From: an uncultured Eubacteriales bacterium | GTDB taxonomy: Bacteria > Bacillota > Clostridia > Peptostreptococcales > Anaerovoracaceae | Assembly: GCA_949285555.1 (NCBI GenBank) | Contig: CASDYG010000007.1 | Location: 25,457 to 89,456, forward strand | Direction of reading: 5' to 3' | Length of the DNA stretch: 64,000 bases | Shown: in pieces, positions 1 through 64,000 of the stretch | Position numbering within the stretch: position 1 is the stretch's first letter | Layout of the letters: each line of letters starts with the position of its first letter | Position numbers and translations under genes: made by a program | Notes under the pieces: model-generated | Database searches by the model: none | What the model was told of the DNA's origin: nothing | The model's input: the letters and a program-made list of their open reading frames with translations, nothing else

Positions 1-1575
1 GATGAAGGACCAGCCTCTTTCCCATGTAGCTCTTAGCACGGAACCTACTGTCGGAATATGATAGTCCGGAAGCTCAAGTACAAATGGTGCAGGGTCTCCC
101 GCAAACATACTTGTTTTCTTAAGCATGATACCGGAAATAATAATTGCTGCTACACCTACGAAATATGCACTCCAGGCCACCCAGCTTGCACCATTAAAGA
201 TAGCACCGGCAAACAGAGCTATAACAGGCAGCTTTGCACCGCAAGGAATAAATGCCGTCGTCATGATAGTCATTCTTCTATCTCTTTCATTCTCAATGGT
301 TCTTGTTGCCATAATAGCTGGTACACTACATCCAGTACCTATTAACATTGGTATGAAAGATTTTCCGGATAGACCAAATTTTCTAAAGATTCTATCCATA
401 ATGAAGGCCACCCTTGCCATATAGCCACAGCCTTCTAATATTGAGAGACACAGATAAAGAACAAGCATCTGTGGTACGAATCCCAAAACAGCACCTACAC
501 CTGCTACTATTCCATCTACTACAAGGTTATGAAGCCATTCGGCAGCACCTACAGACTCAAGGATTGAGCTAAATACGGTAGGTATTGAAGGTATCTCTTT
601 ACCAAATAGGCTCCAGCTCTCGCCAAAAATACTGTCGTTTACAAAGTCTGTCGCCATGCCTCCAACAGTAGTAATGGAAATGTAGTAAACTAAGTACATG
701 ATCAATGCAAAAATAGGCAGTGCTAAGAATCTATTAGTAACAATTCTGTCAATTTTATCCGATGCGGAAAGGACATTATTATGCTTTTTCGTGTAACAGT
801 CTCCAATAATTGAAGAGATATACACGTATCTTTCATTAGTAATGATACTTTCAGCATCATCATCCATTTCCTTCTCACAAGCAGTAATATCATTTTCAAG
901 ATGCTCAATAGCCTCCTTTGGGAGGTTTAAAGCTTCATGTATCTTATCATCTCTTTCAAACAACTTAACAGCATACCATCTCTGTTCATGAGCAGGCATA
1001 TTGTGAACAACTGCTTCTTCAATATGAGCTAATGCATGCTCTACACTTCCAGAAAAGATATGGTTTGGCACTCTCTTATCACCAGTACTTGCCACTTCGA
1101 TAGCCTTTGCTGCTGCTTCCTTTATTCCCTCATTTTTAATGGCGGAGATAGTTACAACAGGACAGCCCAGCTTTCCCTCAAGTGCCTTAATATCTATTTT
1201 ATCCCCTCTTTTGTTCACAACGTCCATCATGTTTACGGCAATAACCATAGGAATGCCTAGCTCTAAAAGCTGAGTTGTAAGATAGAGATTTCTTTCTAAA
1301 TTTGTACCATCAATAATGTTTAAAATTGCGTCTGGTTTATCATTTAATAAATAATTTCTGGCAACTACTTCCTCAAGAGTGTATGGAGATAGAGAATAAA
1401 TACCTGGAAGGTCTGTAATTTTAACATTTTTATCACCCTTGTATTTTCCTTCCTTCTTCTCTACCGTTACACCCGGCCAGTTACCAACATACTGGTTTGA
1501 TCCCGTAAGTGCATTGAACAAAGTCGTCTTACCACTATTCGGATTACCCGCTAGTGCAATAGTGAGTTTATTCAT
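1..1575 (-). CDS. feoB: Ferrous iron transporter FeoB, N-terminal ~525 aa (C-terminus runs off the window start)
   Basis: Absent from ORF track because it is open at the window edge. Reverse translation from ATG at 1575 gives MNKLTIALAGNPNSGKTTLFNALTG (G-protein P-loop) and stays open to base 1 (..HIPTVGSVLRATWERGWSFI). It follows two feoA genes. Confidence 0.9.
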   Translation of the reverse strand, partial: MNKLTIALAGNPNSGKTTLFNALTGSNQYVGNWPGVTVEKKEGKYKGDKNVKITDLPGIYSLSPYTLEEVVARNYLLNDKPDAILNIIDGTNLERNLYLTTQLLELGIPMVIAVNMMDVVNKRGDKIDIKALEGKLGCPVVTISAIKNEGIKEAAAKAIEVASTGDKRVPNHIFSGSVEHALAHIEEAVVHNMPAHEQRWYAVKLFERDDKIHEALNLPKEAIEHLENDITACEKEMDDDAESIITNERYVYISSIIGDCYTKKHNNVLSASDKIDRIVTNRFLALPIFALIMYLVYYISITTVGGMATDFVNDSIFGESWSLFGKEIPSIPTVFSSILESVGAAEWLHNLVVDGIVAGVGAVLGFVPQMLVLYLCLSILEGCGYMARVAFIMDRIFRKFGLSGKSFIPMLIGTGCSVPAIMATRTIENERDRRMTIMTTAFIPCGAKLPVIALFAGAIFNGASWVAWSAYFVGVAAIIISGIMLKKTSMFAGDPAPFVLELPDYHIPTVGSVLRATWERGWSFI

Positions 1576-1584
1576 CCTTCCTCC

Positions 1585-1806
1585 TTATTCTACTTCAATC
1601 ATATCGGCATCATTCTTTCTTATAGAAAGCTGATAACCTCTAACAGTCAGCTCCATAGGATCTCCCAGTGGTGCTACCTTTACCACCTCAATAACAGTGC
1701 CCTTTGTAATTCCCATATCCATGATACGTCTTTTAGTAGCACCTTCTCCATGAAGCCTTTTAACAGTAGCCTTACTACCTGCTGGAATGCTTCTTAACGT
1801 CTGCAT
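1585..1806 (-). CDS. feoA: FeoA-family small protein (second copy)
   Basis: 73 aa SH3-like FeoA pattern (..VKRL..G....RRIMDMGITKGTVIEV..APLGDPMEL.VRGY.LSIRK..A..IEV), 9 nt upstream of feoB. Confidence 0.85.
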   Translation of the reverse strand: MQTLRSIPAGSKATVKRLHGEGATKRRIMDMGITKGTVIEVVKVAPLGDPMELTVRGYQLSIRKNDADMIEVE

Positions 1807-1818
1807 AACCCCTCCTTC

Positions 1819-2040
1819 TTAAACACAAGGACTTACAATAATTTTTCCTGCCATCTCTTTGCTTAGAGCGATTCTAACATCCTTCACATTTACAATAAGA
1901 TTACCACCCGTCTGTGATACAACCACCACATGAGCATTCTCTACAAATCCAAGATTATGCAAATGACGACGTTGCTCCTCATTTCCGGAAATACGTGATA
2001 CCACCAGCTTTTCACCGATATTTGCAAATGATAATGGCAT
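1819..2040 (-). CDS. feoA: FeoA-family small protein (first copy)
   Basis: 73 aa. Same FeoA architecture (L.NLGF..N..V.VVS...GNLIVNVKDVRIALSKEMA.KI). SD AAGGAGG upstream of ATG 2040. Confidence 0.85.
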   Translation of the reverse strand: MPLSFANIGEKLVVSRISGNEEQRRHLHNLGFVENAHVVVVSQTGGNLIVNVKDVRIALSKEMAGKIIVSPCV

Positions 2041-2087
2041 AAATACCTCCTTGTATATTATATGTCAGTCTACACTAACGCCCATAT

Positions 2088-2116
2088 ATCATACAACCTT
2101 TGTTAACCTCTGTCAA
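2088..2116 (-). promoter_or_regulatory. Sigma-70 type promoter of feoA-feoA-feoB (TTGACA-17-TATGAT)
   Basis: Minus-strand reading: TTGACA (2111-2116), 17-nt spacer, TATGAT (2088-2093), about 45 nt upstream of the feoA ATG. Confidence 0.5.
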
Positions 2117-2200
2117 CAATTTTGTTAGCATAGGGGTACGAAGTTAGACACTTCTAACAAATTGTATATAAATTTCCAGTTTTTTTCAATAAACTATCAT

Positions 2201-2256
2201 AAAAAAACACTGCCTTTTGCAAAACAGATTTAATATCTATCTGCAAAAAACAGTGC
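2201..2256 (-). terminator. Intrinsic terminator after the P1B ATPase gene
   Basis: Long imperfect hairpin (CACTGTTTTTTGCAGAT..ATCTGTTTTGCAAAAGGCAGTG) followed by T7 on the minus strand (A-run 2201-2207 on plus). Confidence 0.5.
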
Positions 2257-2277
2257 ATTCGTATATTTATTGTATCG

Positions 2278-4407
2278 TTATGCTATTTCACATACCTTAC
2301 TATCTACAGCTTCTTCATCCTCTGTAAGATACGCCTTCTGACTGTCAAGGCCAATAGCCAAAGTAGAGGTATTATGTATAAGCGCTGATGTAGTTGGCTG
2401 TATAAGCCCCGTAACACCAAGTCCTATCAGAGCAGAATTAATGCCTATAATTTTCTTATAGTTGCTATCTATCCTCTTCATAAGGGCATGGCTTAGCTTT
2501 ATCAAATTAACGATTGACCAAAGATTATTTTCAGATATAGTTATATCCGCAATCTCTCTGGCAATCTCCGCACCATCACTTATTGCAATACCTACATGAG
2601 CTGCTGAAAGTGCCGGAGTATCATTTATGCCATCACCAAGCATGATAACCTTGTGGCCAGCAGCCTTTTCCTTTTCCACAAAGGCAGCCTTATCTTCTGG
2701 GAGAACTTCTGCATAGACTTCATCTATACCTGCCTGCTTAGCTATAGCCATTGCAGTCTTATGGTGATCTCCCGTCATCATTACCACCCTGCTTACACCA
2801 AGCTCCTTTATAGTTTTTATTACCTCAGGGACCTCATCTCTAAGCGGATCAGAGATACATAATGTCGCAAGTAGTTTTCCATCTACTGCAAGGTGCAGGT
2901 GGGAAAATTCCTCAGGCAGATTATCAAAGAGCTTTTTCTTACCCCTTGGTATTTTCGTGCCTTCATCATCAAATACAAAGTGGCCGCTTCCTATTATAGC
3001 TTTTTTATCCTCTATTCTTGACGCAATTCCATGGGCAACAATGTATTCTACCTCAGAATGTAGCTCTTCATGCTCAATGCCGCGTTTTTTCGCTTCATTC
3101 ACCACAGCAGTAGCTACTGAATGAGGAAAATGTTCCTCAAGGCAGGCTGCAATTCTAAGAATTTCAGCCTCATCCATATCATCGTTAAATGAAATAATTT
3201 TCTCAACTGTCGGAGTAGCCTTAGTAAGTGTTCCAGTCTTATCAAATACGATAGTGTCCGCTTCAGCTACTGCTTCAAAAAATTTTCCACCCTTTACATT
3301 AATATTATGCTTATTTGCTTCTCTTATTGCCGACAGTACTGCTACAGGCATTGCCAGCTTCAGGGCACAGGAATAGTCTACCATAAGTACGGACATTGCT
3401 CTCATCCAATTGCGTGTAAGTAAAAACGCTCCTATCGTTCCCATGAATGTATATGGTACAAGCTTATCTGCCAGATGCTCCGCCTTACTCTCCGAAGCTG
3501 ATTTGAGCTTTTCGGATTCCTCAATTATATTAACGATTTGCTCATACCTGCTACTTCCCTGCACTTCCTTAACCTTAAATATAAGATTTCCTTCTTCAAC
3601 TACTGTACCTGCATATACCGTAGAACCGGCCTTCTTTTCTACGGCAAGCGGCTCACCTGTCATGGAAGCCTGATTTACTAGTACAGAGCCATTTACAGCT
3701 TCTCCGTCAAATGGAATTACATTTCCCATATGGACAACGATTTCATCTCCAACCTTTACCTCATTGGCAGACACAAGTCGTTCTTCGTCCTTTTCTCTGA
3801 GCCATACATGGCTTATATTAAGGGACATGGACTTTGCCAGATCTCCGATAGATTTTTTTCTGGTCCATTCTTCCATAGTCTCTCCAATACCGAGCATGAA
3901 CATTACAGAACCAGCTGTATCAAAATCTCCCATCGCCATGGCCGCCGTTATAGCTGCAGCATCAAGCACTGGTACTTCCAATCTTTTCTGTCTCAAAAGA
4001 GATAGACCTTCTTTTATGTAAGGAATAGATGTCACACCTGTGTATATCACTCTAAGCGGCAATGGCAACAATGTCTTTGTGACTAGCCTCTTTGTAATTT
4101 GATTAAAAATTTTGCCCTTATATTCTTCATTCAAGGCTCTGCCGGAGCTGTCATATACATATTGTGGAACCTCAATACTCCCCAGCTTAAAGCTTCTCAG
4201 TGCTTCTAGTATCTCTGATACATCCTCCCCACGATCTTTAAATGTCATAATGACGCAGGAAGTACGATGTCTTACCTTAGCAGATTCTACTCCCTCCTGG
4301 CAGGTTAAAAAGTATTCCAATTCATCAGCCTGTTTAAATGATAGGGGGGCGCACATAAGCTGTATTCGTATTCTCTTGGGTACAAAATGTCTTATTTTAA
4401 ATCTCAT
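2278..4407 (-). CDS. Heavy-metal-type (P1B) P-type ATPase with non-canonical SCA transmembrane motif and a Cys-less HMA-like N-terminus
   Basis: 709 aa. Motifs: DKTGTLT phosphorylation site, TGEP actuator, MTGDHH, GDGINDTPAL hinge. The metal-site helix reads YSCALKLAMP (S346-C347-A348, nt 3364-3372) instead of CPC/CPH/SPC. Confidence 0.9.
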   Translation of the reverse strand: MRFKIRHFVPKRIRIQLMCAPLSFKQADELEYFLTCQEGVESAKVRHRTSCVIMTFKDRGEDVSEILEALRSFKLGSIEVPQYVYDSSGRALNEEYKGKIFNQITKRLVTKTLLPLPLRVIYTGVTSIPYIKEGLSLLRQKRLEVPVLDAAAITAAMAMGDFDTAGSVMFMLGIGETMEEWTRKKSIGDLAKSMSLNISHVWLREKDEERLVSANEVKVGDEIVVHMGNVIPFDGEAVNGSVLVNQASMTGEPLAVEKKAGSTVYAGTVVEEGNLIFKVKEVQGSSRYEQIVNIIEESEKLKSASESKAEHLADKLVPYTFMGTIGAFLLTRNWMRAMSVLMVDYSCALKLAMPVAVLSAIREANKHNINVKGGKFFEAVAEADTIVFDKTGTLTKATPTVEKIISFNDDMDEAEILRIAACLEEHFPHSVATAVVNEAKKRGIEHEELHSEVEYIVAHGIASRIEDKKAIIGSGHFVFDDEGTKIPRGKKKLFDNLPEEFSHLHLAVDGKLLATLCISDPLRDEVPEVIKTIKELGVSRVVMMTGDHHKTAMAIAKQAGIDEVYAEVLPEDKAAFVEKEKAAGHKVIMLGDGINDTPALSAAHVGIAISDGAEIAREIADITISENNLWSIVNLIKLSHALMKRIDSNYKKIIGINSALIGLGVTGLIQPTTSALIHNTSTLAIGLDSQKAYLTEDEEAVDSKVCEIA

Positions 4408-4426
4408 TTATCTACCCGTACCCTTT

Positions 4427-4735
4427 TTATAGTTCAGGCTCCTCTTCAAGATTAGGATCTAGCTCATCAAAATCTTCAAAAAGCATTTCATCATCTAGAA
4501 GATCTCTAGTCTCATTGATAAACTTTGCAGAAGCCACAATATCCTCAACACTTGTCTGTACACACTCGGCAGTATCCATAATCGAATCCTTCGCTCTCAT
4601 ACCTGCAGCTACTACCTCTGCGTAAACTCTCTTTGCGTCATTGCTTCCCAGAAGTTTAAATCCAGCGCTTCCAAAGAGCACTCCACCTACAAATAAACCT
4701 ACTTTTTTCAAGCATTTCTTGTCAAAATTATACAT
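4427..4735 (-). CDS. Small hypothetical protein: N-terminal hydrophobic segment plus highly acidic C-terminus, probably co-transcribed with the ATPase
   Basis: 102 aa with GLFVGGVLFGSAGFKLLG helix and a ..DDEMLFEDFDELDPNLEEEPEL tail. SD AAGGAGGAAG before the ATG. 19-nt gap to the ATPase start. Confidence 0.6.
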   Translation of the reverse strand: MYNFDKKCLKKVGLFVGGVLFGSAGFKLLGSNDAKRVYAEVVAAGMRAKDSIMDTAECVQTSVEDIVASAKFINETRDLLDDEMLFEDFDELDPNLEEEPEL

Positions 4736-4814
4736 ATCTTCCTCCTTATTTAAAATAAATCACCTAAAATCCAGCTTACCTAACTATTAGCATGTACCTC
4801 TTCTAGCCGATTTA

Positions 4815-4907
4815 CTATGATTTCTTTCCGTATTTGCCATATCCAGTCATCATAGTAATGGCAAAGCAAAAAACGGTTGCCCATGCCCAAAAACGATGCT
4901 TTTTCAT
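4815..4907 (-). CDS. Candidate 30-aa membrane micro-protein (below the ORF-track size cutoff)
   Basis: TGAGGAGGAAGCT-ATG (strong SD, good spacing). Translation MKKHRFWAWATVFCFAITMMTGYGKYGKKS is a single hydrophobic helix with basic ends. It lies between a promoter and the 102-aa gene. Confidence 0.35.
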   Translation of the reverse strand: MKKHRFWAWATVFCFAITMMTGYGKYGKKS

Positions 4908-4944
4908 AGCTTCCTCCTCATTTATTTTAAGGACTTACATTTTA

Positions 4945-4973
4945 ATTTTAGCACGAATATTCATGCATGTAAA
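4945..4973 (-). promoter_or_regulatory. Sigma-70 type promoter (TTTACA-17-TAAAAT) for micro-ORF / 102-aa gene / ATPase
   Basis: Minus-strand TTTACA (4968-4973), 17-nt spacer, TAAAAT (4945-4950), about 35 nt upstream of the micro-ORF ATG. Confidence 0.45.
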
Positions 4974-5127
4974 CAATGTTAGAAACAGCTACACACAAGT
5001 GTTTATAAGACTTATGTAAGCTCAAGCCAACTACAGTAAGTCCAAATTAGCAATTTTTTTGCATATTTATGTTATTTTTGGCTAACTAAAAATCTACTGG
5101 TCATCAATAAAAGTTCATTTAAGCGCT

Positions 5128-6372
5128 CTAATCCAGTCGCCTTTCTATTTCCCTAAGTCTTTTTGCAAGTAGATTTACATTGGCAATTCTACGTACTACC
5201 TTGTACGCATTTTCATCGCGATAAAGTAAAAGCTCTTTCATTGTAGGCACGATGCTCTCTAAAATCTCATGTAACTTTTGCTCATATTCCTGCCTATCCA
5301 TGTGCTGCTCTTCCTGCTCCCAATTTTCTATGAAATAGCTATAATCCATAGAGAAGAGCTTTTTAATAAGCTCGCTAACCTTCAGCTTCACCTCATTTAA
5401 GGCAATTTCATATCCGTCTGTTGCCTTTCGCGCCTGTTCATATATATCCAGACATCCTTTTTCCATAGTTTCAAAGGCTTCATCAAGGCACGCATATTCC
5501 ATATTCATTGCCTTCCAGAAAAAGTGAAGTTGCGTAATTGTCTCCTGAATGAGATCCCTTAGCTTTCGTTTGGCCGATTCATCCATAATCTGACTTTTCA
5601 GTCTTTTCTGATCATGCACAACCATACTCTTAAGCTTGTCTATACCTTCGCCTGTTTTCGCACTAACTGGTACAAGGTCAATATCGTCTACACATACATC
5701 CATAAGCTGGCTCAATATCTTCCGGCAATATTCCAAGTAAGACTTTAATTCAGTATCACTTATTAAATCAATCTTGTTTACTACAAAATATAGTTTGCCT
5801 GCATATTCTTTGCTCTTTGCGAGAAAATCCATCTCTATTTGATTTATTGGACTATCTACAGAAAGAAGAAATATAACGCCATCACTTTCTTTCAAATATT
5901 CCGTAGCCGTAAGAGTATTGTTCGTATGAAAAGAGCCTACTCCCGGGGTATCGACAAACACGATACCATTCTTCAAAAATTTTGATAGGCATGTAATATG
6001 GACACTTGCGACCTCAAGCTCATTATTTTTATTTTCCTGCTCGCTAATGTATTTAGAAAGTTCATCAATTTCCACAGGTATTACAGCACCATTTTCAAAT
6101 GCCACTTTACCACTTAAACCGCCATAGGTGACCTTCGTCACGGCACTTGTGATAGGTACAATACCTACCGGAAGGATATCTTCTCCTAAAATTGCATTAG
6201 ACAGGCTACTTTTCCCTCTCTTAAACTGGCCGATTATTGATAGCGTCATCTCCTGCCGCTTCATTCTATCAAGAGTATCTTTTAAAATTCTTGCCTGAGT
6301 CCGACACGCCTGCTCATCCTTTAGCAGGTCATAAGCACGTGTTACTGCCTCAAGTCCTGTAAGCTTTTCCAT
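5128..6372 (-). CDS. Dynamin-family (bacterial dynamin-like) GTPase, short form
   Basis: 414 aa. G1 GQFKRGKSS, G3 DTPG, G4 NKID, followed by a long helical/coiled C-terminal half. Confidence 0.8.
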   Translation of the reverse strand: MEKLTGLEAVTRAYDLLKDEQACRTQARILKDTLDRMKRQEMTLSIIGQFKRGKSSLSNAILGEDILPVGIVPITSAVTKVTYGGLSGKVAFENGAVIPVEIDELSKYISEQENKNNELEVASVHITCLSKFLKNGIVFVDTPGVGSFHTNNTLTATEYLKESDGVIFLLSVDSPINQIEMDFLAKSKEYAGKLYFVVNKIDLISDTELKSYLEYCRKILSQLMDVCVDDIDLVPVSAKTGEGIDKLKSMVVHDQKRLKSQIMDESAKRKLRDLIQETITQLHFFWKAMNMEYACLDEAFETMEKGCLDIYEQARKATDGYEIALNEVKLKVSELIKKLFSMDYSYFIENWEQEEQHMDRQEYEQKLHEILESIVPTMKELLLYRDENAYKVVRRIANVNLLAKRLREIERRLD

Positions 6373-6373
6373 A

Positions 6374-7324
6374 TTACTTTCTATCTATCACCTTCTTAAC
6401 CATTTTTACAATATCATCAGCTGTCATATGATATTTTTTCTTAAGCTCGTCGGGCTTACCTGATTCACCAAATACATCCAGCTGTCCCACCATCTCTACT
6501 GGGACTGGCATATTCTTCACAAGCACCTCTGCAACGGCTGCACCAAGACCGCCTATTACAGAATGCTCTTCAGCAGTTACGATAGCTCCTGTTTTAGCAG
6601 CACTATCTAAAATCATTGCTTCGTCTAGTGGCTTGATAGTATGCATATCAACCACCCTGGCTTTTATCCCTTCTCTTAGCAAAACATCGCATGCCTCAAG
6701 AGCATCTGCCACCATAATTCCTGTAGCAATGATGGTGACATCATCTCCTTCACGAAGCTTTGTAGCCTTACCTATTTTTATGCTCCTTGCCATCTCATCA
6801 TCATAAACTGTTGGGACAGCAGCACGACCTAATCTAATATACACAGGTCCATTCAGATCAACTGCCTCCCTTAGAAGCACCTCTGTAGATACTCCGTCTG
6901 AAGGATTTAATACTGTCATAGTCGGTATGCTTCGCATAAGTGCCAAATCCTCAAATGTCTGATGACTAGCACCATCCTCACCAACGGTAATTCCCGAATG
7001 TGTAGCACATATCTTTACATTTGCATTAGTATATCCAATTGAATTTCTTATTATCTCAAACGCCCTGCCGGCAGCAAACATAGCAAATGTACTTGCGCAA
7101 GGGATCTTGCCACCATGAGCAAGCCCTGCTGCAACGCCATATAAATTCTGCTCTGCAATTCCCATGTTGAAGAAGCGCTCTGGAAATTCCTTACCAAAAC
7201 CTGCGGTCATGGTGGATTTAGACAAATCTCCGTCAAGCACTACCAGCTTCTCATTTTCTCTTCCTATCTCCACCAAGGCTCTTCCATAGGCGGCTCTTGT
7301 GGCTTCTTTTTTAATATCTCCCAT
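6374..7324 (-). CDS. Transketolase, C-terminal (pyrimidine-binding) subunit
   Basis: 316 aa with the typical FNMGIAEQN..GGKIPCASTFAMF..HTIKPLD pattern. Overlaps the N-terminal subunit stop by 1 nt. Confidence 0.9.
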   Translation of the reverse strand: MGDIKKEATRAAYGRALVEIGRENEKLVVLDGDLSKSTMTAGFGKEFPERFFNMGIAEQNLYGVAAGLAHGGKIPCASTFAMFAAGRAFEIIRNSIGYTNANVKICATHSGITVGEDGASHQTFEDLALMRSIPTMTVLNPSDGVSTEVLLREAVDLNGPVYIRLGRAAVPTVYDDEMARSIKIGKATKLREGDDVTIIATGIMVADALEACDVLLREGIKARVVDMHTIKPLDEAMILDSAAKTGAIVTAEEHSVIGGLGAAVAEVLVKNMPVPVEMVGQLDVFGESGKPDELKKKYHMTADDIVKMVKKVIDRK

Positions 7325-8148
7325 TATAATCTACCTCCTATTTCTTCTAAAGCCCTGTTTAACTCATCCTCCGAAGGTGCCTTTCCATGCCAACCTGCTT
7401 CATCGGTCATAAAGGATACACCCTGTCCCTTATGAGTCTTTGCAATAATTGCTGTAGGTCCCTCTTTATACTCCTTAGCTTCTTTCAAAGCTTTCTTTAT
7501 AGAATCAATATCATGGCCATCTATGGATAAAACGTTCCAACCAAATGCCTTTAATTTAGCATCAATAGGTGTAACCTTCATCACCTTATCATTTTCACCA
7601 TCTATTTGCAGTCCATTCCAGTCAATGAAAGCACAGAGGTTGGAAAGCTTATAATGAGCGGCGGCCATAAATGCCTCCCATACAATTCCTTCTTGAAGCT
7701 CTCCATCTCCCAGCAAAGCATAAACTCTGGCACCATTTTTATCAACTCTTGCAGCAAGCGCCATACCTACCGCCGCAGAAATCCCCTGACCTAGCGAGCC
7801 TGTGGACATTTCCACTCCAGCTACCTTGTCCATGTTAGGATGACCCTGAAAATGACTATCTATCTTTCGCAAAGTACGGATATCCTCTACTGGAAAATAG
7901 CCACGCTCTCCTAATGTTGCATATAGGACCGGAGCTGCATGTCCCTTTGATAGCACAAATCTATCTCTGCCCTCCATTTTAGGATCTTGCGGATTAATAT
8001 TCATTTCATCAAAATACAACGTCGTCAGAATTTCAGCAGCCGACAATGAGCCTCCTGGATGTCCAGACTTCGCCTCATATATAGCCTTTAGAAGCTCTAT
8101 TCTAATTTTGTTAGATATATTGTATAGTTCTTTTGTTGAAAGCTTCAC
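7324..8148 (-). CDS. Transketolase, N-terminal (TPP-binding) subunit
   Basis: 274 aa with SGHPGGSLS, GHAAP, GSLGQGIS and GDGELQEG motifs. Confidence 0.9.
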   Translation of the reverse strand: MKLSTKELYNISNKIRIELLKAIYEAKSGHPGGSLSAAEILTTLYFDEMNINPQDPKMEGRDRFVLSKGHAAPVLYATLGERGYFPVEDIRTLRKIDSHFQGHPNMDKVAGVEMSTGSLGQGISAAVGMALAARVDKNGARVYALLGDGELQEGIVWEAFMAAAHYKLSNLCAFIDWNGLQIDGENDKVMKVTPIDAKLKAFGWNVLSIDGHDIDSIKKALKEAKEYKEGPTAIIAKTHKGQGVSFMTDEAGWHGKAPSEDELNRALEEIGGRL

Positions 8149-8260
8149 TTTCGTCCTCCTATAAAAAATACTATTATTACTATTTTTACTGTATTTAACT
8201 TAAATATTATACCACATTTTCAATGTCGCAATACATTATAGACTGGTCATAGCTGTAATT

Positions 8261-9277
8261 TCACTCCATGCTCTTCATTGCTTGAGCAACATACACTGGA
8301 AGAAGGCTATTATTCATTCCTCTTATGCCCATATCTATAGATCCATATCTTGCTCCCATGCTATGATAAAAGCAGGCTAATTTCATTGCATTAAGCTTAT
8401 CGATTCCCTGAGCAAGAAAGCCTGTAAGAAGCCCCGAAAGTACGTCCCCAGATCCAGCCTGTGCAAGTACCTTAGATGTGATATTATTTTTCCATACGAT
8501 GCAGCTTATTTCTTCATTACATTGATTAGCAGCGCCTAAGCCTTCACCGTCAAAAAGCAGGCTTGATGATCCCTTTAGGATTATTCCACAATTAAATGCG
8601 ATTCCCAAAACAACACAAAGAACTGATCCCATCTTCCAATCATCATATGATGGAGCTTGCATTTTTAGAAAGTCATCCTTTGTTATGGACGATTTTAGCA
8701 AGAAGTGATTTTCCACTCCCCGTATCCTTATCTCTTCACCTGTAAAGGTAACTAGCTTATCTTCCACAGCGGAAATCAGCATGGATCTAGCCTCTCCCAA
8801 ATGAGGAGTGTAGACTGTTTTCCCCCTTTTTATTAGCCTTTCACGTAACATCTTTGACTGAGCAATACTTCCTATTCCATCTGCATCAAAAACAAGATAG
8901 GCTTCTTCACCCAGCCATGTTAGAATTTCACTAATACCATTCTCATTTATACCACACCCAGGACCCCATAATGCCGCTTTAATATTTGACTGGGCATTGA
9001 CCTCATCATTCATCAGGATTACCTCAGGCACGTGTTCAACTATGGCTTTATTATCAGTATAAACCATTCCTGCTCCCGAAACATATGCAGAAGAAGCAGC
9101 CATAACTCCGGCACCTATTGCGTTATATCCCGCTCCCAAAAACAATCTTCCGTTCGAGTTTTTATAACTATTTTTTTCTCGGGGCGGCAGAAGGTTTTTC
9201 ATATGGCAAAAGTTAAGACTGTTAATCTTAATTTTTTCAAGCTTCTGCATTTGTACATTCTCTTTCTTCATTTCCAC
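8261..9277 (-). CDS. ADP/ATP-dependent NAD(P)H-hydrate dehydratase (YjeF C-terminal / carbohydrate-kinase fold)
   Basis: 338 aa with LPPREKNSYKNSNGRLF.GAG... and the C-terminal GSGDVLSGLLTG motif. Confidence 0.75.
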   Translation of the reverse strand: MEMKKENVQMQKLEKIKINSLNFCHMKNLLPPREKNSYKNSNGRLFLGAGYNAIGAGVMAASSAYVSGAGMVYTDNKAIVEHVPEVILMNDEVNAQSNIKAALWGPGCGINENGISEILTWLGEEAYLVFDADGIGSIAQSKMLRERLIKRGKTVYTPHLGEARSMLISAVEDKLVTFTGEEIRIRGVENHFLLKSSITKDDFLKMQAPSYDDWKMGSVLCVVLGIAFNCGIILKGSSSLLFDGEGLGAANQCNEEISCIVWKNNITSKVLAQAGSGDVLSGLLTGFLAQGIDKLNAMKLACFYHSMGARYGSIDMGIRGMNNSLLPVYVAQAMKSME

Positions 9278-9342
9278 CTCGTTCTAAGCTAAGTAACCGG
9301 CTGTATCTTAAAATAGACAAAAACCACCCGAAGGTGGTCTTA

Positions 9343-10737
9343 TTATAGATTCAAAAATAATGTGGCCACAGTAAAATAAGTCAGACATGAAACCGTATCT
9401 GAAATCGATGAAATTGCTGGATTAGCAATAAGAGCAGGGTCGATTTTACATACCTTTGCCAAAATTGGAATCATACTGCCCAGTGCCTTTGCAAATATAA
9501 CAATTACTAGCATAGATACACATATGGTCAGTGCAATACCTACAGACTCTCCATCCAGATAAATAATTCTGAAAAAGTTAATTATACTCAAAATTGCACC
9601 TATGGAAAATCCGATTCTAAATTCCTTCCATAAAATTTTAATGGCGTCAGATGTATCCACCTCATCCGTTGCAAGGCCACGAATAATGAGGGTGGCTGCC
9701 TGCGAGCCAGTATTTCCACCTGTTCCCATTAGCATAGGCATATATGCAACCAAAGCTACAACAGACGAAATCATCTTTTCAAATCCATTGATTACACTTC
9801 CTGTAACAATGTACGAAACCATTAAAATCACAAGCCATGGCAACCTGTTTATGACATGCTGATACACGGGAATATCTAGATACTCCCTTTCCGTAGAATC
9901 AAAGTCAAGTACACCGTTCATTCTTTCAAAGTCTTCGGTAGTTTCTTCCTCTATTACGTCCAAGATGTCATCGACCGTCACAATTCCTACAAGACGATGT
10001 TCATTGTCAACCACTGGCAGGGCTAAAAATCCATATTTTCTGAAATCATCTGCCACTACCTCTTGATCCTCATATACATTTTCCCAAATATATTCAGTAA
10101 TCATGATATCACGTATCTTTACGAGAGGATCGCTTATTACAAGAGTGCTCAGAGATACAATCCCTATAAGCTTTCTTCCCCTGTCCTTAACATAACATGT
10201 ATAGATTGTCTCCGCATCCATGCCCACAGTTTTAATATGTTCAAGGGCCTTTTGCACATTCCAGTCCTTATCCAGACTTATGTAGTCTGGGGTCATAAGG
10301 CTTCCTGCACACGTAGGGGGATAATTTAAAAAGGTATTTATTAGCCTTCGCTCATCCTTTGGTGTATTTTCAAGTATTTTATCAACTACATTGGCAGGCA
10401 GTTCTTCCAAAATATCGATTTTGTCGTCAAAGTCCATTTCCTGCAAAATGTATTCCAGCTCGCTGTGTGTAATGCTGTTCACAATGCTTTGCTGATCATC
10501 AGGATGAAGCTCTGCAAACACTTCTACGGATATATCCTTAGGTAGTAGCCTGAACAATATCACAGCCTTGTCTACTCCCACCTCTTCACTAACTTCCTCT
10601 AAAGCATCGGCAGCATCTACAAAATTCAGCTTCAAAAGTTCATCTCGAGCCTTAAAATACTTTTTTTCATTCAAGAGCTTTAGGAGGGTTTCTATTACTT
10701 CGTCTTTTACTTCTTCATAATCATAATTAGCTTCCAT
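9343..10737 (-). CDS. mgtE: Magnesium transporter MgtE
   Basis: 464 aa. MgtE N-domain, tandem CBS region and a C-terminal membrane domain with GTGGNTGSQAAT. Confidence 0.9.
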   Translation of the reverse strand: MEANYDYEEVKDEVIETLLKLLNEKKYFKARDELLKLNFVDAADALEEVSEEVGVDKAVILFRLLPKDISVEVFAELHPDDQQSIVNSITHSELEYILQEMDFDDKIDILEELPANVVDKILENTPKDERRLINTFLNYPPTCAGSLMTPDYISLDKDWNVQKALEHIKTVGMDAETIYTCYVKDRGRKLIGIVSLSTLVISDPLVKIRDIMITEYIWENVYEDQEVVADDFRKYGFLALPVVDNEHRLVGIVTVDDILDVIEEETTEDFERMNGVLDFDSTEREYLDIPVYQHVINRLPWLVILMVSYIVTGSVINGFEKMISSVVALVAYMPMLMGTGGNTGSQAATLIIRGLATDEVDTSDAIKILWKEFRIGFSIGAILSIINFFRIIYLDGESVGIALTICVSMLVIVIFAKALGSMIPILAKVCKIDPALIANPAISSISDTVSCLTYFTVATLFLNL

Positions 10738-10998
10738 AATTCCTCCTCTCTTAAATAAATTATCGCCAGTAAACGTCCAATATTTTTATAATTATCTGCT
10801 TAAAATTACTATTTTTTATTATAAAACAAATAACCTGAATTATGCAAGTTATCAGGCTTTAAAAAACTTTGAAATAATTGCTAAATTTTTATCTTTTATG
10901 GTTGTTTTTCACCTCATAAAGTGTTATAGTTAGAGTATGGATACCGATATACACGGTAATTTTTTTAGATCTAATTTCTAAGAGTTAAGGAGAGAGAA

Positions 10999-12342
10999 AT
11001 GGCTAAATTAGTTGAGCAATATTTGGAAATTGCTAAGAAGAGAAATCCTGGAGAGCCTGAATTTTTACAGACTCTTGAAGAAGTATTAACATCCATCGAA
11101 CCAGTGCTAGAAGCACATCCAGAATATGTAGAGGCCGGTCTTGTAGAAAGAATTATAGAGCCTGAGAGAATGGTGACATTCAGAGTTCCTTGGGTGGACG
11201 ACAATGGTAAGGTTCAGGTAAACAGAGGCTTCAGATGCCAGTTCAACAGTGCGCTCGGCCCATACAAAGGTGGGCTTCGTTTTGCACCTAGCGTATATAG
11301 CGGTATCGTAAAGTTCTTGGGGTTTGAACAAATTTTTAAAAACAGCCTTACAGGTCTTCCTATTGGCGGAGGCAAGGGTGGTTCCGACTTCGATCCAAAT
11401 GGTAAAAGTGATGGAGAAATCATGAGATTCTGTCAGTCTTTTATCACTGAGCTATACAGACACATTGGACCTGAAACAGACGTACCTGCCGGAGATCTTG
11501 GCGTTGGTGCAAGAGAAATAGGCTACATGTTTGGACAGTATAAGAGACTAACTAACAGATACTGTGGAGTTTTAACAGGCAAGGGCCTAAGCTATGGCGG
11601 ACTTGCTGGACGTAGCGAAGCTACAGGCTATGGTATTGTTTTCTTCGTTAGACAGATGCTTCGTCACTTCGGTGATGAGCTTAAGGGTAAAACTGTTGTT
11701 GTATCCGGTTTTGGAAATGTTGCATGGGGTACAGTACAGAAGCTAAATCAGCTAGGCGCTAAAGTTATTACCATATCTGGACCAGACGGCTACATCCTAG
11801 ACGAGGATGGAATAGTAGGTGAAAAAGAAGAATACATGCTTGAGCTAAGAAATAGTGGAAAGAATATTTGTCAGCCATATGTTGAGAAATTCCCTAATGC
11901 TCAGTTCTTTGCCGGCGAAAAGCCATGGGGCGTAAAGGCAGATATCTACATTCCATGTGCTACTCAAAATGAAATTACTATTGAAGATGCTAAGCTAATG
12001 GTTCAAAATAATGCTAGATATCTATGCGAAGGTGCAAACATGCCTACAACCAATGAGGCAATCGCATATCTACAGGAAAACAATGTAGTAGTAGGGCCTT
12101 CAAAAGCTGCAAATGCTGGTGGTGTAGCTTGCTCCTGCATTGAGATGGGACAGAATGCAGGAAAGACCGTATTCTCTCCTGCTCAAGTATACGAACAGCT
12201 TGAGGCAATTATGATTAACATTCACCACAGCTCCGCAGAAGCTTCCAGAAAGTATGGCATGGGTTATAACCTAGTAAAGGGTGCTAACATTGCCGGCTTT
12301 GAAAAGGTGGCAGAAGCAATGATGGCACAGGGTATCGTTTAA
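10999..12342 (+). CDS. gdhA: NADP-specific glutamate dehydrogenase
   Basis: 447 aa with GPYKGGLRF, LPIGGGKGGSDFDP and GFGNVAWG motifs. SD AAGGAGAG upstream. Confidence 0.95.
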   Translation: MAKLVEQYLEIAKKRNPGEPEFLQTLEEVLTSIEPVLEAHPEYVEAGLVERIIEPERMVTFRVPWVDDNGKVQVNRGFRCQFNSALGPYKGGLRFAPSVYSGIVKFLGFEQIFKNSLTGLPIGGGKGGSDFDPNGKSDGEIMRFCQSFITELYRHIGPETDVPAGDLGVGAREIGYMFGQYKRLTNRYCGVLTGKGLSYGGLAGRSEATGYGIVFFVRQMLRHFGDELKGKTVVVSGFGNVAWGTVQKLNQLGAKVITISGPDGYILDEDGIVGEKEEYMLELRNSGKNICQPYVEKFPNAQFFAGEKPWGVKADIYIPCATQNEITIEDAKLMVQNNARYLCEGANMPTTNEAIAYLQENNVVVGPSKAANAGGVACSCIEMGQNAGKTVFSPAQVYEQLEAIMINIHHSSAEASRKYGMGYNLVKGANIAGFEKVAEAMMAQGIV

Positions 12343-12380
12343 ACAGAATCCTACATGCTTGAAATGTACATGGCAATATT

Positions 12381-12427
12381 ACCGACCGCGGTTAGATCAT
12401 TCTGACCTGCGGCCGGTATTTTATTAT
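12381..12427 (+). terminator. Intrinsic terminator after gdhA
   Basis: ACCGACCGCGG..CCTGCGGCCGGT stem (one mismatch) followed by a T-rich tract. Confidence 0.5.
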
Positions 12428-12618
12428 ATGAAAAACTTGGCAGATAATAAAAAAAGGGGTAATAGACGAAATCTAGCTAGATATATTTGCAAAATATTTC
12501 AAGCATAAAAACAGCACCATAATTTCAATCTTTTATAACAAAAAATTAAGGTGGAATTCCGCCTTAATTTTTCTTCCCTCTTCTCCTCACCTTAATTCCT
12601 TAATCGTATAACTCAAGC

Positions 12619-12643
12619 AAAAAAGAGGGTACATGACCCTCTT
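12619..12643 (-). terminator. Intrinsic terminator after the PFOR gene
   Basis: AAGAGGGT-ACATG-ACCCTCTT hairpin with a T-run on the minus strand (A-run 12619-12624 on plus). Confidence 0.6.
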
Positions 12644-12655
12644 TTCTTCATTTCT

Positions 12656-15600
12656 TTATAGAGCTCTTTCCTTATCAATAGATTCAGGAGTTGCATCTGC
12701 TTCAGTCTTTTCTTCATTATCCTTTGCCAATGCTTCAAAAGCCTTTTTCTGCTCTACAAGATACTCATATCTTCTCATAGCATCCTGCTCGGCATGATCG
12801 AAAAGCTCCTCAGCTTTTTCAGGGAACTTTCTTGTGAGTGAGCTATATCTTACCTCACTTAGCATGAAGTCCTTAAATCCTTCTTTTGGCTCCTTGCAAT
12901 CTACTGATAGTGGGTTCTTACCCTCCTTGAGTAGATCAGGATTATATCTGAGCATGCTCCAGTATCCAACTTCTACAGCCTTCTTTGTTTCCGCCTGTGA
13001 AGTGGTCATACTGATACCATGGTTGATACATGGAGCATATGCGATGATTAGGGAAGGTCCCTTATAAGCCTCAGCCTCTCTAATCGCCTTGAGCGTCTGG
13101 TTAGGATCTGCACCCATAGCTATCTGTGCTACATACACATATCCATATGCCATTGCAATCTGTGCAAGGTCCTTCTTCTTAACTTCCTTACCGCTGGCAG
13201 CGAATTTTGCAACAGCTCCCATCGGTGTAGCCTTAGATGACTGTCCACCAGTGTTAGAATATACCTCTGTATCAAATACAAAGATATTTACATCCTCACC
13301 AGATGCTATAACATGGTCGAGTCCACCATATCCAATATCATATGCCCAGCCGTCTCCACCAAAGATCCAAACTGAAGGCTTCACAAGTACCTCTTCATTA
13401 TCTAGAACGTACTTGGTGTCGGCATTTTCCTTGCCATATGCCTTAATTGCAGATAGCAGATTTGCAGAAGCAACCTTTGAGCCAGTTCCTTCATCCATGT
13501 TATCTATCCATGCCTGTGCTTCTTCCTTGAGTTCAGGTACTTCCAATAATCTTGTAACAGCAGACTTCATCTCATTTCGTCTAGCCTTCATCGCCAGATG
13601 CATACCTAATCCGAATTCAGCATTATCTTCGAATAGAGAGTTGGCCCAAGCTGGACCCTTTCCTTCAGGATTCACAGTATATGGTGTACTTGGAGCAGAA
13701 CATCCCCAAATGGATGAACAACCAGTTGCGTTAGCTATGAACATTCTGTCTCCATAAAGCTGTGTAATCAGTCTGGCATATGGAGTCTCTCCACATCCAG
13801 GACATGCTCCGGAGAACTCAAGAAGTGGCTGTAAGAACTGAGATCCTTTAAGTGTCTCTTCCTTAAATGGAACCTTAATTCTTTCTGTGCCATGGAATAC
13901 ATAGTTAAACTTCTTCTGAGTTTCATTCATCAGCTCAGGATTAACAGGTGTCATTTCAAGTGCCTTATTCTTAGCAGGACATACTGACGCACAAGATCCG
14001 CATCCAGTACAGTCCATAGAGGAAATGGCAATAGTGAAATAATCGCCCTTTGATCCCATCATATCAAGTACCTGATCCTTAATAGGCTCAGCATCCTTTT
14101 CGTTAAGTCCAAACGCCCTAATTACAGCATGTGGACATACATATGCACATCTGTTACACTGAATACAATTTTCAGGTTTCCAAACAGGTATATCTGCCGC
14201 AATTTCTCTCTTTTCAAATGCAGCCGTACCAGCAGGAATTTCTCCATTTGCAGTATCCATAAATACTGATACAGGTAGGCTATCTCCCTTCATGGCATTA
14301 AATGGAATCATAACCTCATTTAGATACTTAGTATGATATTCATTTCTACCTTCAGGCTTGTAGTAGCACATCTCACCTTCAGCGGTTTTCCAGCTCTCAG
14401 GCACATCAATCTTTACTATATTTTCCTGTCCAGCATCTACTGCAGCCTTATTCATGTTTACAATCTTTTCACCCTTACGTCCGTAAGTCTTCTCAATAGC
14501 ATCCTTCATATATTCGGTAGCCTTTTCGATTGGAATTACGTTTGTTATTTTAAAGAATGCAGATTGAAGTACTGTATTTGTTCTTGTAGGTCCAAGGCCT
14601 ATTTCCTTTGCCAGAGAAACTGCATCACATGTATAGAAGTTAATATTGTTATTGGCAATATATCTCTTTACATTTCCAGGGATCATTTTCTCTAACTCTT
14701 CACCCTTCCAAGTAGTATTTAATAGGAAATATCCACCCGGCTTTACATCCTGCACGATGTCATATCTATGCATGTACGACTGCATGTGACAGGCAACAAA
14801 GTCAGCCTGATTTACATAATATGTAGACTGGATTGGCTTATCGCCAAATCTTAGGTGAGAAATTGTTATACCACCAGACTTCTTAGAGTCGTACTGGAAG
14901 TATGCCTGTACCTTCTTATCTGTATGGTCACCAATGATCTTGATACTATTCTTGTTTGCACCTACTGTACCGTCTGAACCAAGTCCCCAGAACTTGCAGG
15001 CGATAGTACCCTTAGCAGATGTAACTGGATATGTAGAAGGTGTAAGCGAAAGATTTGTTACATCGTCTACAATTGAAATTGTGAATTCAGGTTTTGGATT
15101 TTCTGCCCATAGATTTTCATATACGGCAAGAATATCTCCTGGCTGAACGTCCTTAGATCCAAGGCCATATCTTCCTCTTGTAACAAGCGCATCCTTGAAC
15201 TTTGTATCTCTTAGTGCAGTTATCACATCTAGGTATAATGGTTCACCAATTGAACCAGGCTCCTTCGTTCTGTCTAAAACAGCAAATCTTTCTACTGTTT
15301 CAGGGAGAACCTCTAGCATGTGCTTAACGGAGAAAGGTCTGTAAAGATGTACTTCAATAATACCTACCTTCTTGCCCTGCTCCATTAGGTAATCAACCAC
15401 TTCCTCAGTAGCCTCACATACAGATCCCATTGCTACAATAATATCTGTTGCATTTGGATCACCATAGTAGTTAAATGGCTTATAGTTTGTACCTATTTTT
15501 TCATTTACCTTATTCATGTATTCTACGAATACATCAATAGTCTGTTCATAGGCTGTGTTGCAAGCTTCTCTGTGCTGGAAAAATGTCTCTGGCTGCTCAG

Positions 15601-16252
15601 CAGATCCCATAGCTTTTCCGTGAGATGGGTTAAGTGCTCTCTTCCTGAAAGCAGCAACTGCATCCCAATCCACCATTTCCTTAAGCTCATCATAATCCCA
15701 TACTTCAATTTTCTGCTGCTCGTGGGATGTTCTAAATCCATCAAAGAAATGTAAACATGGCACCTTTCCGGCAATAGTAGCCAAATGTGCAACTGCTGCC
15801 AGGTCCATAGTCTGCTGTACACTATTAGATGCAAGTAAAGCAAATCCTGTCTGCCTTGCTCCCATAACGTCAGAATGATCTCCGAATATGGATAGAGCAT
15901 GACTGGCAATAGCTCTAGCTGCTACGTGAAATACTGATGGAGCACCTTCACCAGCCAGCTTATACATGTTAGGAATCATAAGTAATAATCCCTGTGAAGC
16001 TGTAAAAGTTGAAGTGTATGAACCTGCAGATGCGGCACCATGTACAGCTCCTGCTGCTCCTCCCTCAGACTGCATTTCTACGATGTTTACCGGCTCTCCA
16101 AAGATATTCTTTCTATCCTGAGAAACCCATTCGTCCATACTCTCTGCCATTGGAGAGGATGGTGTGATAGGGTAGATTGCAGCAACTTCTGAAAACGCAT
16201 AAGCCACATGTGCGGCAGCTGTGTTTCCGTCCATCGTCTTTAAACTTCTCAC
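12656..16252 (-). CDS. nifJ: Pyruvate:ferredoxin (flavodoxin) oxidoreductase
   Basis: 1198 aa single-chain PFOR. Two ferredoxin-type clusters (CIQCNRCAYVCPH, CTGCGSCASVCP) and the TPP domain GGDGWAYDIGYGGLDH. Confidence 0.95.
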   Translation of the reverse strand: MRSLKTMDGNTAAAHVAYAFSEVAAIYPITPSSPMAESMDEWVSQDRKNIFGEPVNIVEMQSEGGAAGAVHGAASAGSYTSTFTASQGLLLMIPNMYKLAGEGAPSVFHVAARAIASHALSIFGDHSDVMGARQTGFALLASNSVQQTMDLAAVAHLATIAGKVPCLHFFDGFRTSHEQQKIEVWDYDELKEMVDWDAVAAFRKRALNPSHGKAMGSAEQPETFFQHREACNTAYEQTIDVFVEYMNKVNEKIGTNYKPFNYYGDPNATDIIVAMGSVCEATEEVVDYLMEQGKKVGIIEVHLYRPFSVKHMLEVLPETVERFAVLDRTKEPGSIGEPLYLDVITALRDTKFKDALVTRGRYGLGSKDVQPGDILAVYENLWAENPKPEFTISIVDDVTNLSLTPSTYPVTSAKGTIACKFWGLGSDGTVGANKNSIKIIGDHTDKKVQAYFQYDSKKSGGITISHLRFGDKPIQSTYYVNQADFVACHMQSYMHRYDIVQDVKPGGYFLLNTTWKGEELEKMIPGNVKRYIANNNINFYTCDAVSLAKEIGLGPTRTNTVLQSAFFKITNVIPIEKATEYMKDAIEKTYGRKGEKIVNMNKAAVDAGQENIVKIDVPESWKTAEGEMCYYKPEGRNEYHTKYLNEVMIPFNAMKGDSLPVSVFMDTANGEIPAGTAAFEKREIAADIPVWKPENCIQCNRCAYVCPHAVIRAFGLNEKDAEPIKDQVLDMMGSKGDYFTIAISSMDCTGCGSCASVCPAKNKALEMTPVNPELMNETQKKFNYVFHGTERIKVPFKEETLKGSQFLQPLLEFSGACPGCGETPYARLITQLYGDRMFIANATGCSSIWGCSAPSTPYTVNPEGKGPAWANSLFEDNAEFGLGMHLAMKARRNEMKSAVTRLLEVPELKEEAQAWIDNMDEGTGSKVASANLLSAIKAYGKENADTKYVLDNEEVLVKPSVWIFGGDGWAYDIGYGGLDHVIASGEDVNIFVFDTEVYSNTGGQSSKATPMGAVAKFAASGKEVKKKDLAQIAMAYGYVYVAQIAMGADPNQTLKAIREAEAYKGPSLIIAYAPCINHGISMTTSQAETKKAVEVGYWSMLRYNPDLLKEGKNPLSVDCKEPKEGFKDFMLSEVRYSSLTRKFPEKAEELFDHAEQDAMRRYEYLVEQKKAFEALAKDNEEKTEADATPESIDKERAL

Positions 16253-16752
16253 AAATCGTACCTCCTTTTAATTTGTGTTGCTCTTAATTGTAAAATGCAT
16301 TGTTTATCTAAATGTTTAAATATTAAAATGCCTTACTTTTATATTACTCTCCATAATCACCTATGTCAAATAAATAAATGACTCAAATTTCATGTTTTGT
16401 AGCTAATTTAGTTAGTTATGAACAACTTTAAAATTCTGTTGACTTTTATGATTCGTTTTCGGTTCATTTATATGCTATTTTATTATTTATACGCGTGCAA
16501 CAGACTACTCCTTGTCATGCTCTTTTTGCAAATATAAAAAATAATTTTTCATACTCGAAAGCATCAATGTTTACTTTTATGGTTTTTAGTGTAGGATATT
16601 TTATGTGTAGAAATTAAATGACTAGCAGAAAAAATAGAAGGTGCATAATTTTGCCTATACATGCTCTAGTGATACTTTTTACATGAGCATATACTCTATA
16701 ACAGTATAAACTTTAAATAAATGAAATTTAAAAAAACAAAAAAGGAGAACAC

Positions 16753-17022
16753 ATGGATATAAACAACTACGATAAAAGTCTGCCTCTAATAGATGTTCGC
16801 ATGAAGGAAGAATTTGATGAAGGGCATTTGCCAAATGCAATACATGTGCCACTCAATGAGATTCCAAAGGGCCTCAGCTATCCAAAGGAGCAACCTATAT
16901 TAGTTTACTGTCGCTCTGGACACAGGAGTGAAGAAGCAAAGCTTTTTCTCGATCATATGGGGTACGAAAATGTCATCAATATTGGAGGGATTCTGGACTA
17001 TGAGGGAGAACTGGTAAAATAA
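16753..17022 (+). CDS. Rhodanese-like single-domain protein
   Basis: 89 aa with active-site loop CRSGHRS. SD AAAGGAGAA upstream. Confidence 0.8.
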   Translation: MDINNYDKSLPLIDVRMKEEFDEGHLPNAIHVPLNEIPKGLSYPKEQPILVYCRSGHRSEEAKLFLDHMGYENVINIGGILDYEGELVK

Positions 17023-17023
17023 T

Positions 17024-17965
17024 ATGGATCAGGACAAAAGCTACTCCGTAATCAGAAATAGAAATACCAAAGCCATGCTGGCCATGCTCATCTCCTCCAC
17101 ATCCTTTGCCATGATGGCAGCAATGATTAAGATGTCGGGCATGTCTGGACAGGGCGTACCTTTATTTCAGCAACTCTTTTTCAGAAATTTTGTCATGCTC
17201 TTTTTCATCTTTTTTTTAATGAGAAGAAAGAACATAAGCTTCAGTGTTCCGAAAGGACAGCGATTCACACTATTTTTGAGGTGCTTTTTCGGCTACCTTG
17301 GAATGTGCTGTGTTTTCTACGCTAATAATCATCTACATTTAGCGGACGCACAAATACTGCAAAAATTAAATCCGTTTTTCGTAACCATATTTGCGATACT
17401 CTTTTTAAAAGAGGGGCTTAGCGGAAAAAGACTACTGCTTTTGTTATTGGGTTTCATTGGAGCAGCCATAGTCATTCAGCCACAAGGAGAGTTTAAAGAT
17501 GTTCTCCCTGCTCTAATAGGTGTATTGTCCGCTCTTTTCGGAGGACTTGCATATGTTATGGTTGGAAGAATGGCAGGAAAAGTAAATGGAATGGTAATAA
17601 TATTGAGCTTTTCCATATTTTCCACTATAGCAGTTATACCTCATATGGTAAATAACTATATAATCCCAACACCGTTACAGCTTTTACAACTCATTCTTAT
17701 AGGCGTCTTTGCCGCAGGTGGCCAGTATTTCATCACTCTTGCCTACACTTCATCAAAGGCTTCTAACGTCACTCTTTTTGACTATGCAGGAGTTGTAATT
17801 TCACCAATACTGGGACTTATATTCTTTGGTGAATATCTTAAAACAACCACTTTAATTGGTATGATAATTATCATAGGAAGTGGATATATGGCCTCCCTGT
17901 TAAGCAAGCAGGAGGACAGGAGAGATGATAAAAAAATGCATCAGAAAGGTAATAGCCCCTCCTAA
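17024..17965 (+). CDS. DMT/EamA-family transporter
   Basis: 313 aa with about 10 hydrophobic helices in a two-EamA-repeat layout. Starts 1 nt after the rhodanese stop. Confidence 0.75.
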   Translation: MDQDKSYSVIRNRNTKAMLAMLISSTSFAMMAAMIKMSGMSGQGVPLFQQLFFRNFVMLFFIFFLMRRKNISFSVPKGQRFTLFLRCFFGYLGMCCVFYANNHLHLADAQILQKLNPFFVTIFAILFLKEGLSGKRLLLLLLGFIGAAIVIQPQGEFKDVLPALIGVLSALFGGLAYVMVGRMAGKVNGMVIILSFSIFSTIAVIPHMVNNYIIPTPLQLLQLILIGVFAAGGQYFITLAYTSSKASNVTLFDYAGVVISPILGLIFFGEYLKTTTLIGMIIIIGSGYMASLLSKQEDRRDDKKMHQKGNSPS

Positions 17966-18015
17966 TGCATAAGATTGATTCTACATTGATTTAGAAGCTA
18001 TCCACAAATCGTCAG

Positions 18016-18483
18016 TTAGTGGATGGTTTCCTTTTTTATCCCATTATTTTGTTTTGTGCTTTTTTGAGAAAAATCAAAATAAATAATTTCTCTGTCATAA
18101 AGCATATTCTTCTCCGCTACCATGCTACCATAATTGGTATGGAGCTGTAAAAATCTTTGTTTTTCTTCAAGCAAATATCTTGCAAACAGCTGTCTGGTGC
18201 GGATGTAGTTATTTCTACCTAAATAATAAATCATACCGTTATCAAATATAATGCTTTGATCTTCCATAGATTGCACATGCTTTAAGTTAATATAACAATT
18301 CTTTAAGCATGGGACAAAATTTTCATCAAGGTATGGAATTAAATTGTCTAACTTATCATAAATACGAAAATCTTCATCCGTAGTATTTAGCGTAACAACT
18401 CTATTTCGCTTTTCAATCTTAAGTACATCCTGTAGACTTACCCTTTTTGTACATTCCCTAGTATGAATTGGAATACATATCAT
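18016..18483 (-). CDS. Stand-alone LytTR-type DNA-binding domain protein (no receiver domain)
   Basis: 155 aa. ..VSLQDVLKIEKRNRVVTLNTTDEDFRIYDKLDNLIPYLDENFVPCLKNCYINLKHVQSM...FDNG fits the LytTR pattern (F..cH+sy.VNl..v). SD GGGAGGA upstream. Confidence 0.55.
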   Translation of the reverse strand: MICIPIHTRECTKRVSLQDVLKIEKRNRVVTLNTTDEDFRIYDKLDNLIPYLDENFVPCLKNCYINLKHVQSMEDQSIIFDNGMIYYLGRNNYIRTRQLFARYLLEEKQRFLQLHTNYGSMVAEKNMLYDREIIYFDFSQKSTKQNNGIKKETIH

Positions 18484-18749
18484 ATATCCTCCCTTCTAAT
18501 CAAGTAGAATCAATGTGTATACTCTTTATACTATATGCCTGCACGAGTCACAAAATAATAATATTACATTACAAAATAAAAAATAGTAAAAAATCGTAAA
18601 GCTCCATTATTTTTATCTTTTTTGATAAATCTATGTTTGTTTAAATATTTTAATTTAGCTCTTTTACCTATCATCTCATTTACACACATATTGATATTAG
18701 CTCATAGCTAACTTCCGATTTTGAATATTGCTGTTTTTAATATTGGCAA

Positions 18750-18775
18750 TAAAAAAGATGCAGACTTTCTGCATC
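18750..18775 (-). terminator. Intrinsic terminator after dps
   Basis: GATGCAGA-AAG-TCTGCATC hairpin followed by T6 on the minus strand. Confidence 0.6.
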
Positions 18776-18785
18776 CTTTAAACTT

Positions 18786-19220
18786 CTATTTTTCTTCAAG
18801 CATTGCTCTTATGAACCAAAGCTGCTTATTGTAGTCATTCACTTCATCCTCCAGCATACCAACTGCAGAGAACCAACCTTCATCATCACAAGCATTTCTC
18901 AGCTCGGTAGCTTCATCTCTTAAAAGCTCCATATCCTTCTGAATAATTTCCAGGGCTTCCTTGCAGGAGAACGATCTTGCATCCAGTTCCTCAATTGTTG
19001 CTAATTCCTTAAACTGATCTAAACGTACAACTGGCATCTCTTTAAAGAATTTGATATGCTCTGCAACCTCATCAAGTCTTTCAAAAGCCTTGTCATATTC
19101 CTGTTCCGTAAAATTATGGATAGACATGAACTGTGCGCCTACTACATTCCAATGAATATTATGTAGCTTGAAAGTCCAAACTGCTAAATTTGCTAAATGC
19201 TTATTAAATTTCTGTAACAT
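18786..19220 (-). CDS. dps: Dps-family DNA-protection / mini-ferritin protein
   Basis: 144 aa with HWNVVGAQFMSIHNFTEQEYD....DEVAE, the Dps ferroxidase-site region. Confidence 0.85.
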   Translation of the reverse strand: MLQKFNKHLANLAVWTFKLHNIHWNVVGAQFMSIHNFTEQEYDKAFERLDEVAEHIKFFKEMPVVRLDQFKELATIEELDARSFSCKEALEIIQKDMELLRDEATELRNACDDEGWFSAVGMLEDEVNDYNKQLWFIRAMLEEK

Positions 19221-19302
19221 ATTTCCTCCTTAAATTTTTCCTTCTATCTTTAACTAAATGTGGGTATTATCAAATTAGCCACTTTAGTTATCCATTGCTA
19301 AC

Positions 19303-19331
19303 ATTCTATTATTAATATATCCCATTGTCAA
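19303..19331 (-). promoter_or_regulatory. Sigma-70 type promoter of dps (TTGACA-17-TAGAAT)
   Basis: Minus-strand TTGACA (19326-19331), 17-nt spacer, TAGAAT (19303-19308). Confidence 0.45.
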
Positions 19332-19872
19332 AAACATAAACACAAATATTATATTATTTTTTAAAATTTTTGATATTTTATTTCATTTACCCCCAGTAAT
19401 CATACGTCATTATGATAATCTGCTTGTTAGTCTGTATATTCATAACTCCCTATTTACATTGTTACCAGATAATGCAACCATTTTTAAAGTATCGTCTCCT
19501 TGTCAAGCAAACACAAAACTTCATTATAAAAACAAAGTAAGGTAAGCAAAAAGCTAAGCGTACATCGCTTTATATGTGTACCTGCTTTATGAGTTATGGT
19601 GCAAAACTAATTTAAACACTACCGGACATATTAATCTAAATTGACAGCCACCACTCCTTTATTTTGAAGTTAAATTATAGTACAATAACTACTGTAATTA
19701 TCAGCCTGCTCTGGCACCTTCCTCTAATATGCCACAACTTAATATTTTACGGCTTTGGGAGGCTCACTACTAGCACGAGCATTAAATGATTATATTACAC
19801 ATCTACTATAATTAAGTAGTCTACACGCTATTTATATTTTATTTTTTTTCAAATAAACTATAGGAGATATCA

Positions 19873-20466
19873 ATGATTTCAGCATTATTATCATACACAC
19901 TTTACGGACTTGTTACTGCCATAACTCCAGGTCCTAACAATGTGGTATCACTTTATCTGATGAGCCAGCACGGGTTTAAAAGAAGCAAGCTTATGTATCT
20001 GGGTATGCTCACAGGATTTTACTGTGTAATGCTTTGCTGCGCCTCATTTACGGTAGGTTTTTCAAAGCTCTTACCGTCCATTTTAAAATACCTTCCCTAC
20101 ATTGGAGCATTGTACATTGCCTGGCTTGGAATTAGCATTATGAAAAGCAAACCAAAAGAAGGACATGGCTATGATCCCAGCTTCATAAAAGGCTTTTGCC
20201 TGCAATTTGCTAATGTAAAAATCATTCTTTATTCATTGACGGTCCACTCAGCCTACCTCATACCAAAGGAAATAGGGTTTCCACATCTATTTCTAAACGC
20301 ACTTTATATGGTATGTCTTTGTTCTACAGGACTGATTACATGGGGACTGGCTGGAGGTCTTTTACATAGCTGGCTGCAAAAATATTATCGTCCATTCAAT
20401 TTTGTTATGGGAATCATTTTATTCTATTGCGCATTTGATTTAATTCGTCCTTCTCTCGGACTTTAA
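19873..20466 (+). CDS. LysE/RhtB-family amino-acid exporter
   Basis: 197 aa, six hydrophobic segments, N-terminal ..ITPGPNN.. motif typical of the LysE family. Confidence 0.75.
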   Translation: MISALLSYTLYGLVTAITPGPNNVVSLYLMSQHGFKRSKLMYLGMLTGFYCVMLCCASFTVGFSKLLPSILKYLPYIGALYIAWLGISIMKSKPKEGHGYDPSFIKGFCLQFANVKIILYSLTVHSAYLIPKEIGFPHLFLNALYMVCLCSTGLITWGLAGGLLHSWLQKYYRPFNFVMGIILFYCAFDLIRPSLGL

Positions 20467-20509
20467 TCAGAACTTAAATTTTTCTTTGTGTGAAGAAAAA
20501 TCAACTAAC

Positions 20510-20596
20510 AAAAAGGTGTATCATTTATCTGTCGATTCCAAGCTTAGAACTCAATTCTAACGCATGAGACTCGGTACATAAAGATACACCTTTTTA
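20510..20596. terminator. Convergent-gene spacer with a 12-bp perfect inverted repeat (AAAAGGTGTATC / GATACACCTTTT) enclosing ~60 nt; likely bidirectional terminator structure
   Basis: Arms at 20511-20522 and 20584-20595, with an A-run before and a T-run after. An inner TTAGAA-N5-TTCTAA hairpin is present. Confidence 0.35.
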
Positions 20597-20648
20597 AATT
20601 CATACTTTATAAATTAAATGTACATTATCCACTTATAGGAATTACTGT

Positions 20649-21971
20649 TTAACCTATGCCCTGATATATTATACTTAGCACACATACTACAAATGTAACC
20701 CCTACAAAAATGTACTTTCCGTACGTATGAAACACTGAGCCAAAATCATTTCCATCATGTCCCCTGCTAATTTCATCTATGGCAGCCTTCTTATCTAACA
20801 TCCAGAAAAATACAATTGAAGCCAGAAGAGCACCTACTGGTATGAAATATATTGATACCATATCCATCCATGTACCCAGTAAATTTCCGTCCTCAAGGGC
20901 AAGGCCTCCCAGGATACCCACAATTCCTATTACAATAGCAGCCATGTGCCTCTTCATCTTAAATCTATCCTCCATCATCTCCACAGCTGATTCATATAGA
21001 TTTACAAGCGATGTAAGTCCTGCAAAAAGCACAGCTACGAAGAAAATTATGGCAAATAATTGTCCAGCTGGCATTGATTCAAAGACATGAGGCATGGTTA
21101 TAAACAGGAGCGATGGGCCTGCCGTCGTTTCGATTCCGTATACGAAAACTGCTGGCACTATTACTATGGCTGCAAGAATTGCTGCCAAGGTATCAAAAAT
21201 CGCTACATATTTTGCATTGTTTGGGATATCTTCGTTCTTATTCAGATAAGATCCGTATACTACTGTTCCACTACCTGCTAATGATAACGAGAAAAATGCC
21301 TGACCTAGAGCAAAAATCCACGTCTTTATATTCAGAAGGCTCTCCCACTTCGGATTGAACAAATATTCATAGCCAGCTCCTGCTCCAGGAAGTGTTACTA
21401 CTCTTACTGCCAAAATAACAAACATAAAGAAGAACAGAGGCATCATCACCTTATTGATTTTTTCAATTCCCTTAGAAATACCCAGACTCATCACTAAGAA
21501 GGTTATTACTATAGCAGCTATATGATATGGCAATGATCCCATAGTTGAAGCAAGCTTTCCAAATACTTCGCCAGCTCCACCCTTTAGTACATCACCTGTA
21601 ATACTGCCAATGAGAAATCTTAGTATCCATCCTATTACAATAGTATATCCAAGTGCAATTCCTAGTGATCCAATGACAGGAATACATCCTACTATTGTTC
21701 CGCCTTTTTTCCCTTTTGTATCAAATACCTTTTTGAATGCGGAAAGAGGACCGCTGCCCGTGTAGCGTCCAAAGCTCATTTCTGCTACTACACCAACATA
21801 TCCAATTCCAATCACGAAAATGAAATATGGAATTAGAAATGCCGCACCACCTAAATCTGTTACTCTATAAGGAAACAGCCATATGTTTCCCATTCCTACT
21901 GAAGATCCTATACACGCTAAAATAAAACCAAATTTCGATTTAAAATTATCTCTTTTATCTAATCTTTCCAT
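20649..21971 (-). CDS. Sodium-dependent transporter, NSS/SNF family
   Basis: 440 aa with the N-terminal GFILACIGSSVGMGNIWLFPY signature. Confidence 0.85.
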   Translation of the reverse strand: MERLDKRDNFKSKFGFILACIGSSVGMGNIWLFPYRVTDLGGAAFLIPYFIFVIGIGYVGVVAEMSFGRYTGSGPLSAFKKVFDTKGKKGGTIVGCIPVIGSLGIALGYTIVIGWILRFLIGSITGDVLKGGAGEVFGKLASTMGSLPYHIAAIVITFLVMSLGISKGIEKINKVMMPLFFFMFVILAVRVVTLPGAGAGYEYLFNPKWESLLNIKTWIFALGQAFFSLSLAGSGTVVYGSYLNKNEDIPNNAKYVAIFDTLAAILAAIVIVPAVFVYGIETTAGPSLLFITMPHVFESMPAGQLFAIIFFVAVLFAGLTSLVNLYESAVEMMEDRFKMKRHMAAIVIGIVGILGGLALEDGNLLGTWMDMVSIYFIPVGALLASIVFFWMLDKKAAIDEISRGHDGNDFGSVFHTYGKYIFVGVTFVVCVLSIIYQGIG

Positions 21972-22002
21972 AACTTCTCACCTATATTTATAGCATTTAA
22001 CT

Positions 22003-23109
22003 TTAATTGGTTTTAAACAGTTTCCAGTACTCACTATAGATATGATCTGCCTCCTGTCCTAAATATTGCAGAAGAGCACCTTTATCGAGAGTTTCCTGGC
22101 TTGGAAAAATAATCCCCATAAGCTCATCATCAAGTTCACCCTCTTTTTTTACATACTCATAGACATATTTGTTAGGAATTGTATAGCCTAAATATTCATA
22201 GTTTTTTATAGCACTGGACTTTGACAGCATGAAATTAATCCATTTTTCTGCCGCCTCTTTATTCTTGCCCCACTTCGGGAGAGCCCAGCAATCAACAAAG
22301 GTCTCAGTCCCCTCTTCAGGTACTACAAACCCCACATCATCACTTATCTCCCTGGCATAGGCATACTCGCCGCTCCATAATACCCCCACCGAGGCCGATC
22401 CACCGAGGACTAAATCTCTTGTGGCATCATTAGCATATTTATAGACGATTTTTTTTTGCTTACGCAAATAGCTTGACGCCTCTTTAATTTCCTTTTTATT
22501 CTTAGTATTAATATCATATCCTAGAGCCTTTAGTCCTATTCCCATAGTATCTCTCATGGAGTCGAGCATAACAATGTCATCCTTAAGCTCCTGCGACCAC
22601 AAGGATCGCCAGCTATGTACCTTCTCATAGCTTATTTTTCTCTTATCATACATAATCCCTAGTATACCGAATGTATGAGGTACCACATAAGTACCATTTT
22701 TATCAAAGCCTGAAACCTGCTTCATATATTGTGGCAAAATATTGGATAAATTAGGAATATTTTCCTTATCAAATTCCTTTAGCAGTCCCTCTTCTTTCAA
22801 CCTATGTGCCATATAATCAGATGTACAAATCACATCGTAATCCGCCATATGTTTGTTGATAATAGGATATAGCTCTTCATTTGTGTCAAATGTACTATAT
22901 ACTACCTCTATGCCTGTCTCTTTAGTAAATTCCCCTATGAGCTTTGGATCAATATAATCTCCAAAATTACAGATGTATAGTTTGCCCTTACTTGCCGTAC
23001 AGCCCGCAAACAATATAGTTACTCCGACTAGCATCACTATAATCAGGCAGCCAAAAAGACCTCTGTTTCGAAGGTAGATTGAACTTTTTTTCAAACTATT
23101 CATTGTCAA
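22003..23109 (-). CDS. potD: Spermidine/putrescine ABC transporter substrate-binding lipoprotein
   Basis: 368 aa with lipobox LFAGC. PotD-like fold pattern and position after potABC. Confidence 0.8.
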   Translation of the reverse strand: MTMNSLKKSSIYLRNRGLFGCLIIVMLVGVTILFAGCTASKGKLYICNFGDYIDPKLIGEFTKETGIEVVYSTFDTNEELYPIINKHMADYDVICTSDYMAHRLKEEGLLKEFDKENIPNLSNILPQYMKQVSGFDKNGTYVVPHTFGILGIMYDKRKISYEKVHSWRSLWSQELKDDIVMLDSMRDTMGIGLKALGYDINTKNKKEIKEASSYLRKQKKIVYKYANDATRDLVLGGSASVGVLWSGEYAYAREISDDVGFVVPEEGTETFVDCWALPKWGKNKEAAEKWINFMLSKSSAIKNYEYLGYTIPNKYVYEYVKKEGELDDELMGIIFPSQETLDKGALLQYLGQEADHIYSEYWKLFKTN

Positions 23110-23890
23110 CCTCCTCTCGTGCCATGGAGAAATTACTGATACTCAAAAAGACAAGCACCAGAACAAAAATTATTGTACTTAATGCAAAAAGCGTCGGACG
23201 AATGCCTACCTTTACCTGTGAATAAATGAGTGTAGATATGGTATTGATTCCTGCACCTCTGGTGAAATGAGTAACTACAAAATCATCCACAGACATGGTA
23301 AATGCCAGCAAAAGTCCACTTACTATACCAGGTCTAAGTTCGGGCAGTACCACCTTGTAAAAGGCATATAAAGGCGTTGCTCCAAGATCTAAAGCGGCTT
23401 CATAGTTCGTCTTAGCCAGCTGTTTAAAGCGTGGCATTACAGAAAGTATAACGTATGGTATACAAAAGGTGATATGTGCCATAAGGACCGTACCCCGGCT
23501 AAGACTGATTGAGAAAACCAAAAAAGTCATCATCAGAGATATACCAGTAACTATATCCGCATTTAGAAGTGGAATATTATTTAAAATCATAAGTCCGTTT
23601 TCCCACTTCTTTGTCATGCTGGATATACCTATGCAAGCCAATACTCCTATTACCGTTGAAATAACGGCACTTAATATGGCAATCACAAATGTATTTATTA
23701 TTGCTGAAATTATCATGGGATCAGCCAGCATTTCCTTATACCATCTTAATGAAAATCCCGCCCATACTGTCATGGATTTGCTATTGTTAAACGATAACAC
23801 TACGAGCGTGAGAATGGGAACATATAGAAAAAGCATAACAATCACCATATATATTCCACTTAACGCAGTGCTGGTACGGTGGTGCTTCAT
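23096..23890 (-). CDS. potC: Spermidine/putrescine ABC transporter permease
   Basis: 264 aa with the EAA-type loop YEAALDLGATPLYAFYKVVLP. Confidence 0.85.
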   Translation of the reverse strand: MKHHRTSTALSGIYMVIVMLFLYVPILTLVVLSFNNSKSMTVWAGFSLRWYKEMLADPMIISAIINTFVIAILSAVISTVIGVLACIGISSMTKKWENGLMILNNIPLLNADIVTGISLMMTFLVFSISLSRGTVLMAHITFCIPYVILSVMPRFKQLAKTNYEAALDLGATPLYAFYKVVLPELRPGIVSGLLLAFTMSVDDFVVTHFTRGAGINTISTLIYSQVKVGIRPTLFALSTIIFVLVLVFLSISNFSMAREEVDNE

Positions 23891-24702
23891 AGTATGCCTC
23901 CTCCCCGCTCATCTCCCAACTTGGAAAACAAAGCCATGGTAATAAGAACGAACACCATCATAATCATAGAAAGACCCGAACCCAGGTTCCAGTTAGATGC
24001 AAATGTAAACTCTTGCTCAATAATATTGCCAATAAGATATAACTTTCCTCCTCCTAAAATATTAGGAATGACAAATGTAGTCAAGGCTGGCACAAATACC
24101 ATGGTTACTCCGCTTACAATTCCAGGAACACTCATTGGAAAGATAATACTCCTGATGACCTTCATTTTAGTAGCTCCCAAATCATAAGCTGCCTCTATGA
24201 TACTATCTTCAATACGCATAAGCACATTGTATATCGGTAAAATCATAAAAGGCAGAAAATCATATACCATTCCCAGCACGACTGCCATTTTTGTGTTAAT
24301 TATGTGTATGCCCCCAATACCAATAGCTGCCATCAGGCTATTTACTACTCCACCTTTTTCAAGAAGCACCTGCCATGCCATAGTTCTAAGCAGGATATTC
24401 ATCCACATTGGCAAAATGAAGATAAAAATAATTAAACTCTTATTTCCAAGCCTTCTTTCCCTCAAAATCATGGCAAGAGGAAAGGCTATTAAGAAGCATA
24501 TTGCGGTGCTAATAAGTGCTAAGTAAATAGAAAGCCCAAGCCCCTTTATATGCTCCAGCCTAAATATAGATACAACATTGTCCCAAGTAAATGTACCACT
24601 ACTTGTAGTAAAACCATAATACGCTATTACAAGAAAGGGTATTATGGTTCCTCCTAAAATCCAAATGATAAACGGACTGGCAAAAAATTTTCTATAAGTC
24701 AA
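23887..24702 (-). CDS. potB: Spermidine/putrescine ABC transporter permease
   Basis: 271 aa with the EAA loop [21 protein letters not shown]. Confidence 0.85.
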
Positions 24703-25777
24703 TTTCCATTGCCTCCCCTTCTTTGGATTGAGGCTTATGCATTATCTGTATATTTTCCGGTATGACATCAATGCTTACCTTGGTGCCTACTGGATAATTC
24801 TTTGTATTTTGTGCAAGCCATGTGTATCCACCAGCATCTATCTCCATCTCATAATGCACGCCAATAAAAACATTATGAGTTATCATGCCTTCAAGCCTGC
24901 CTACTCCTGGTGGGCTTATAACGATATCTTCAGGTCTTATCACCACATCGACTGGTGTATTTGTACCGAAGCCTTCATCAATGCAATCAAAAGGTGTATG
25001 ACAGACTTCTACCAGTCTATCCCTTATCATTACTCCATCTAGGATATTGCTATCTCCAATAAAATCAGCAACAAAGGCATTTTCAGGTTCATTATAAATT
25101 TGCTCCGGAGTTCCCATCTGCTGTATGTAGCCTCCATTCATAACGACCACCTTGTCACTCATTGTAAGAGCTTCTTCTTGATCATGAGTTACGTATATGA
25201 AAGTTATGCCAAGTTCATTTTTGAGCCTAATAAGCTCATATTCCATATCCTGTCTAAGCTTCAGATCTAATGCTCCTAGCGGTTCATCCAGCAGTAACAC
25301 CTTAGGTTCATTTACAATAGCTCTGGCAATAGCGATTCTCTGCTGCTGTCCACCAGATAGTGAGTCCACCTTCCTCTTTTCATATCCAGATAGATTCACA
25401 AGCTTTAATGCATATTTCACTTTATCCTTAATATAGGCATCTGTTTTGCCCTTTATTTTAAGCCCAAAGGCAATATTTTCTCCAATATTCATATGTGGAA
25501 ACAGGGCGTATTTTTGAAATACCGTATTGATATTCCTCTGATTAGGCGGAAGATTAGTAATATCCTTACCTTCAAAATAGACCTTCCCACTGTCAGGCTG
25601 TTCAAAGCCTCCTACAATTCTCAGAGTTGTAGTTTTACCACACCCAGACGGACCAAGGAGGGTTATGAACTCATTTTCCTTGACATCCAAAGAGAAATCG
25701 TCCAGCACCGTAGTTTCTCCAAAGGTTTTAGAAAGACTATCAAGTCTAATCAGCTCGTTCATAATGCCTCCTTTCAT
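24692..25777 (-). CDS. potA: Spermidine/putrescine ABC transporter ATP-binding protein
   Basis: 361 aa with Walker [10 protein letters not shown], signature LSGGQQQR and Walker B LLLDEP. Confidence 0.9.
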
Positions 25778-26159
25778 GTAATTCTTCTTTTAAGATAGAT
25801 AATCTATTTTACCATATATAGACTGTAAATTCTAGCTATTATCACACCTATTAATAAAAGAATATTCCTTGAAATATATCCTCATAGTATGCCGCTAAGC
25901 TATTTTTTAAAAAAAGTATAGGGCTAGTAGTGTTAATTAAAATAAATGGTTTAAATTTGTAATAAGTGATAGAAGAAAGACCTAAAACTATATTTTTTAT
26001 ACTTTTTCCACAATTGAGATTAGGGTATAATATATAATTGAAATGCTTAGTAAAATGGTGAAGCATGTTGCCAAATATATTCATCGCAATGTAGTTAAGC
26101 CGGTAACTAAATTCATTAAATAAAATAGCAAAGCCAATTGGTAAATTTTTTAAAAGACT

Positions 26160-26714
26160 ATGGAAACAGAGGAGAAAGAAATGAATAAAAAAAGGCTAAT
26201 AACTGTTTCTTTGGTATTAATTATATTGTTTTTAATATATGGATATATTTACTGTAATTTAAAGGTGAATTCTGTATATTATGCTAAACATACTCCACAT
26301 AAGAAAGGTACCGAACCTGTACTTATGATGTTAGTTGATAATTTATATTGGATATATCAGCCTGATGTAGATGGGATAGAATATGATTTTGACGGACCAC
26401 CTGCAATTTTGACATTTGACAAAAACAATGAGCAGACAAGTTTTTTTACATCAACAGACCTTGATGGAAAACAAGGGTATTTATTTAACAATATAATAAC
26501 TGGCACAATGTATGACTTTGATTATAAATTTAAAATGGAAAAAGTTTATAGTTCATCTGATTTTATATACGAACTGGACCCCACTACGATTGATGAACAT
26601 GAAGCAAAAAATAATATACATGATTTTTTGAAGCCTTTAATTGATCAGCAGACAGCGCCTTTTATAAATCTACAGTGGATTTTTGATAAGGTGTATAAAG
26701 ATAAGTTTAATTAA
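26160..26714 (+). CDS. Hypothetical membrane-anchored protein
   Basis: 184 aa with one N-terminal TM helix (LITVSLVLIILFLIYGYIY). No recognisable motif. The gene and its flanks are visibly AT-rich. Confidence 0.5.
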   Translation: METEEKEMNKKRLITVSLVLIILFLIYGYIYCNLKVNSVYYAKHTPHKKGTEPVLMMLVDNLYWIYQPDVDGIEYDFDGPPAILTFDKNNEQTSFFTSTDLDGKQGYLFNNIITGTMYDFDYKFKMEKVYSSSDFIYELDPTTIDEHEAKNNIHDFLKPLIDQQTAPFINLQWIFDKVYKDKFN

Positions 26715-26718
26715 AAAT

Positions 26719-26762
26719 AGCAGCCAAAATCTATTAACAAGTGACTTTGGCTGCTTTTATTT
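26719..26762 (+). terminator. Intrinsic terminator after the hypothetical gene
   Basis: AGCAGCCAAA..TTTGGCTGCT stem followed by TTTTATTT. Confidence 0.55.
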
Positions 26763-26843
26763 CTTCCAATGAGCGGTAACAATTCTTATCATTTACCGTG
26801 AGCTGTATCTATTTCATAGTTACAAGAGGTACGGATACCAATA

Positions 26844-27341
26844 CTATCTTCCAATTATTTTTAAAATTTCTCGGGTAATCTCCAGCAAACTCTTATTATC
26901 CCCATCAATAATTATGTCACAACCTGCTTCATATAGGGGACATCTTTCATAGTATAAATCCTCTAAAGTCTGTCCCGGCTTTAATGTCACACCTCTATCA
27001 GACAGGTTATTTAGTCTGCCTAGGATGGTATCAAGGCTATACCTTAAATAAATCACATACCCCTTATCCCCAGCAATTTTTTTTAGAGCATCAGGATAAT
27101 AGATACCACTTCCTCCGGGTGCTACTACCGTATTTGTTAAAATCAAATTATTAAGAGTATCCTCTTCAATCCTGGCAAACTCTGAGAGCCCTTCATCATC
27201 TATGATTTTTTGCAACGGCTTTCCTGCCCTTTCCTCAATTTTATGATCTACATCTACAAAATTCATGCTCGCAAGTCTTGCTAATTCTCTGCCAACTGTA
27301 CTTTTCCCACTTGCTGGCATTCCCATAAGTACAACATTCAT
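26844..27341 (-). CDS. aroK: Shikimate kinase
   Basis: 165 aa with GMPASGKSTVGRELA (P-loop) and a ..GGG.. shikimate-binding region. Confidence 0.85.
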   Translation of the reverse strand: MNVVLMGMPASGKSTVGRELARLASMNFVDVDHKIEERAGKPLQKIIDDEGLSEFARIEEDTLNNLILTNTVVAPGGSGIYYPDALKKIAGDKGYVIYLRYSLDTILGRLNNLSDRGVTLKPGQTLEDLYYERCPLYEAGCDIIIDGDNKSLLEITREILKIIGR

Positions 27342-27449
27342 ATGTGCTCCAAAATTTAAAATGTAATTATTTCATCCAACTTTATATAATCGCCTATCAG
27401 CTACCCTTACAGACAAGCTTTTGCTATTTACAGTATATGCCTGTATCTG

Positions 27450-28061
27450 CTATACCTCTTCACTTGCACCGGAAAGCGGAATGTCGATTCTAAGCTGCTC
27501 TCCATCTTCTTCATCTTCTTTTTCACCAGACACAAGCACACTTAAATCTTCAAGCTCTGGTAATTCCTTAATACTTGCAAATCCAAACTTTTCAAGAAAA
27601 AGATCTGTAGTTCCATATACTGTAGGTCTGCCAACAGTATCAGCTCGACCCTTTTCCATAATCAGTCCCTTTTGAAGAAGTCCCTCTACCACTCTGTCGG
27701 ATCTAACTCCTCTGACCGCTTCCATCTCTCCTTTTGTAACAGGTTGATTATAAGCAATAATGGCAAGCACCTCAAGAGCAGACTGAGATAATTTCCTCAC
27801 CTTTACGGGGGTACACAGTCTTTCAATAAAAGGAGCTACCTCACTTGCAGTCACAAGCTGATATCCCTTTCCTATCTGTCTTATTCTGAGCCCTCGCCTG
27901 CCTACTTCATATTCAGAAATAAGCTCATCCATTAGCTCCTTTGCTTCTGTTTTTTCCAGATCTATTACCTTCATTATGGAAGACAAGCTTAGAGGCTGAC
28001 CCCACGTAAACAGCATTCCTTCCACGGCAGCTTTATATAATTCCTTCTGACTCATTTCCAC
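27450..28061 (-). CDS. scpB: Segregation and condensation protein B
   Basis: 203 aa. ..EGMLFTWGQPLS.. and ..EVLAIIAYNQPVTKGEMEAVRGV.. are typical ScpB winged-helix repeats. Confidence 0.9.
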   Translation of the reverse strand: MEMSQKELYKAAVEGMLFTWGQPLSLSSIMKVIDLEKTEAKELMDELISEYEVGRRGLRIRQIGKGYQLVTASEVAPFIERLCTPVKVRKLSQSALEVLAIIAYNQPVTKGEMEAVRGVRSDRVVEGLLQKGLIMEKGRADTVGRPTVYGTTDLFLEKFGFASIKELPELEDLSVLVSGEKEDEEDGEQLRIDIPLSGASEEV

Positions 28062-28115
28062 ACTCCAGCATCTATCAGTTATTTTAAATTCAATCCGACT
28101 AACCTAGCCTAATCC

Positions 28116-28922
28116 TTAACTTTCTTCTATAAGTGATACCTTAATATCGCCATAATTGACTGTTTGCTCACAGTCCACCTGTCTATTTCGCACCATCTGC
28201 AACAGGGCAACAAAAGTAACTGCCCTTTCATAATTTTGCCAGTATTCCTCCCCATAAGCTATCTGCGTAAAATCATCCATATCTACAGATGGACTAGATG
28301 AGAAATCCAAAAGTTCAGTGAAATCTAGTACCTTATGCCCCTCCTTGAGAGCCGTTACCAGGTGTTCTAGGATGCTTTCCATTTTTGTTTCGGTGGAAAT
28401 TCTTTCCCTCTCCAGTCTGGTATAATGACTTTTTACCTGATCTAACCGTTGTTTTCTGGCTAAAAAATCTCCAAATGCTTTGGAAAGCTCCTCTAAATCT
28501 AAAGACAGTACCTCGTCTGGATTATCCAGATAAAAACTAATGTCTTCCTGAGGCTTACTATATATTGACTGATTAATTTCGAAGGCTTCTTCAAGTAATG
28601 CTGCCTGTAGTTTAACTTTTTTGTATTCGAGGATCTTTTGTACTAATTCCTTTCTAGGATCATCCTCCATCACTGCCAAGCTATCTCCCGTACTCCTTGG
28701 AAGAAGTAATTTGGACTTAATTTCAATCAGATTTGCTGCAAGTACCATGAACTCCGTAGCAACTACAACATTAAGCTCCTTCATTGTAGTGATATATTCC
28801 AGATACTGCCTTGTTATTTCTGAAATCTCAATATCATATATATCCATCTCGGCATTTTCTATAAGATATACAAGAAGATCAAAAGGACCTTCAAAGATAG
28901 GAAGTCTAACCTTGTAGCTCAT
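28116..28922 (-). CDS. scpA: Segregation and condensation protein A
   Basis: 268 aa with the N-terminal FEGPFDLLVYLIE... ScpA signature, immediately upstream of scpB. Confidence 0.9.
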   Translation of the reverse strand: MSYKVRLPIFEGPFDLLVYLIENAEMDIYDIEISEITRQYLEYITTMKELNVVVATEFMVLAANLIEIKSKLLLPRSTGDSLAVMEDDPRKELVQKILEYKKVKLQAALLEEAFEINQSIYSKPQEDISFYLDNPDEVLSLDLEELSKAFGDFLARKQRLDQVKSHYTRLERERISTETKMESILEHLVTALKEGHKVLDFTELLDFSSSPSVDMDDFTQIAYGEEYWQNYERAVTFVALLQMVRNRQVDCEQTVNYGDIKVSLIEES

Positions 28923-29871
28923 CTATTTCTCCCTCACTTCTATTGTAATATATAAGTCCACCTACCACTATTACACACCCTGCTAGTTGCCACCATGTTG
29001 GGAGCTGCTGCAAGAATATAAATGCTAAAAGGATAGCAGATACTGCTTCACCCGACTCCAAGGTGGAAACATAAAGTGAATCTACTTTATCAAGGCAAAG
29101 ATTAAATACTGCGTGAGCACCTAACTGGCAAATGATTGTAAGCATTATTATATATACATAATCCCGCGGTGAATAACCTATTAACTGCGTTCCCGTTAAA
29201 ATACAACCTACAAAAAATGAAATCCAGCAAAATAGAAACACTAAAAGTACATATATGGAACCTGCTATTCTCTTTCTTGCTACATGACCGATAAAAAAGT
29301 ATATTCCCATAAATATGGCAGCAGCAATTGCTAAAATATCACCCTGCCAGTTACTCTGAGTCAGCTTTTGGTAATCCAGTCCTGCAATAATCACACTCCC
29401 AAAAATGGCGAATACTATCCCAATAAGGGATTGAAGCCTTGTCCTCTTTTTTAAAATAAAAAGAGATAAAACAATGACTACAAGTGGATGTAAAGCGGCA
29501 AGTACTACTGCACTTGCTATGTTTGTAAGCTTAACTGCATTAAACCATGTAAAAAAATGCCCGAACAAAAATATTCCAGCCATTGCTGTTAAAGAATAAT
29601 CCTTAACTGTTAAGCCTTTAAACTGCTCTAACCCTTTATTACGACCTACAAATACTGAAATAACAAAAACAGGGAGTGCCAATGTTAACCTCCAAAAGCC
29701 TATAGCCATGGAGGGAGCATTTATGAGGGCACCAAATATTCCTGATGCGGATCCACAGACAACAGCAATAACAACAATGAGCTTAACATATCTTTCTACG
29801 AAACTTTTCAAAGCTTTTCTACTCCTGTTCAACAAGCTTTTTAAGTGACTCCTCATAAGGAGGATAGGCAA
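28906..29871 (-). CDS. DMT/EamA-family transporter (true start may be the TTG at 29811)
   Basis: 321 aa ORF with about 10 TM helices. The first ~20 codons overlap mtnA. An AGGAG lies 9 nt before the in-frame TTG at 29811. Confidence 0.7.
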   Translation of the reverse strand: MPILLMRSHLKSLLNRSRKALKSFVERYVKLIVVIAVVCGSASGIFGALINAPSMAIGFWRLTLALPVFVISVFVGRNKGLEQFKGLTVKDYSLTAMAGIFLFGHFFTWFNAVKLTNIASAVVLAALHPLVVIVLSLFILKKRTRLQSLIGIVFAIFGSVIIAGLDYQKLTQSNWQGDILAIAAAIFMGIYFFIGHVARKRIAGSIYVLLVFLFCWISFFVGCILTGTQLIGYSPRDYVYIIMLTIICQLGAHAVFNLCLDKVDSLYVSTLESGEAVSAILLAFIFLQQLPTWWQLAGCVIVVGGLIYYNRSEGEIDELQG

Positions 29872-30874
29872 TTCCTCTTTCAGTCACAACTGCGGTAATA
29901 TATTTAGCCGGTGTAACATCAAAGGCAGGATTAAATGTTTTTATACCCTTAGGAGCCATATCCTTTGCATACCACATTTTGTAAATTTCTTCTCCATCAC
30001 GCTCTTCAATAGGTATATCTGCACCAGTTTTAGTGTTTAAATCAATAGTTGAAGTAGGTACAAACATATAAAATGGTATACCATATTCCTTTGCTAAAAT
30101 TGCTACTCCCATAGTACCGATTTTGTTAGCACCATCTCCATTTGCAGCCATTCTGTCACACCCTACTACGACAGCATCTATCTTGCCCTGGCTCATAACT
30201 GTAGCTGCCATATTATCACATATCAGGGTTACATCTATCCCTGCTTTATCAAGTTCCCAGGCTGTAAGCCTTGCTCCCTGCAGAAGTGGCCTTGTCTCGT
30301 CCGCAAAAACCTTTATTTTCATCCCTTTTTCTTTAGCTAAATGAACGGGGGCAAGACAGGTACCGTATTTGGTCGTTGCTATTGTTCCAGCATTACAGTG
30401 AGTAAGAATCCCCATGCCTTCCTTCAAAAGCGATAATCCATACTCTCCCATTTTTTTTGAAGCCTTAATATCCTCTTCCATTATGGAAACAGCTTCAGTT
30501 CTAAGTACATCCCTAAGTTTATCATTTCCAACGCCAAAGGCCGTATCATCGAATACCCTGCACATCCTGTTAATCGCCCATTCCAAATTTACAGCAGTAG
30601 GTCTGGAGCTGGCAATATAGTCTGCCTTTTCGTGAAAATCCAGCGCTAATTTTTTTCTGTCATTTATGGTCCAGTCAACAGATTTCCATAACCCCAGTGC
30701 TGCTGCTACACCAATGGCAGGAGCACCTCTAACCTTGAGCTTTTTTATAGCATCATAAATATCCTCTTGTGTTTCTATTTCTATAAAAACTTCTTCTCCC
30801 GGAAGTCTGGTCTGATCTAGTAAAAGCAGCCTGTCTGATTCAAATTTTATAGGTGAAATATCTAATTTAGCCAT
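29819..30874 (-). CDS. mtnA: S-methyl-5-thioribose-1-phosphate isomerase
   Basis: eIF-2B-like isomerase pattern (..VRGAPAIGVAAA.., ..GADRMAANGD-type GCDRMAANGDGANKIGT). Start placed at MAKLD.. (30874), preceded by GGGAAAGGGAGAA. The ORF track extends to 30898. Confidence 0.85.
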   Translation of the reverse strand: MAKLDISPIKFESDRLLLLDQTRLPGEEVFIEIETQEDIYDAIKKLKVRGAPAIGVAAALGLWKSVDWTINDRKKLALDFHEKADYIASSRPTAVNLEWAINRMCRVFDDTAFGVGNDKLRDVLRTEAVSIMEEDIKASKKMGEYGLSLLKEGMGILTHCNAGTIATTKYGTCLAPVHLAKEKGMKIKVFADETRPLLQGARLTAWELDKAGIDVTLICDNMAATVMSQGKIDAVVVGCDRMAANGDGANKIGTMGVAILAKEYGIPFYMFVPTSTIDLNTKTGADIPIEERDGEEIYKMWYAKDMAPKGIKTFNPAFDVTPAKYITAVVTERGIAYPPYEESLKKLVEQE

Positions 30875-30985
30875 CGGTTCTCCCTTTCCCAAATACATAT
30901 TTCATATATCATCAACAAATCCATCTACGCACATATAATATATTTTACTTTAAAAATCCTTTTGTAACAAGCTTTCATTATAGTA

Positions 30986-31014
30986 TTGTCAAAAACATAA
31001 AATTTTGATAATAT
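30986..31014 (+). promoter_or_regulatory. Sigma-70 type promoter upstream of tRNA-Ala (TTGTCA-17-TAATAT)
   Basis: TTGTCA (30986-30991), 17-nt spacer, TAATAT (31009-31014), about 50 nt before the tRNA 5' end. Confidence 0.45.
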
Positions 31015-31068
31015 AAATGTTAGTTACAATATGAAAAGTAAATACATAATGTAAAACATTAACTTCGT

Positions 31069-31144
31069 GGGGGATTGGCGCAGCTGGGAGCGCGTTTGAC
31101 TGGCAGTCAAAAGGTCAGGGGTTCAAGTCCCCTATTCTCCACCA
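31069..31144 (+). tRNA. tRNA-Ala (anticodon GGC)
   Basis: 76-nt cloverleaf folded by hand. Acceptor GGGGGAT/ATTCTCC with the G3:U70 alanine identity pair, D-arm GCGC..GCGC, anticodon stem TTTGA/TCAAA with loop CTGGCAG, T-arm CAGGGGTTCAAGTCCCCT, encoded CCA. Confidence 0.9.
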
Positions 31145-31148
31145 CAAT

Positions 31149-31169
31149 GCAGCCTTCGGCTGCTTTTTT
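31149..31169 (+). terminator. Intrinsic terminator after tRNA-Ala
   Basis: GCAGCC-TTCG-GCTGC hairpin followed by T6. Confidence 0.7.
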
Positions 31170-31245
31170 ATTGCCTAATATAACAAAAAGCCTAACCTGC
31201 CACAATACAGATTAGGCACTTATAACATCATTTGTAGGTTCCCTG

Positions 31246-32700
31246 CTAGAGCTTCGTATTTATATTTCTGAGAAGGTCTGACTTCATATCCCAAAGCTTT
31301 TGCGTTAAATCCACATAGTATGTCTGAGGATTCTCGAATCTCAGAGTTTCATCCCAAAGTCTTGCAATCTGCTCCTTACAATATTCTCTGGTTTCATCAA
31401 TGGCGGGAACATCATAGACACATTTCCCTTCTAAAAATATCGCCTTTCGCAGATTTATTGCCTCATAGTTGCAAAGTGTCTTTCGCTTCCATATGGCATT
31501 AGGATCAAAAATTTCGTATCCGTCATTTTTTGGAGCTTCTTCACCGTCCAGTGCAATAAGATCAGCAAGTGCCTTCCCTGTAGCCTTATCATACAATCTA
31601 TAAAGTGTCTTAAAGCCTGGATTTGTAATCTTTTCTACATTTTCAGAAATCTTTATCTTCGGGATAATCTTGCCATTTTCTTCAATAGCAGAAAGCTTAT
31701 ATACTCCACCAAAGACTGATTCTGACTTGGCAGTAATCAATCTTTCACCTACACCAAAGCCATCTATTTTAGCTCCCTCAGCAAGCACATCAGAAATAAT
31801 ATGTTCATCAAGGGAATTTGAAACAGTAATTTTCACTTCATGAAGATCCGCATCATCCAGCATTTTTCTTGCTCTCTTAGTAAGATACGCAATATCTCCA
31901 CTATCGATTCTGATTCCCATATGCCTTGGTCTAATCTCTTTAAATACCTTTATGGCAGCAGGAACTCCTGACTTTAGAACATTGTAAGTATCTACCAGCA
32001 AAATACAGTTGTCCGGATATATCTTTGCATAGGTTTTAAATGCTTCATACTCATTTGGGAACATCTGAACCCAGCTATGAGCCATCGTACCTTGAGCAGG
32101 CACATTAAAATCTCTATCAGCAATGGTACATGCCGTTCCGACACATCCACCAATATATGCTGCCTTAGCGCCATATATTGCGGCAGATGCCCCATGAGCT
32201 CTTCGCGTGCCAAACTCTAATACGGGTATCCCCTTCGCCGCTCTAACTATTCGATTAGCCTTAGTCGCAATCAGACTTTGATGATTCACTATCAAAAGCA
32301 GCATTGTTTCTATAAACTGGGCCTGCATTATAGGACCCCTGACGGTTAATATAGGCTCGTGTGGAAATATAGGCGTGCCATCAGGTACAGCCCATACATC
32401 ACATTTAAATTCGAAAGCTTCCAGATATTCAAGAAATTCTTCACAAAAAAGCTGCTTGCTTCTAAGATACTGTATATCCTCCGATGTGAACCTTAGTTCC
32501 TTTAAATATTCTACTACCTGCTGTAAGCCTGCCATAATGGCAAAGCCTCCACCGTCTGGTACTCTTCTGAAAAATAAATCGAAATATGCTATTCTATCGT
32601 CCAGTCCAGCTTGAAAATATCCGTTTGCCATGGTTAGCTCATAAAAATCGGTGAGCATAGTAAGATTATCAATACCATAGCCGTCTTTAATGCTTTTCAT
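31246..32700 (-). CDS. pncB: Nicotinate phosphoribosyltransferase
   Basis: NAPRTase pattern (LTMLTDFYELTMANGYF.., FGTRRAHG, GTMAHSW). Start placed at MKSIKDG (32700) behind AGGAGAACAT. The ORF track extends to 32817. Confidence 0.85.
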   Translation of the reverse strand: MKSIKDGYGIDNLTMLTDFYELTMANGYFQAGLDDRIAYFDLFFRRVPDGGGFAIMAGLQQVVEYLKELRFTSEDIQYLRSKQLFCEEFLEYLEAFEFKCDVWAVPDGTPIFPHEPILTVRGPIMQAQFIETMLLLIVNHQSLIATKANRIVRAAKGIPVLEFGTRRAHGASAAIYGAKAAYIGGCVGTACTIADRDFNVPAQGTMAHSWVQMFPNEYEAFKTYAKIYPDNCILLVDTYNVLKSGVPAAIKVFKEIRPRHMGIRIDSGDIAYLTKRARKMLDDADLHEVKITVSNSLDEHIISDVLAEGAKIDGFGVGERLITAKSESVFGGVYKLSAIEENGKIIPKIKISENVEKITNPGFKTLYRLYDKATGKALADLIALDGEEAPKNDGYEIFDPNAIWKRKTLCNYEAINLRKAIFLEGKCVYDVPAIDETREYCKEQIARLWDETLRFENPQTYYVDLTQKLWDMKSDLLRNINTKL

Positions 32701-32940
32701 ATGTTCTCCTAAGACATACCTGTAAGTTCTAATGACCCTCAAATCATAAAGAGTGTCACTATGCCTATTATATATCACTTTTATAACTTCTTCAAGGAAG
32801 AGAGTATTAAGTGACATCTAATAACTCATATGGCAAGCTTTTTAAGCATATATTGATGTATCATTAAATTTTGCACAAATTATCAATTGTACATGTGAGT
32901 TGCAGTTAAATACTATGTTGCATTATGGCTATTTCCCCTG

Positions 32941-32969
32941 AAAAAAAGACTACAGCATAGCTGTAGCCT
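32941..32969 (-). terminator. Intrinsic terminator after the giant surface-protein gene
   Basis: GGCTACAGC-TAT-GCTGTAGTC hairpin followed by T7 on the minus strand. Confidence 0.65.
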
Positions 32970-33004
32970 TTTATTACTTACCATTTAACCAATATGGTTA
33001 AGTT

Positions 33005-36000
33005 TTAGCCTCTGGCCTTTCGCCTTGATACGGCAGCAGCCAGACCCGCTAAGATACCTAGAGATAATAGTGCCAATGGATTTTCCTCATCTCCGGTTTT
33101 TGGAGCCTTTTTCTTATTATCAGGTGTCTTTTTATCTGCCGGTTTTTCAGGAACAAACTTCCATGTTCCGACAAACTTAACATCCTTATCCACTAGCTTT
33201 TCATCTGCATCCCAGCCTACAAACTTCCATGTACCACCAATCACAGTTAGGTGAGTATATTCACCACTAATCTTAAATGGCGTAGCCTTGCTTCCCTCAT
33301 ACTGCTTTCTTTCTGGTGGTAGAAGCCTCTTTATTGCTTCTGGTATTTCACTTCCATCCTCCGATATAAACTCGTGAGTTATAGTGTACTCAGGTTTCAT
33401 CTCCTTATGCCATATTCCAGTAAACACGGCAGGATCTTCTGAAATAGTTACATTTAACTTATCCCATTCTTTGAATGTGTAGATGGCATCATAAGTTTCA
33501 ACCATACCAGATTTAAGTTCCATAACAGCTACTAAGTCGCCATGATAATAATAAGCATTATCCTTTGGCAATAGCTCCATAACCTCTTCTGGAAGTACAG
33601 TATTAGGATCATCTCCTACAAACTCATATGTTACCTGCTTTTTCTCACCCTCAGTAAACGTCCATACACCAGTGAACTTTTCATTCTTGTTGGTTACAGT
33701 AATCTTATCCTTATCCCAACCGGTGAACGTCCATGTACCTTCTCTTACCTTTACCTCACCATCAGGTATTTCTGTAGCTGTGATCTCATCACCTTCGTAC
33801 AGATCTGTGTGAGCAGGTGGAAGCAGGTTCATAACTTGCTCTGGAACTGGGCTGCCATCATTACTTGTAAACTCATAGCTCACATTGTACTTATTCCCTT
33901 CAGTAAAGGTCCATGTTCCTGTGAAGCTGTGATTCTTATCAGTAACTGTCAGGCTAGGATTATCCCAACCATTAAATGTCCATGTACCAGTCCTTACCTT
34001 AACAGTAGTTTTGTCTATTGGGTCTGGTGTTACTACTACACCCTCATATACATCAGGCTTATCCGGAGGAGTTAGCTTCTTAATCTCTTCAGGTATTTCA
34101 GGACTGTTTCCATCAGGCTTAAAGTTATATGTTACCGTATACTTTGGTGCCTCTGTGAAGCTCCAAGTTCCTGTGAAGGTTACATCTCCCTTGTTTACCT
34201 GCTTGCTGTCATGATCCCAGCCATCAAATGTCCATGTTCCCTCTGTTACCTTAACAGTCTTTACTGCAACATCTGCTGCCTGAGCTGTTACTGTTACTCC
34301 GTCATACAGTCCTTCAATATTTGCTGGCTTTTGCTGTAGCACCTCTGGTGGCAGCGTTCTTCCTGCTGTAGCTGCCGCTACAAACTCATGAACCGCCTTG
34401 TACTTCTCGCCCTCTGTGAAGGTCCAGCTTCCTGTTATTACAAGATCTTCTGTTCCCATCTTGGCGGTTGGCTTATCCCAGCTATCAAAGGTCCATACTC
34501 CCTCTGTTACCTTATGAGTATTCTGCTTTGGTGCATCTGCTGTTACATCTGCTTCCTCATATACATTGGTCTTTTCTTCTGGCAGATATGCATTTATCGC
34601 TTCTGGTAGTGGCTTATCTGTATCCTTTGCTACAAACCTATATACTACCTTATGCTTTGGTGCCTCTGTAAAGCTCCATGTTCCTGTAAAGGTTACATCC
34701 TCATCTCCTACTGTGGCCTCTGTTGGTCCCCAGCCATTAAATGTCCATGTTCCATTTGGTTCCTTTACAGTCTTATCTGTTATCTCATCTGGAGTTACCC
34801 TTACTCCCTTGTAGATTCCTTCCTTCTTTGGTGGAAGCTTTCCTTTTATGGAGTCTGGCAGCTCTGGTGAGCCTGCTGCTGGTACGAAGCTATGTATTAC
34901 ATCATGCTTTGGCTTTTCTGTGAAGCTCCATGTTCCTGTGAAGGTTACATCTCCTCCATTTACCTGCTTTTCGTCTTCATCCCAGCCATTGAAGTGCCAG
35001 AAGCCCTCTACTACTTCTACATCTACATCTGTGATTGGTGTAGGATGTGCCATGCTTTCATCATATACATTTTCTATGTCTGCTGGCAGCTTCTGTGTAA
35101 CCACTTCTGGTAACTGTCTATCTGTTCCTGCTGCAGGTTCAAAGACATGCTTTACCTTATACTTATTGAAGCTCCAAGTACCTGTAAATACAGTATTTTT
35201 GCCTACAGTTTTACTCTCTTCATCCCAGCTGTCAAATGTCCAAGTACCATTAGGTAGTTTAACACTTTGCTTCTTAGGAGGATTTGGCCTTACTGTAGTT
35301 TCCACATAAACATCTTCTATATCATCTGGAAGTGCAGCCTCTACCTCAGGTGGAAGTGTACTAGGACTACCCGCCGCTGGAACAAATCTATGGGTTACAT
35401 TCACCTTATCTGCTTCAGTGAAATTCCATGTACCTGTGAAGGTTACATCACCCTTATTTATCTGTTTGCTTTCCTTATCCCAGCCAGCAAATGTCCATGT
35501 ACCCTCTGTTACCTTAACCGACTGTACTGCCACCTTAGTTGCGGTAGCTGTCATTCCATCATAGAAACCTTCAATATTTTCAGGCTTATGCTGAAGTACC
35601 TCTTGCGGAAGTGCTCTTCCTGCTGTAGCTGCCGCTACAAACTCATGGATTGCCTTGTACTTCTCGCCCTCTGTAAAGGTCCAGGTTCCTGTTATTACAA
35701 GGTCCGCTGTTCCCATTACGCTTCCCGCAGGTAGATCCCAACTATTAAAGCTCCATACTCCCTCTGTTACCTTATGAGTCTTCTGCTTTGGATCAGCTGC
35801 CTGTATAGGGGTCTTTTCATATACATCTGTCTGATTTTCAGGTAGATACTGATTTATTTCTGCTGGCAATGGTTTATCCGTGCCACTTGCAATAAATTTA
35901 TATGTAATATTGTGCTTAGGTGCCTCTACAAAGCTCCATGTTCCTGTAAAGGTTATATTTGCACCTTCTATCTTCTTGGATTTTGCATCCCAGCCATCAA

Positions 36001-39000
36001 ATGTCCATGTTCCCTCAAGTAATGTATGTGTATTATTTGTTGGGTCCTGTGGTGTTACAACCACCTCATCATATACGCCCTTTTGAGTAGCAGGCTTATA
36101 GCCTTCTATTTCAGGAGGAAGAGCTCTGGTCTCTCCTGCCTTTGCCTCAAACTTGTAAAGTACATCATACTTGTTAGCCTCTGTGAAGCTCCATTTACCT
36201 AGGAACTCTATATCCCCACCATTGATTTGCTTAGAATCCTTATCCCAGCCTAAGAATGTCCACTTTCCTTCTGTCACCTTATGCTCAGTCGCAGTAGGAG
36301 CCTGTGGATTTACAACAGTTTCATTGTATACATTTTGCTGATTCTCAGGCTTATATTTTTCTATCTCAGCAGGAAGTGGTCGTGATTCTCCATCTGCTAC
36401 AGCAAATCTATAAGTTACATTGTACTTGTCTGCTTCAGTAAAATGCCACTTGCCAACAAACTCTGATGGGCCATTTACTACTAACTCAGTAGGAGTCCAG
36501 CCATCAAATGTCCATGTACCATTATAAAGCTTCACGCTTTCAGTAGTAGGACTATTAGGTCTTACGGTGCTTCCCTCATATACATCTGTAATATTTGCAG
36601 GGAGTGTGGCATTTACCTCCTGTGGCAATGTGGAAGGGCTACCCTCTGCCGGCTCATATCTATGAGTTACATCGTATTTCGGTGCTTCAGTAAAGCCCCA
36701 TGTTCCTACGAATTCAACATTTGCACCATTTATAACCTTGGTAGGCTGATCCCAGCCCTTAAAGGTCCATGTACCCTCTGTAACTCTTACAGTCTTAACA
36801 GCTACATCTACAGCAGATGCAGTCATTCCATCATAAAGTCCCTCAATATCATTTGGTTTGCTATTGAGAATCTCATTTGGCAATGTTCTACCTGCCGCCT
36901 GCTCAACCACATAGGTATGTGTCGCCTTATATTTAGTACCTTCTGTGAAAGTCCAGGAACCTGTAATAGTCAGATCGCTTTTACCCATAACCGTATTAGG
37001 TGCAAGATCCCAGCTATCGAAGTTCCATGTACCCTCTACTACCTTATGTGTTTTAGTAGTAGGATCAGCGGCGGTAATAGGAGTTCCTTCATACACATCA
37101 TTCTGTGCAGGAGGGAGGTAATTGTTAATTTCTACTGGAAGCTCTTTGGTTGTACCCTTAGCTGCAAACTGATATATAACATTATGTTTTGGCGCCTCAA
37201 CAAATGACCATGTACCAACAAATTCAACATTAGAATCTCCAACTACAGCATTCGCTGGCTTCCAGCCATCAAATGTCCATGTTCCGTTGAGTTCCTTAAC
37301 CGTCTTGCCGGTAAAGTCTGTAGGTGAAACAGTAACGCCCTTATATACACCTTTCTGATCCTTTGGAAGCTTTGACTTTACAGATTCAGGTAGAGCAGGT
37401 GCACCCTGTGCAGGCTCAAATCTGTGTACTACATCATACTTTGGATTTTCCACAAAGCTCCATGTACCAGTAAATGTTACATTTCCACCTCTTATCTGTT
37501 TTTCACTAGCATCCCAACCGTCAAAATGCCAGTTTCCTTCTACCACGCTTACATCCTTATCGCTCTCTTTCAGGTCTGTAGGCCTTGCGGTAGTTTCATC
37601 ATACACATCATTTACATCCTTTGGAAGCTTAGCAGTAACTTCTGGTGGAAGTTCTCTTGTAACTCCATCGGCTGCCTTAAATTTGTGTATTATCTTATAC
37701 TTGTTCGCCTCTACAAATGACCACTTACCTACAAATGTAACATCATCTGCATTTATCTTTGCAGTCTTAGGCTCCCAGCCATCAAACGTCCATGTACCTT
37801 CCGTCACCTTAACTGTTTTCTTAGAAGGATCCGTCGGTGATACACTGGATTCATTCTTTAGATTTTCAATATCAGCAGGCTTTAGAGTAGTCACCTCTGT
37901 CGGAAGACTCCAGCCCTTAGTAGCTGATTCAAACGTATGCTTCGCCTTATATCTCTTCTTCCATTCTGGCTTTAGCTTATTTTCAATTTGGAAATTATTA
38001 TTTGCAAGTCCAACTGAAATAAGGTGCTCATCCTTGCCATCAGTTAGATCATATTGCTTCGGTGCGGAAAGCTCCTTTAAGATATAGTTTCCTCTTACTA
38101 CCTTCACCTTTACAGGATGTTCAAGATCACCTTCAAGGCAAAGCTCTCCCTTAGCATTTGTCACCAAGTTCTCCAGCTTTACACCGTCTTCATTGGTGGC
38201 AACAGTTCTTTCATTATTTTTACCTAAAGCATACAAAGTGAATTTCGCACCCTCAATTGGCTGCTTTATGCCAGGTTCGCCTTCCTTTTCTTCCTCGCTT
38301 ACCTTCGTAATTACAGCAGTACTATATTCACTTACCTGAGCTCCTATTACACCTGGTACTACCGTACCCGTCCTTTTCTTTGGTGCAGGACTCTTTCCAT
38401 CCTCAATAGGAGTTTTCTCAATTCTTGGTCCGGTTCCGTCAGGACTTGATTCCTTATCCTGTGCATAGTAAGCAAAGGAATTGTGGTAAATCGGGAATTT
38501 ATCCTTATCTAAATCTGGTGAGTTGTTCACGATTTCATTGGAATAAACTACCGTTAACCAGCCACCCTTTTCTCTTCCAATTCCTTTAAAATTCTTTATG
38601 TGAATTTTAAAGCCTTTACCTACTACCTTGTTCAGTCCACCAGCTTCCTCTATCAACTTTTCTTCCTCTGGCGTAAGGGCTTCACCTGCCGGCTTTTCAA
38701 GAATGATATTCTTTGGCACTAATGCTTCCTCAGCACTTTCTGTCATAGCACCATTCTTCTCTATCTGAACCTTCTTAGCTTCCCACTCAGCCTCTCTGGG
38801 CTTGGTAGGATCTTCGCTTTCTTTAGTCAGGTAGTATATATGATATACATTTACCTGCATGAGCTTATCCTCAGGAACTTCCGTTCCTTCAGGTGGTTCT
38901 TCCTTATATGAGTTTTTCTTTTCTCCCACCTTGATAAGCTGCTCCGTAAAATCCTGTTTATTTTCTCCATTATAGATATTGATATAATCCGTTGATTTTA

Positions 39001-39772
39001 GGTTAATATCAGGAGCATCATAGATGAAGAACTCATTTTCACGGGACATTTCAGTTCCGATAATTAAGTTGTATAGGAACTGTCCTTTACCCAGCTCAGA
39101 TTTACCCTGATCATATGAACCAGCAGTTTTATTGGCATACTTTTCTGCCGGTTGTACCGGCGGTCTATCATATGTGTATTTTACCGGCTTACCAAGGTCC
39201 TTATCATTTATGGATATATTATATGTGAAAGGAATATTGGTTTCCATAGGATGATTTTTAAAGTAATCTGAAGAAGTGTTACTTCTAATTCCCAATGGTA
39301 GCTCAAGATGAGCATTAAAATCAGCTAAATTTTCCTCAAAAGTAAATGTTATACTTCTTCTGTCATCCATATCAAGGCTGGCTACAACCTTTTCCCCATC
39401 CTTGAGAACCTTATTTAAGCTTGTAGCATAATCGATGAGCAGCAAATCCTTTTCACTGCTCTCACTATTTAGCTTGATTACCAGCTTATCCCCCTTATTG
39501 ATAGTCATACCACTATCAGCCAAAAACTTCAGATCGATGATGAGCTTATTTTTAGCCGTAGTCTCATCATATTTAGTAGGGGTCTCTTCACCCATTATGT
39601 CTCTTCCGGTCGTATCTTCATCATTTTCGTATACCATCCATTTAACTGACTGTACGATTGAAGATAAGTCCTTTTCCGGAGTTTCATCTGCCATTACAGG
39701 AAATTTTAAAAATCCCAGCAGAGAAACGATCAGCAGAAGCGCTAGCGTCTTCCTAAGATTCTTACTTTTCAC
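33005..39772 (-). CDS. Giant sortase-anchored cell-surface adhesin-like protein (~2255 aa): signal peptide, N-terminal adhesin-like region, one Cna-B/SpaA-type domain, ~19 tandem 84-aa repeats, APKTG sorting signal
   Basis: Start set at GTG 39772, 7 nt after GGAAAGGAG, giving VKSKNLRKTLALLLIVSLLGFLKFPVMADE (signal peptide). The ORF-track ATG at 39841 has no SD. GAKFTLY...GNYILKELSAPKQY is a Cna-B-like domain. The C-terminus is APKTG plus a hydrophobic helix plus RRKARG. Confidence 0.85.
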   Translation of the reverse strand: MKSKNLRKTLALLLIVSLLGFLKFPVMADETPEKDLSSIVQSVKWMVYENDEDTTGRDIMGEETPTKYDETTAKNKLIIDLKFLADSGMTINKGDKLVIKLNSESSEKDLLLIDYATSLNKVLKDGEKVVASLDMDDRRSITFTFEENLADFNAHLELPLGIRSNTSSDYFKNHPMETNIPFTYNISINDKDLGKPVKYTYDRPPVQPAEKYANKTAGSYDQGKSELGKGQFLYNLIIGTEMSRENEFFIYDAPDINLKSTDYINIYNGENKQDFTEQLIKVGEKKNSYKEEPPEGTEVPEDKLMQVNVYHIYYLTKESEDPTKPREAEWEAKKVQIEKNGAMTESAEEALVPKNIILEKPAGEALTPEEEKLIEEAGGLNKVVGKGFKIHIKNFKGIGREKGGWLTVVYSNEIVNNSPDLDKDKFPIYHNSFAYYAQDKESSPDGTGPRIEKTPIEDGKSPAPKKRTGTVVPGVIGAQVSEYSTAVITKVSEEEKEGEPGIKQPIEGAKFTLYALGKNNERTVATNEDGVKLENLVTNAKGELCLEGDLEHPVKVKVVRGNYILKELSAPKQYDLTDGKDEHLISVGLANNNFQIENKLKPEWKKRYKAKHTFESATKGWSLPTEVTTLKPADIENLKNESSVSPTDPSKKTVKVTEGTWTFDGWEPKTAKINADDVTFVGKWSFVEANKYKIIHKFKAADGVTRELPPEVTAKLPKDVNDVYDETTARPTDLKESDKDVSVVEGNWHFDGWDASEKQIRGGNVTFTGTWSFVENPKYDVVHRFEPAQGAPALPESVKSKLPKDQKGVYKGVTVSPTDFTGKTVKELNGTWTFDGWKPANAVVGDSNVEFVGTWSFVEAPKHNVIYQFAAKGTTKELPVEINNYLPPAQNDVYEGTPITAADPTTKTHKVVEGTWNFDSWDLAPNTVMGKSDLTITGSWTFTEGTKYKATHTYVVEQAAGRTLPNEILNSKPNDIEGLYDGMTASAVDVAVKTVRVTEGTWTFKGWDQPTKVINGANVEFVGTWGFTEAPKYDVTHRYEPAEGSPSTLPQEVNATLPANITDVYEGSTVRPNSPTTESVKLYNGTWTFDGWTPTELVVNGPSEFVGKWHFTEADKYNVTYRFAVADGESRPLPAEIEKYKPENQQNVYNETVVNPQAPTATEHKVTEGKWTFLGWDKDSKQINGGDIEFLGKWSFTEANKYDVLYKFEAKAGETRALPPEIEGYKPATQKGVYDEVVVTPQDPTNNTHTLLEGTWTFDGWDAKSKKIEGANITFTGTWSFVEAPKHNITYKFIASGTDKPLPAEINQYLPENQTDVYEKTPIQAADPKQKTHKVTEGVWSFNSWDLPAGSVMGTADLVITGTWTFTEGEKYKAIHEFVAAATAGRALPQEVLQHKPENIEGFYDGMTATATKVAVQSVKVTEGTWTFAGWDKESKQINKGDVTFTGTWNFTEADKVNVTHRFVPAAGSPSTLPPEVEAALPDDIEDVYVETTVRPNPPKKQSVKLPNGTWTFDSWDEESKTVGKNTVFTGTWSFNKYKVKHVFEPAAGTDRQLPEVVTQKLPADIENVYDESMAHPTPITDVDVEVVEGFWHFNGWDEDEKQVNGGDVTFTGTWSFTEKPKHDVIHSFVPAAGSPELPDSIKGKLPPKKEGIYKGVRVTPDEITDKTVKEPNGTWTFNGWGPTEATVGDEDVTFTGTWSFTEAPKHKVVYRFVAKDTDKPLPEAINAYLPEEKTNVYEEADVTADAPKQNTHKVTEGVWTFDSWDKPTAKMGTEDLVITGSWTFTEGEKYKAVHEFVAAATAGRTLPPEVLQQKPANIEGLYDGVTVTAQAADVAVKTVKVTEGTWTFDGWDHDSKQVNKGDVTFTGTWSFTEAPKYTVTYNFKPDGNSPEIPEEIKKLTPPDKPDVYEGVVVTPDPIDKTTVKVRTGTWTFNGWDNPSLTVTDKNHSFTGTWTFTEGNKYNVSYEFTSNDGSPVPEQVMNLLPPAHTDLYEGDEITATEIPDGEVKVREGTWTFTGWDKDKITVTNKNEKFTGVWTFTEGEKKQVTYEFVGDDPNTVLPEEVMELLPKDNAYYYHGDLVAVMELKSGMVETYDAIYTFKEWDKLNVTISEDPAVFTGIWHKEMKPEYTITHEFISEDGSEIPEAIKRLLPPERKQYEGSKATPFKISGEYTHLTVIGGTWKFVGWDADEKLVDKDVKFVGTWKFVPEKPADKKTPDNKKKAPKTGDEENPLALLSLGILAGLAAAVSRRKARG
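33148..37957 (-). repeat. Array of ~19 tandem ~253-bp (84-aa) coding repeats with consensus KY.V.H.F....G....LP.EV...LP.....VY.......P.......V.V.EGTWTF.GWD.....I.G..V.F.GTW.F.E
   Basis: Counted by hand from the translation (aa ~629-2232 of the ORF-track protein). The GTW.F.GW and F.GTW.F.E motifs recur every ~84 aa. Confidence 0.85.
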
Positions 39773-40124
39773 AAGCAAACTCCTTTCCAAAATGAATATA
39801 AAATAAATATTAATAAGTAACAAAAACTCACTCCTAGCCATCTTCTAGAAGTATTACCATACCTTTTGGTAGCTATGATTTTATTACTTTAGCATTTCTA
39901 TTTCAACTACGAAAAAGCGGTATTAATAGACAGTTTTTTCTTTTTGTTTTTAAATAAAAGATTTTGATAGTGTTTTTAAATATGATATTAAAATATTTTA
40001 TTTAAATTAACTCTTGCTGTCCTGTTTTTTATTTTTTAATGTAATGTGCTATTTATTTTTATCATGAAAATACAATTATTTTTTTATTTTTTATACATTT
40101 TTTATGCAAAATATATAAATTACA

Positions 40125-40150
40125 CAAAAAATGCCGGCTCAATGCCGGCT
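40125..40150 (-). terminator. Intrinsic terminator after uvrA
   Basis: GCCGGC-ATTGA-GCCGGC hairpin followed by T6 on the minus strand, 6 nt after the uvrA stop. Confidence 0.6.
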
Positions 40151-40155
40151 TACAA

Positions 40156-43119
40156 TTACAATCTCTCTATATGTTTTTTCAAGAACCTTCCTGTATACGA
40201 TTTATCTATTTTAATAACATCTTCCGGTGTTCCTTTGGCAATTACCTCACCGCCACCATTTCCCCCTTCGGGACCTAGATCTATAATATAGTCTGCACGC
40301 TTAATCACATCCAGGTTGTGTTCTATGACTAAAACTGTATTGCCTGCATCAACAAGCTTTTCCAAAACGTGTACAAGCCTGTCAACATCAGCGAAATGAA
40401 GTCCTGTAGTAGGCTCATCTAATATATATAACGTTCGTCCCGTAGCTTTTTTCGACAGCTCAGATGCCAACTTTACGCGCTGAGCCTCTCCTCCCGAAAG
40501 CTGTGTGGATGGCTGTCCGAGCTTAATATAGCCAAGCCCTACCTCTTTCAATGTATTTAGCTGCTTCATTATTGAAGGGATATTTTTAAAAAAGTCACAT
40601 GCCTCACTAACTGTCATATTTAGCACATCAAATATACTTTTACCCTTATATTTGACCTCTAATGTTTCTCGATTATATCTTTTTCCCTTACAGACATCAC
40701 ATGGAACGTAAACATCTGAAAGAAAATGCATTTCGATTTTTATCATGCCGTCACCCTTGCAGGCTTCACAGCGTCCCCCCTTTACATTAAAGCTGAATCT
40801 GCTCTTAGTATAGCCACGAAGCTTAGCTTCCGGAAGAGACGCAAAAAGATCGCGAATCGGAGTCATCATTCCAGTATATGTGGCAGGATTAGATCTTGGA
40901 GTTCTGCCTATTGGGCTTTGGTCTATATCAACAACCTTATCTATATTTTCAAGTCCAGTGATATACCTGCATTCACTTGAGTGCATATAGCCTATACTGC
41001 TATCCTTAAGTTCTTTATATTTTTTTAAAAGCTCCTTGGCTGATGCAAAGCTGGAAGATGCTGTAATTACACTGCCAACAGCAGACAGTTTTTCACCCTT
41101 GCCTTTACCAATAGTAATACCTTCTAGGTTTTTAAGTCCTGCGTATAGTACCTGATTTACAAGACTGCTCTTTCCGGAACCGGATACTCCCGTTACACAG
41201 ACTAGTCTTCCCAAAGGAATTTCTACCTCGATATTTTTTAAATTATTAGCTATTGCACCATTTATTTTTATAAATTTTCCATTTCCCTCTCTTCTGGCAT
41301 CAGGAACCAATATTTTCTTTCTGCCTGATAGGTATTGCCCTGTAATGGAATCCTTTACACTTTTAATATCCTCTACCGTACCTTGAGCTATGAGCCTACC
41401 GCCTCCTACTCCAGCACCGGGGCCTATATCCACTATATGATCCGCTGCATACATTGTATCCTCATCATGCTCTACAATCAGGAGCGTATTTCCTACATCC
41501 GTTAGATGTCTAAGAGTCTTTAAAAGTCTGTCATTATCTCTTTGGTGAAGACCTATACTTGGTTCATCCAATATGTATAGCACGCCCATAAGCCCAGATC
41601 CTATTTGCGAGGCTAGTCTTATTCTCTGCGTTTCTCCTCCCGATAGGGTTGCCGCTCCTCGCGATAATGTCAGATAGTCCAGCCCAACATCTACTAAAAA
41701 TTTTAAGCGTTCTTTTATCTCACGAAGTATCTGATATCCGATTATAGCGTCCTTTTCTGAAAGCTGCAAACTGTCAAAAAATTCGATGGCATCTTTAATG
41801 GATAAATCACTTATTTGAGCAATATTTAGATCTCCTACAGTTACTGCTAATACCTCTGGTTTTAACCTTTTGCCTTGGCACTCCTTACAAGGCTCAAGCT
41901 CCATATATGCTTCCATCTTTTCTTTCACAAAATCAGATGCTGTTTCACGATACTTGCGTTCTAATTGATTTACTAATCCTTCATAGGTGTGATCTCTGTT
42001 TTGAGTACGCCCGCTTTTGCTATGCACCGTGTATTTCAGATGCCTTTCACCCGTGCCATAGTAAACCTCCTTCATGAAATCATCTGGCATTTCAGAAAGT
42101 GGTAGCCTTAAATCCACGCCATGTTCATGCGCAAGAGCACGTATCACCTGCTTATGATAAAGGCTGTACTCCATAAATGCAAACAGCTTTGATAATCCTC
42201 CATTTAAGAGAGGTGCATCTTTATCCACCATCATTTTTGGCATTAATCTAAGATTAAAACCAAGTCCATTACAGCTCTCACATGCACCAAATGGACTATT
42301 GAAAGAGAACATACGCGGTTCCAGCTCTTCGATGCTTACTCCATGATCAGGACATGCAAATTTGGTAGAAAATAATCTTCGGCTTTTACTATCATCCAGC
42401 AGCTCATACATAACGAGGCCATTGCCATGAGCCTGAGCTGTTTCTACCGCTTCTGCCAGCCTGCTATCTTCCGTTCGCCCACCTACCAGTCTATCTACAA
42501 CGATTTCTATACTATGCTTAAAATTTTTGCCAAGCTTTATCTCATCTTCACCTAGTAGCTTCACCTCTCCATCTACTACCACTCTGGTAAAGCCTTCCCT
42601 TGCAACCTTTTCCAGTAGCTTAACATGTTCTCCCTTTCTATCACGCACAATAGGAGCAAGAACCATATAGCGCACTCCGTCAGGAATTTCTTTTAATGCA
42701 TCTACGATTTGATCTACGCTTTGACTTTCAATTGGCTTTCCACATATTGGGCAATGTGGCTTACCTATTCTTGCAAATAGAAGCCTTAGATAATCATGTA
42801 TCTCTGTTACGGTTCCTACCGTGGATCTGGGGTTCTTGCTGGTAGTCTTTTGGTCGATAGATATGGCCGGCGAAAGTCCTTCTATAAACTCTACATCTGG
42901 CTTGTCCATCTGTCCCAAGAACTGTCTTGCATACGCAGATAAGCTTTCCACATATCTTCGCTGCCCCTCAGCATATATGGTATCAAAAGCCAGTGATGTC
43001 TTGCCGGAACCTGAAAGTCCGGTTAGAACCACCATCTTATCTCTTGGAATCCTTACATCTATATTTTTAAGGTTATTTTCCTTTGCACCCTTTATAAAAA
43101 TTTCCTTTAGAGTTGTCAT
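40156..43119 (-). CDS. uvrA: Excinuclease ABC subunit A
   Basis: 987 aa with two ABC modules ([18 protein letters not shown]; [16 protein letters not shown]) and zinc modules ([24 protein letters not shown]). Confidence 0.95.
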
Positions 43120-43217
43120 CCGTCCTCCGTAGTTTCTAGCTTTGTTCTCGATAATCTTTTCTTATTCTATCTGTCGCCTGTATCAATTCTATGTAGCAAA
43201 GACTAATTTATGTTGTA

Positions 43218-45203
43218 CTAAAGAGCCGCCTTATATTCAAAGATAATATCTCTTAGCTCAGCTGCACGTTCAAACTGCAACGCTGCCGCCGCTTCCTTCA
43301 TATCCTTTTCCAATAACTTAATATAATCTTTAAGCTCCTTTTTAGTCATCTCTGATGGCCTTAATTCTTCTTCAATCTCACCGTCAATCTTTTTAGTAGC
43401 CTCTATAACAGCTCGAACCGATTTGGATACACTCCTTGGTGTTATTCCATGTTCTTCGTTATACGCCTGCTGTAGGCTGCGTCTTCTCTCGGTTTCATCT
43501 ATTGCCCTTTTCATTGCAGGGCTAATATTATCTGCATACATTATCACCCTACCACAGACATTTCTTGCAGCCCTGCCTATGGTCTGTATCAATGAGGCTT
43601 CTGTCCTTAAAAAGCCTTCTTTATCTGCATCAAGTATAGCGACAAGTCCCACCTCTGGAACATCAAGTCCCTCTCTGAGCAGATTTATCCCTACAAGTAC
43701 GTGAAACTTGCCCAATCTAAGATCTCTGATGATTTCAAGCCTCTCCAATGTATCAATCTCAGAGTGAAGATATTTCACCTTAATACCTGCTCCCTGAAGG
43801 TATCCACTTAAGGATTCAGCCATTTTCTTAGTAAGCGTGGTAACAAATACTCTATTTCCCGCTTCCACAGTTTTATTGATCTCTCCAATAAGATGATCTA
43901 TCTGCCCTTCAGAAGGCACTACCTCAATTGGCGGATCAAGTAATCCTGTAGGTCTGATAATCTGCTCTGCGCCAATACCTCCACTAACTTCCTTTTCATA
44001 AGGACCTGGTGTAGCACTGACATACAGGCTCTGCCCTACAATGGACTGAAATTCATCAAACTGAAGTGGTCTATTATCCAGGGCAGACGGCAATCTAAAA
44101 CCATAATCTACCAGTGCTTGCTTTCTGCTTCTATCTCCTGCATACATTGCTCTTAATTGAGGTAGCATTACATGAGACTCATCTATTAAGGTTATAAAAT
44201 CATCAGGGAAATAGTCAATAAGTGTATATGGCCTTGCGCCCGCCTTAAGTCCATTTATATGTCGTGAATAGTTTTCTACTCCTTTACATGTCCCTAACTC
44301 TCGCAGCATCTCCATATCGTACCTGGTTCTTTCCTCAATACGCTGCGCTTCTAAGAGCTTACCCCTGTCTTTGAAAAATCTTATTCTTTCCTCCAGTTCT
44401 TCTTCTATTGTCAATAGTGCTCTACCAATTGATTCAGACGACGCCACATAATGTGATGCAGGAAAAACAGACGCATGATTACGAATTCCTATAATTTCTC
44501 CAGTAACTGGACTCATTTCTTTTATAGAATCTACCTCATCACCAAACAGCTCTACTCTTAGCACCTTGTCTTCGCCAGCCGGAAAAATATCAATTATATC
44601 TCCTCTTACTCGAAAGCTTCCTCTCTCCAGTGACATATCATTACGGTTGTATTGTATTCGTATAAGTCCACGAAGCAGATCCGTTCTACCCATGTTATTT
44701 CCCACACGTATAGACAGCATCTGACTTCCATACGCATCAGGATCTCCCAGTCCATAAATACATGAAACACTGGCTACTATAATTACATCTCTTCTTTCCT
44801 GCAATGCGGCCGTTGCAGAATGTCTTAGCTTCTCAATTTCTTCATTTATATCAGAATCCTTCTCAATATATGTATCTGTAGATGCTACATACGCCTCTGG
44901 CTGATAGTAGTCATAATATGACACAAAATATTCCACCGCATTATTGGGAAAAAATTCCTTGAATTCTCCATGAAGCTGTGCTGCCAAGGTTTTATTATGA
45001 GATATTACAAGCGTTGGTCTGTTCAGTCTCTCGATGATATTTGCCATTGTGAATGTCTTTCCTGAACCCGTTACACCAAGAAGGGTCTGATGTTTTTTGC
45101 CACCTAAAAAACCATCCACCAGGCGTTCTACTGCCTGTGGCTGGTCACCCATCATTGAAAATTCTGATTTTATCTTGAATATATCCCTTGACATATCACT
45201 CAT
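43218..45203 (-). CDS. uvrB: Excinuclease ABC subunit B
   Basis: 661 aa with [14 protein letters not shown], helicase motifs and the C-terminal UVR domain (..[14 protein letters not shown]..). Confidence 0.95.
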
Positions 45204-45232
45204 TTAATGCCTCCACATTACCATTATACCAC

Positions 45233-45263
45233 AAAAAAATTCCCTCAAAGCGTCAAGGGAATT
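45233..45263 (-). terminator. Intrinsic terminator after the YitT-family gene
   Basis: AATTCCCT..AGGGAATT hairpin followed by T7 on the minus strand. Confidence 0.55.
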
Positions 45264-45405
45264 CTAATAAACTGTTCATATCGTATTAACACATAAATTA
45301 TATAAATACTTTTCATGTGCCCGCAAGTTATAGGAGCTTATGTCCAGCTAGTTTGCATTGCTTCGCATTGTACAATTATATTGCTTTCATAGGAAGGTTT
45401 ATTAT

Positions 45406-46290
45406 TTAGTCATGAGGTCTCTTATAAAATTTTCCAGTCAGTTGTTCTGTTTTAATCACATTTATAAATGCTTTAGGATCAATCTCACGTATACTAGCTA
45501 TCACATGATCCACCTCATCACTTGAAACTACTGAAAATAACATATTTCTATCGGCTCCTTGATAGCAACCCTTTCCCCTAAAGAGGGTAGCATCATGATT
45601 AGTTATTTCCTTAATTTTGCCATATACCGACATAGGCTTATCTGTAATAATAAATAATGTATGCTTTCTGTATCTCTTAAACAGTGCTTGTATAATCTGA
45701 GTGTTACAATATTGGAATATTACAGAGTACATAGCTCTGTCAAAGCCAAACAGTACTCCTGCGACTGTGAGCATCACCACATTTGCAAGCAGTATATAAT
45801 TCCACGCATCTACGCCTCGCCTTTCAGACATGAAGATAGAGACAAAATCCGTTCCACCCGCACTTGCCCCAACTACAAGGCATAAAAAGACTGCTAATCC
45901 ATTCAACAGTCCACCAAAAATACAGATAAGTAGCTTATCATATGTAATGATAATATCAGGTATAATATCAACTAAAAATGATGAAAGTAAAATTACATAT
46001 ATGGAATATATGGTGAATCTGCGTCCCAGGTATTTAATACCAATATACATGGGAATCATATTAACAGGAATGTAAATAAGGGAAAAGCCGATATTTATGT
46101 TAAAATAATTACTCAGACTCTGTTGTATAAGTAGTGTCAATCCATTAAAGCCACCTGGGAAAAGTCCTCCAGTCCTTACAAAGCTCTTTATATTAAAGGC
46201 AATAATTGCAGCTCCAATGGTGCAAAAGATAATTCTTTTAATTGTAAACTTCCACCTCTTTTTATCCATTCCTAAAACTTTTCCCTCCAT
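45406..46290 (-). CDS. YitT-family membrane protein with C-terminal DUF2179-like domain
   Basis: Five or six TM helices plus a soluble C-terminal domain (..TDKPMSVYGKIKEITNHDATLFRGKGCYQG..INVIKTEQLTGKF). Start placed at MEGKVLG (46290) behind AAAGGGGA. The ORF track extends to 46341. Confidence 0.7.
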   Translation of the reverse strand: MEGKVLGMDKKRWKFTIKRIIFCTIGAAIIAFNIKSFVRTGGLFPGGFNGLTLLIQQSLSNYFNINIGFSLIYIPVNMIPMYIGIKYLGRRFTIYSIYVILLSSFLVDIIPDIIITYDKLLICIFGGLLNGLAVFLCLVVGASAGGTDFVSIFMSERRGVDAWNYILLANVVMLTVAGVLFGFDRAMYSVIFQYCNTQIIQALFKRYRKHTLFIITDKPMSVYGKIKEITNHDATLFRGKGCYQGADRNMLFSVVSSDEVDHVIASIREIDPKAFINVIKTEQLTGKFYKRPHD

Positions 46291-46432
46291 GGTATTCCCC
46301 TTTACTGTATATCCACTTCTCCTACATATTGATTGTACCATTTATGCAGGTATTTGCAATAACAAAATTTAATCTTTTTAAATATAGTTTTTTGTTATTT
46401 TAAACAAAATTTTAAAATTTTTATTATTTCTG

Positions 46433-46460
46433 TTGACAAAATTTTTTAACGAAGTATAAT
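46433..46460 (+). promoter_or_regulatory. Sigma-70 type promoter (TTGACA-16-TATAAT) of the NSS transporter gene
   Basis: TTGACA (46433-46438), 16-nt spacer, TATAAT (46455-46460). Confidence 0.55.
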
Positions 46461-46537
46461 AGCATTTGTCATTGCAATTATTTTATATCGTACATTTGAA
46501 AAGCATGACTATATTTTTATTTTAGGAGGTATTATTC

Positions 46538-47941
46538 ATGGAACATGGGAAAGGAAAGGGCCAATGGGGCAGTCAGTTCGGCTTTTTGATGGCGGCCATA
46601 GGCTCTGCAGTAGGTTTAGGTAATCTTTGGGGGTTCCCCTATAAGCTAGGTAAAAATGGCGGCTTCGCCTTTCTAATTATATATGTTCTTCTAGTAATTT
46701 TAGTTGGTGTAGTAATGGTACTATCAGAACTAGCCTTAGGACGAAAGACAGGCAAGGGTATCGTATCTGCATGGACAACAGTAGATAAGAAGTATAAGCC
46801 ACTAGGCTGGTTTGGAGTAATCTCTCCATTCCTCATCCTATTCTTTTACACTATGCTAGGTGGCTATTGTGTTAAATATATTGTAGCCAATCTTGGTGAT
46901 GTATTTAATGCCAGCTGGGGAGTAGCTGGTGCAGATAGCGGAGCATACTTCCAGGGTTTCTTCACTGATCAGCTACAGACATCAGTATATACGCTCGTAT
47001 TCATGGGACTGACAGCACTAATAGTTTTAGGTGGTGTTTCAAGTGGAATCGAAAAATTTTCCAAGGTAGCGATGCCTCTTCTATTCTTCATGCTGGTAGC
47101 AGTAATCGTTAGAAGCGTTACCATGCCAGGAGCAAGCGAAGGTATCAAGTTCCTGTTTAGCCCTAACTGGGAAGTATTCAAGGGTACAGGCTGGATAAAT
47201 GTACTTGCATCGGCCGGTGGACAGGTATTCTTCTCATTATCACTAGGAATGGGTATAACCGTTACTTACGGATCATATCTTAAGAAAACTGAAAGTCTGC
47301 AATTTAACGCTTTTGTTATACCATTTGCAGACACTGTAATAGCTATAATGGCTGGACTAGCAATCATGCCTGCAGTATTTGCATCAGGTCTTGATCCAGC
47401 AGCTGGCCCTGGTCTAATATTCGTAACACTACAGACTGTTTTTGCTTCTATGGGATCAGTAGGCCCTGCATTTGGTGCAGCTTTCTACTTCCTGGTATTC
47501 ATAGCAGCTATAACCTCTTCAATAGCGTTACTTGAAACTGTAGTAGCTGTTATCGTTGATAAGAAAACTGAAGCCGGAAAGCCAATAAACAGAAAGGCTA
47601 TAACAGTTACATCATCTCTGGTAATTGCTGTAGGTGCTGTTTTTGTATCACTTGATGGACTTGGATCTCATGGCTTCCCACAGATATTTGGACAGGGAAC
47701 ATGGCTTGATACATTCGACCTTGTAGCAGAAGGTGTATTGATGCCAGTGAGTGCCCTTCTACTAGGTGTAATCTTTGGCTGGTTTAAGCCGGGCTATCTT
47801 GATACAGAAATAGAGCTTACCGGAGCGCTTAAGTGGAAAGCTTTGTACCACCTATGCCTTAAGGTCGTAGCTCCACTCATCATGGCTTTGGTACTTTACG
47901 GTCAGCTTGTAAACTTTGGAATCATCCCAGCTTTATTCTAA
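46538..47941 (+). CDS. Sodium-dependent transporter, NSS/SNF family (second copy in window)
   Basis: 467 aa with the GFLMAAIGSAVGLGNLWGFPY signature. SD AGGAGG upstream. Confidence 0.85.
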   Translation: MEHGKGKGQWGSQFGFLMAAIGSAVGLGNLWGFPYKLGKNGGFAFLIIYVLLVILVGVVMVLSELALGRKTGKGIVSAWTTVDKKYKPLGWFGVISPFLILFFYTMLGGYCVKYIVANLGDVFNASWGVAGADSGAYFQGFFTDQLQTSVYTLVFMGLTALIVLGGVSSGIEKFSKVAMPLLFFMLVAVIVRSVTMPGASEGIKFLFSPNWEVFKGTGWINVLASAGGQVFFSLSLGMGITVTYGSYLKKTESLQFNAFVIPFADTVIAIMAGLAIMPAVFASGLDPAAGPGLIFVTLQTVFASMGSVGPAFGAAFYFLVFIAAITSSIALLETVVAVIVDKKTEAGKPINRKAITVTSSLVIAVGAVFVSLDGLGSHGFPQIFGQGTWLDTFDLVAEGVLMPVSALLLGVIFGWFKPGYLDTEIELTGALKWKALYHLCLKVVAPLIMALVLYGQLVNFGIIPALF

Positions 47942-48062
47942 AACTGGATTTCCAATAGGCTACCTCAGCTGATATTATAAGAAAGAAATTAGATAAACAT
48001 AAAATACAGATTTTGCACAAAATTTAATTTAGCCGTTAGATAGTGCGATATAATTCTCCTAT

Positions 48063-48092
48063 AAAGCCCTACATATGTAGGGCTTTTTCTTT
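48063..48092 (+). terminator. Intrinsic terminator after the NSS transporter gene
   Basis: AAAGCCCTACA-T-ATGTAGGGCTTT hairpin followed by a T-run. Confidence 0.6.
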
Positions 48093-48175
48093 TCAGCCTT
48101 ACAAGATATAAACCACATACTCATCGCTATATTGCTCATCGTTCCTACACAAATGATATTGACATTACATCTCAA

Positions 48176-48199
48176 TAAAAAAGGGCATACATGCCCCTT
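48176..48199 (-). terminator. Intrinsic terminator after recR
   Basis: GGGGCAT-GT-ATGCCC(T) hairpin followed by T6 on the minus strand. Confidence 0.55.
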
Positions 48200-48242
48200 T
48201 AAACTCATCTTTAGTCTATCATTCACAAACTACATCATAATA

Positions 48243-48839
48243 TCAAATATTTCGTCTTCCCTCTAGAGCTTTTAACAATGTGACCTCGTCCGCATACTCC
48301 AGATCACCTCCAACAGGAAGCCCATGTGCTATTCTGCTCACCTTAATTCCTGCGGGCTTTAATAAAGAAGCAATATACATTGCCGTTGCCTCCCCCTCAA
48401 CCGTAGGATTAGTAGCAACTATTACTTCTTCAATAGGTTCCTCACTCATACGCTTAACCAAGCTCATCATGTTAAGATCACTTATAGTCGTTCCCTCCAA
48501 AGGAGAAATCACTCCATGCAAAACATGATAAAGACCATGAAATTCCTTCATTCGCTCCATTGCCATCAGATCCTGAGGCGTTTCCACAACACAAATGACT
48601 TTATGATCTCTTTCATCGCTAGTACATATATTACATGGATCTACATCTGTTAGGTTTCCACACCTGCTACAAAAATGAAGATTCTTCTTTCCCTCACTAA
48701 TGGCTTCCACTAGCTGCTCTACATCATACTCATCCATCGACATGATATGAAAAGCCAGGCGCTGAGCTGTCTTTCTTCCTACTCCCGGCAGAGCTGCAAG
48801 CCTGCCAATCAATCTTTCCAGTGGCTTTGGATATTCCAT
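48243..48839 (-). CDS. recR: Recombination protein RecR
   Basis: 198 aa with the helix-hairpin-helix N-terminus ([15 protein letters not shown]), C4 zinc finger ([16 protein letters not shown]) and a Toprim domain. Confidence 0.95.
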
Positions 48840-48840
48840 A

Positions 48841-49203
48841 TTACATGAGTCCCGGAATATTCATTCCGCCAGTAAGCTTGCTCATCTCGTTATTGGCAAT
48901 TTCTTCAATTTGTCTCATGGCTTCGTTTACCGCAGATATAACTAAATCCTGTAGCATTTCAACATCATCTGGATCCACTACTTCCTTATCCAGCTTAAGT
49001 GCTGTAATCTCTTTCTTACCATTCACAGTTACCTCTACAGCACCGCCACCAGCAGTAGTAGTGATTTCCTTCTGCTCTATCTCAGCCTGTATAGCATCAG
49101 CTTCTCGCTGCAATGCCTGTAGCTTCTGCATTTGCTGCATCTGGCTCATCTTTCCACCACCACTATTCTTTGGCCTCTTTCCAGCCTTCATTCCTCTTCC
49201 CAT
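48841..49203 (-). CDS. ybaB: YbaB/EbfC-family nucleoid-associated protein
   Basis: 120 aa with MQQMQKLQ..., ..[38 protein letters not shown]. Confidence 0.9.
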
Positions 49204-49271
49204 ATTCTACCTCACAATTTATTTATTTTATAAGCGTATACTTAACTCCTTTAAACGTACCCACCGGTAGG

Positions 49272-50612
49272 CTAGAACTTATATGGTATGCTTTCTTTCC
49301 CCATTAGCTTAAAAATTATCGCTCCAGCAAAAAATCCAATAATGGTTGGTACAAGCCATGTAAATCCTGCCTCTGAAAAAGGTATGTAGCTAAGGATTTG
49401 ATTTACACTGCTAAGATTAATACTAGTCAGCCCATTTGCATTAGCCACATTCAAGGCGTCAAAGATTGACATCAATGTTGCTACTATTACGGCTCCCTTC
49501 CATGCACCATCATTAGGCACAAAACGCCTGAAAATTCCCAACAAAGTGAGAACCACAGACATTGGGAAAAGCAACATAAATAACGGACCTGAAATAGTCA
49601 GAACCTTTGTTACTCCCATAGAAGATACCATAAAAATTATAATAGTAATAATCAGTGATCCATATTTGTAATTTAATTTCTGCTTTGTAAGTGATTCAAG
49701 CCATAATCCGGTAGTAGCTATCATTCCTATAGCAGTAGTCAAACAGGCGAAGAGTATTGCTAATGAAAGGAAAATACTTCCGCTATAACCTGCTACACGA
49801 TTTACTAGATCTGATAGTAAAAAAGTAGAGTCTTCCTTGCCAGTATAGATTTGCGTACCCTGCGCTCCCAAATATGACAGCCCTGCATAAACGGCGAAAA
49901 GTAGTACAAACCCTATGATGATTATACCCAGCATAAGCTTTTTAAAGTCGCTTCTATCTTTGTATCCCTTTTCCATAAATGCAGTAATAAAGATACCTGC
50001 ACATACAATTCCTGTTCCTACATCTCCTGTATTATAACCTGTCGTAAAGCCATTTAGAAAGGCTCCACTACCCGTTGCAATACTGCCTGCATGAAGAGTA
50101 TCAATAGGCTTAACTATTGCTATCCCTATTACAATAAGAAGTGCAATAAGCAGTACTGGCGTCAGATAGTTTCCAATTTTATCAATAACCGTAGACTTAT
50201 TCATTGCAAAATAATAGGAAATTGCAAAGAAAACAAATAAAAATACAATTTTGTATACCGTAGGTAGCTGCGTTCCTACTATTGACTGAAATCCAGCTTC
50301 AAAAGCTACACCTCCGCACCTTGGTATGGTACCAAAGCAGACAACAAATAGTCCCATTACCATGTACAGCAGATGCCACCATGGTGTGACTCTCTGCATC
50401 ATATCTTGAATTCCATATCCCACGTTGCTAACCGATGCTACTGCCAGCATAGGAAATAAAATACCCGTAAGTGCTAATCCTATAATTGCAAAAAATACAT
50501 GATTTCCAGCAGCAAGTCCTATTTGTGGCGGAAAAATCAAATTCCCTGAGCCAAAAAAGATAGCGAACATGGCAAACCCCACCACAAAAATGTCTCTAAT
50601 CATTCTTTTCAT
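49272..50612 (-). CDS. brnQ: Branched-chain amino acid transport system II carrier
   Basis: FFGSGNLIFPP motif and ~12 TM helices. Start placed at MKRMIRD (50612). The ORF track extends to 50669. Confidence 0.8.
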   Translation of the reverse strand: MKRMIRDIFVVGFAMFAIFFGSGNLIFPPQIGLAAGNHVFFAIIGLALTGILFPMLAVASVSNVGYGIQDMMQRVTPWWHLLYMVMGLFVVCFGTIPRCGGVAFEAGFQSIVGTQLPTVYKIVFLFVFFAISYYFAMNKSTVIDKIGNYLTPVLLIALLIVIGIAIVKPIDTLHAGSIATGSGAFLNGFTTGYNTGDVGTGIVCAGIFITAFMEKGYKDRSDFKKLMLGIIIIGFVLLFAVYAGLSYLGAQGTQIYTGKEDSTFLLSDLVNRVAGYSGSIFLSLAILFACLTTAIGMIATTGLWLESLTKQKLNYKYGSLIITIIIFMVSSMGVTKVLTISGPLFMLLFPMSVVLTLLGIFRRFVPNDGAWKGAVIVATLMSIFDALNVANANGLTSINLSSVNQILSYIPFSEAGFTWLVPTIIGFFAGAIIFKLMGKESIPYKF

Positions 50613-50780
50613 ATAATACCTCTGTAGCTTTATTTCATCTGCTAAGCTATTGGTGAATTTAGCAGACATTAGTTGGGTATTATTTTATCACAAATGGTTT
50701 CAAGTAATGCGTGCAATAATAAAATTTTTATCCATATAATACAATTGTATGAAATGTATAAGCTTTTTTTATACTATTTG

Positions 50781-52664
50781 TCATATTGTAACATCCATCT
50801 CTAATATGGCAGATACCTCCTCTGCCAGCTTTTTTCGTTCTTCAAGAGCTCTGGCATCAGCACTTTCATTAATACTGCTACTTTGAGATGCATTTTCCTT
50901 ACTTATTTCATTATCTTCGTTTGCCTGCATTCCCTGCGAGTTTAACTCCATGGCTTTTGATACAGTAGAGGCATTTTCTGCGTTATCCATATCCTCTATG
51001 GTCTTTACACCCTCAGAAGCTGCTAAAGCTGAGTCTAAAGCTTCTTTTCCTGTCATTTTTACACCTGAAGCTTCTGTACCTACAGGTCCAAACTGCAAAG
51101 CACCTGTGTCAGCCTCATTTTCTGAATGGACGGTATTTGTTAACTCGCTATCTTCATTGCTATTAGTCACCTGGCTGTCTGCATTTTCTATACTCTTTGT
51201 TTCTTCTTTTGTACATACGAAATGAATCTCTGCATCTTCTCCAAACAACTTTTTAACAGCCCCTCTGATCTTGCCACTCTCTTCATGCAGATGATTCCTT
51301 GCCTCAACGCTTGGAAGAAGAGCAATAATATCCTGACCCTTTACTTGTACGATATTACATTTATTCATATCTTCATTAAGATCAGGAAAGAATTTACTTA
51401 CCATTGATACTATTCTCGGCCATACTTCCTTTACTTTTTCAAGTTCAATGCATGGTTCTTTTTTGAGCGATTCCTCTGAAGCTATGGCTTGTGAAGCAGT
51501 ATTACCTGCTACATCAGATGAATAGCTAGCCTCATTTTCGCCCTGTTGCTTTTTTTGATGAGGAAATTCTTTTATTTGTATGGCTTTCAAACCTCTGCAA
51601 AGTCTAAGCACAAGAACCTCAAGTGCAATAGATTTTTGACTTGATAGCCTGCATCTATCGACAGCTAGGGCGGTTTCTTCTAAATATATCTCTATTTGCT
51701 GCGGCTCTAAGGACATAGCCTGCCTTTTCACCATTTCTACATCTTTCGCCGCACCATGTATCAGCCTTGATGGTTCTTTAAGAAATAAAGCTACCATTAA
51801 ATTTCTAAAATGCTTTAAAAGATCCTTCATGAGCATATATGGCTCTTTACCCTCACCTATAGCTGCATCTATCAGCTCAATAGCAGACTCACCGTTACCT
51901 TTTGCTATTTCGTCCGTGAGCCTTACAAAGAATTCCATGGATCCAATGCCCAGAAGATCAAGCACATATTTTTCATTTATTTCCGTCTTACCGGCTGCTA
52001 TTGTCTGCTCCAATATACTTAAAGTATCTCTGACGGAACCCTCCCCTCTCCTTACGATAAGTGAGATTGCCTCGTTTTCCATGGCAACACCTTTTCTTGC
52101 AAGCAAATCCTTGAGGTATTCCTCCATCAGAGCATCAGCAATTGGACGAAACTCCAGCCTTTGACATCTGGATAAAATTGTTGCTGGCAGCTTTTGTGGG
52201 TCTGTCGTAGCAAGTATAATAATCACATATTCTGGTGGCTCCTCCAAGGTTTTAAGAAGTGCATTAAAGGCCTGATTTGACAACATATGTGCCTCATCGA
52301 TTATATACACCTTTTTTTTACCTGCTACTGGGGGAAAATTAATACTCTCTCTTAAATCACGGATATTATCAATACCGTTATTGGATGCAGCGTCTAGCTC
52401 GATAACATCAACATATGTACCGTTTTTAATACTCTGACATGTATCACATACTCCGCATGGAGCATCTTGCTCAGTACAGTTTACTGCTTTAGCTAAAATT
52501 CTTGCCATAGTAGTCTTGCCCGTGCCCCTTGTACCAGAAAAGATATAAGCATGAGCTACCTGATCATTTGCGATTTGATTCTTAAGCACACTTACTACGT
52601 GCTTTTGCCCGATGACCTGCGAAAAGGTCTCTGGCCTTTCACTTCTATATAGAGCTTGGTACAT
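50781..52664 (-). CDS. dnaX: DNA polymerase III subunits gamma/tau
   Basis: 627 aa with GTRGTGKTT Walker A, zinc module CTEQDAPCGVCDTCQS, DEAHML and SRCQRLEF, then a low-complexity acidic C-terminal half. Confidence 0.9.
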   Translation of the reverse strand: MYQALYRSERPETFSQVIGQKHVVSVLKNQIANDQVAHAYIFSGTRGTGKTTMARILAKAVNCTEQDAPCGVCDTCQSIKNGTYVDVIELDAASNNGIDNIRDLRESINFPPVAGKKKVYIIDEAHMLSNQAFNALLKTLEEPPEYVIIILATTDPQKLPATILSRCQRLEFRPIADALMEEYLKDLLARKGVAMENEAISLIVRRGEGSVRDTLSILEQTIAAGKTEINEKYVLDLLGIGSMEFFVRLTDEIAKGNGESAIELIDAAIGEGKEPYMLMKDLLKHFRNLMVALFLKEPSRLIHGAAKDVEMVKRQAMSLEPQQIEIYLEETALAVDRCRLSSQKSIALEVLVLRLCRGLKAIQIKEFPHQKKQQGENEASYSSDVAGNTASQAIASEESLKKEPCIELEKVKEVWPRIVSMVSKFFPDLNEDMNKCNIVQVKGQDIIALLPSVEARNHLHEESGKIRGAVKKLFGEDAEIHFVCTKEETKSIENADSQVTNSNEDSELTNTVHSENEADTGALQFGPVGTEASGVKMTGKEALDSALAASEGVKTIEDMDNAENASTVSKAMELNSQGMQANEDNEISKENASQSSSINESADARALEERKKLAEEVSAILEMDVTI

Positions 52665-52689
52665 GAATCATCCTTTCTATGGCAATTAA

Positions 52690-52845
52690 CATTGCCCCTA
52701 GCTAGCTCCACTTACAGTGGTGGCTTAGCTGCATCACATAAGAGTTTCCGCTTATTGCTGCTTCCTTCCGGACCTGACAAGGTTCACAGACTCCTATTGT
52801 GCAGGACCATCACCTATAGCGGAGCTAGCTAGGGGCAATATCCTT
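52690..52845 (-). ncRNA. ffs: Signal recognition particle RNA, small (4.5S-like hairpin, no obvious Alu domain)
   Basis: Minus strand contains the invariant domain IV motif GTCAGGTCCGGAAGGAAGCAGC. The 17-nt terminal arms TGCCCCTAGCTAGCTCC / GGAGCTAGCTAGGGGCA close a ~150-nt hairpin. It sits in the classical position just upstream of dnaX. Confidence 0.85.
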
Positions 52846-52850
52846 CATAT

Positions 52851-52879
52851 ATTATATATTTTCATCTTATTTATGTCAA
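52851..52879 (-). promoter_or_regulatory. Perfect consensus sigma-70 promoter (TTGACA-17-TATAAT) of the SRP RNA gene
   Basis: TTGACA (52874-52879), 17-nt spacer, TATAAT (52851-52856). It lies in the 2-40 nt immediately downstream of the stop of the upstream CDS. Confidence 0.65.
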
Positions 52880-52880
52880 T

Positions 52881-53894
52881 TTATCCACGCCATTTTAGTG
52901 CTTTATATAATTCATCTGCCCCAGGTGGTAATATCTCTGTTGAGACTCCATTTTTGTCTATGAGTAAAGGAGAATTATCAGTTAAATGCCCTATGACGCA
53001 GCAATCAATTCCACTATCTGAAAGTCCTTCAATCAGAGAGTTTTTACTTCCTTCATCTATGAAAATAATCATACTTCCACTGGAAATAAGCCGCATATAC
53101 TCTATATCCAAAGTCTTGGCTAATTGTCTTGTAAGGTTTAGTACAGGAATCTTATCTTCGTAGACTTCACATCCAAGCTCACTTGCTTTACACATTTCCC
53201 ATATTGCACCAAGTACACCACCCTCGGTTATATCGTGCATCATAGATACAGGATATTTACCCGCGATAACTCCCTCTCTAACCACACTTGTCTGCTCTAA
53301 AAGTTTCTTACCGCTGGCAATTTCATCAGTCGAGAAATATTTTGAAAGAGGCTCTTCAAGCTCTGAAAAAATTATCCCCGTGCCTTCAATTCCCGCCTGC
53401 TTTGTCATTAAAATTAGATCACCATTTTTCGGCTTAATATCTAAAGCATCCTTCTTTGCTTTTTTCCCTATAGCTGTAGCTACTACAAGCGGCTGTTTTA
53501 CCGCTTCTGTAATCTCCGTATGCCCCGCTACAATCATCACACCCAGGTCATCTGCCCTTCGCCTGGCATCCGTCATAATTATATCTATATCCTTTGCAGT
53601 AGTACCTACAGGAAGCATGAGAACAAGAGAAATCGCCATAGGAGAAGTGCCTGTTGTAGCAATGTCATTACAGTTTATATCAATCGCTAAGCTTCCAATA
53701 CTTTGCACTGTAGCAGAAATAGGATCGCTGGTTACGATGCACTGATTGTCATCAAAATCTAAAATACCACAATCAAGACCTAATCCCGGAGGAGTAATTA
53801 ATCCTGCGTGACTTTTCGATATAGGCTTTAATACAATTTCCTCTAATATCTGTGTATCAAGCTTTCCTACTGGTAATTCCTTGTTATATTCCAT
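52881..53894 (-). CDS. AIR-synthase-related (PurM/HypE/ThiL superfamily) protein
   Basis: 337 aa with ..GLDCGILDF....IVTSDPI... and ..IVAGHTEIT.., the PurM-like N and C domain pattern. Confidence 0.7.
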   Translation of the reverse strand: MEYNKELPVGKLDTQILEEIVLKPISKSHAGLITPPGLGLDCGILDFDDNQCIVTSDPISATVQSIGSLAIDINCNDIATTGTSPMAISLVLMLPVGTTAKDIDIIMTDARRRADDLGVMIVAGHTEITEAVKQPLVVATAIGKKAKKDALDIKPKNGDLILMTKQAGIEGTGIIFSELEEPLSKYFSTDEIASGKKLLEQTSVVREGVIAGKYPVSMMHDITEGGVLGAIWEMCKASELGCEVYEDKIPVLNLTRQLAKTLDIEYMRLISSGSMIIFIDEGSKNSLIEGLSDSGIDCCVIGHLTDNSPLLIDKNGVSTEILPPGADELYKALKWRG

Positions 53895-53907
53895 CTTCTC
53901 TCCTGAA

Positions 53908-55875
53908 TTATTGAGGCTTGCTTTTATTTGCTAAAGCTGCCAGAATAGTTTTTTCATCTATTATCGGCACCCCAAGACTTTTTGCTTTCTTATTTTTACC
54001 TGAAGCTGAGGTAATATCATTATTTATTAAAAAATCAGTATTATTGCTAACACTAGAGGCTACCTTGCCACCGGCTTTTTCTATCGCCTCTTTCAGCTCA
54101 TCTCTGTTATTGAAACTTTCCAGACTGCCTGTAATTACAAAAGTTATTCCTTTTAGAAAGGTTTCACCTGTACTTGGTACCTTAATAACAAGCTCGCGGG
54201 CAAGCTCCCTTGCTTCCATGTTCTTAATATCATCATTAAAAAAGCTCGTAAAGCTTTTAGCCAATACCATACCTATGCCATCAATTGTTGCAAGCTGAGC
54301 TTCATTAAGCTCATATATTCGCTCTAAACGATTATCTACAAAGGCACTTACCAGCTTGGCTGTAGCACGTCCAAACCCTTCAATTCCCAAAGAATAGATA
54401 AATCTATCTAATGTGGTTGTTCTTGCATCCTCTATTGCCGATATTAACTTATTGTAGGATTTCTCTCCAAATCCTTCCATTTTAATAATCTCTTCTTTAT
54501 GGTCTGCAAGTCTGAAAATATCTGCTTTCGAATGAATAAGCCCCTCTTCAATAAGCTTTTTTATTCGCTCTTCTGATAATCCGTCAACATTTAAAGCATC
54601 TCTGCTAACCAAAAGCGCATAACTTTTTATCTTTTTTGCTGGACACTGATCATTGTCACACCATAGAGTCTTTACCCCATTTTCATCCTGTAATCTTACT
54701 GGCATATTACAAGCAGGACACGTACTTGGAAGCGGGTCCGCCTCTCCTGGCGTCATATTTTCGCTAACCTGAGGAATAATCATATTTGCCTTATATACTT
54801 TTATTCTATCTCCTGCTCCTAAGGATAGCTTTTGAAAAATGCTGACATTATGAAGAGAAGCTCTGCTTACCGTAGTTCCTTCTAAACTGACTGGATCAAA
54901 GATAGCAATTGGATTAATAAGACCAGTTCTGGATGGACTCCAAAGAATTTCCTGAAGTATGGTTTCCTGCTGTTCATCAGCCCACTTAAAGGCCATGGAG
55001 TTGCGTGGAAATTTAGATGTAGCCCCAAGGCTCTGTCCATATTTAATATCGTCCATCAGAAGTACAAGCCCATCTGACGGATATGGATTTTCTTGTATTT
55101 TGGCCTTGAAGTCCTCGATAGCAGCTGATACAGTAGTTGGCTCTACAATAACATATTCTACTACATCAAAGCCTTGCTGCTGTAGCCATTTAAGTTGTTT
55201 CTCATGGGAGTTTGAAAAATCTACATCTTCTATATCATTCATAGAAAACGCCATGAAATTAACCTGTCTTTTTGCAGTAATCCCACTGTTTAGCTGCCTT
55301 ACAGCTCCACTACAAAGATTTCTCGGATTTTTATATGGTTCCTCTCCCTCCGGAAGTGAATCATTTATTTTTGCAAAGTCCTCATATGAAATTACAGCCT
55401 CGCCTCTTACTACTAAACGCCCTTTATACGAGATATTAATCGGCACATTTTGAAACGCCCTGACATTGGGAGTAATAACTTCTCCCACCATGCCATTTCC
55501 GCGTGTTAGTCCTTTTACTAAGTGCCCCTCCTCATAGGTGAGTACTACCGTCAGCCCATCAAGCTTCCACGATAATATACCTTTCTGAGAACCAAGCCAT
55601 GCTTCTAAAGCCTCTTTGTCCTTCGTCTTGTCTAATGAGAGCATCGGGGATTGATGCTCTTCCTTAGGTAGCCCAGAAACTACTTCATATCCCACATTTT
55701 GAGTTGGACTATTGGAGAAGACGATGCCCGTATCCTTCTCCAAATTTAAAAGCTCATCATATAGTCTGTCGTATTCTTCGTTTGACATTATTTCATCAGC
55801 TTCCTGATAGTAGCTTCGTGAGGCATCATTAAGTAAACTGATCAAATGACGAATTCGTTCTTTTTTATCTTTCAT
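53908..55875 (-). CDS. ligA: NAD-dependent DNA ligase
   Basis: 655 aa with adenylation motif KLDGLT, zinc finger CPACN..C.N..CPAK, HhH region and a C-terminal BRCT domain. Confidence 0.95.
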   Translation of the reverse strand: MKDKKERIRHLISLLNDASRSYYQEADEIMSNEEYDRLYDELLNLEKDTGIVFSNSPTQNVGYEVVSGLPKEEHQSPMLSLDKTKDKEALEAWLGSQKGILSWKLDGLTVVLTYEEGHLVKGLTRGNGMVGEVITPNVRAFQNVPINISYKGRLVVRGEAVISYEDFAKINDSLPEGEEPYKNPRNLCSGAVRQLNSGITAKRQVNFMAFSMNDIEDVDFSNSHEKQLKWLQQQGFDVVEYVIVEPTTVSAAIEDFKAKIQENPYPSDGLVLLMDDIKYGQSLGATSKFPRNSMAFKWADEQQETILQEILWSPSRTGLINPIAIFDPVSLEGTTVSRASLHNVSIFQKLSLGAGDRIKVYKANMIIPQVSENMTPGEADPLPSTCPACNMPVRLQDENGVKTLWCDNDQCPAKKIKSYALLVSRDALNVDGLSEERIKKLIEEGLIHSKADIFRLADHKEEIIKMEGFGEKSYNKLISAIEDARTTTLDRFIYSLGIEGFGRATAKLVSAFVDNRLERIYELNEAQLATIDGIGMVLAKSFTSFFNDDIKNMEARELARELVIKVPSTGETFLKGITFVITGSLESFNNRDELKEAIEKAGGKVASSVSNNTDFLINNDITSASGKNKKAKSLGVPIIDEKTILAALANKSKPQ

Positions 55876-55885
55876 ACATCTCCAT

Positions 55886-58144
55886 CTAAATTTTATTTAA
55901 TTTAGCAATTCCTTTAGCCATTTTCTTCGTACCAGCATCATCAAATATAACTGTCCAGGTACTATTATCCTGATCGACTACGATGCCCTTTCCAAATTTT
56001 GCATGACTGATCCTTTGACCATTGCTAATTGGTTCAAAATCCTTTTTGGAATTGGTATTCTTATTAATTATATAGGATCCCATTCCTGTAAATAGTCCGT
56101 CACTATTTCCACTACCGTAAGGTTTTCTATTGCCTGTAGAAAAAGGTTTTTTCATAGGTTTACCCGCATAACCATCTGGGCCGTCCGTGTAAAGGTCACC
56201 CCAGTATCTACTTGATGGCTTGCTCTCCTCCCTGAGGCCTTCCACTGAATCTTCATCCATCTCATCTAGGAATCTGGACTTTTTCATATATTGCCTATTT
56301 CCAAATCTGTTTCTTTCAAGGGCTCTGGTAATATATAGCTTCTCTTTCGCTCTGGTAATACCTACATAGCAAAGTCTACGCTCTTCATCAATATTTCCGT
56401 CTGCAATTGCCCGGTAGCTAGGAAAAATTTCTTCTTCCATGCCGACAATAAACACTACAGGATACTCTAAGCCCTTTGAGCTATGCAAGGTCATAAGTAC
56501 TACCGCTTCGGCATTTTGATCCAGATTATCCACCTCACTCATAAGTGTGATAGACTCTAAAAAGGCTTCAAGTGTAGCTTCCTCGGTTTCTTTTTCAAAC
56601 TCACTTATTGCCGTCTTTAATTCCAGCAAGTTATCCAGTCTGCTATTATCCTCTTCTTTTTTGCTATTTACAAGAGCTTCCCAGTAGCCAGAGCCTTTAA
56701 GCAGGTTATCATATACCCCCTCAATTGTATATTCATCCTTGTGCTCCCACATGTACTCATACAGATTTATAAGGTTCGAAACTGCATTCCTTGCCTTAGC
56801 CGGAAACACTTCTGTAAGTTTATTATTTACAATAAATGGGAGCAGAGCCTCTCCACTTGCCATTTCATCTCTTAGTGCAATTACTTTTCTTAAAGTGGCA
56901 TCACCTATCCCTCGTTTAGGTTCGTTTATTATGCGTGAAAAAGCAATGTCATCACTGGGGTTTACAACAAGTCGAAGGTATGCAAGCATATCCTTCACTT
57001 CTTTTCTATCATAATATCTTACCCCTGATAGCACTCTAAAAGGAATCTTATTTTCCGCCAATATACTTTCCAAAGTTCTCGACTGGTTATTGCCCCTGTA
57101 TAAAATAGCTATATCCTTATAGCTTACTTGTTTATCATAATGCAGACGCTCAATTTCACTAGCCACAAACTTTGCCTCGCCTATTTCCGTGTCGACAGCC
57201 CTGTGTATGACCTTATCTCCATCATGTCCCTCAGTCCATAGCTTCTTCGACTTTCTACCTCTATTATTTTTAATTACTGAATGGGCAACATTCAGAATAT
57301 GCCCTGTTGAACGGTAATTCTGCTCCAGCTTAATGACTCTCGTACCTGGAAAGTCTCTCTCAAAATTCAAAATATTTTGAATATTTGCACCTCTCCATTC
57401 ATAGATACACTGATCATCATCTCCAACAACACAGATATTGCCATGATGCTCGGCAAGCATACGTATAATTTCATACTGAAGTCTGTTGGTATCTTGGTAC
57501 TCATCCACCATAATGTACTGAAATTGCTGCCTGTATCTATTTAAAATTTCATCTGAAGCTTTAAAAAGTCCATATAGATTGAGGAGAAGATCATTGAAGT
57601 CCATAGCGTTATTTTCGCGCATTCTAAGCTCATAAGTCTTATATACTTGCCCTATTTCCTCTTCAATAGTATCGCTGGCCTCCATAATCACCTTTGCAGG
57701 CGGAATAATAGCTTCCTTATAATCACCTATTTTATATAGTAATGTATTAACATCAAGCTCTATATTTTGCTGCTTCAAAATATCTCGGATAAGCGCCTTT
57801 TGATCCTGTGGATCATATATCACAAAGCTACTGGTATAACCAAGTACATCTGCATGCCTTTTTAAAATAGCCAGTGCCATGGAGTGAAATGTCTTAATCC
57901 AGATTTGGCTGGCAAGCTCCCTGGATACAAGTGTTCCTATTCTATCTCGCATTTCCTGGGCAGCCTTATTCGTAAATGTAACTGCCAAAATATTAGACGG
58001 ACTTATGCCCTCGCTTAGCATGTATGCTATCCTGTGGATCATAGTTCCCGTCTTGCCACTTCCCGCTCCTGCTAAAATTAGTACTGAGCCATCAATTTGC
58101 TTTACAGCCTCCTGCTGCTGACTATTTAAATGGTCTAGATTCAT
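55886..58144 (-). CDS. pcrA: ATP-dependent DNA helicase PcrA (UvrD family)
   Basis: AGAGSGKTG, VDEYQDTN and VTRAKEKLY motifs. Start placed at the ATG 6 nt after AAGGAG (58144). The ORF track extends to 58159. Confidence 0.9.
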   Translation of the reverse strand: MNLDHLNSQQQEAVKQIDGSVLILAGAGSGKTGTMIHRIAYMLSEGISPSNILAVTFTNKAAQEMRDRIGTLVSRELASQIWIKTFHSMALAILKRHADVLGYTSSFVIYDPQDQKALIRDILKQQNIELDVNTLLYKIGDYKEAIIPPAKVIMEASDTIEEEIGQVYKTYELRMRENNAMDFNDLLLNLYGLFKASDEILNRYRQQFQYIMVDEYQDTNRLQYEIIRMLAEHHGNICVVGDDDQCIYEWRGANIQNILNFERDFPGTRVIKLEQNYRSTGHILNVAHSVIKNNRGRKSKKLWTEGHDGDKVIHRAVDTEIGEAKFVASEIERLHYDKQVSYKDIAILYRGNNQSRTLESILAENKIPFRVLSGVRYYDRKEVKDMLAYLRLVVNPSDDIAFSRIINEPKRGIGDATLRKVIALRDEMASGEALLPFIVNNKLTEVFPAKARNAVSNLINLYEYMWEHKDEYTIEGVYDNLLKGSGYWEALVNSKKEEDNSRLDNLLELKTAISEFEKETEEATLEAFLESITLMSEVDNLDQNAEAVVLMTLHSSKGLEYPVVFIVGMEEEIFPSYRAIADGNIDEERRLCYVGITRAKEKLYITRALERNRFGNRQYMKKSRFLDEMDEDSVEGLREESKPSSRYWGDLYTDGPDGYAGKPMKKPFSTGNRKPYGSGNSDGLFTGMGSYIINKNTNSKKDFEPISNGQRISHAKFGKGIVVDQDNSTWTVIFDDAGTKKMAKGIAKLNKI

Positions 58145-58397
58145 CATTATCTCCTTCATATCAATTTTAACATAAATGGCCTGTATAAAAAAGGATAGCT
58201 ACATCATTACATAGGCGGTAGTCCACTTACTACATCTAAATTATCAAGAATTTTTACAATTAAAAACCATTGAATTTTACATAACTCTACCCTATATATC
58301 TTTATAAAGTACTCTCAAATGTAATTGAGGCTAGTGCTTAAAATATTACATATACTTACTAAAGGCAAAAGCTTTAACCTCTCAGGAAAACATACAC

Positions 58398-58419
58398 AAA
58401 AAAACCGGGCTAGCCCGGT
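58398..58419 (-). terminator. Intrinsic terminator ending the riboswitch-containing transcript
   Basis: ACCGGGC-TA-GCCCGGT hairpin followed by T7 on the minus strand (A-run 58398-58404 on plus). Confidence 0.7.
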
Positions 58420-58564
58420 AATAAGGTCTGGGGCAGGCTGACGAGACCTGCCCAAAGAATGAAAAGCATCGGCTACCCGGTCATTGAAAATAAAAAGGAC
58501 CATGGATCGCCCACAGCCCGTATTTGCTGTATATTGGTTCCTTTACCTATCGGTTCACCGCCGA

Positions 58565-58720
58565 CGTAAAGAGCTTTCATGCAGGTCTCCTGACTCATGG
58601 CTAGAGCTCATCTATACCTTCCCAATTACTCAGTGGCTTCATCAGATGATGAAATTAGATGAGTATACCAATTACAGTGGCGGGACCGTAGAGGATTTGC
58701 ACCCCTTTCCCTCTTAGCCC
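58565..58720 (-). promoter_or_regulatory. Cobalamin (B12) riboswitch aptamer
   Basis: Minus-strand hallmarks in the canonical order: AGAGGGAAAGGGGTGCAAATCCTCT (58690-58714), GTCCCGCCACTGT (58674-58686), and the B12 box AGTCAGGAGACCTGC (58581-58595). A P1-like TAAGAG/CTCTT(T)A closure is possible. Confidence 0.8.
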
Positions 58721-58761
58721 TATTTACATAGGGAACATGAAGCGTATGTTGCTACAATGCT

Positions 58762-58790
58762 ATTATATAGCACTTTTCCTACAGTGTCAA
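58762..58790 (-). promoter_or_regulatory. Perfect consensus sigma-70 promoter (TTGACA-17-TATAAT) driving the riboswitch transcript
   Basis: TTGACA (58785-58790), 17-nt spacer, TATAAT (58762-58767), about 40 nt upstream of the aptamer. Confidence 0.65.
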
Positions 58791-59080
58791 TAATGTGTTC
58801 AATTTCTTTTTTAATATTCTCAAAATGTTGTGAGCAATAACACATACTACATAAAGCGTGATTACATTTAAGACTATGAACGATATATCAGCATTTTTTG
58901 CGAAAAGCATAAAGTACCTGTTTTTTAAGTTGCATATACAAAAAGCTTAAAGTATTTTTACAATACAAATAGTCTTTTTATGTTTTATATTTTTATATTG
59001 CTGTCCATTTGTAAATAAAATATGAATTTTTTGCTATAATAGGAGAATAAAGAAACGTTTATGAGGTATATATATAATGT

Positions 59081-59512
59081 ATGAGAAAGTATAAAAAATT
59101 TAAAATTCCCAAAACGGATTATATTTCTCAGTCTAGAAAAGAAAGTAGAAGAAAATTGGAGATAGATGTCAGCCTGCTTATGCTTGAAATGTATTGCAAG
59201 GCACACCATAATTCTCGTCTGGAATTTTCTTCTCCCGAAGCAGGAAGAAAGGTTTACCTGTGCAAGGACTGTATAAAATCAGCAAATAGACTTGTGGCAC
59301 AAAGCATCCGGTGTCCACATATGGGATACAAGACCTTTTGTCACAACTGCCCAAGGCCCTGCCACAAGCCGGATGACATTGTAAGGCAGGCTATGCGATA
59401 CAGCGGAAAAAGGCTTTTGATTCATCATCCTTTATTAGGTATAAAACACCTTTTATTCCTTATATACTGTATTATTAAAGGTAAAAGCAAACACGAAAGT
59501 AAGATTAACTAA
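59081..59512 (+). CDS. Nitrous-oxide-stimulated-promoter family (YgbA_NO-like) Cys-rich protein
   Basis: 143 aa. MLEMYCKAHH...LCKDC......RCPHMGYKTFCHNCPRPCHKPDDIVRQAMRYSGKRLLIHHPLLGIKHL matches my memory of the YgbA_NO family pattern (CP.....K..C..CP.HCY.P......R.VMRYSGPRM...HP). Confidence 0.7.
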   Translation: MRKYKKFKIPKTDYISQSRKESRRKLEIDVSLLMLEMYCKAHHNSRLEFSSPEAGRKVYLCKDCIKSANRLVAQSIRCPHMGYKTFCHNCPRPCHKPDDIVRQAMRYSGKRLLIHHPLLGIKHLLFLIYCIIKGKSKHESKIN

Positions 59513-59537
59513 AACTAAATTTTAAAAAGGAGGAACT

Positions 59538-61241
59538 ATGAAAGATCCAATGGAAAAAAATGGTCTTGGTGAGCCATTACCAAGCAAAAATGACACTGTA
59601 AATGACAAGGTTCTGAGAAGAGCTGGTGGTCAGGTAGTAGATAACAACGAAGACACCATGACCGCCGGAGAAAGAGGTCATATTTCAATTCAAGATTTAT
59701 GGCTGTTTGAAAAGCAGGCACATTTTAACAGGGAAGTAATTCCTGAAAGAAGAATGCATGCCAAGGGCTGGGGTGCATGGGGTGAATTTACCGTTACTCA
59801 CGATATCTCAAAATACACAAAGGCCAAGCTTTTCTCCAAGGTAGGAAACAAGGTAAAGCTATTCTCAAGAATGTCTACTGTAGCTGGAGAGCGTGGTGCT
59901 GCCGATGCTGAGCGAGACATCAGAGGATTTGCTGTAAGATTCTTTACTGAAGAAGGAAACTGGGATATCGTAGGAAATAATACTCCTGTATTTTTCTTCC
60001 GTGACCCAATGAAATTTATAGATTTAAATCATGCAGTAAAAAGAGACCCTAGAACTAATTTGAGAAATCCTAATACAAACTGGGATTATTGGTCATCTCT
60101 ACCTGAATCACTTCTACAGACTACAATTATCATGTCTGATAGAGGAATCCCTTCTTCATTCAGATATATGCACGGCTTCGGTTCACACACCTATAGCATG
60201 TTTAACGATAAGGGCGAGCGAGTATGGGTGAAATTCCACTTTAGATCCCAGCAGGGAATCCAAAACTTCACAGATCAGGAAGCGGCTAAGGTAGTAGGTG
60301 CTGATAGAGAAAGCAGTGGTCGTGATTTATATGAGGCTATTGAAAAAGGTATGTATCCAAAGTGGAAGATGTATATTCAGGTAATGACTGAAGAAGAGGC
60401 TGAAAAGCTTCCATACAATCCATTTGATTTAACCAAGATGTGGCTTAAGAAAGACTTCCCTCTAATCCCAGTAGGTGAAATGGTTCTTAACAAAAATGCG
60501 GATAACTATTTCCAGGATGTTGAGCAGGTAGCATTTTCACCAGCAAATATTATACCTGGTATAGGTCTATCCCCAGATAGAATGCTTCAGGCAAGAGCCT
60601 TTTTCTACTCAGACGCACACAGATATAGGCTTGGTGTAAATCATCATCAAATTCCAGTAAATTCACCTCTTGGCGTTGAACATCCTCATGCATACCACCG
60701 TGATGGTCTAATGAGAGTAGATGGAAATAACGGATCTGAGATTTCTTATGGTCCAAACTCCTATGGTGGCTGGCAGGATGATAGATCACTAGAGCTACCA
60801 ACAGATAAGGGCGGAGATATTAAGAGATATGATTTCAGAGAGATGGATCACGACTACTACACTCAGCCTGGATTATTATTTAATGCCATGACCGATGAGC
60901 AAAAGCTGGTATTATGTGAAAATACAGCCAGAGCAATGGGCGATGCTACTATGCAGATAAAGCATAGATACATCAGAAATTGCTATGCAGCAGATCCTGA
61001 ATATGGAAAGGGAGTTGCAAAGGCACTTGAGATTGACATCGATACTGTTGATTTAACTCCAAATACAGCAACTAATCGTGATGAATGGCAGAAGCTAAAT
61101 TCAAGAGACAGAAGTCTTGATGAGCCAACTAAGCCAGCTGATCCAGAAAGTGCTAGAAATCTTCCACCAGAAGGAAGAGATACAAACGCTGCTGATCCAA
61201 AGGAGCTTATTGATTGGGAGACTGACCCATTCATGCTATAA
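59538..61241 (+). CDS. Monofunctional heme catalase with a ~70-aa C-terminal extension
   Basis: 567 aa with the distal-His region [14 protein letters not shown], the proximal-Tyr region [16 protein letters not shown], and [25 protein letters not shown] upstream. Confidence 0.9.
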
Positions 61242-61278
61242 ATCTATACTACCAGTAGTAAAATCCTAAATAGCAAAA

Positions 61279-61310
61279 AAGGACTGATGTATCGTCAGTC
61301 CTTTATTTTT
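61279..61310. terminator. Bidirectional intrinsic terminator between catalase and asparaginase genes
   Basis: AAGGACTGA..TCAGTCCTT hairpin flanked by A6 upstream and a T-run downstream. Confidence 0.65.
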
Positions 61311-61327
61311 GTCATACATTTGGGTAC

Positions 61328-62323
61328 TCATAATAATAGATCATGTGCTACCGGGCTATAAAATCCCGCCTTTACCTCATCATACTCCTGTGTAATTGCA
61401 GTAAGCCACATCATCTTGCATACCGTGGATTCAATGGTCATGTTGTAATTTTCCATGAGGTCTAACGTTTCACTAATTTCATTTCCCACCTGATACACCT
61501 GCGTGTTGCTACCTTCGTGAGGAACTGATGTGGTGAGAATTACAAACTTACCTTTATCTCTTAGTTCCTTTACAATTTCTCTTAAACGCTCGCTTTCATC
61601 AAATGCGGGTATACCTCCAGTTCCAAATCCCTCAATAATTACTACATCAGAATTATCTCCCATGAATTTAAGTATTTCAGGCGACAGACCTGGTACAAGT
61701 TTTAAAATACACACCCTGTCATTTAGCTCATGATAAAATACTGTATCTTTCTCTGTACGCTCCTTTATATAATAGATAATTTTTTCATCAAAAATCTGTC
61801 CTATCTGCGGGAAATCAACACTATCAAAAGCATTATAGCTATGCGTCTTTGTCTTTCTGCCACGTGTTCCAAGGATAATTTTTGAGTCAAATACAATATG
61901 TACTCCCTGTGCATATTCATCACAAGCAAAACGAAAGGCATCTGTAAGGTTTTTTCTGGCATCCGTATCTCTTAAATATATGGATTTTTGTGAGCCTGTT
62001 AGAACAATGGGTTTGCGTGAATTTTGAATTAAATATGACATAGCTGCCGCCGTATATGCAAGCGTGTCCGTTCCATGTGTGATGACAAAGCCATCGAAGC
62101 TATCATAATGCGCCTCTATTGTTCTTGCAATTTTAAGCCAGCCACTGGGGCTCATATTACTACTATCTATATTCATAAGCTGAATAGCCTCTACCTGACA
62201 AATCTCTCCTATCTGTGGAAGAAAAGCCAGAATTTCCTCTGATGTAATAGAAGGTACAAGCCCATTTTCCGTCGGCTTTGAAGCTATGGTACCTCCAGTG
62301 GCAATGAGTAAAATTTTCTTCAT
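61328..62323 (-). CDS. ansA: Type I L-asparaginase
   Basis: N-terminal MKKILLIATGGTIAS (catalytic Thr motif), HGTDT, and a C-terminal domain. Start placed at 62323. The ORF track extends to 62356. Confidence 0.85.
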   Translation of the reverse strand: MKKILLIATGGTIASKPTENGLVPSITSEEILAFLPQIGEICQVEAIQLMNIDSSNMSPSGWLKIARTIEAHYDSFDGFVITHGTDTLAYTAAAMSYLIQNSRKPIVLTGSQKSIYLRDTDARKNLTDAFRFACDEYAQGVHIVFDSKIILGTRGRKTKTHSYNAFDSVDFPQIGQIFDEKIIYYIKERTEKDTVFYHELNDRVCILKLVPGLSPEILKFMGDNSDVVIIEGFGTGGIPAFDESERLREIVKELRDKGKFVILTTSVPHEGSNTQVYQVGNEISETLDLMENYNMTIESTVCKMMWLTAITQEYDEVKAGFYSPVAHDLLL

Positions 62324-62424
62324 CTTATATTCCTTTAGAATTCCTTTACATTTCATCTATACAAAATAACATACCCTTGATTTCAAGAGTATGTTATATC
62401 TAATAAACAGCACTATATTATTAA

Positions 62425-63621
62425 CTATCCGTTTACTTTGTCTGCCATGCTTTTAGCTAGCTCTCTAAGCTGTTTTTCATGTTCCTCTGTAGCCATACCG
62501 TTTATATCAATCTTCTGATCTATATAATCAAAGCCCGAGGCCTCTGCAAAAGCCTTTAATTCATTATTAGCCTGGCTTGCCCAGCCATAGGTTGAGAAAT
62601 AACCAAGAAAATGATTTTTAATCTTATAATGCTCTAAAATACTAACCAGATTTTTAATAACAGGCAGTAAATGCACATTATATGTGCAGCTTCCGATAAT
62701 AAGTCCATTGTACTTCCAAATTTGATTGATTATGTACGATGCATGAGTCTTGGATGCATCAAATACCTTTACGGTCTTAACACCTGCCTCCACTAGAAAT
62801 CTTGCTAGCTTGTCTGCTACCGCCTCTGTGGTTCCATACATGGATCCATAAACTAGAACAACCCCAGGCTCTACCTGAAAGTTAGCCCACTTGGTGTATT
62901 CCTCTATTACCTTTCTTGTATGTGTTCTCCATATGATACCATGTACTGGACATATCATATCTATTTCAAGATTTTCCAGCTTTTCAAGGGCCATTTTCGC
63001 CTGTTGTGCCTGCTTGCCAATAATGTTGGAAAAATATCTTCTCATATCAGATCGCACACGGCTATAGTCCATCTCATCGTCAAAGATACTACCGTCAAGG
63101 GCACCAAAAGAACCGAATATATCCTGCGAGAACAGAATCTTTTCATTTGGCTCATAGCTAACCATGGATTCCGGCCAGTGACACATTGGTGTTGTAAAGA
63201 ACTTTAAAGTGCGCTTACCTAAGCAAAGCTCGTCACCTTCCTTAACCTCCAAGAAATTCACATTTTCAATACCATACATCACTTTTAGAAGCTTTTTTGT
63301 CTGTTTATTTCCGACCAGCTGTATATCTGGATATTTCTCAATAATATCAGCAATAGCTCCTCCGTGGTCAGGTTCAATATGGTGTAAAATAAGGTAGTCA
63401 AGCTTTCTATCTCCTAAGATTTCTTCATAGTTAGATTTGAAACCCTCAATTTTCGTAATTTTTACTGTGTCAAGCAAGGCAACCTTTTCGTCAATTATGA
63501 TATAGGCGTTATAGGCAACACCATAGTCCAGTGGCCAAAGATTTTCAAATCTTGGGGTCTCTCTGTCATTAACTCCCAGATAGTATAAGTTATCCTTAAC
63601 CTCTATAGTAATATTATTCAT
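62425..63621 (-). CDS. Flavodiiron protein (FprA-type A-flavoprotein; O2/NO reductase)
   Basis: 398 aa with a metallo-beta-lactamase-like domain carrying the HHIEPDHGG diiron motif, plus a C-terminal flavodoxin domain (VLVYGSMYGTTE). SD AAGAGGT upstream. Confidence 0.85.
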   Translation of the reverse strand: MNNITIEVKDNLYYLGVNDRETPRFENLWPLDYGVAYNAYIIIDEKVALLDTVKITKIEGFKSNYEEILGDRKLDYLILHHIEPDHGGAIADIIEKYPDIQLVGNKQTKKLLKVMYGIENVNFLEVKEGDELCLGKRTLKFFTTPMCHWPESMVSYEPNEKILFSQDIFGSFGALDGSIFDDEMDYSRVRSDMRRYFSNIIGKQAQQAKMALEKLENLEIDMICPVHGIIWRTHTRKVIEEYTKWANFQVEPGVVLVYGSMYGTTEAVADKLARFLVEAGVKTVKVFDASKTHASYIINQIWKYNGLIIGSCTYNVHLLPVIKNLVSILEHYKIKNHFLGYFSTYGWASQANNELKAFAEASGFDYIDQKIDINGMATEEHEKQLRELAKSMADKVNG

Positions 63622-63650
63622 AATAACCTCTTATTTTTATTGATACATTT

Positions 63651-63679
63651 ATACTATCATTTAGCATTTGTAGTGTCAA
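63651..63679 (-). promoter_or_regulatory. Sigma-70 type promoter of the flavodiiron gene (TTGACA-17-TAGTAT)
   Basis: TTGACA (63674-63679), 17-nt spacer, TAGTAT (63651-63656). Confidence 0.5.
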
Positions 63680-63824
63680 CTTATGATATAGTTAGAGAAA
63701 TTTCATATAAAAATATCTGTAACCAAAACTGATTACAGATACAAAAATATCATCTATATGATTTAAAATATAGCGCCAGGCTTCCAGTAGCCGTGTATAC
63801 ATCAGCAGCATGTGCTAAAGTGGA

Positions 63825-64000
63825 TTAAATCGCACCAGCCTTATCTCCAAGTAGCTGCTGCTTGTAATAGAATGCGTTCGCCTCGATTTCCTCTACTGTA
63901 TCTGGAAATTGCTGTACCAAAGCAGTATTACTGAGCTTTCTGACTGCATCATCTCTATTCATTTCTCCGGATTCTAAAGCCTGCCTGATATATTCTCTGA
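63825..64000 (-). CDS. C-terminal fragment of an unidentified protein (N-terminus beyond window end)
   Basis: Open minus-strand frame ..REYIRQALESGEMNRDDAVRKLSNTALVQQFPDTVEEIEANAFYYKQQLLGDKAGAI ending at TAA 63825-63827, followed by an ATCTGTAA..TTACAGAT hairpin (63715-63740). Confidence 0.4.
   Translation of the reverse strand, partial: REYIRQALESGEMNRDDAVRKLSNTALVQQFPDTVEEIEANAFYYKQQLLGDKAGAI

Follow-up and report, generated by a model that had tools for sequence, protein, structure and literature searches.

The minus-strand unit at positions 58398-58790 of the window (the whole 64,000-nucleotide stretch of DNA analysed here) is probably a 5' leader, complete in itself, from a B12-repressed transcription unit that has lost its structural gene, with the leader kept in its ancestral place. 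Its parts would be a strong promoter, an AdoCbl-type aptamer and an expression platform of about 170 nt with three hairpins. In all likelihood, then, it is a remnant of gene regulation and does not represent a novel class of regulatory RNA. The unit is framed by the following elements.

58762-58790, minus strand: sigma-70 promoter TTGACA-17-TATAAT, scoring 12/12
58563-58755, minus strand: cobalamin riboswitch aptamer RF00174, 108.9 bits (gathering score 31.5), E 2.4e-26, full model 1-189
58595-58581, minus strand: B12 box AGUCAGGAGACCUGC, inside the aptamer, where the L5 loop CCCGCC also lies
58398-58419, minus strand: T2 terminator from the terminator scan, palindromic and GC-rich, ACCGGGCTAGCCCGGT plus T7 (RNA ACCGGGCUAGCCCGGU plus U7), -10.0 kcal/mol, lineage-specific

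The aptamer starts 7 bases downstream of the promoter, which is the only minus-strand promoter-like site within 57900-59400. The perfect promoter, the cobalamin aptamer with its motifs and the terminator at 58398-58419 had all been described in an earlier note on this DNA, and each was found on the minus strand where that note had placed it; the RF00174 search in particular returned the aptamer far above the gathering score. Directly 3' of the aptamer lies an expression platform made up of a P13-like hairpin, a first terminator (H2/T1) with its U-tract, a further hairpin (H3) and T2, the last a 6-bp hairpin followed by U7. The structured tail of about 170 nt in the earlier note stands, with the amendment that a second terminator (T1, 58519-58487) inside the tail had been overlooked. 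A repeat search found the H3 and T2 sequences to be single-copy within the window, and a search of 58100-59100 against other Rfam families, with E values up to 10, gave only sub-threshold sRNA matches. An independent Logan assembly (L004, ERR10610548) was 100% identical to the window, showing no strain variation.

No cognate gene accompanies this riboswitch in the window. Pfam analysis (37 of the 40 window ORFs of at least 110 aa) found no domains for B12 transport, B12 biosynthesis, B12-dependent enzymes, ANTAR or eut, in agreement with the earlier statement that no B12-related gene is visible within 64 kb. No ORF of any credibility was found between the terminator and pcrA, the next gene on the same strand. 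A riboswitch of the RF00174 family would be expected in the 5' UTR of a gene for B12 transport, synthesis or remodelling, or for a B12-independent isozyme; no such gene follows the leader here, and in the homologous loci described below an AP_endonuc_2 gene takes this position.

To place the unit in a wider context, the pcrA loci of relatives at about 50% identity, representing four lineages, were scanned with Rfam. A cobalamin riboswitch was present upstream of pcrA in three of the four (L005, L008 and L010; 104-122 bits), in each case in the order riboswitch, AP_endonuc_2 (PF01261) gene of 255-267 aa, pcrA, ligA and AIRS gene. The pcrA-ligA-AIRS order matches that of the window, where the leader lies upstream of, and co-oriented with, the same two genes that follow the TIM-barrel (AP_endonuc_2) gene in the relatives.

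58144-55886, minus strand: pcrA, annotated start 58144; P0001 is 100% identical over 752 aa
55875-53908, minus strand: ligA, after pcrA

Past ligA the window carries an AIRS-family gene, the SRP RNA and dnaX, and divergent ygbA-like and catalase genes lie on the upstream side of the leader. Read against the stretch between aptamer and TIM-barrel gene in the relatives, the window tail matches block by block, the blocks in common being CGGCGGTGAACCG, CAGCAAATACGGGCTGTGGG...CCACAGCCC, GCTTTTCATTCTTT and GGCAGG-nnnCGTCAn-CCTGCC with a T-run behind it. Metagenomes were then scanned for the 19-mer AGCAAATACGGGCTGTGGG, which gave 40 contigs with about 34 true leaders and hence a family of about 34 metagenomic and MAG loci from Anaerovoracaceae-like Clostridia. 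Mapping by tblastn showed the leader followed by the TIM-barrel gene (253-267 aa) and then pcrA in 24 contigs, with ligA next where the contig is long enough. The near-consensus promoter TTGACT-17-TATAAT is a trait of the whole family, and the relatives' aptamers score 91-125 bits on RF00174, a range that includes the 108.9 bits of the window.

A covariance model (R1, from alignment A2) built from the leaders of 15 relatives, with the window left out, matched the window at 58596-58420 with 119 bits and an E value of 4.2e-26 over its full length (model positions 1-178). At the level of sequence we consider it settled that homology to this cis-acting leader family extends through the entire window tail; as judged from the same comparison, the tail is the family's conserved expression platform and not a new sRNA module. 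The earlier note had held that orthologous loci in which the same element directly precedes a B12-regulated ORF would make the unit a relic and not an sRNA. This is the arrangement seen in the relatives, whose leader directly precedes the AP_endonuc_2/TIM-barrel ORF just upstream of pcrA-ligA, so the reading of a relic left after gene loss is supported on the note's own terms.

The structure of the tail was assessed using RNAalifold and explicit pair counting on a 16-sequence alignment (the window plus 15 relatives), with terminators located by a terminator scan. The following elements were resolved.

58541-58571, minus strand: P13-like hairpin CUUUAC-GUCGG[CGGUGAA]CCGAU-AG-GUAAAG, with covariation in the inner stem
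58487-58530, minus strand: H2/T1, a mini-hairpin with an overlapping terminator stem and U-tract
58519-58497, minus strand: T1 stem GGGCUGUGG/CCAUGGUCC, part of H2/T1
58496-58487, minus strand: T1 U-tract UUUUUAUUUU (DNA TTTTTATTTT), after the T1 stem in mid-tail
within 58487-58530, minus strand: mini-hairpin CAGC[AAAUACGG]GCUG, overlapping the T1 stem
58454-58467, minus strand: invariant 14-mer GCUUUUCAUUCUUU, identical in 16 of 16 aligned leaders and predicted to be single-stranded
58431-58453, minus strand: H3 hairpin GGGCAGGU[CUCGUCA]GCCUGCCC, -15.0 kcal/mol, 4 pairs with compensatory changes

Three hairpins are backed by the alignment, namely the P13-like hairpin (58571-58541), H2 (58519-58497) and H3 (58453-58431). 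Overall, 98.9% of their cells are paired and compensatory double changes occur in 7 pairs, a level of support reached by none of 500 shuffles, with slid controls at 32-55%. The P13 inner stem is paired in 100% of cells and shows double changes in three of its four pairs. The 9 pairs of H2 are likewise 100% paired. The search pattern dictated the 5' arm of H2; the 15 one-sided changes in its 3' arm are all C-to-U or A-to-G and retain G-U wobble pairs. The only conserved competitor of H2 is the 4-bp CAGC:GCUG mini-hairpin. Every one of the 16 sequences has a U-rich tract of variable quality after H2. Downstream of H3, 14 of the 15 relatives carry U5-U8, which marks H3 as the main terminator of the family and H2 as the first, variable one.

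The P13 loop GGCGG is complementary to CCGCC in L5, and both the L5 and L13 sequences are near-invariant. An L5-L13 kissing loop is known from AdoCbl riboswitch structures, a role that we presume the P13 loop to play here; P13 loop and L5 are inferred to form a candidate kissing loop of this kind. Pairing of L13 with the H3 loop (GGUGA:UCACC) was also considered and was rejected, being broken in 5 of the 16 leaders without compensation. The 14-mer lay outside the search pattern. RNAduplex predictions across the leaders gave it only inconsistent partners; for the window, the predicted fold without the H3 3' arm offers the P1 3' strand AUGAAAGC as a partner.

Conservation of the tail follows RNA pairing, and a reading in which the riboswitch controls a small ORF is accordingly extremely improbable. 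Frames do exist in the tail (35/41 codons at 58598-58473, 19 codons at 58468-58409 and 62 codons at 58503-58315), and the B12 box looks like a Shine-Dalgarno sequence placed 6 nt upstream of an ATG at 58580. This ATG belongs to the 35-codon frame, and 10 of the 15 other leaders have ATA in its place; the reading frame of the conserved blocks shifts between leaders, and the spacers between them vary by non-multiples of 3. A peptide reading of the conserved blocks was rejected on these grounds, as the frame is not kept between leaders. Equally, dismissal of the 35-codon and 62-aa frames in the earlier note was justified, neither being conserved.

How such a leader might switch is suggested by a second complementarity. 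The H3 5' arm with the adjacent loop, GCAGGUCUC (58451-58443), is complementary, over 9 nt and without a mismatch, to the B12-box half GAGACCUGC (58589-58581). Omitting the H3 3' arm from the window fold makes this pairing the minimum free energy structure, extended by pairing of the 14-mer with the P1 3' strand. The same pairing is predicted in 5 of the 12 evaluable relatives (L005 and L041 were left out of this withheld-arm folding), and across the alignment 88% of its cells are paired, compared with 31-54% in slid controls. Because the B12 box is invariant, covariation is not possible for such an antiterminator. On this modelling the pairing between H3 5' arm and B12 box is a candidate antiterminator. 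The leader would then be an OFF switch, in which binding of B12 closes P1 and docks L13 (GGCGG) on L5 (CCGCC). With B12 bound, the B12-box half and the P1 3' strand would be locked in the aptamer, H3 and presumably H2/T1 would form, and transcription would stop. Without B12, the same two segments would pair with the H3 5' arm and the invariant block, and H3 would be prevented.

In the window this platform carries several changes of its own. The U-tract of H3 is replaced by CAGACCUUAUUA, and T2 with its U7 follows 11 nt later; T2 has no counterpart in the alignment in any relative. An insertion lies further upstream.

58471-58481, minus strand: window-specific segment ACCGGGUAGCC, an insertion of about 10 nt upstream of the invariant 14-mer, complementary to T2

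The two window-specific insertions are thus mutually complementary and rebuild a terminator, with a composite fold (58486-58398) of -36.3 kcal/mol. Three further window-specific changes fall in the H2 3' arm, and wobble pairs are kept in all of them. The H2/T1 of the window, at -12.9 kcal/mol, is the weakest of the 16 (the others range from -14.3 to -19.9 kcal/mol) and has a good U-tract. In this genome H3 would form without a U-tract, and the new, constitutive T2 would end whatever gets past T1. With the H3 U-tract lost and T2 constitutive, the unit is expected to yield nothing but non-coding RNA, about 265 nt or 357 nt long, with no target in cis.

In other respects the leader is pristine and shows no sequence decay. 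Among 76 columns without variation in the other 15 leaders, the window differs at 2, and the corresponding figure for gene-bearing members is 0-4. Together with the perfect promoter, the aptamer score inside the family range, the wobble pairs kept in H2 and the rebuilt terminator, this lack of decay fits either recent gene loss or continued selection on the RNA.

Between T2 and pcrA, whose start lies about 240 nt past the terminator, two elements were noted.

58160-58397, minus strand: AT-rich spacer without an ORF
58172-58164, minus strand: extended -10 element TGTTAAAAT, 19 nt before the pcrA start

The spacer has no homology to the relatives and holds no remnant of the TIM-barrel gene. A TGnTAnAAT motif also precedes pcrA in six relatives (L010, L014, L015, L030, L044 and L027) and, by its sequence, pcrA is served by its own putative extended -10 promoter. 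This bears on the proposal, raised in the earlier note, of B12-dependent read-through into pcrA-ligA, in which the riboswitch would keep a cis role and its strong promoter would add B12-repressible transcription of these genes. Such read-through is plausible in relatives in which the TIM-barrel gene is separated from pcrA by 12-15 nt with no terminator between them (L008, L020, L028, L031, L025 and L050), and in L027 the leader stands directly before pcrA. The window itself combines the weakest H2 of the family with an H3 that has no U-tract, and upstream of pcrA on the minus strand only the riboswitch promoter scores at least 9/12. Set against this, any transcript would meet two terminators, of which T2 is GC-rich and has one evident competitor, a helix with its end at the U-tract as well; the 240-nt spacer follows and the extended -10 element sits close to pcrA, and essential genes are unlikely to rely on a B12-repressed promoter. 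Read-through control is therefore very unlikely in the window.

Searches of the window for the TIM-barrel gene agree with the orphaned-leader reading. In the family an AP_endonuc_2 ORF comes within about 130-300 nt of the H2 motif; the window has none. A tblastn search of the window with three TIM-barrel proteins found nothing, and a 15-member profile HMM run against the six-frame translation of the 64 kb gave a best E value of 0.94, located elsewhere. A copy of the gene may still exist in this genome beyond the 64 kb. In the relatives its product scores 36-42 bits on the CbiR model NF041277 (cut-off 105) and 43-48 bits on Nfo models (cut-off 244), and the nearest solved structure is that of MJ1311, which is uncharacterised; the product thus appears weakly CbiR-like and Nfo-like. 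CbiR is a cobamide-remodelling phosphodiesterase of the AP endonuclease 2 superfamily (PMC7733943). The relatives' gene resembles it in belonging to PF01261 (AP_endonuc_2) and in being controlled by a B12 riboswitch, and differs in its low score on NF041277 and in adjoining pcrA-ligA instead of cobamide genes.

Loss of the gene has parallels within the family. In L027 the leader (aptamer 91 bits) lies directly before pcrA without a TIM-barrel ORF and, as this locus is nested in the clade, its placement clearly points to secondary gene loss with the leader retained. In L049 the leader precedes an unrelated signal-peptide ORF and the TIM-barrel ORF is absent, so that L027 and L049 represent independent secondary losses. 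Other variants are a hutG/arginase-like gene inserted ahead of the TIM-barrel gene (L043), a leader with an H3 that lacks a U-run, standing ahead of a second RF00174 aptamer and a large secreted protein (L036/L019), and a locus that has lost both leader and TIM-barrel gene (L009). The survey carries an ascertainment bias, as the 19-mer scan finds only loci that still keep the leader.

The nearest PcrA relatives of the window, of the Anaerovoracaceae/Emergencia/Hornefia type, are only 49-50% identical, so the gene loss cannot be directly dated or polarised; a search of genome contigs with PcrA found only relatives at 41-43% identity, none with the leader. In the PcrA tree the window is an outgroup (48-52% identity) to the clade with leader and gene, the members of which are 58-99% identical to each other. 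The window tail is 56-67% identical to the clade tails, compared with a mean of 70% within the clade, and this pattern of tail and PcrA divergence is consistent with vertical descent. As the leader is common to outgroup and ingroup, it must be older than their divergence; that the ancestor had a full attenuator with no gene to control is implausible.

Against known systems, the unit shares with cobalamin riboswitches of RF00174 a full-model aptamer, the B12 box, a P13 loop matching L5 and intrinsic terminators downstream. It differs from them in that no regulated gene comes next, in an unusually long platform (about 170 nt), and in two successive terminator hairpins together with an invariant single-stranded 14-mer. 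AspocR, a B12-riboswitch-controlled antisense RNA of Listeria, is similar as a riboswitch-terminated non-coding transcript. The window differs in having no plus-strand gene within 58398-55886; pcrA, which comes next, shares the strand of the unit.

The substrate of EutV and other ANTAR proteins is a pair of hairpins with AxxGxx hexaloops, and a scripted scan of the unit for such dual hairpins found only one 3-bp AAAGGA hairpin and no pair; the search for ANTAR-type hairpins recommended in the earlier note thus came out negative. In the B12-riboswitch-controlled sRNAs EutX (Enterococcus faecalis) and Rli55 (Listeria monocytogenes) a 5' riboswitch is followed by a first terminator, a 3' extension and a second terminator (PMC8237595). 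The window unit has the same plan, including the lack of an ORF: promoter, aptamer, first terminator, an extension of about 90 nt and second terminator. This likeness favours the possibility that the orphaned leader was exapted as a stand-alone B12-sensing non-coding RNA with two isoforms, ending at T1 or T2, that would act in trans, on a protein or an mRNA, or as a B12 buffer. In the same direction point the perfect consensus promoter, the lack of sequence decay, the invariant 14-mer retained despite the absence of the gene, and the lineage-specific terminator with its complementary insertion, which suggest a maintained 3' end. The extension differs from those of EutX and Rli55, however, in having no dual hexaloop ANTAR/EutV-binding hairpins and in being homologous to cis leaders that precede a protein gene. 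All its elements are inherited from these cis-acting leaders, so a function in trans is not needed to account for them; the unit has no other Rfam match, no eut, ANTAR or B12 domain turned up in the 37 ORFs scanned within the 64 kb, and a recent deletion explains the lack of decay equally well. We consider exaptation as a stand-alone RNA unlikely, and the suggestion in the earlier note of a new B12-sensing trans-acting sRNA is not supported by these data.

Also unlikely is a broader scenario of selection after the loss. The leader would have been kept as an autonomous B12-responsive RNA, its terminator rebuilt by the two complementary insertions and its short and long isoforms set by B12, and it would act in trans, buffer B12 or tune minor read-through into pcrA-ligA; across the clade, the DNA-repair genes pcrA and ligA would belong to an operon with a B12 riboswitch at its head.

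The leader family appears to be undescribed, and none of the papers searched ties a cobalamin riboswitch to pcrA or to an AP-endonuclease-family gene. The family stands out by its long platform with two terminators, by the 14-mer that never varies and by the conserved linkage of a B12-controlled TIM-barrel gene to pcrA-ligA. What seemed to be an orphan riboswitch sRNA is recast as a probable case of gene loss that left behind a complete and pristine riboswitch leader. The case also urges caution, in that a gene-less riboswitch can pass for an RNA of the EutX and Rli55 plan when a structured 3' extension and another terminator follow it, and synteny in even distant relatives can resolve such mimics.

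In 24 contigs from related Clostridia a B12 riboswitch leader is followed, in conserved order, by an AP_endonuc_2/TIM-barrel gene, pcrA and ligA; examples are as follows.

Loci with the B12 leader, TIM-barrel gene, pcrA and ligA in related contigs
L005, 3612-9232
L008, 3772-9225
L010, 3799-9227

The TIM-barrel gene and pcrA are separated by only 12-15 nt, without a terminator, in six of these relatives (L008, L020, L028, L031, L025 and L050). In these relatives, DNA-repair genes probably belong to an operon that has a B12 riboswitch at its head. A gene of the formimidoylglutamase/arginase family (hutG model, 248 bits) was also seen to accompany the leader locus in three contigs.

Formimidoylglutamase/arginase-family genes accompanying the leader locus
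L005, 1411-2430: upstream of the leader
L010, 2713-3732: upstream of the leader
L043, 604-1617: after the leader, ahead of the TIM-barrel gene

Alignment of 16 leaders (A1) revealed a 14-mer, GCUUUUCAUUCUUU (58454-58467, minus strand, in the window), that is identical in all 16 and is predicted to be unpaired, yet is invariant. The search pattern by which the leaders were found did not include this 14-mer.

Contig L036 carries two cobalamin aptamers in tandem (6201-6407 and 6574-6771), the first of which is a member of the leader family whose main terminator hairpin (H3) has no U-run; a very large secreted-protein ORF starts downstream at 6975. In L005 (2517-2858) and L023 (1499-1790), a second riboswitch precedes a cysteine-rich 'zf-like' PF04071 gene. 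The tails of both match R1, the covariance model of the leader tail, with 50-61 bits, and this type of platform is therefore common to other B12-regulated genes.

The longest pcrA ORF in the window starts at 58159 (minus strand; 757 aa), and the database PcrA protein starts at the third ATG (58144, minus strand; 752 aa), which is preceded by GAAGGAG. An extended -10 element, TGTTAAAAT, lies 19 nt upstream of the pcrA start (58164-58172, minus strand), and the TGnTAnAAT motif also precedes pcrA in L010, L014, L015, L030, L044 and L027.

The Logan assembly annotates a 43-aa hydrophobic ORF (58779-58910, minus strand) as a gene. This ORF terminates within the spacer of the riboswitch promoter and lacks a clear Shine-Dalgarno sequence; it is probably not a real gene. 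Elsewhere in the window, a 2278-aa ORF (33005-39841, minus strand), in which 19 SHIRT-domain repeats are accompanied by a SpaA-like domain, probably encodes a giant surface protein. An AIRS-family ORF (53894-52881) and the large SRP RNA (52893-52679) share 13 nt (52881-52893), at the 3' end of the former and the 5' end of the latter.

Beyond the window, two more leaders without the TIM-barrel gene were found.

Leaders without the TIM-barrel gene
L027, 9886-10366: directly before pcrA, with rplQ upstream
L049, 695-1659: before a signal-peptide ORF

The gene has therefore been lost recurrently while the leader was retained.
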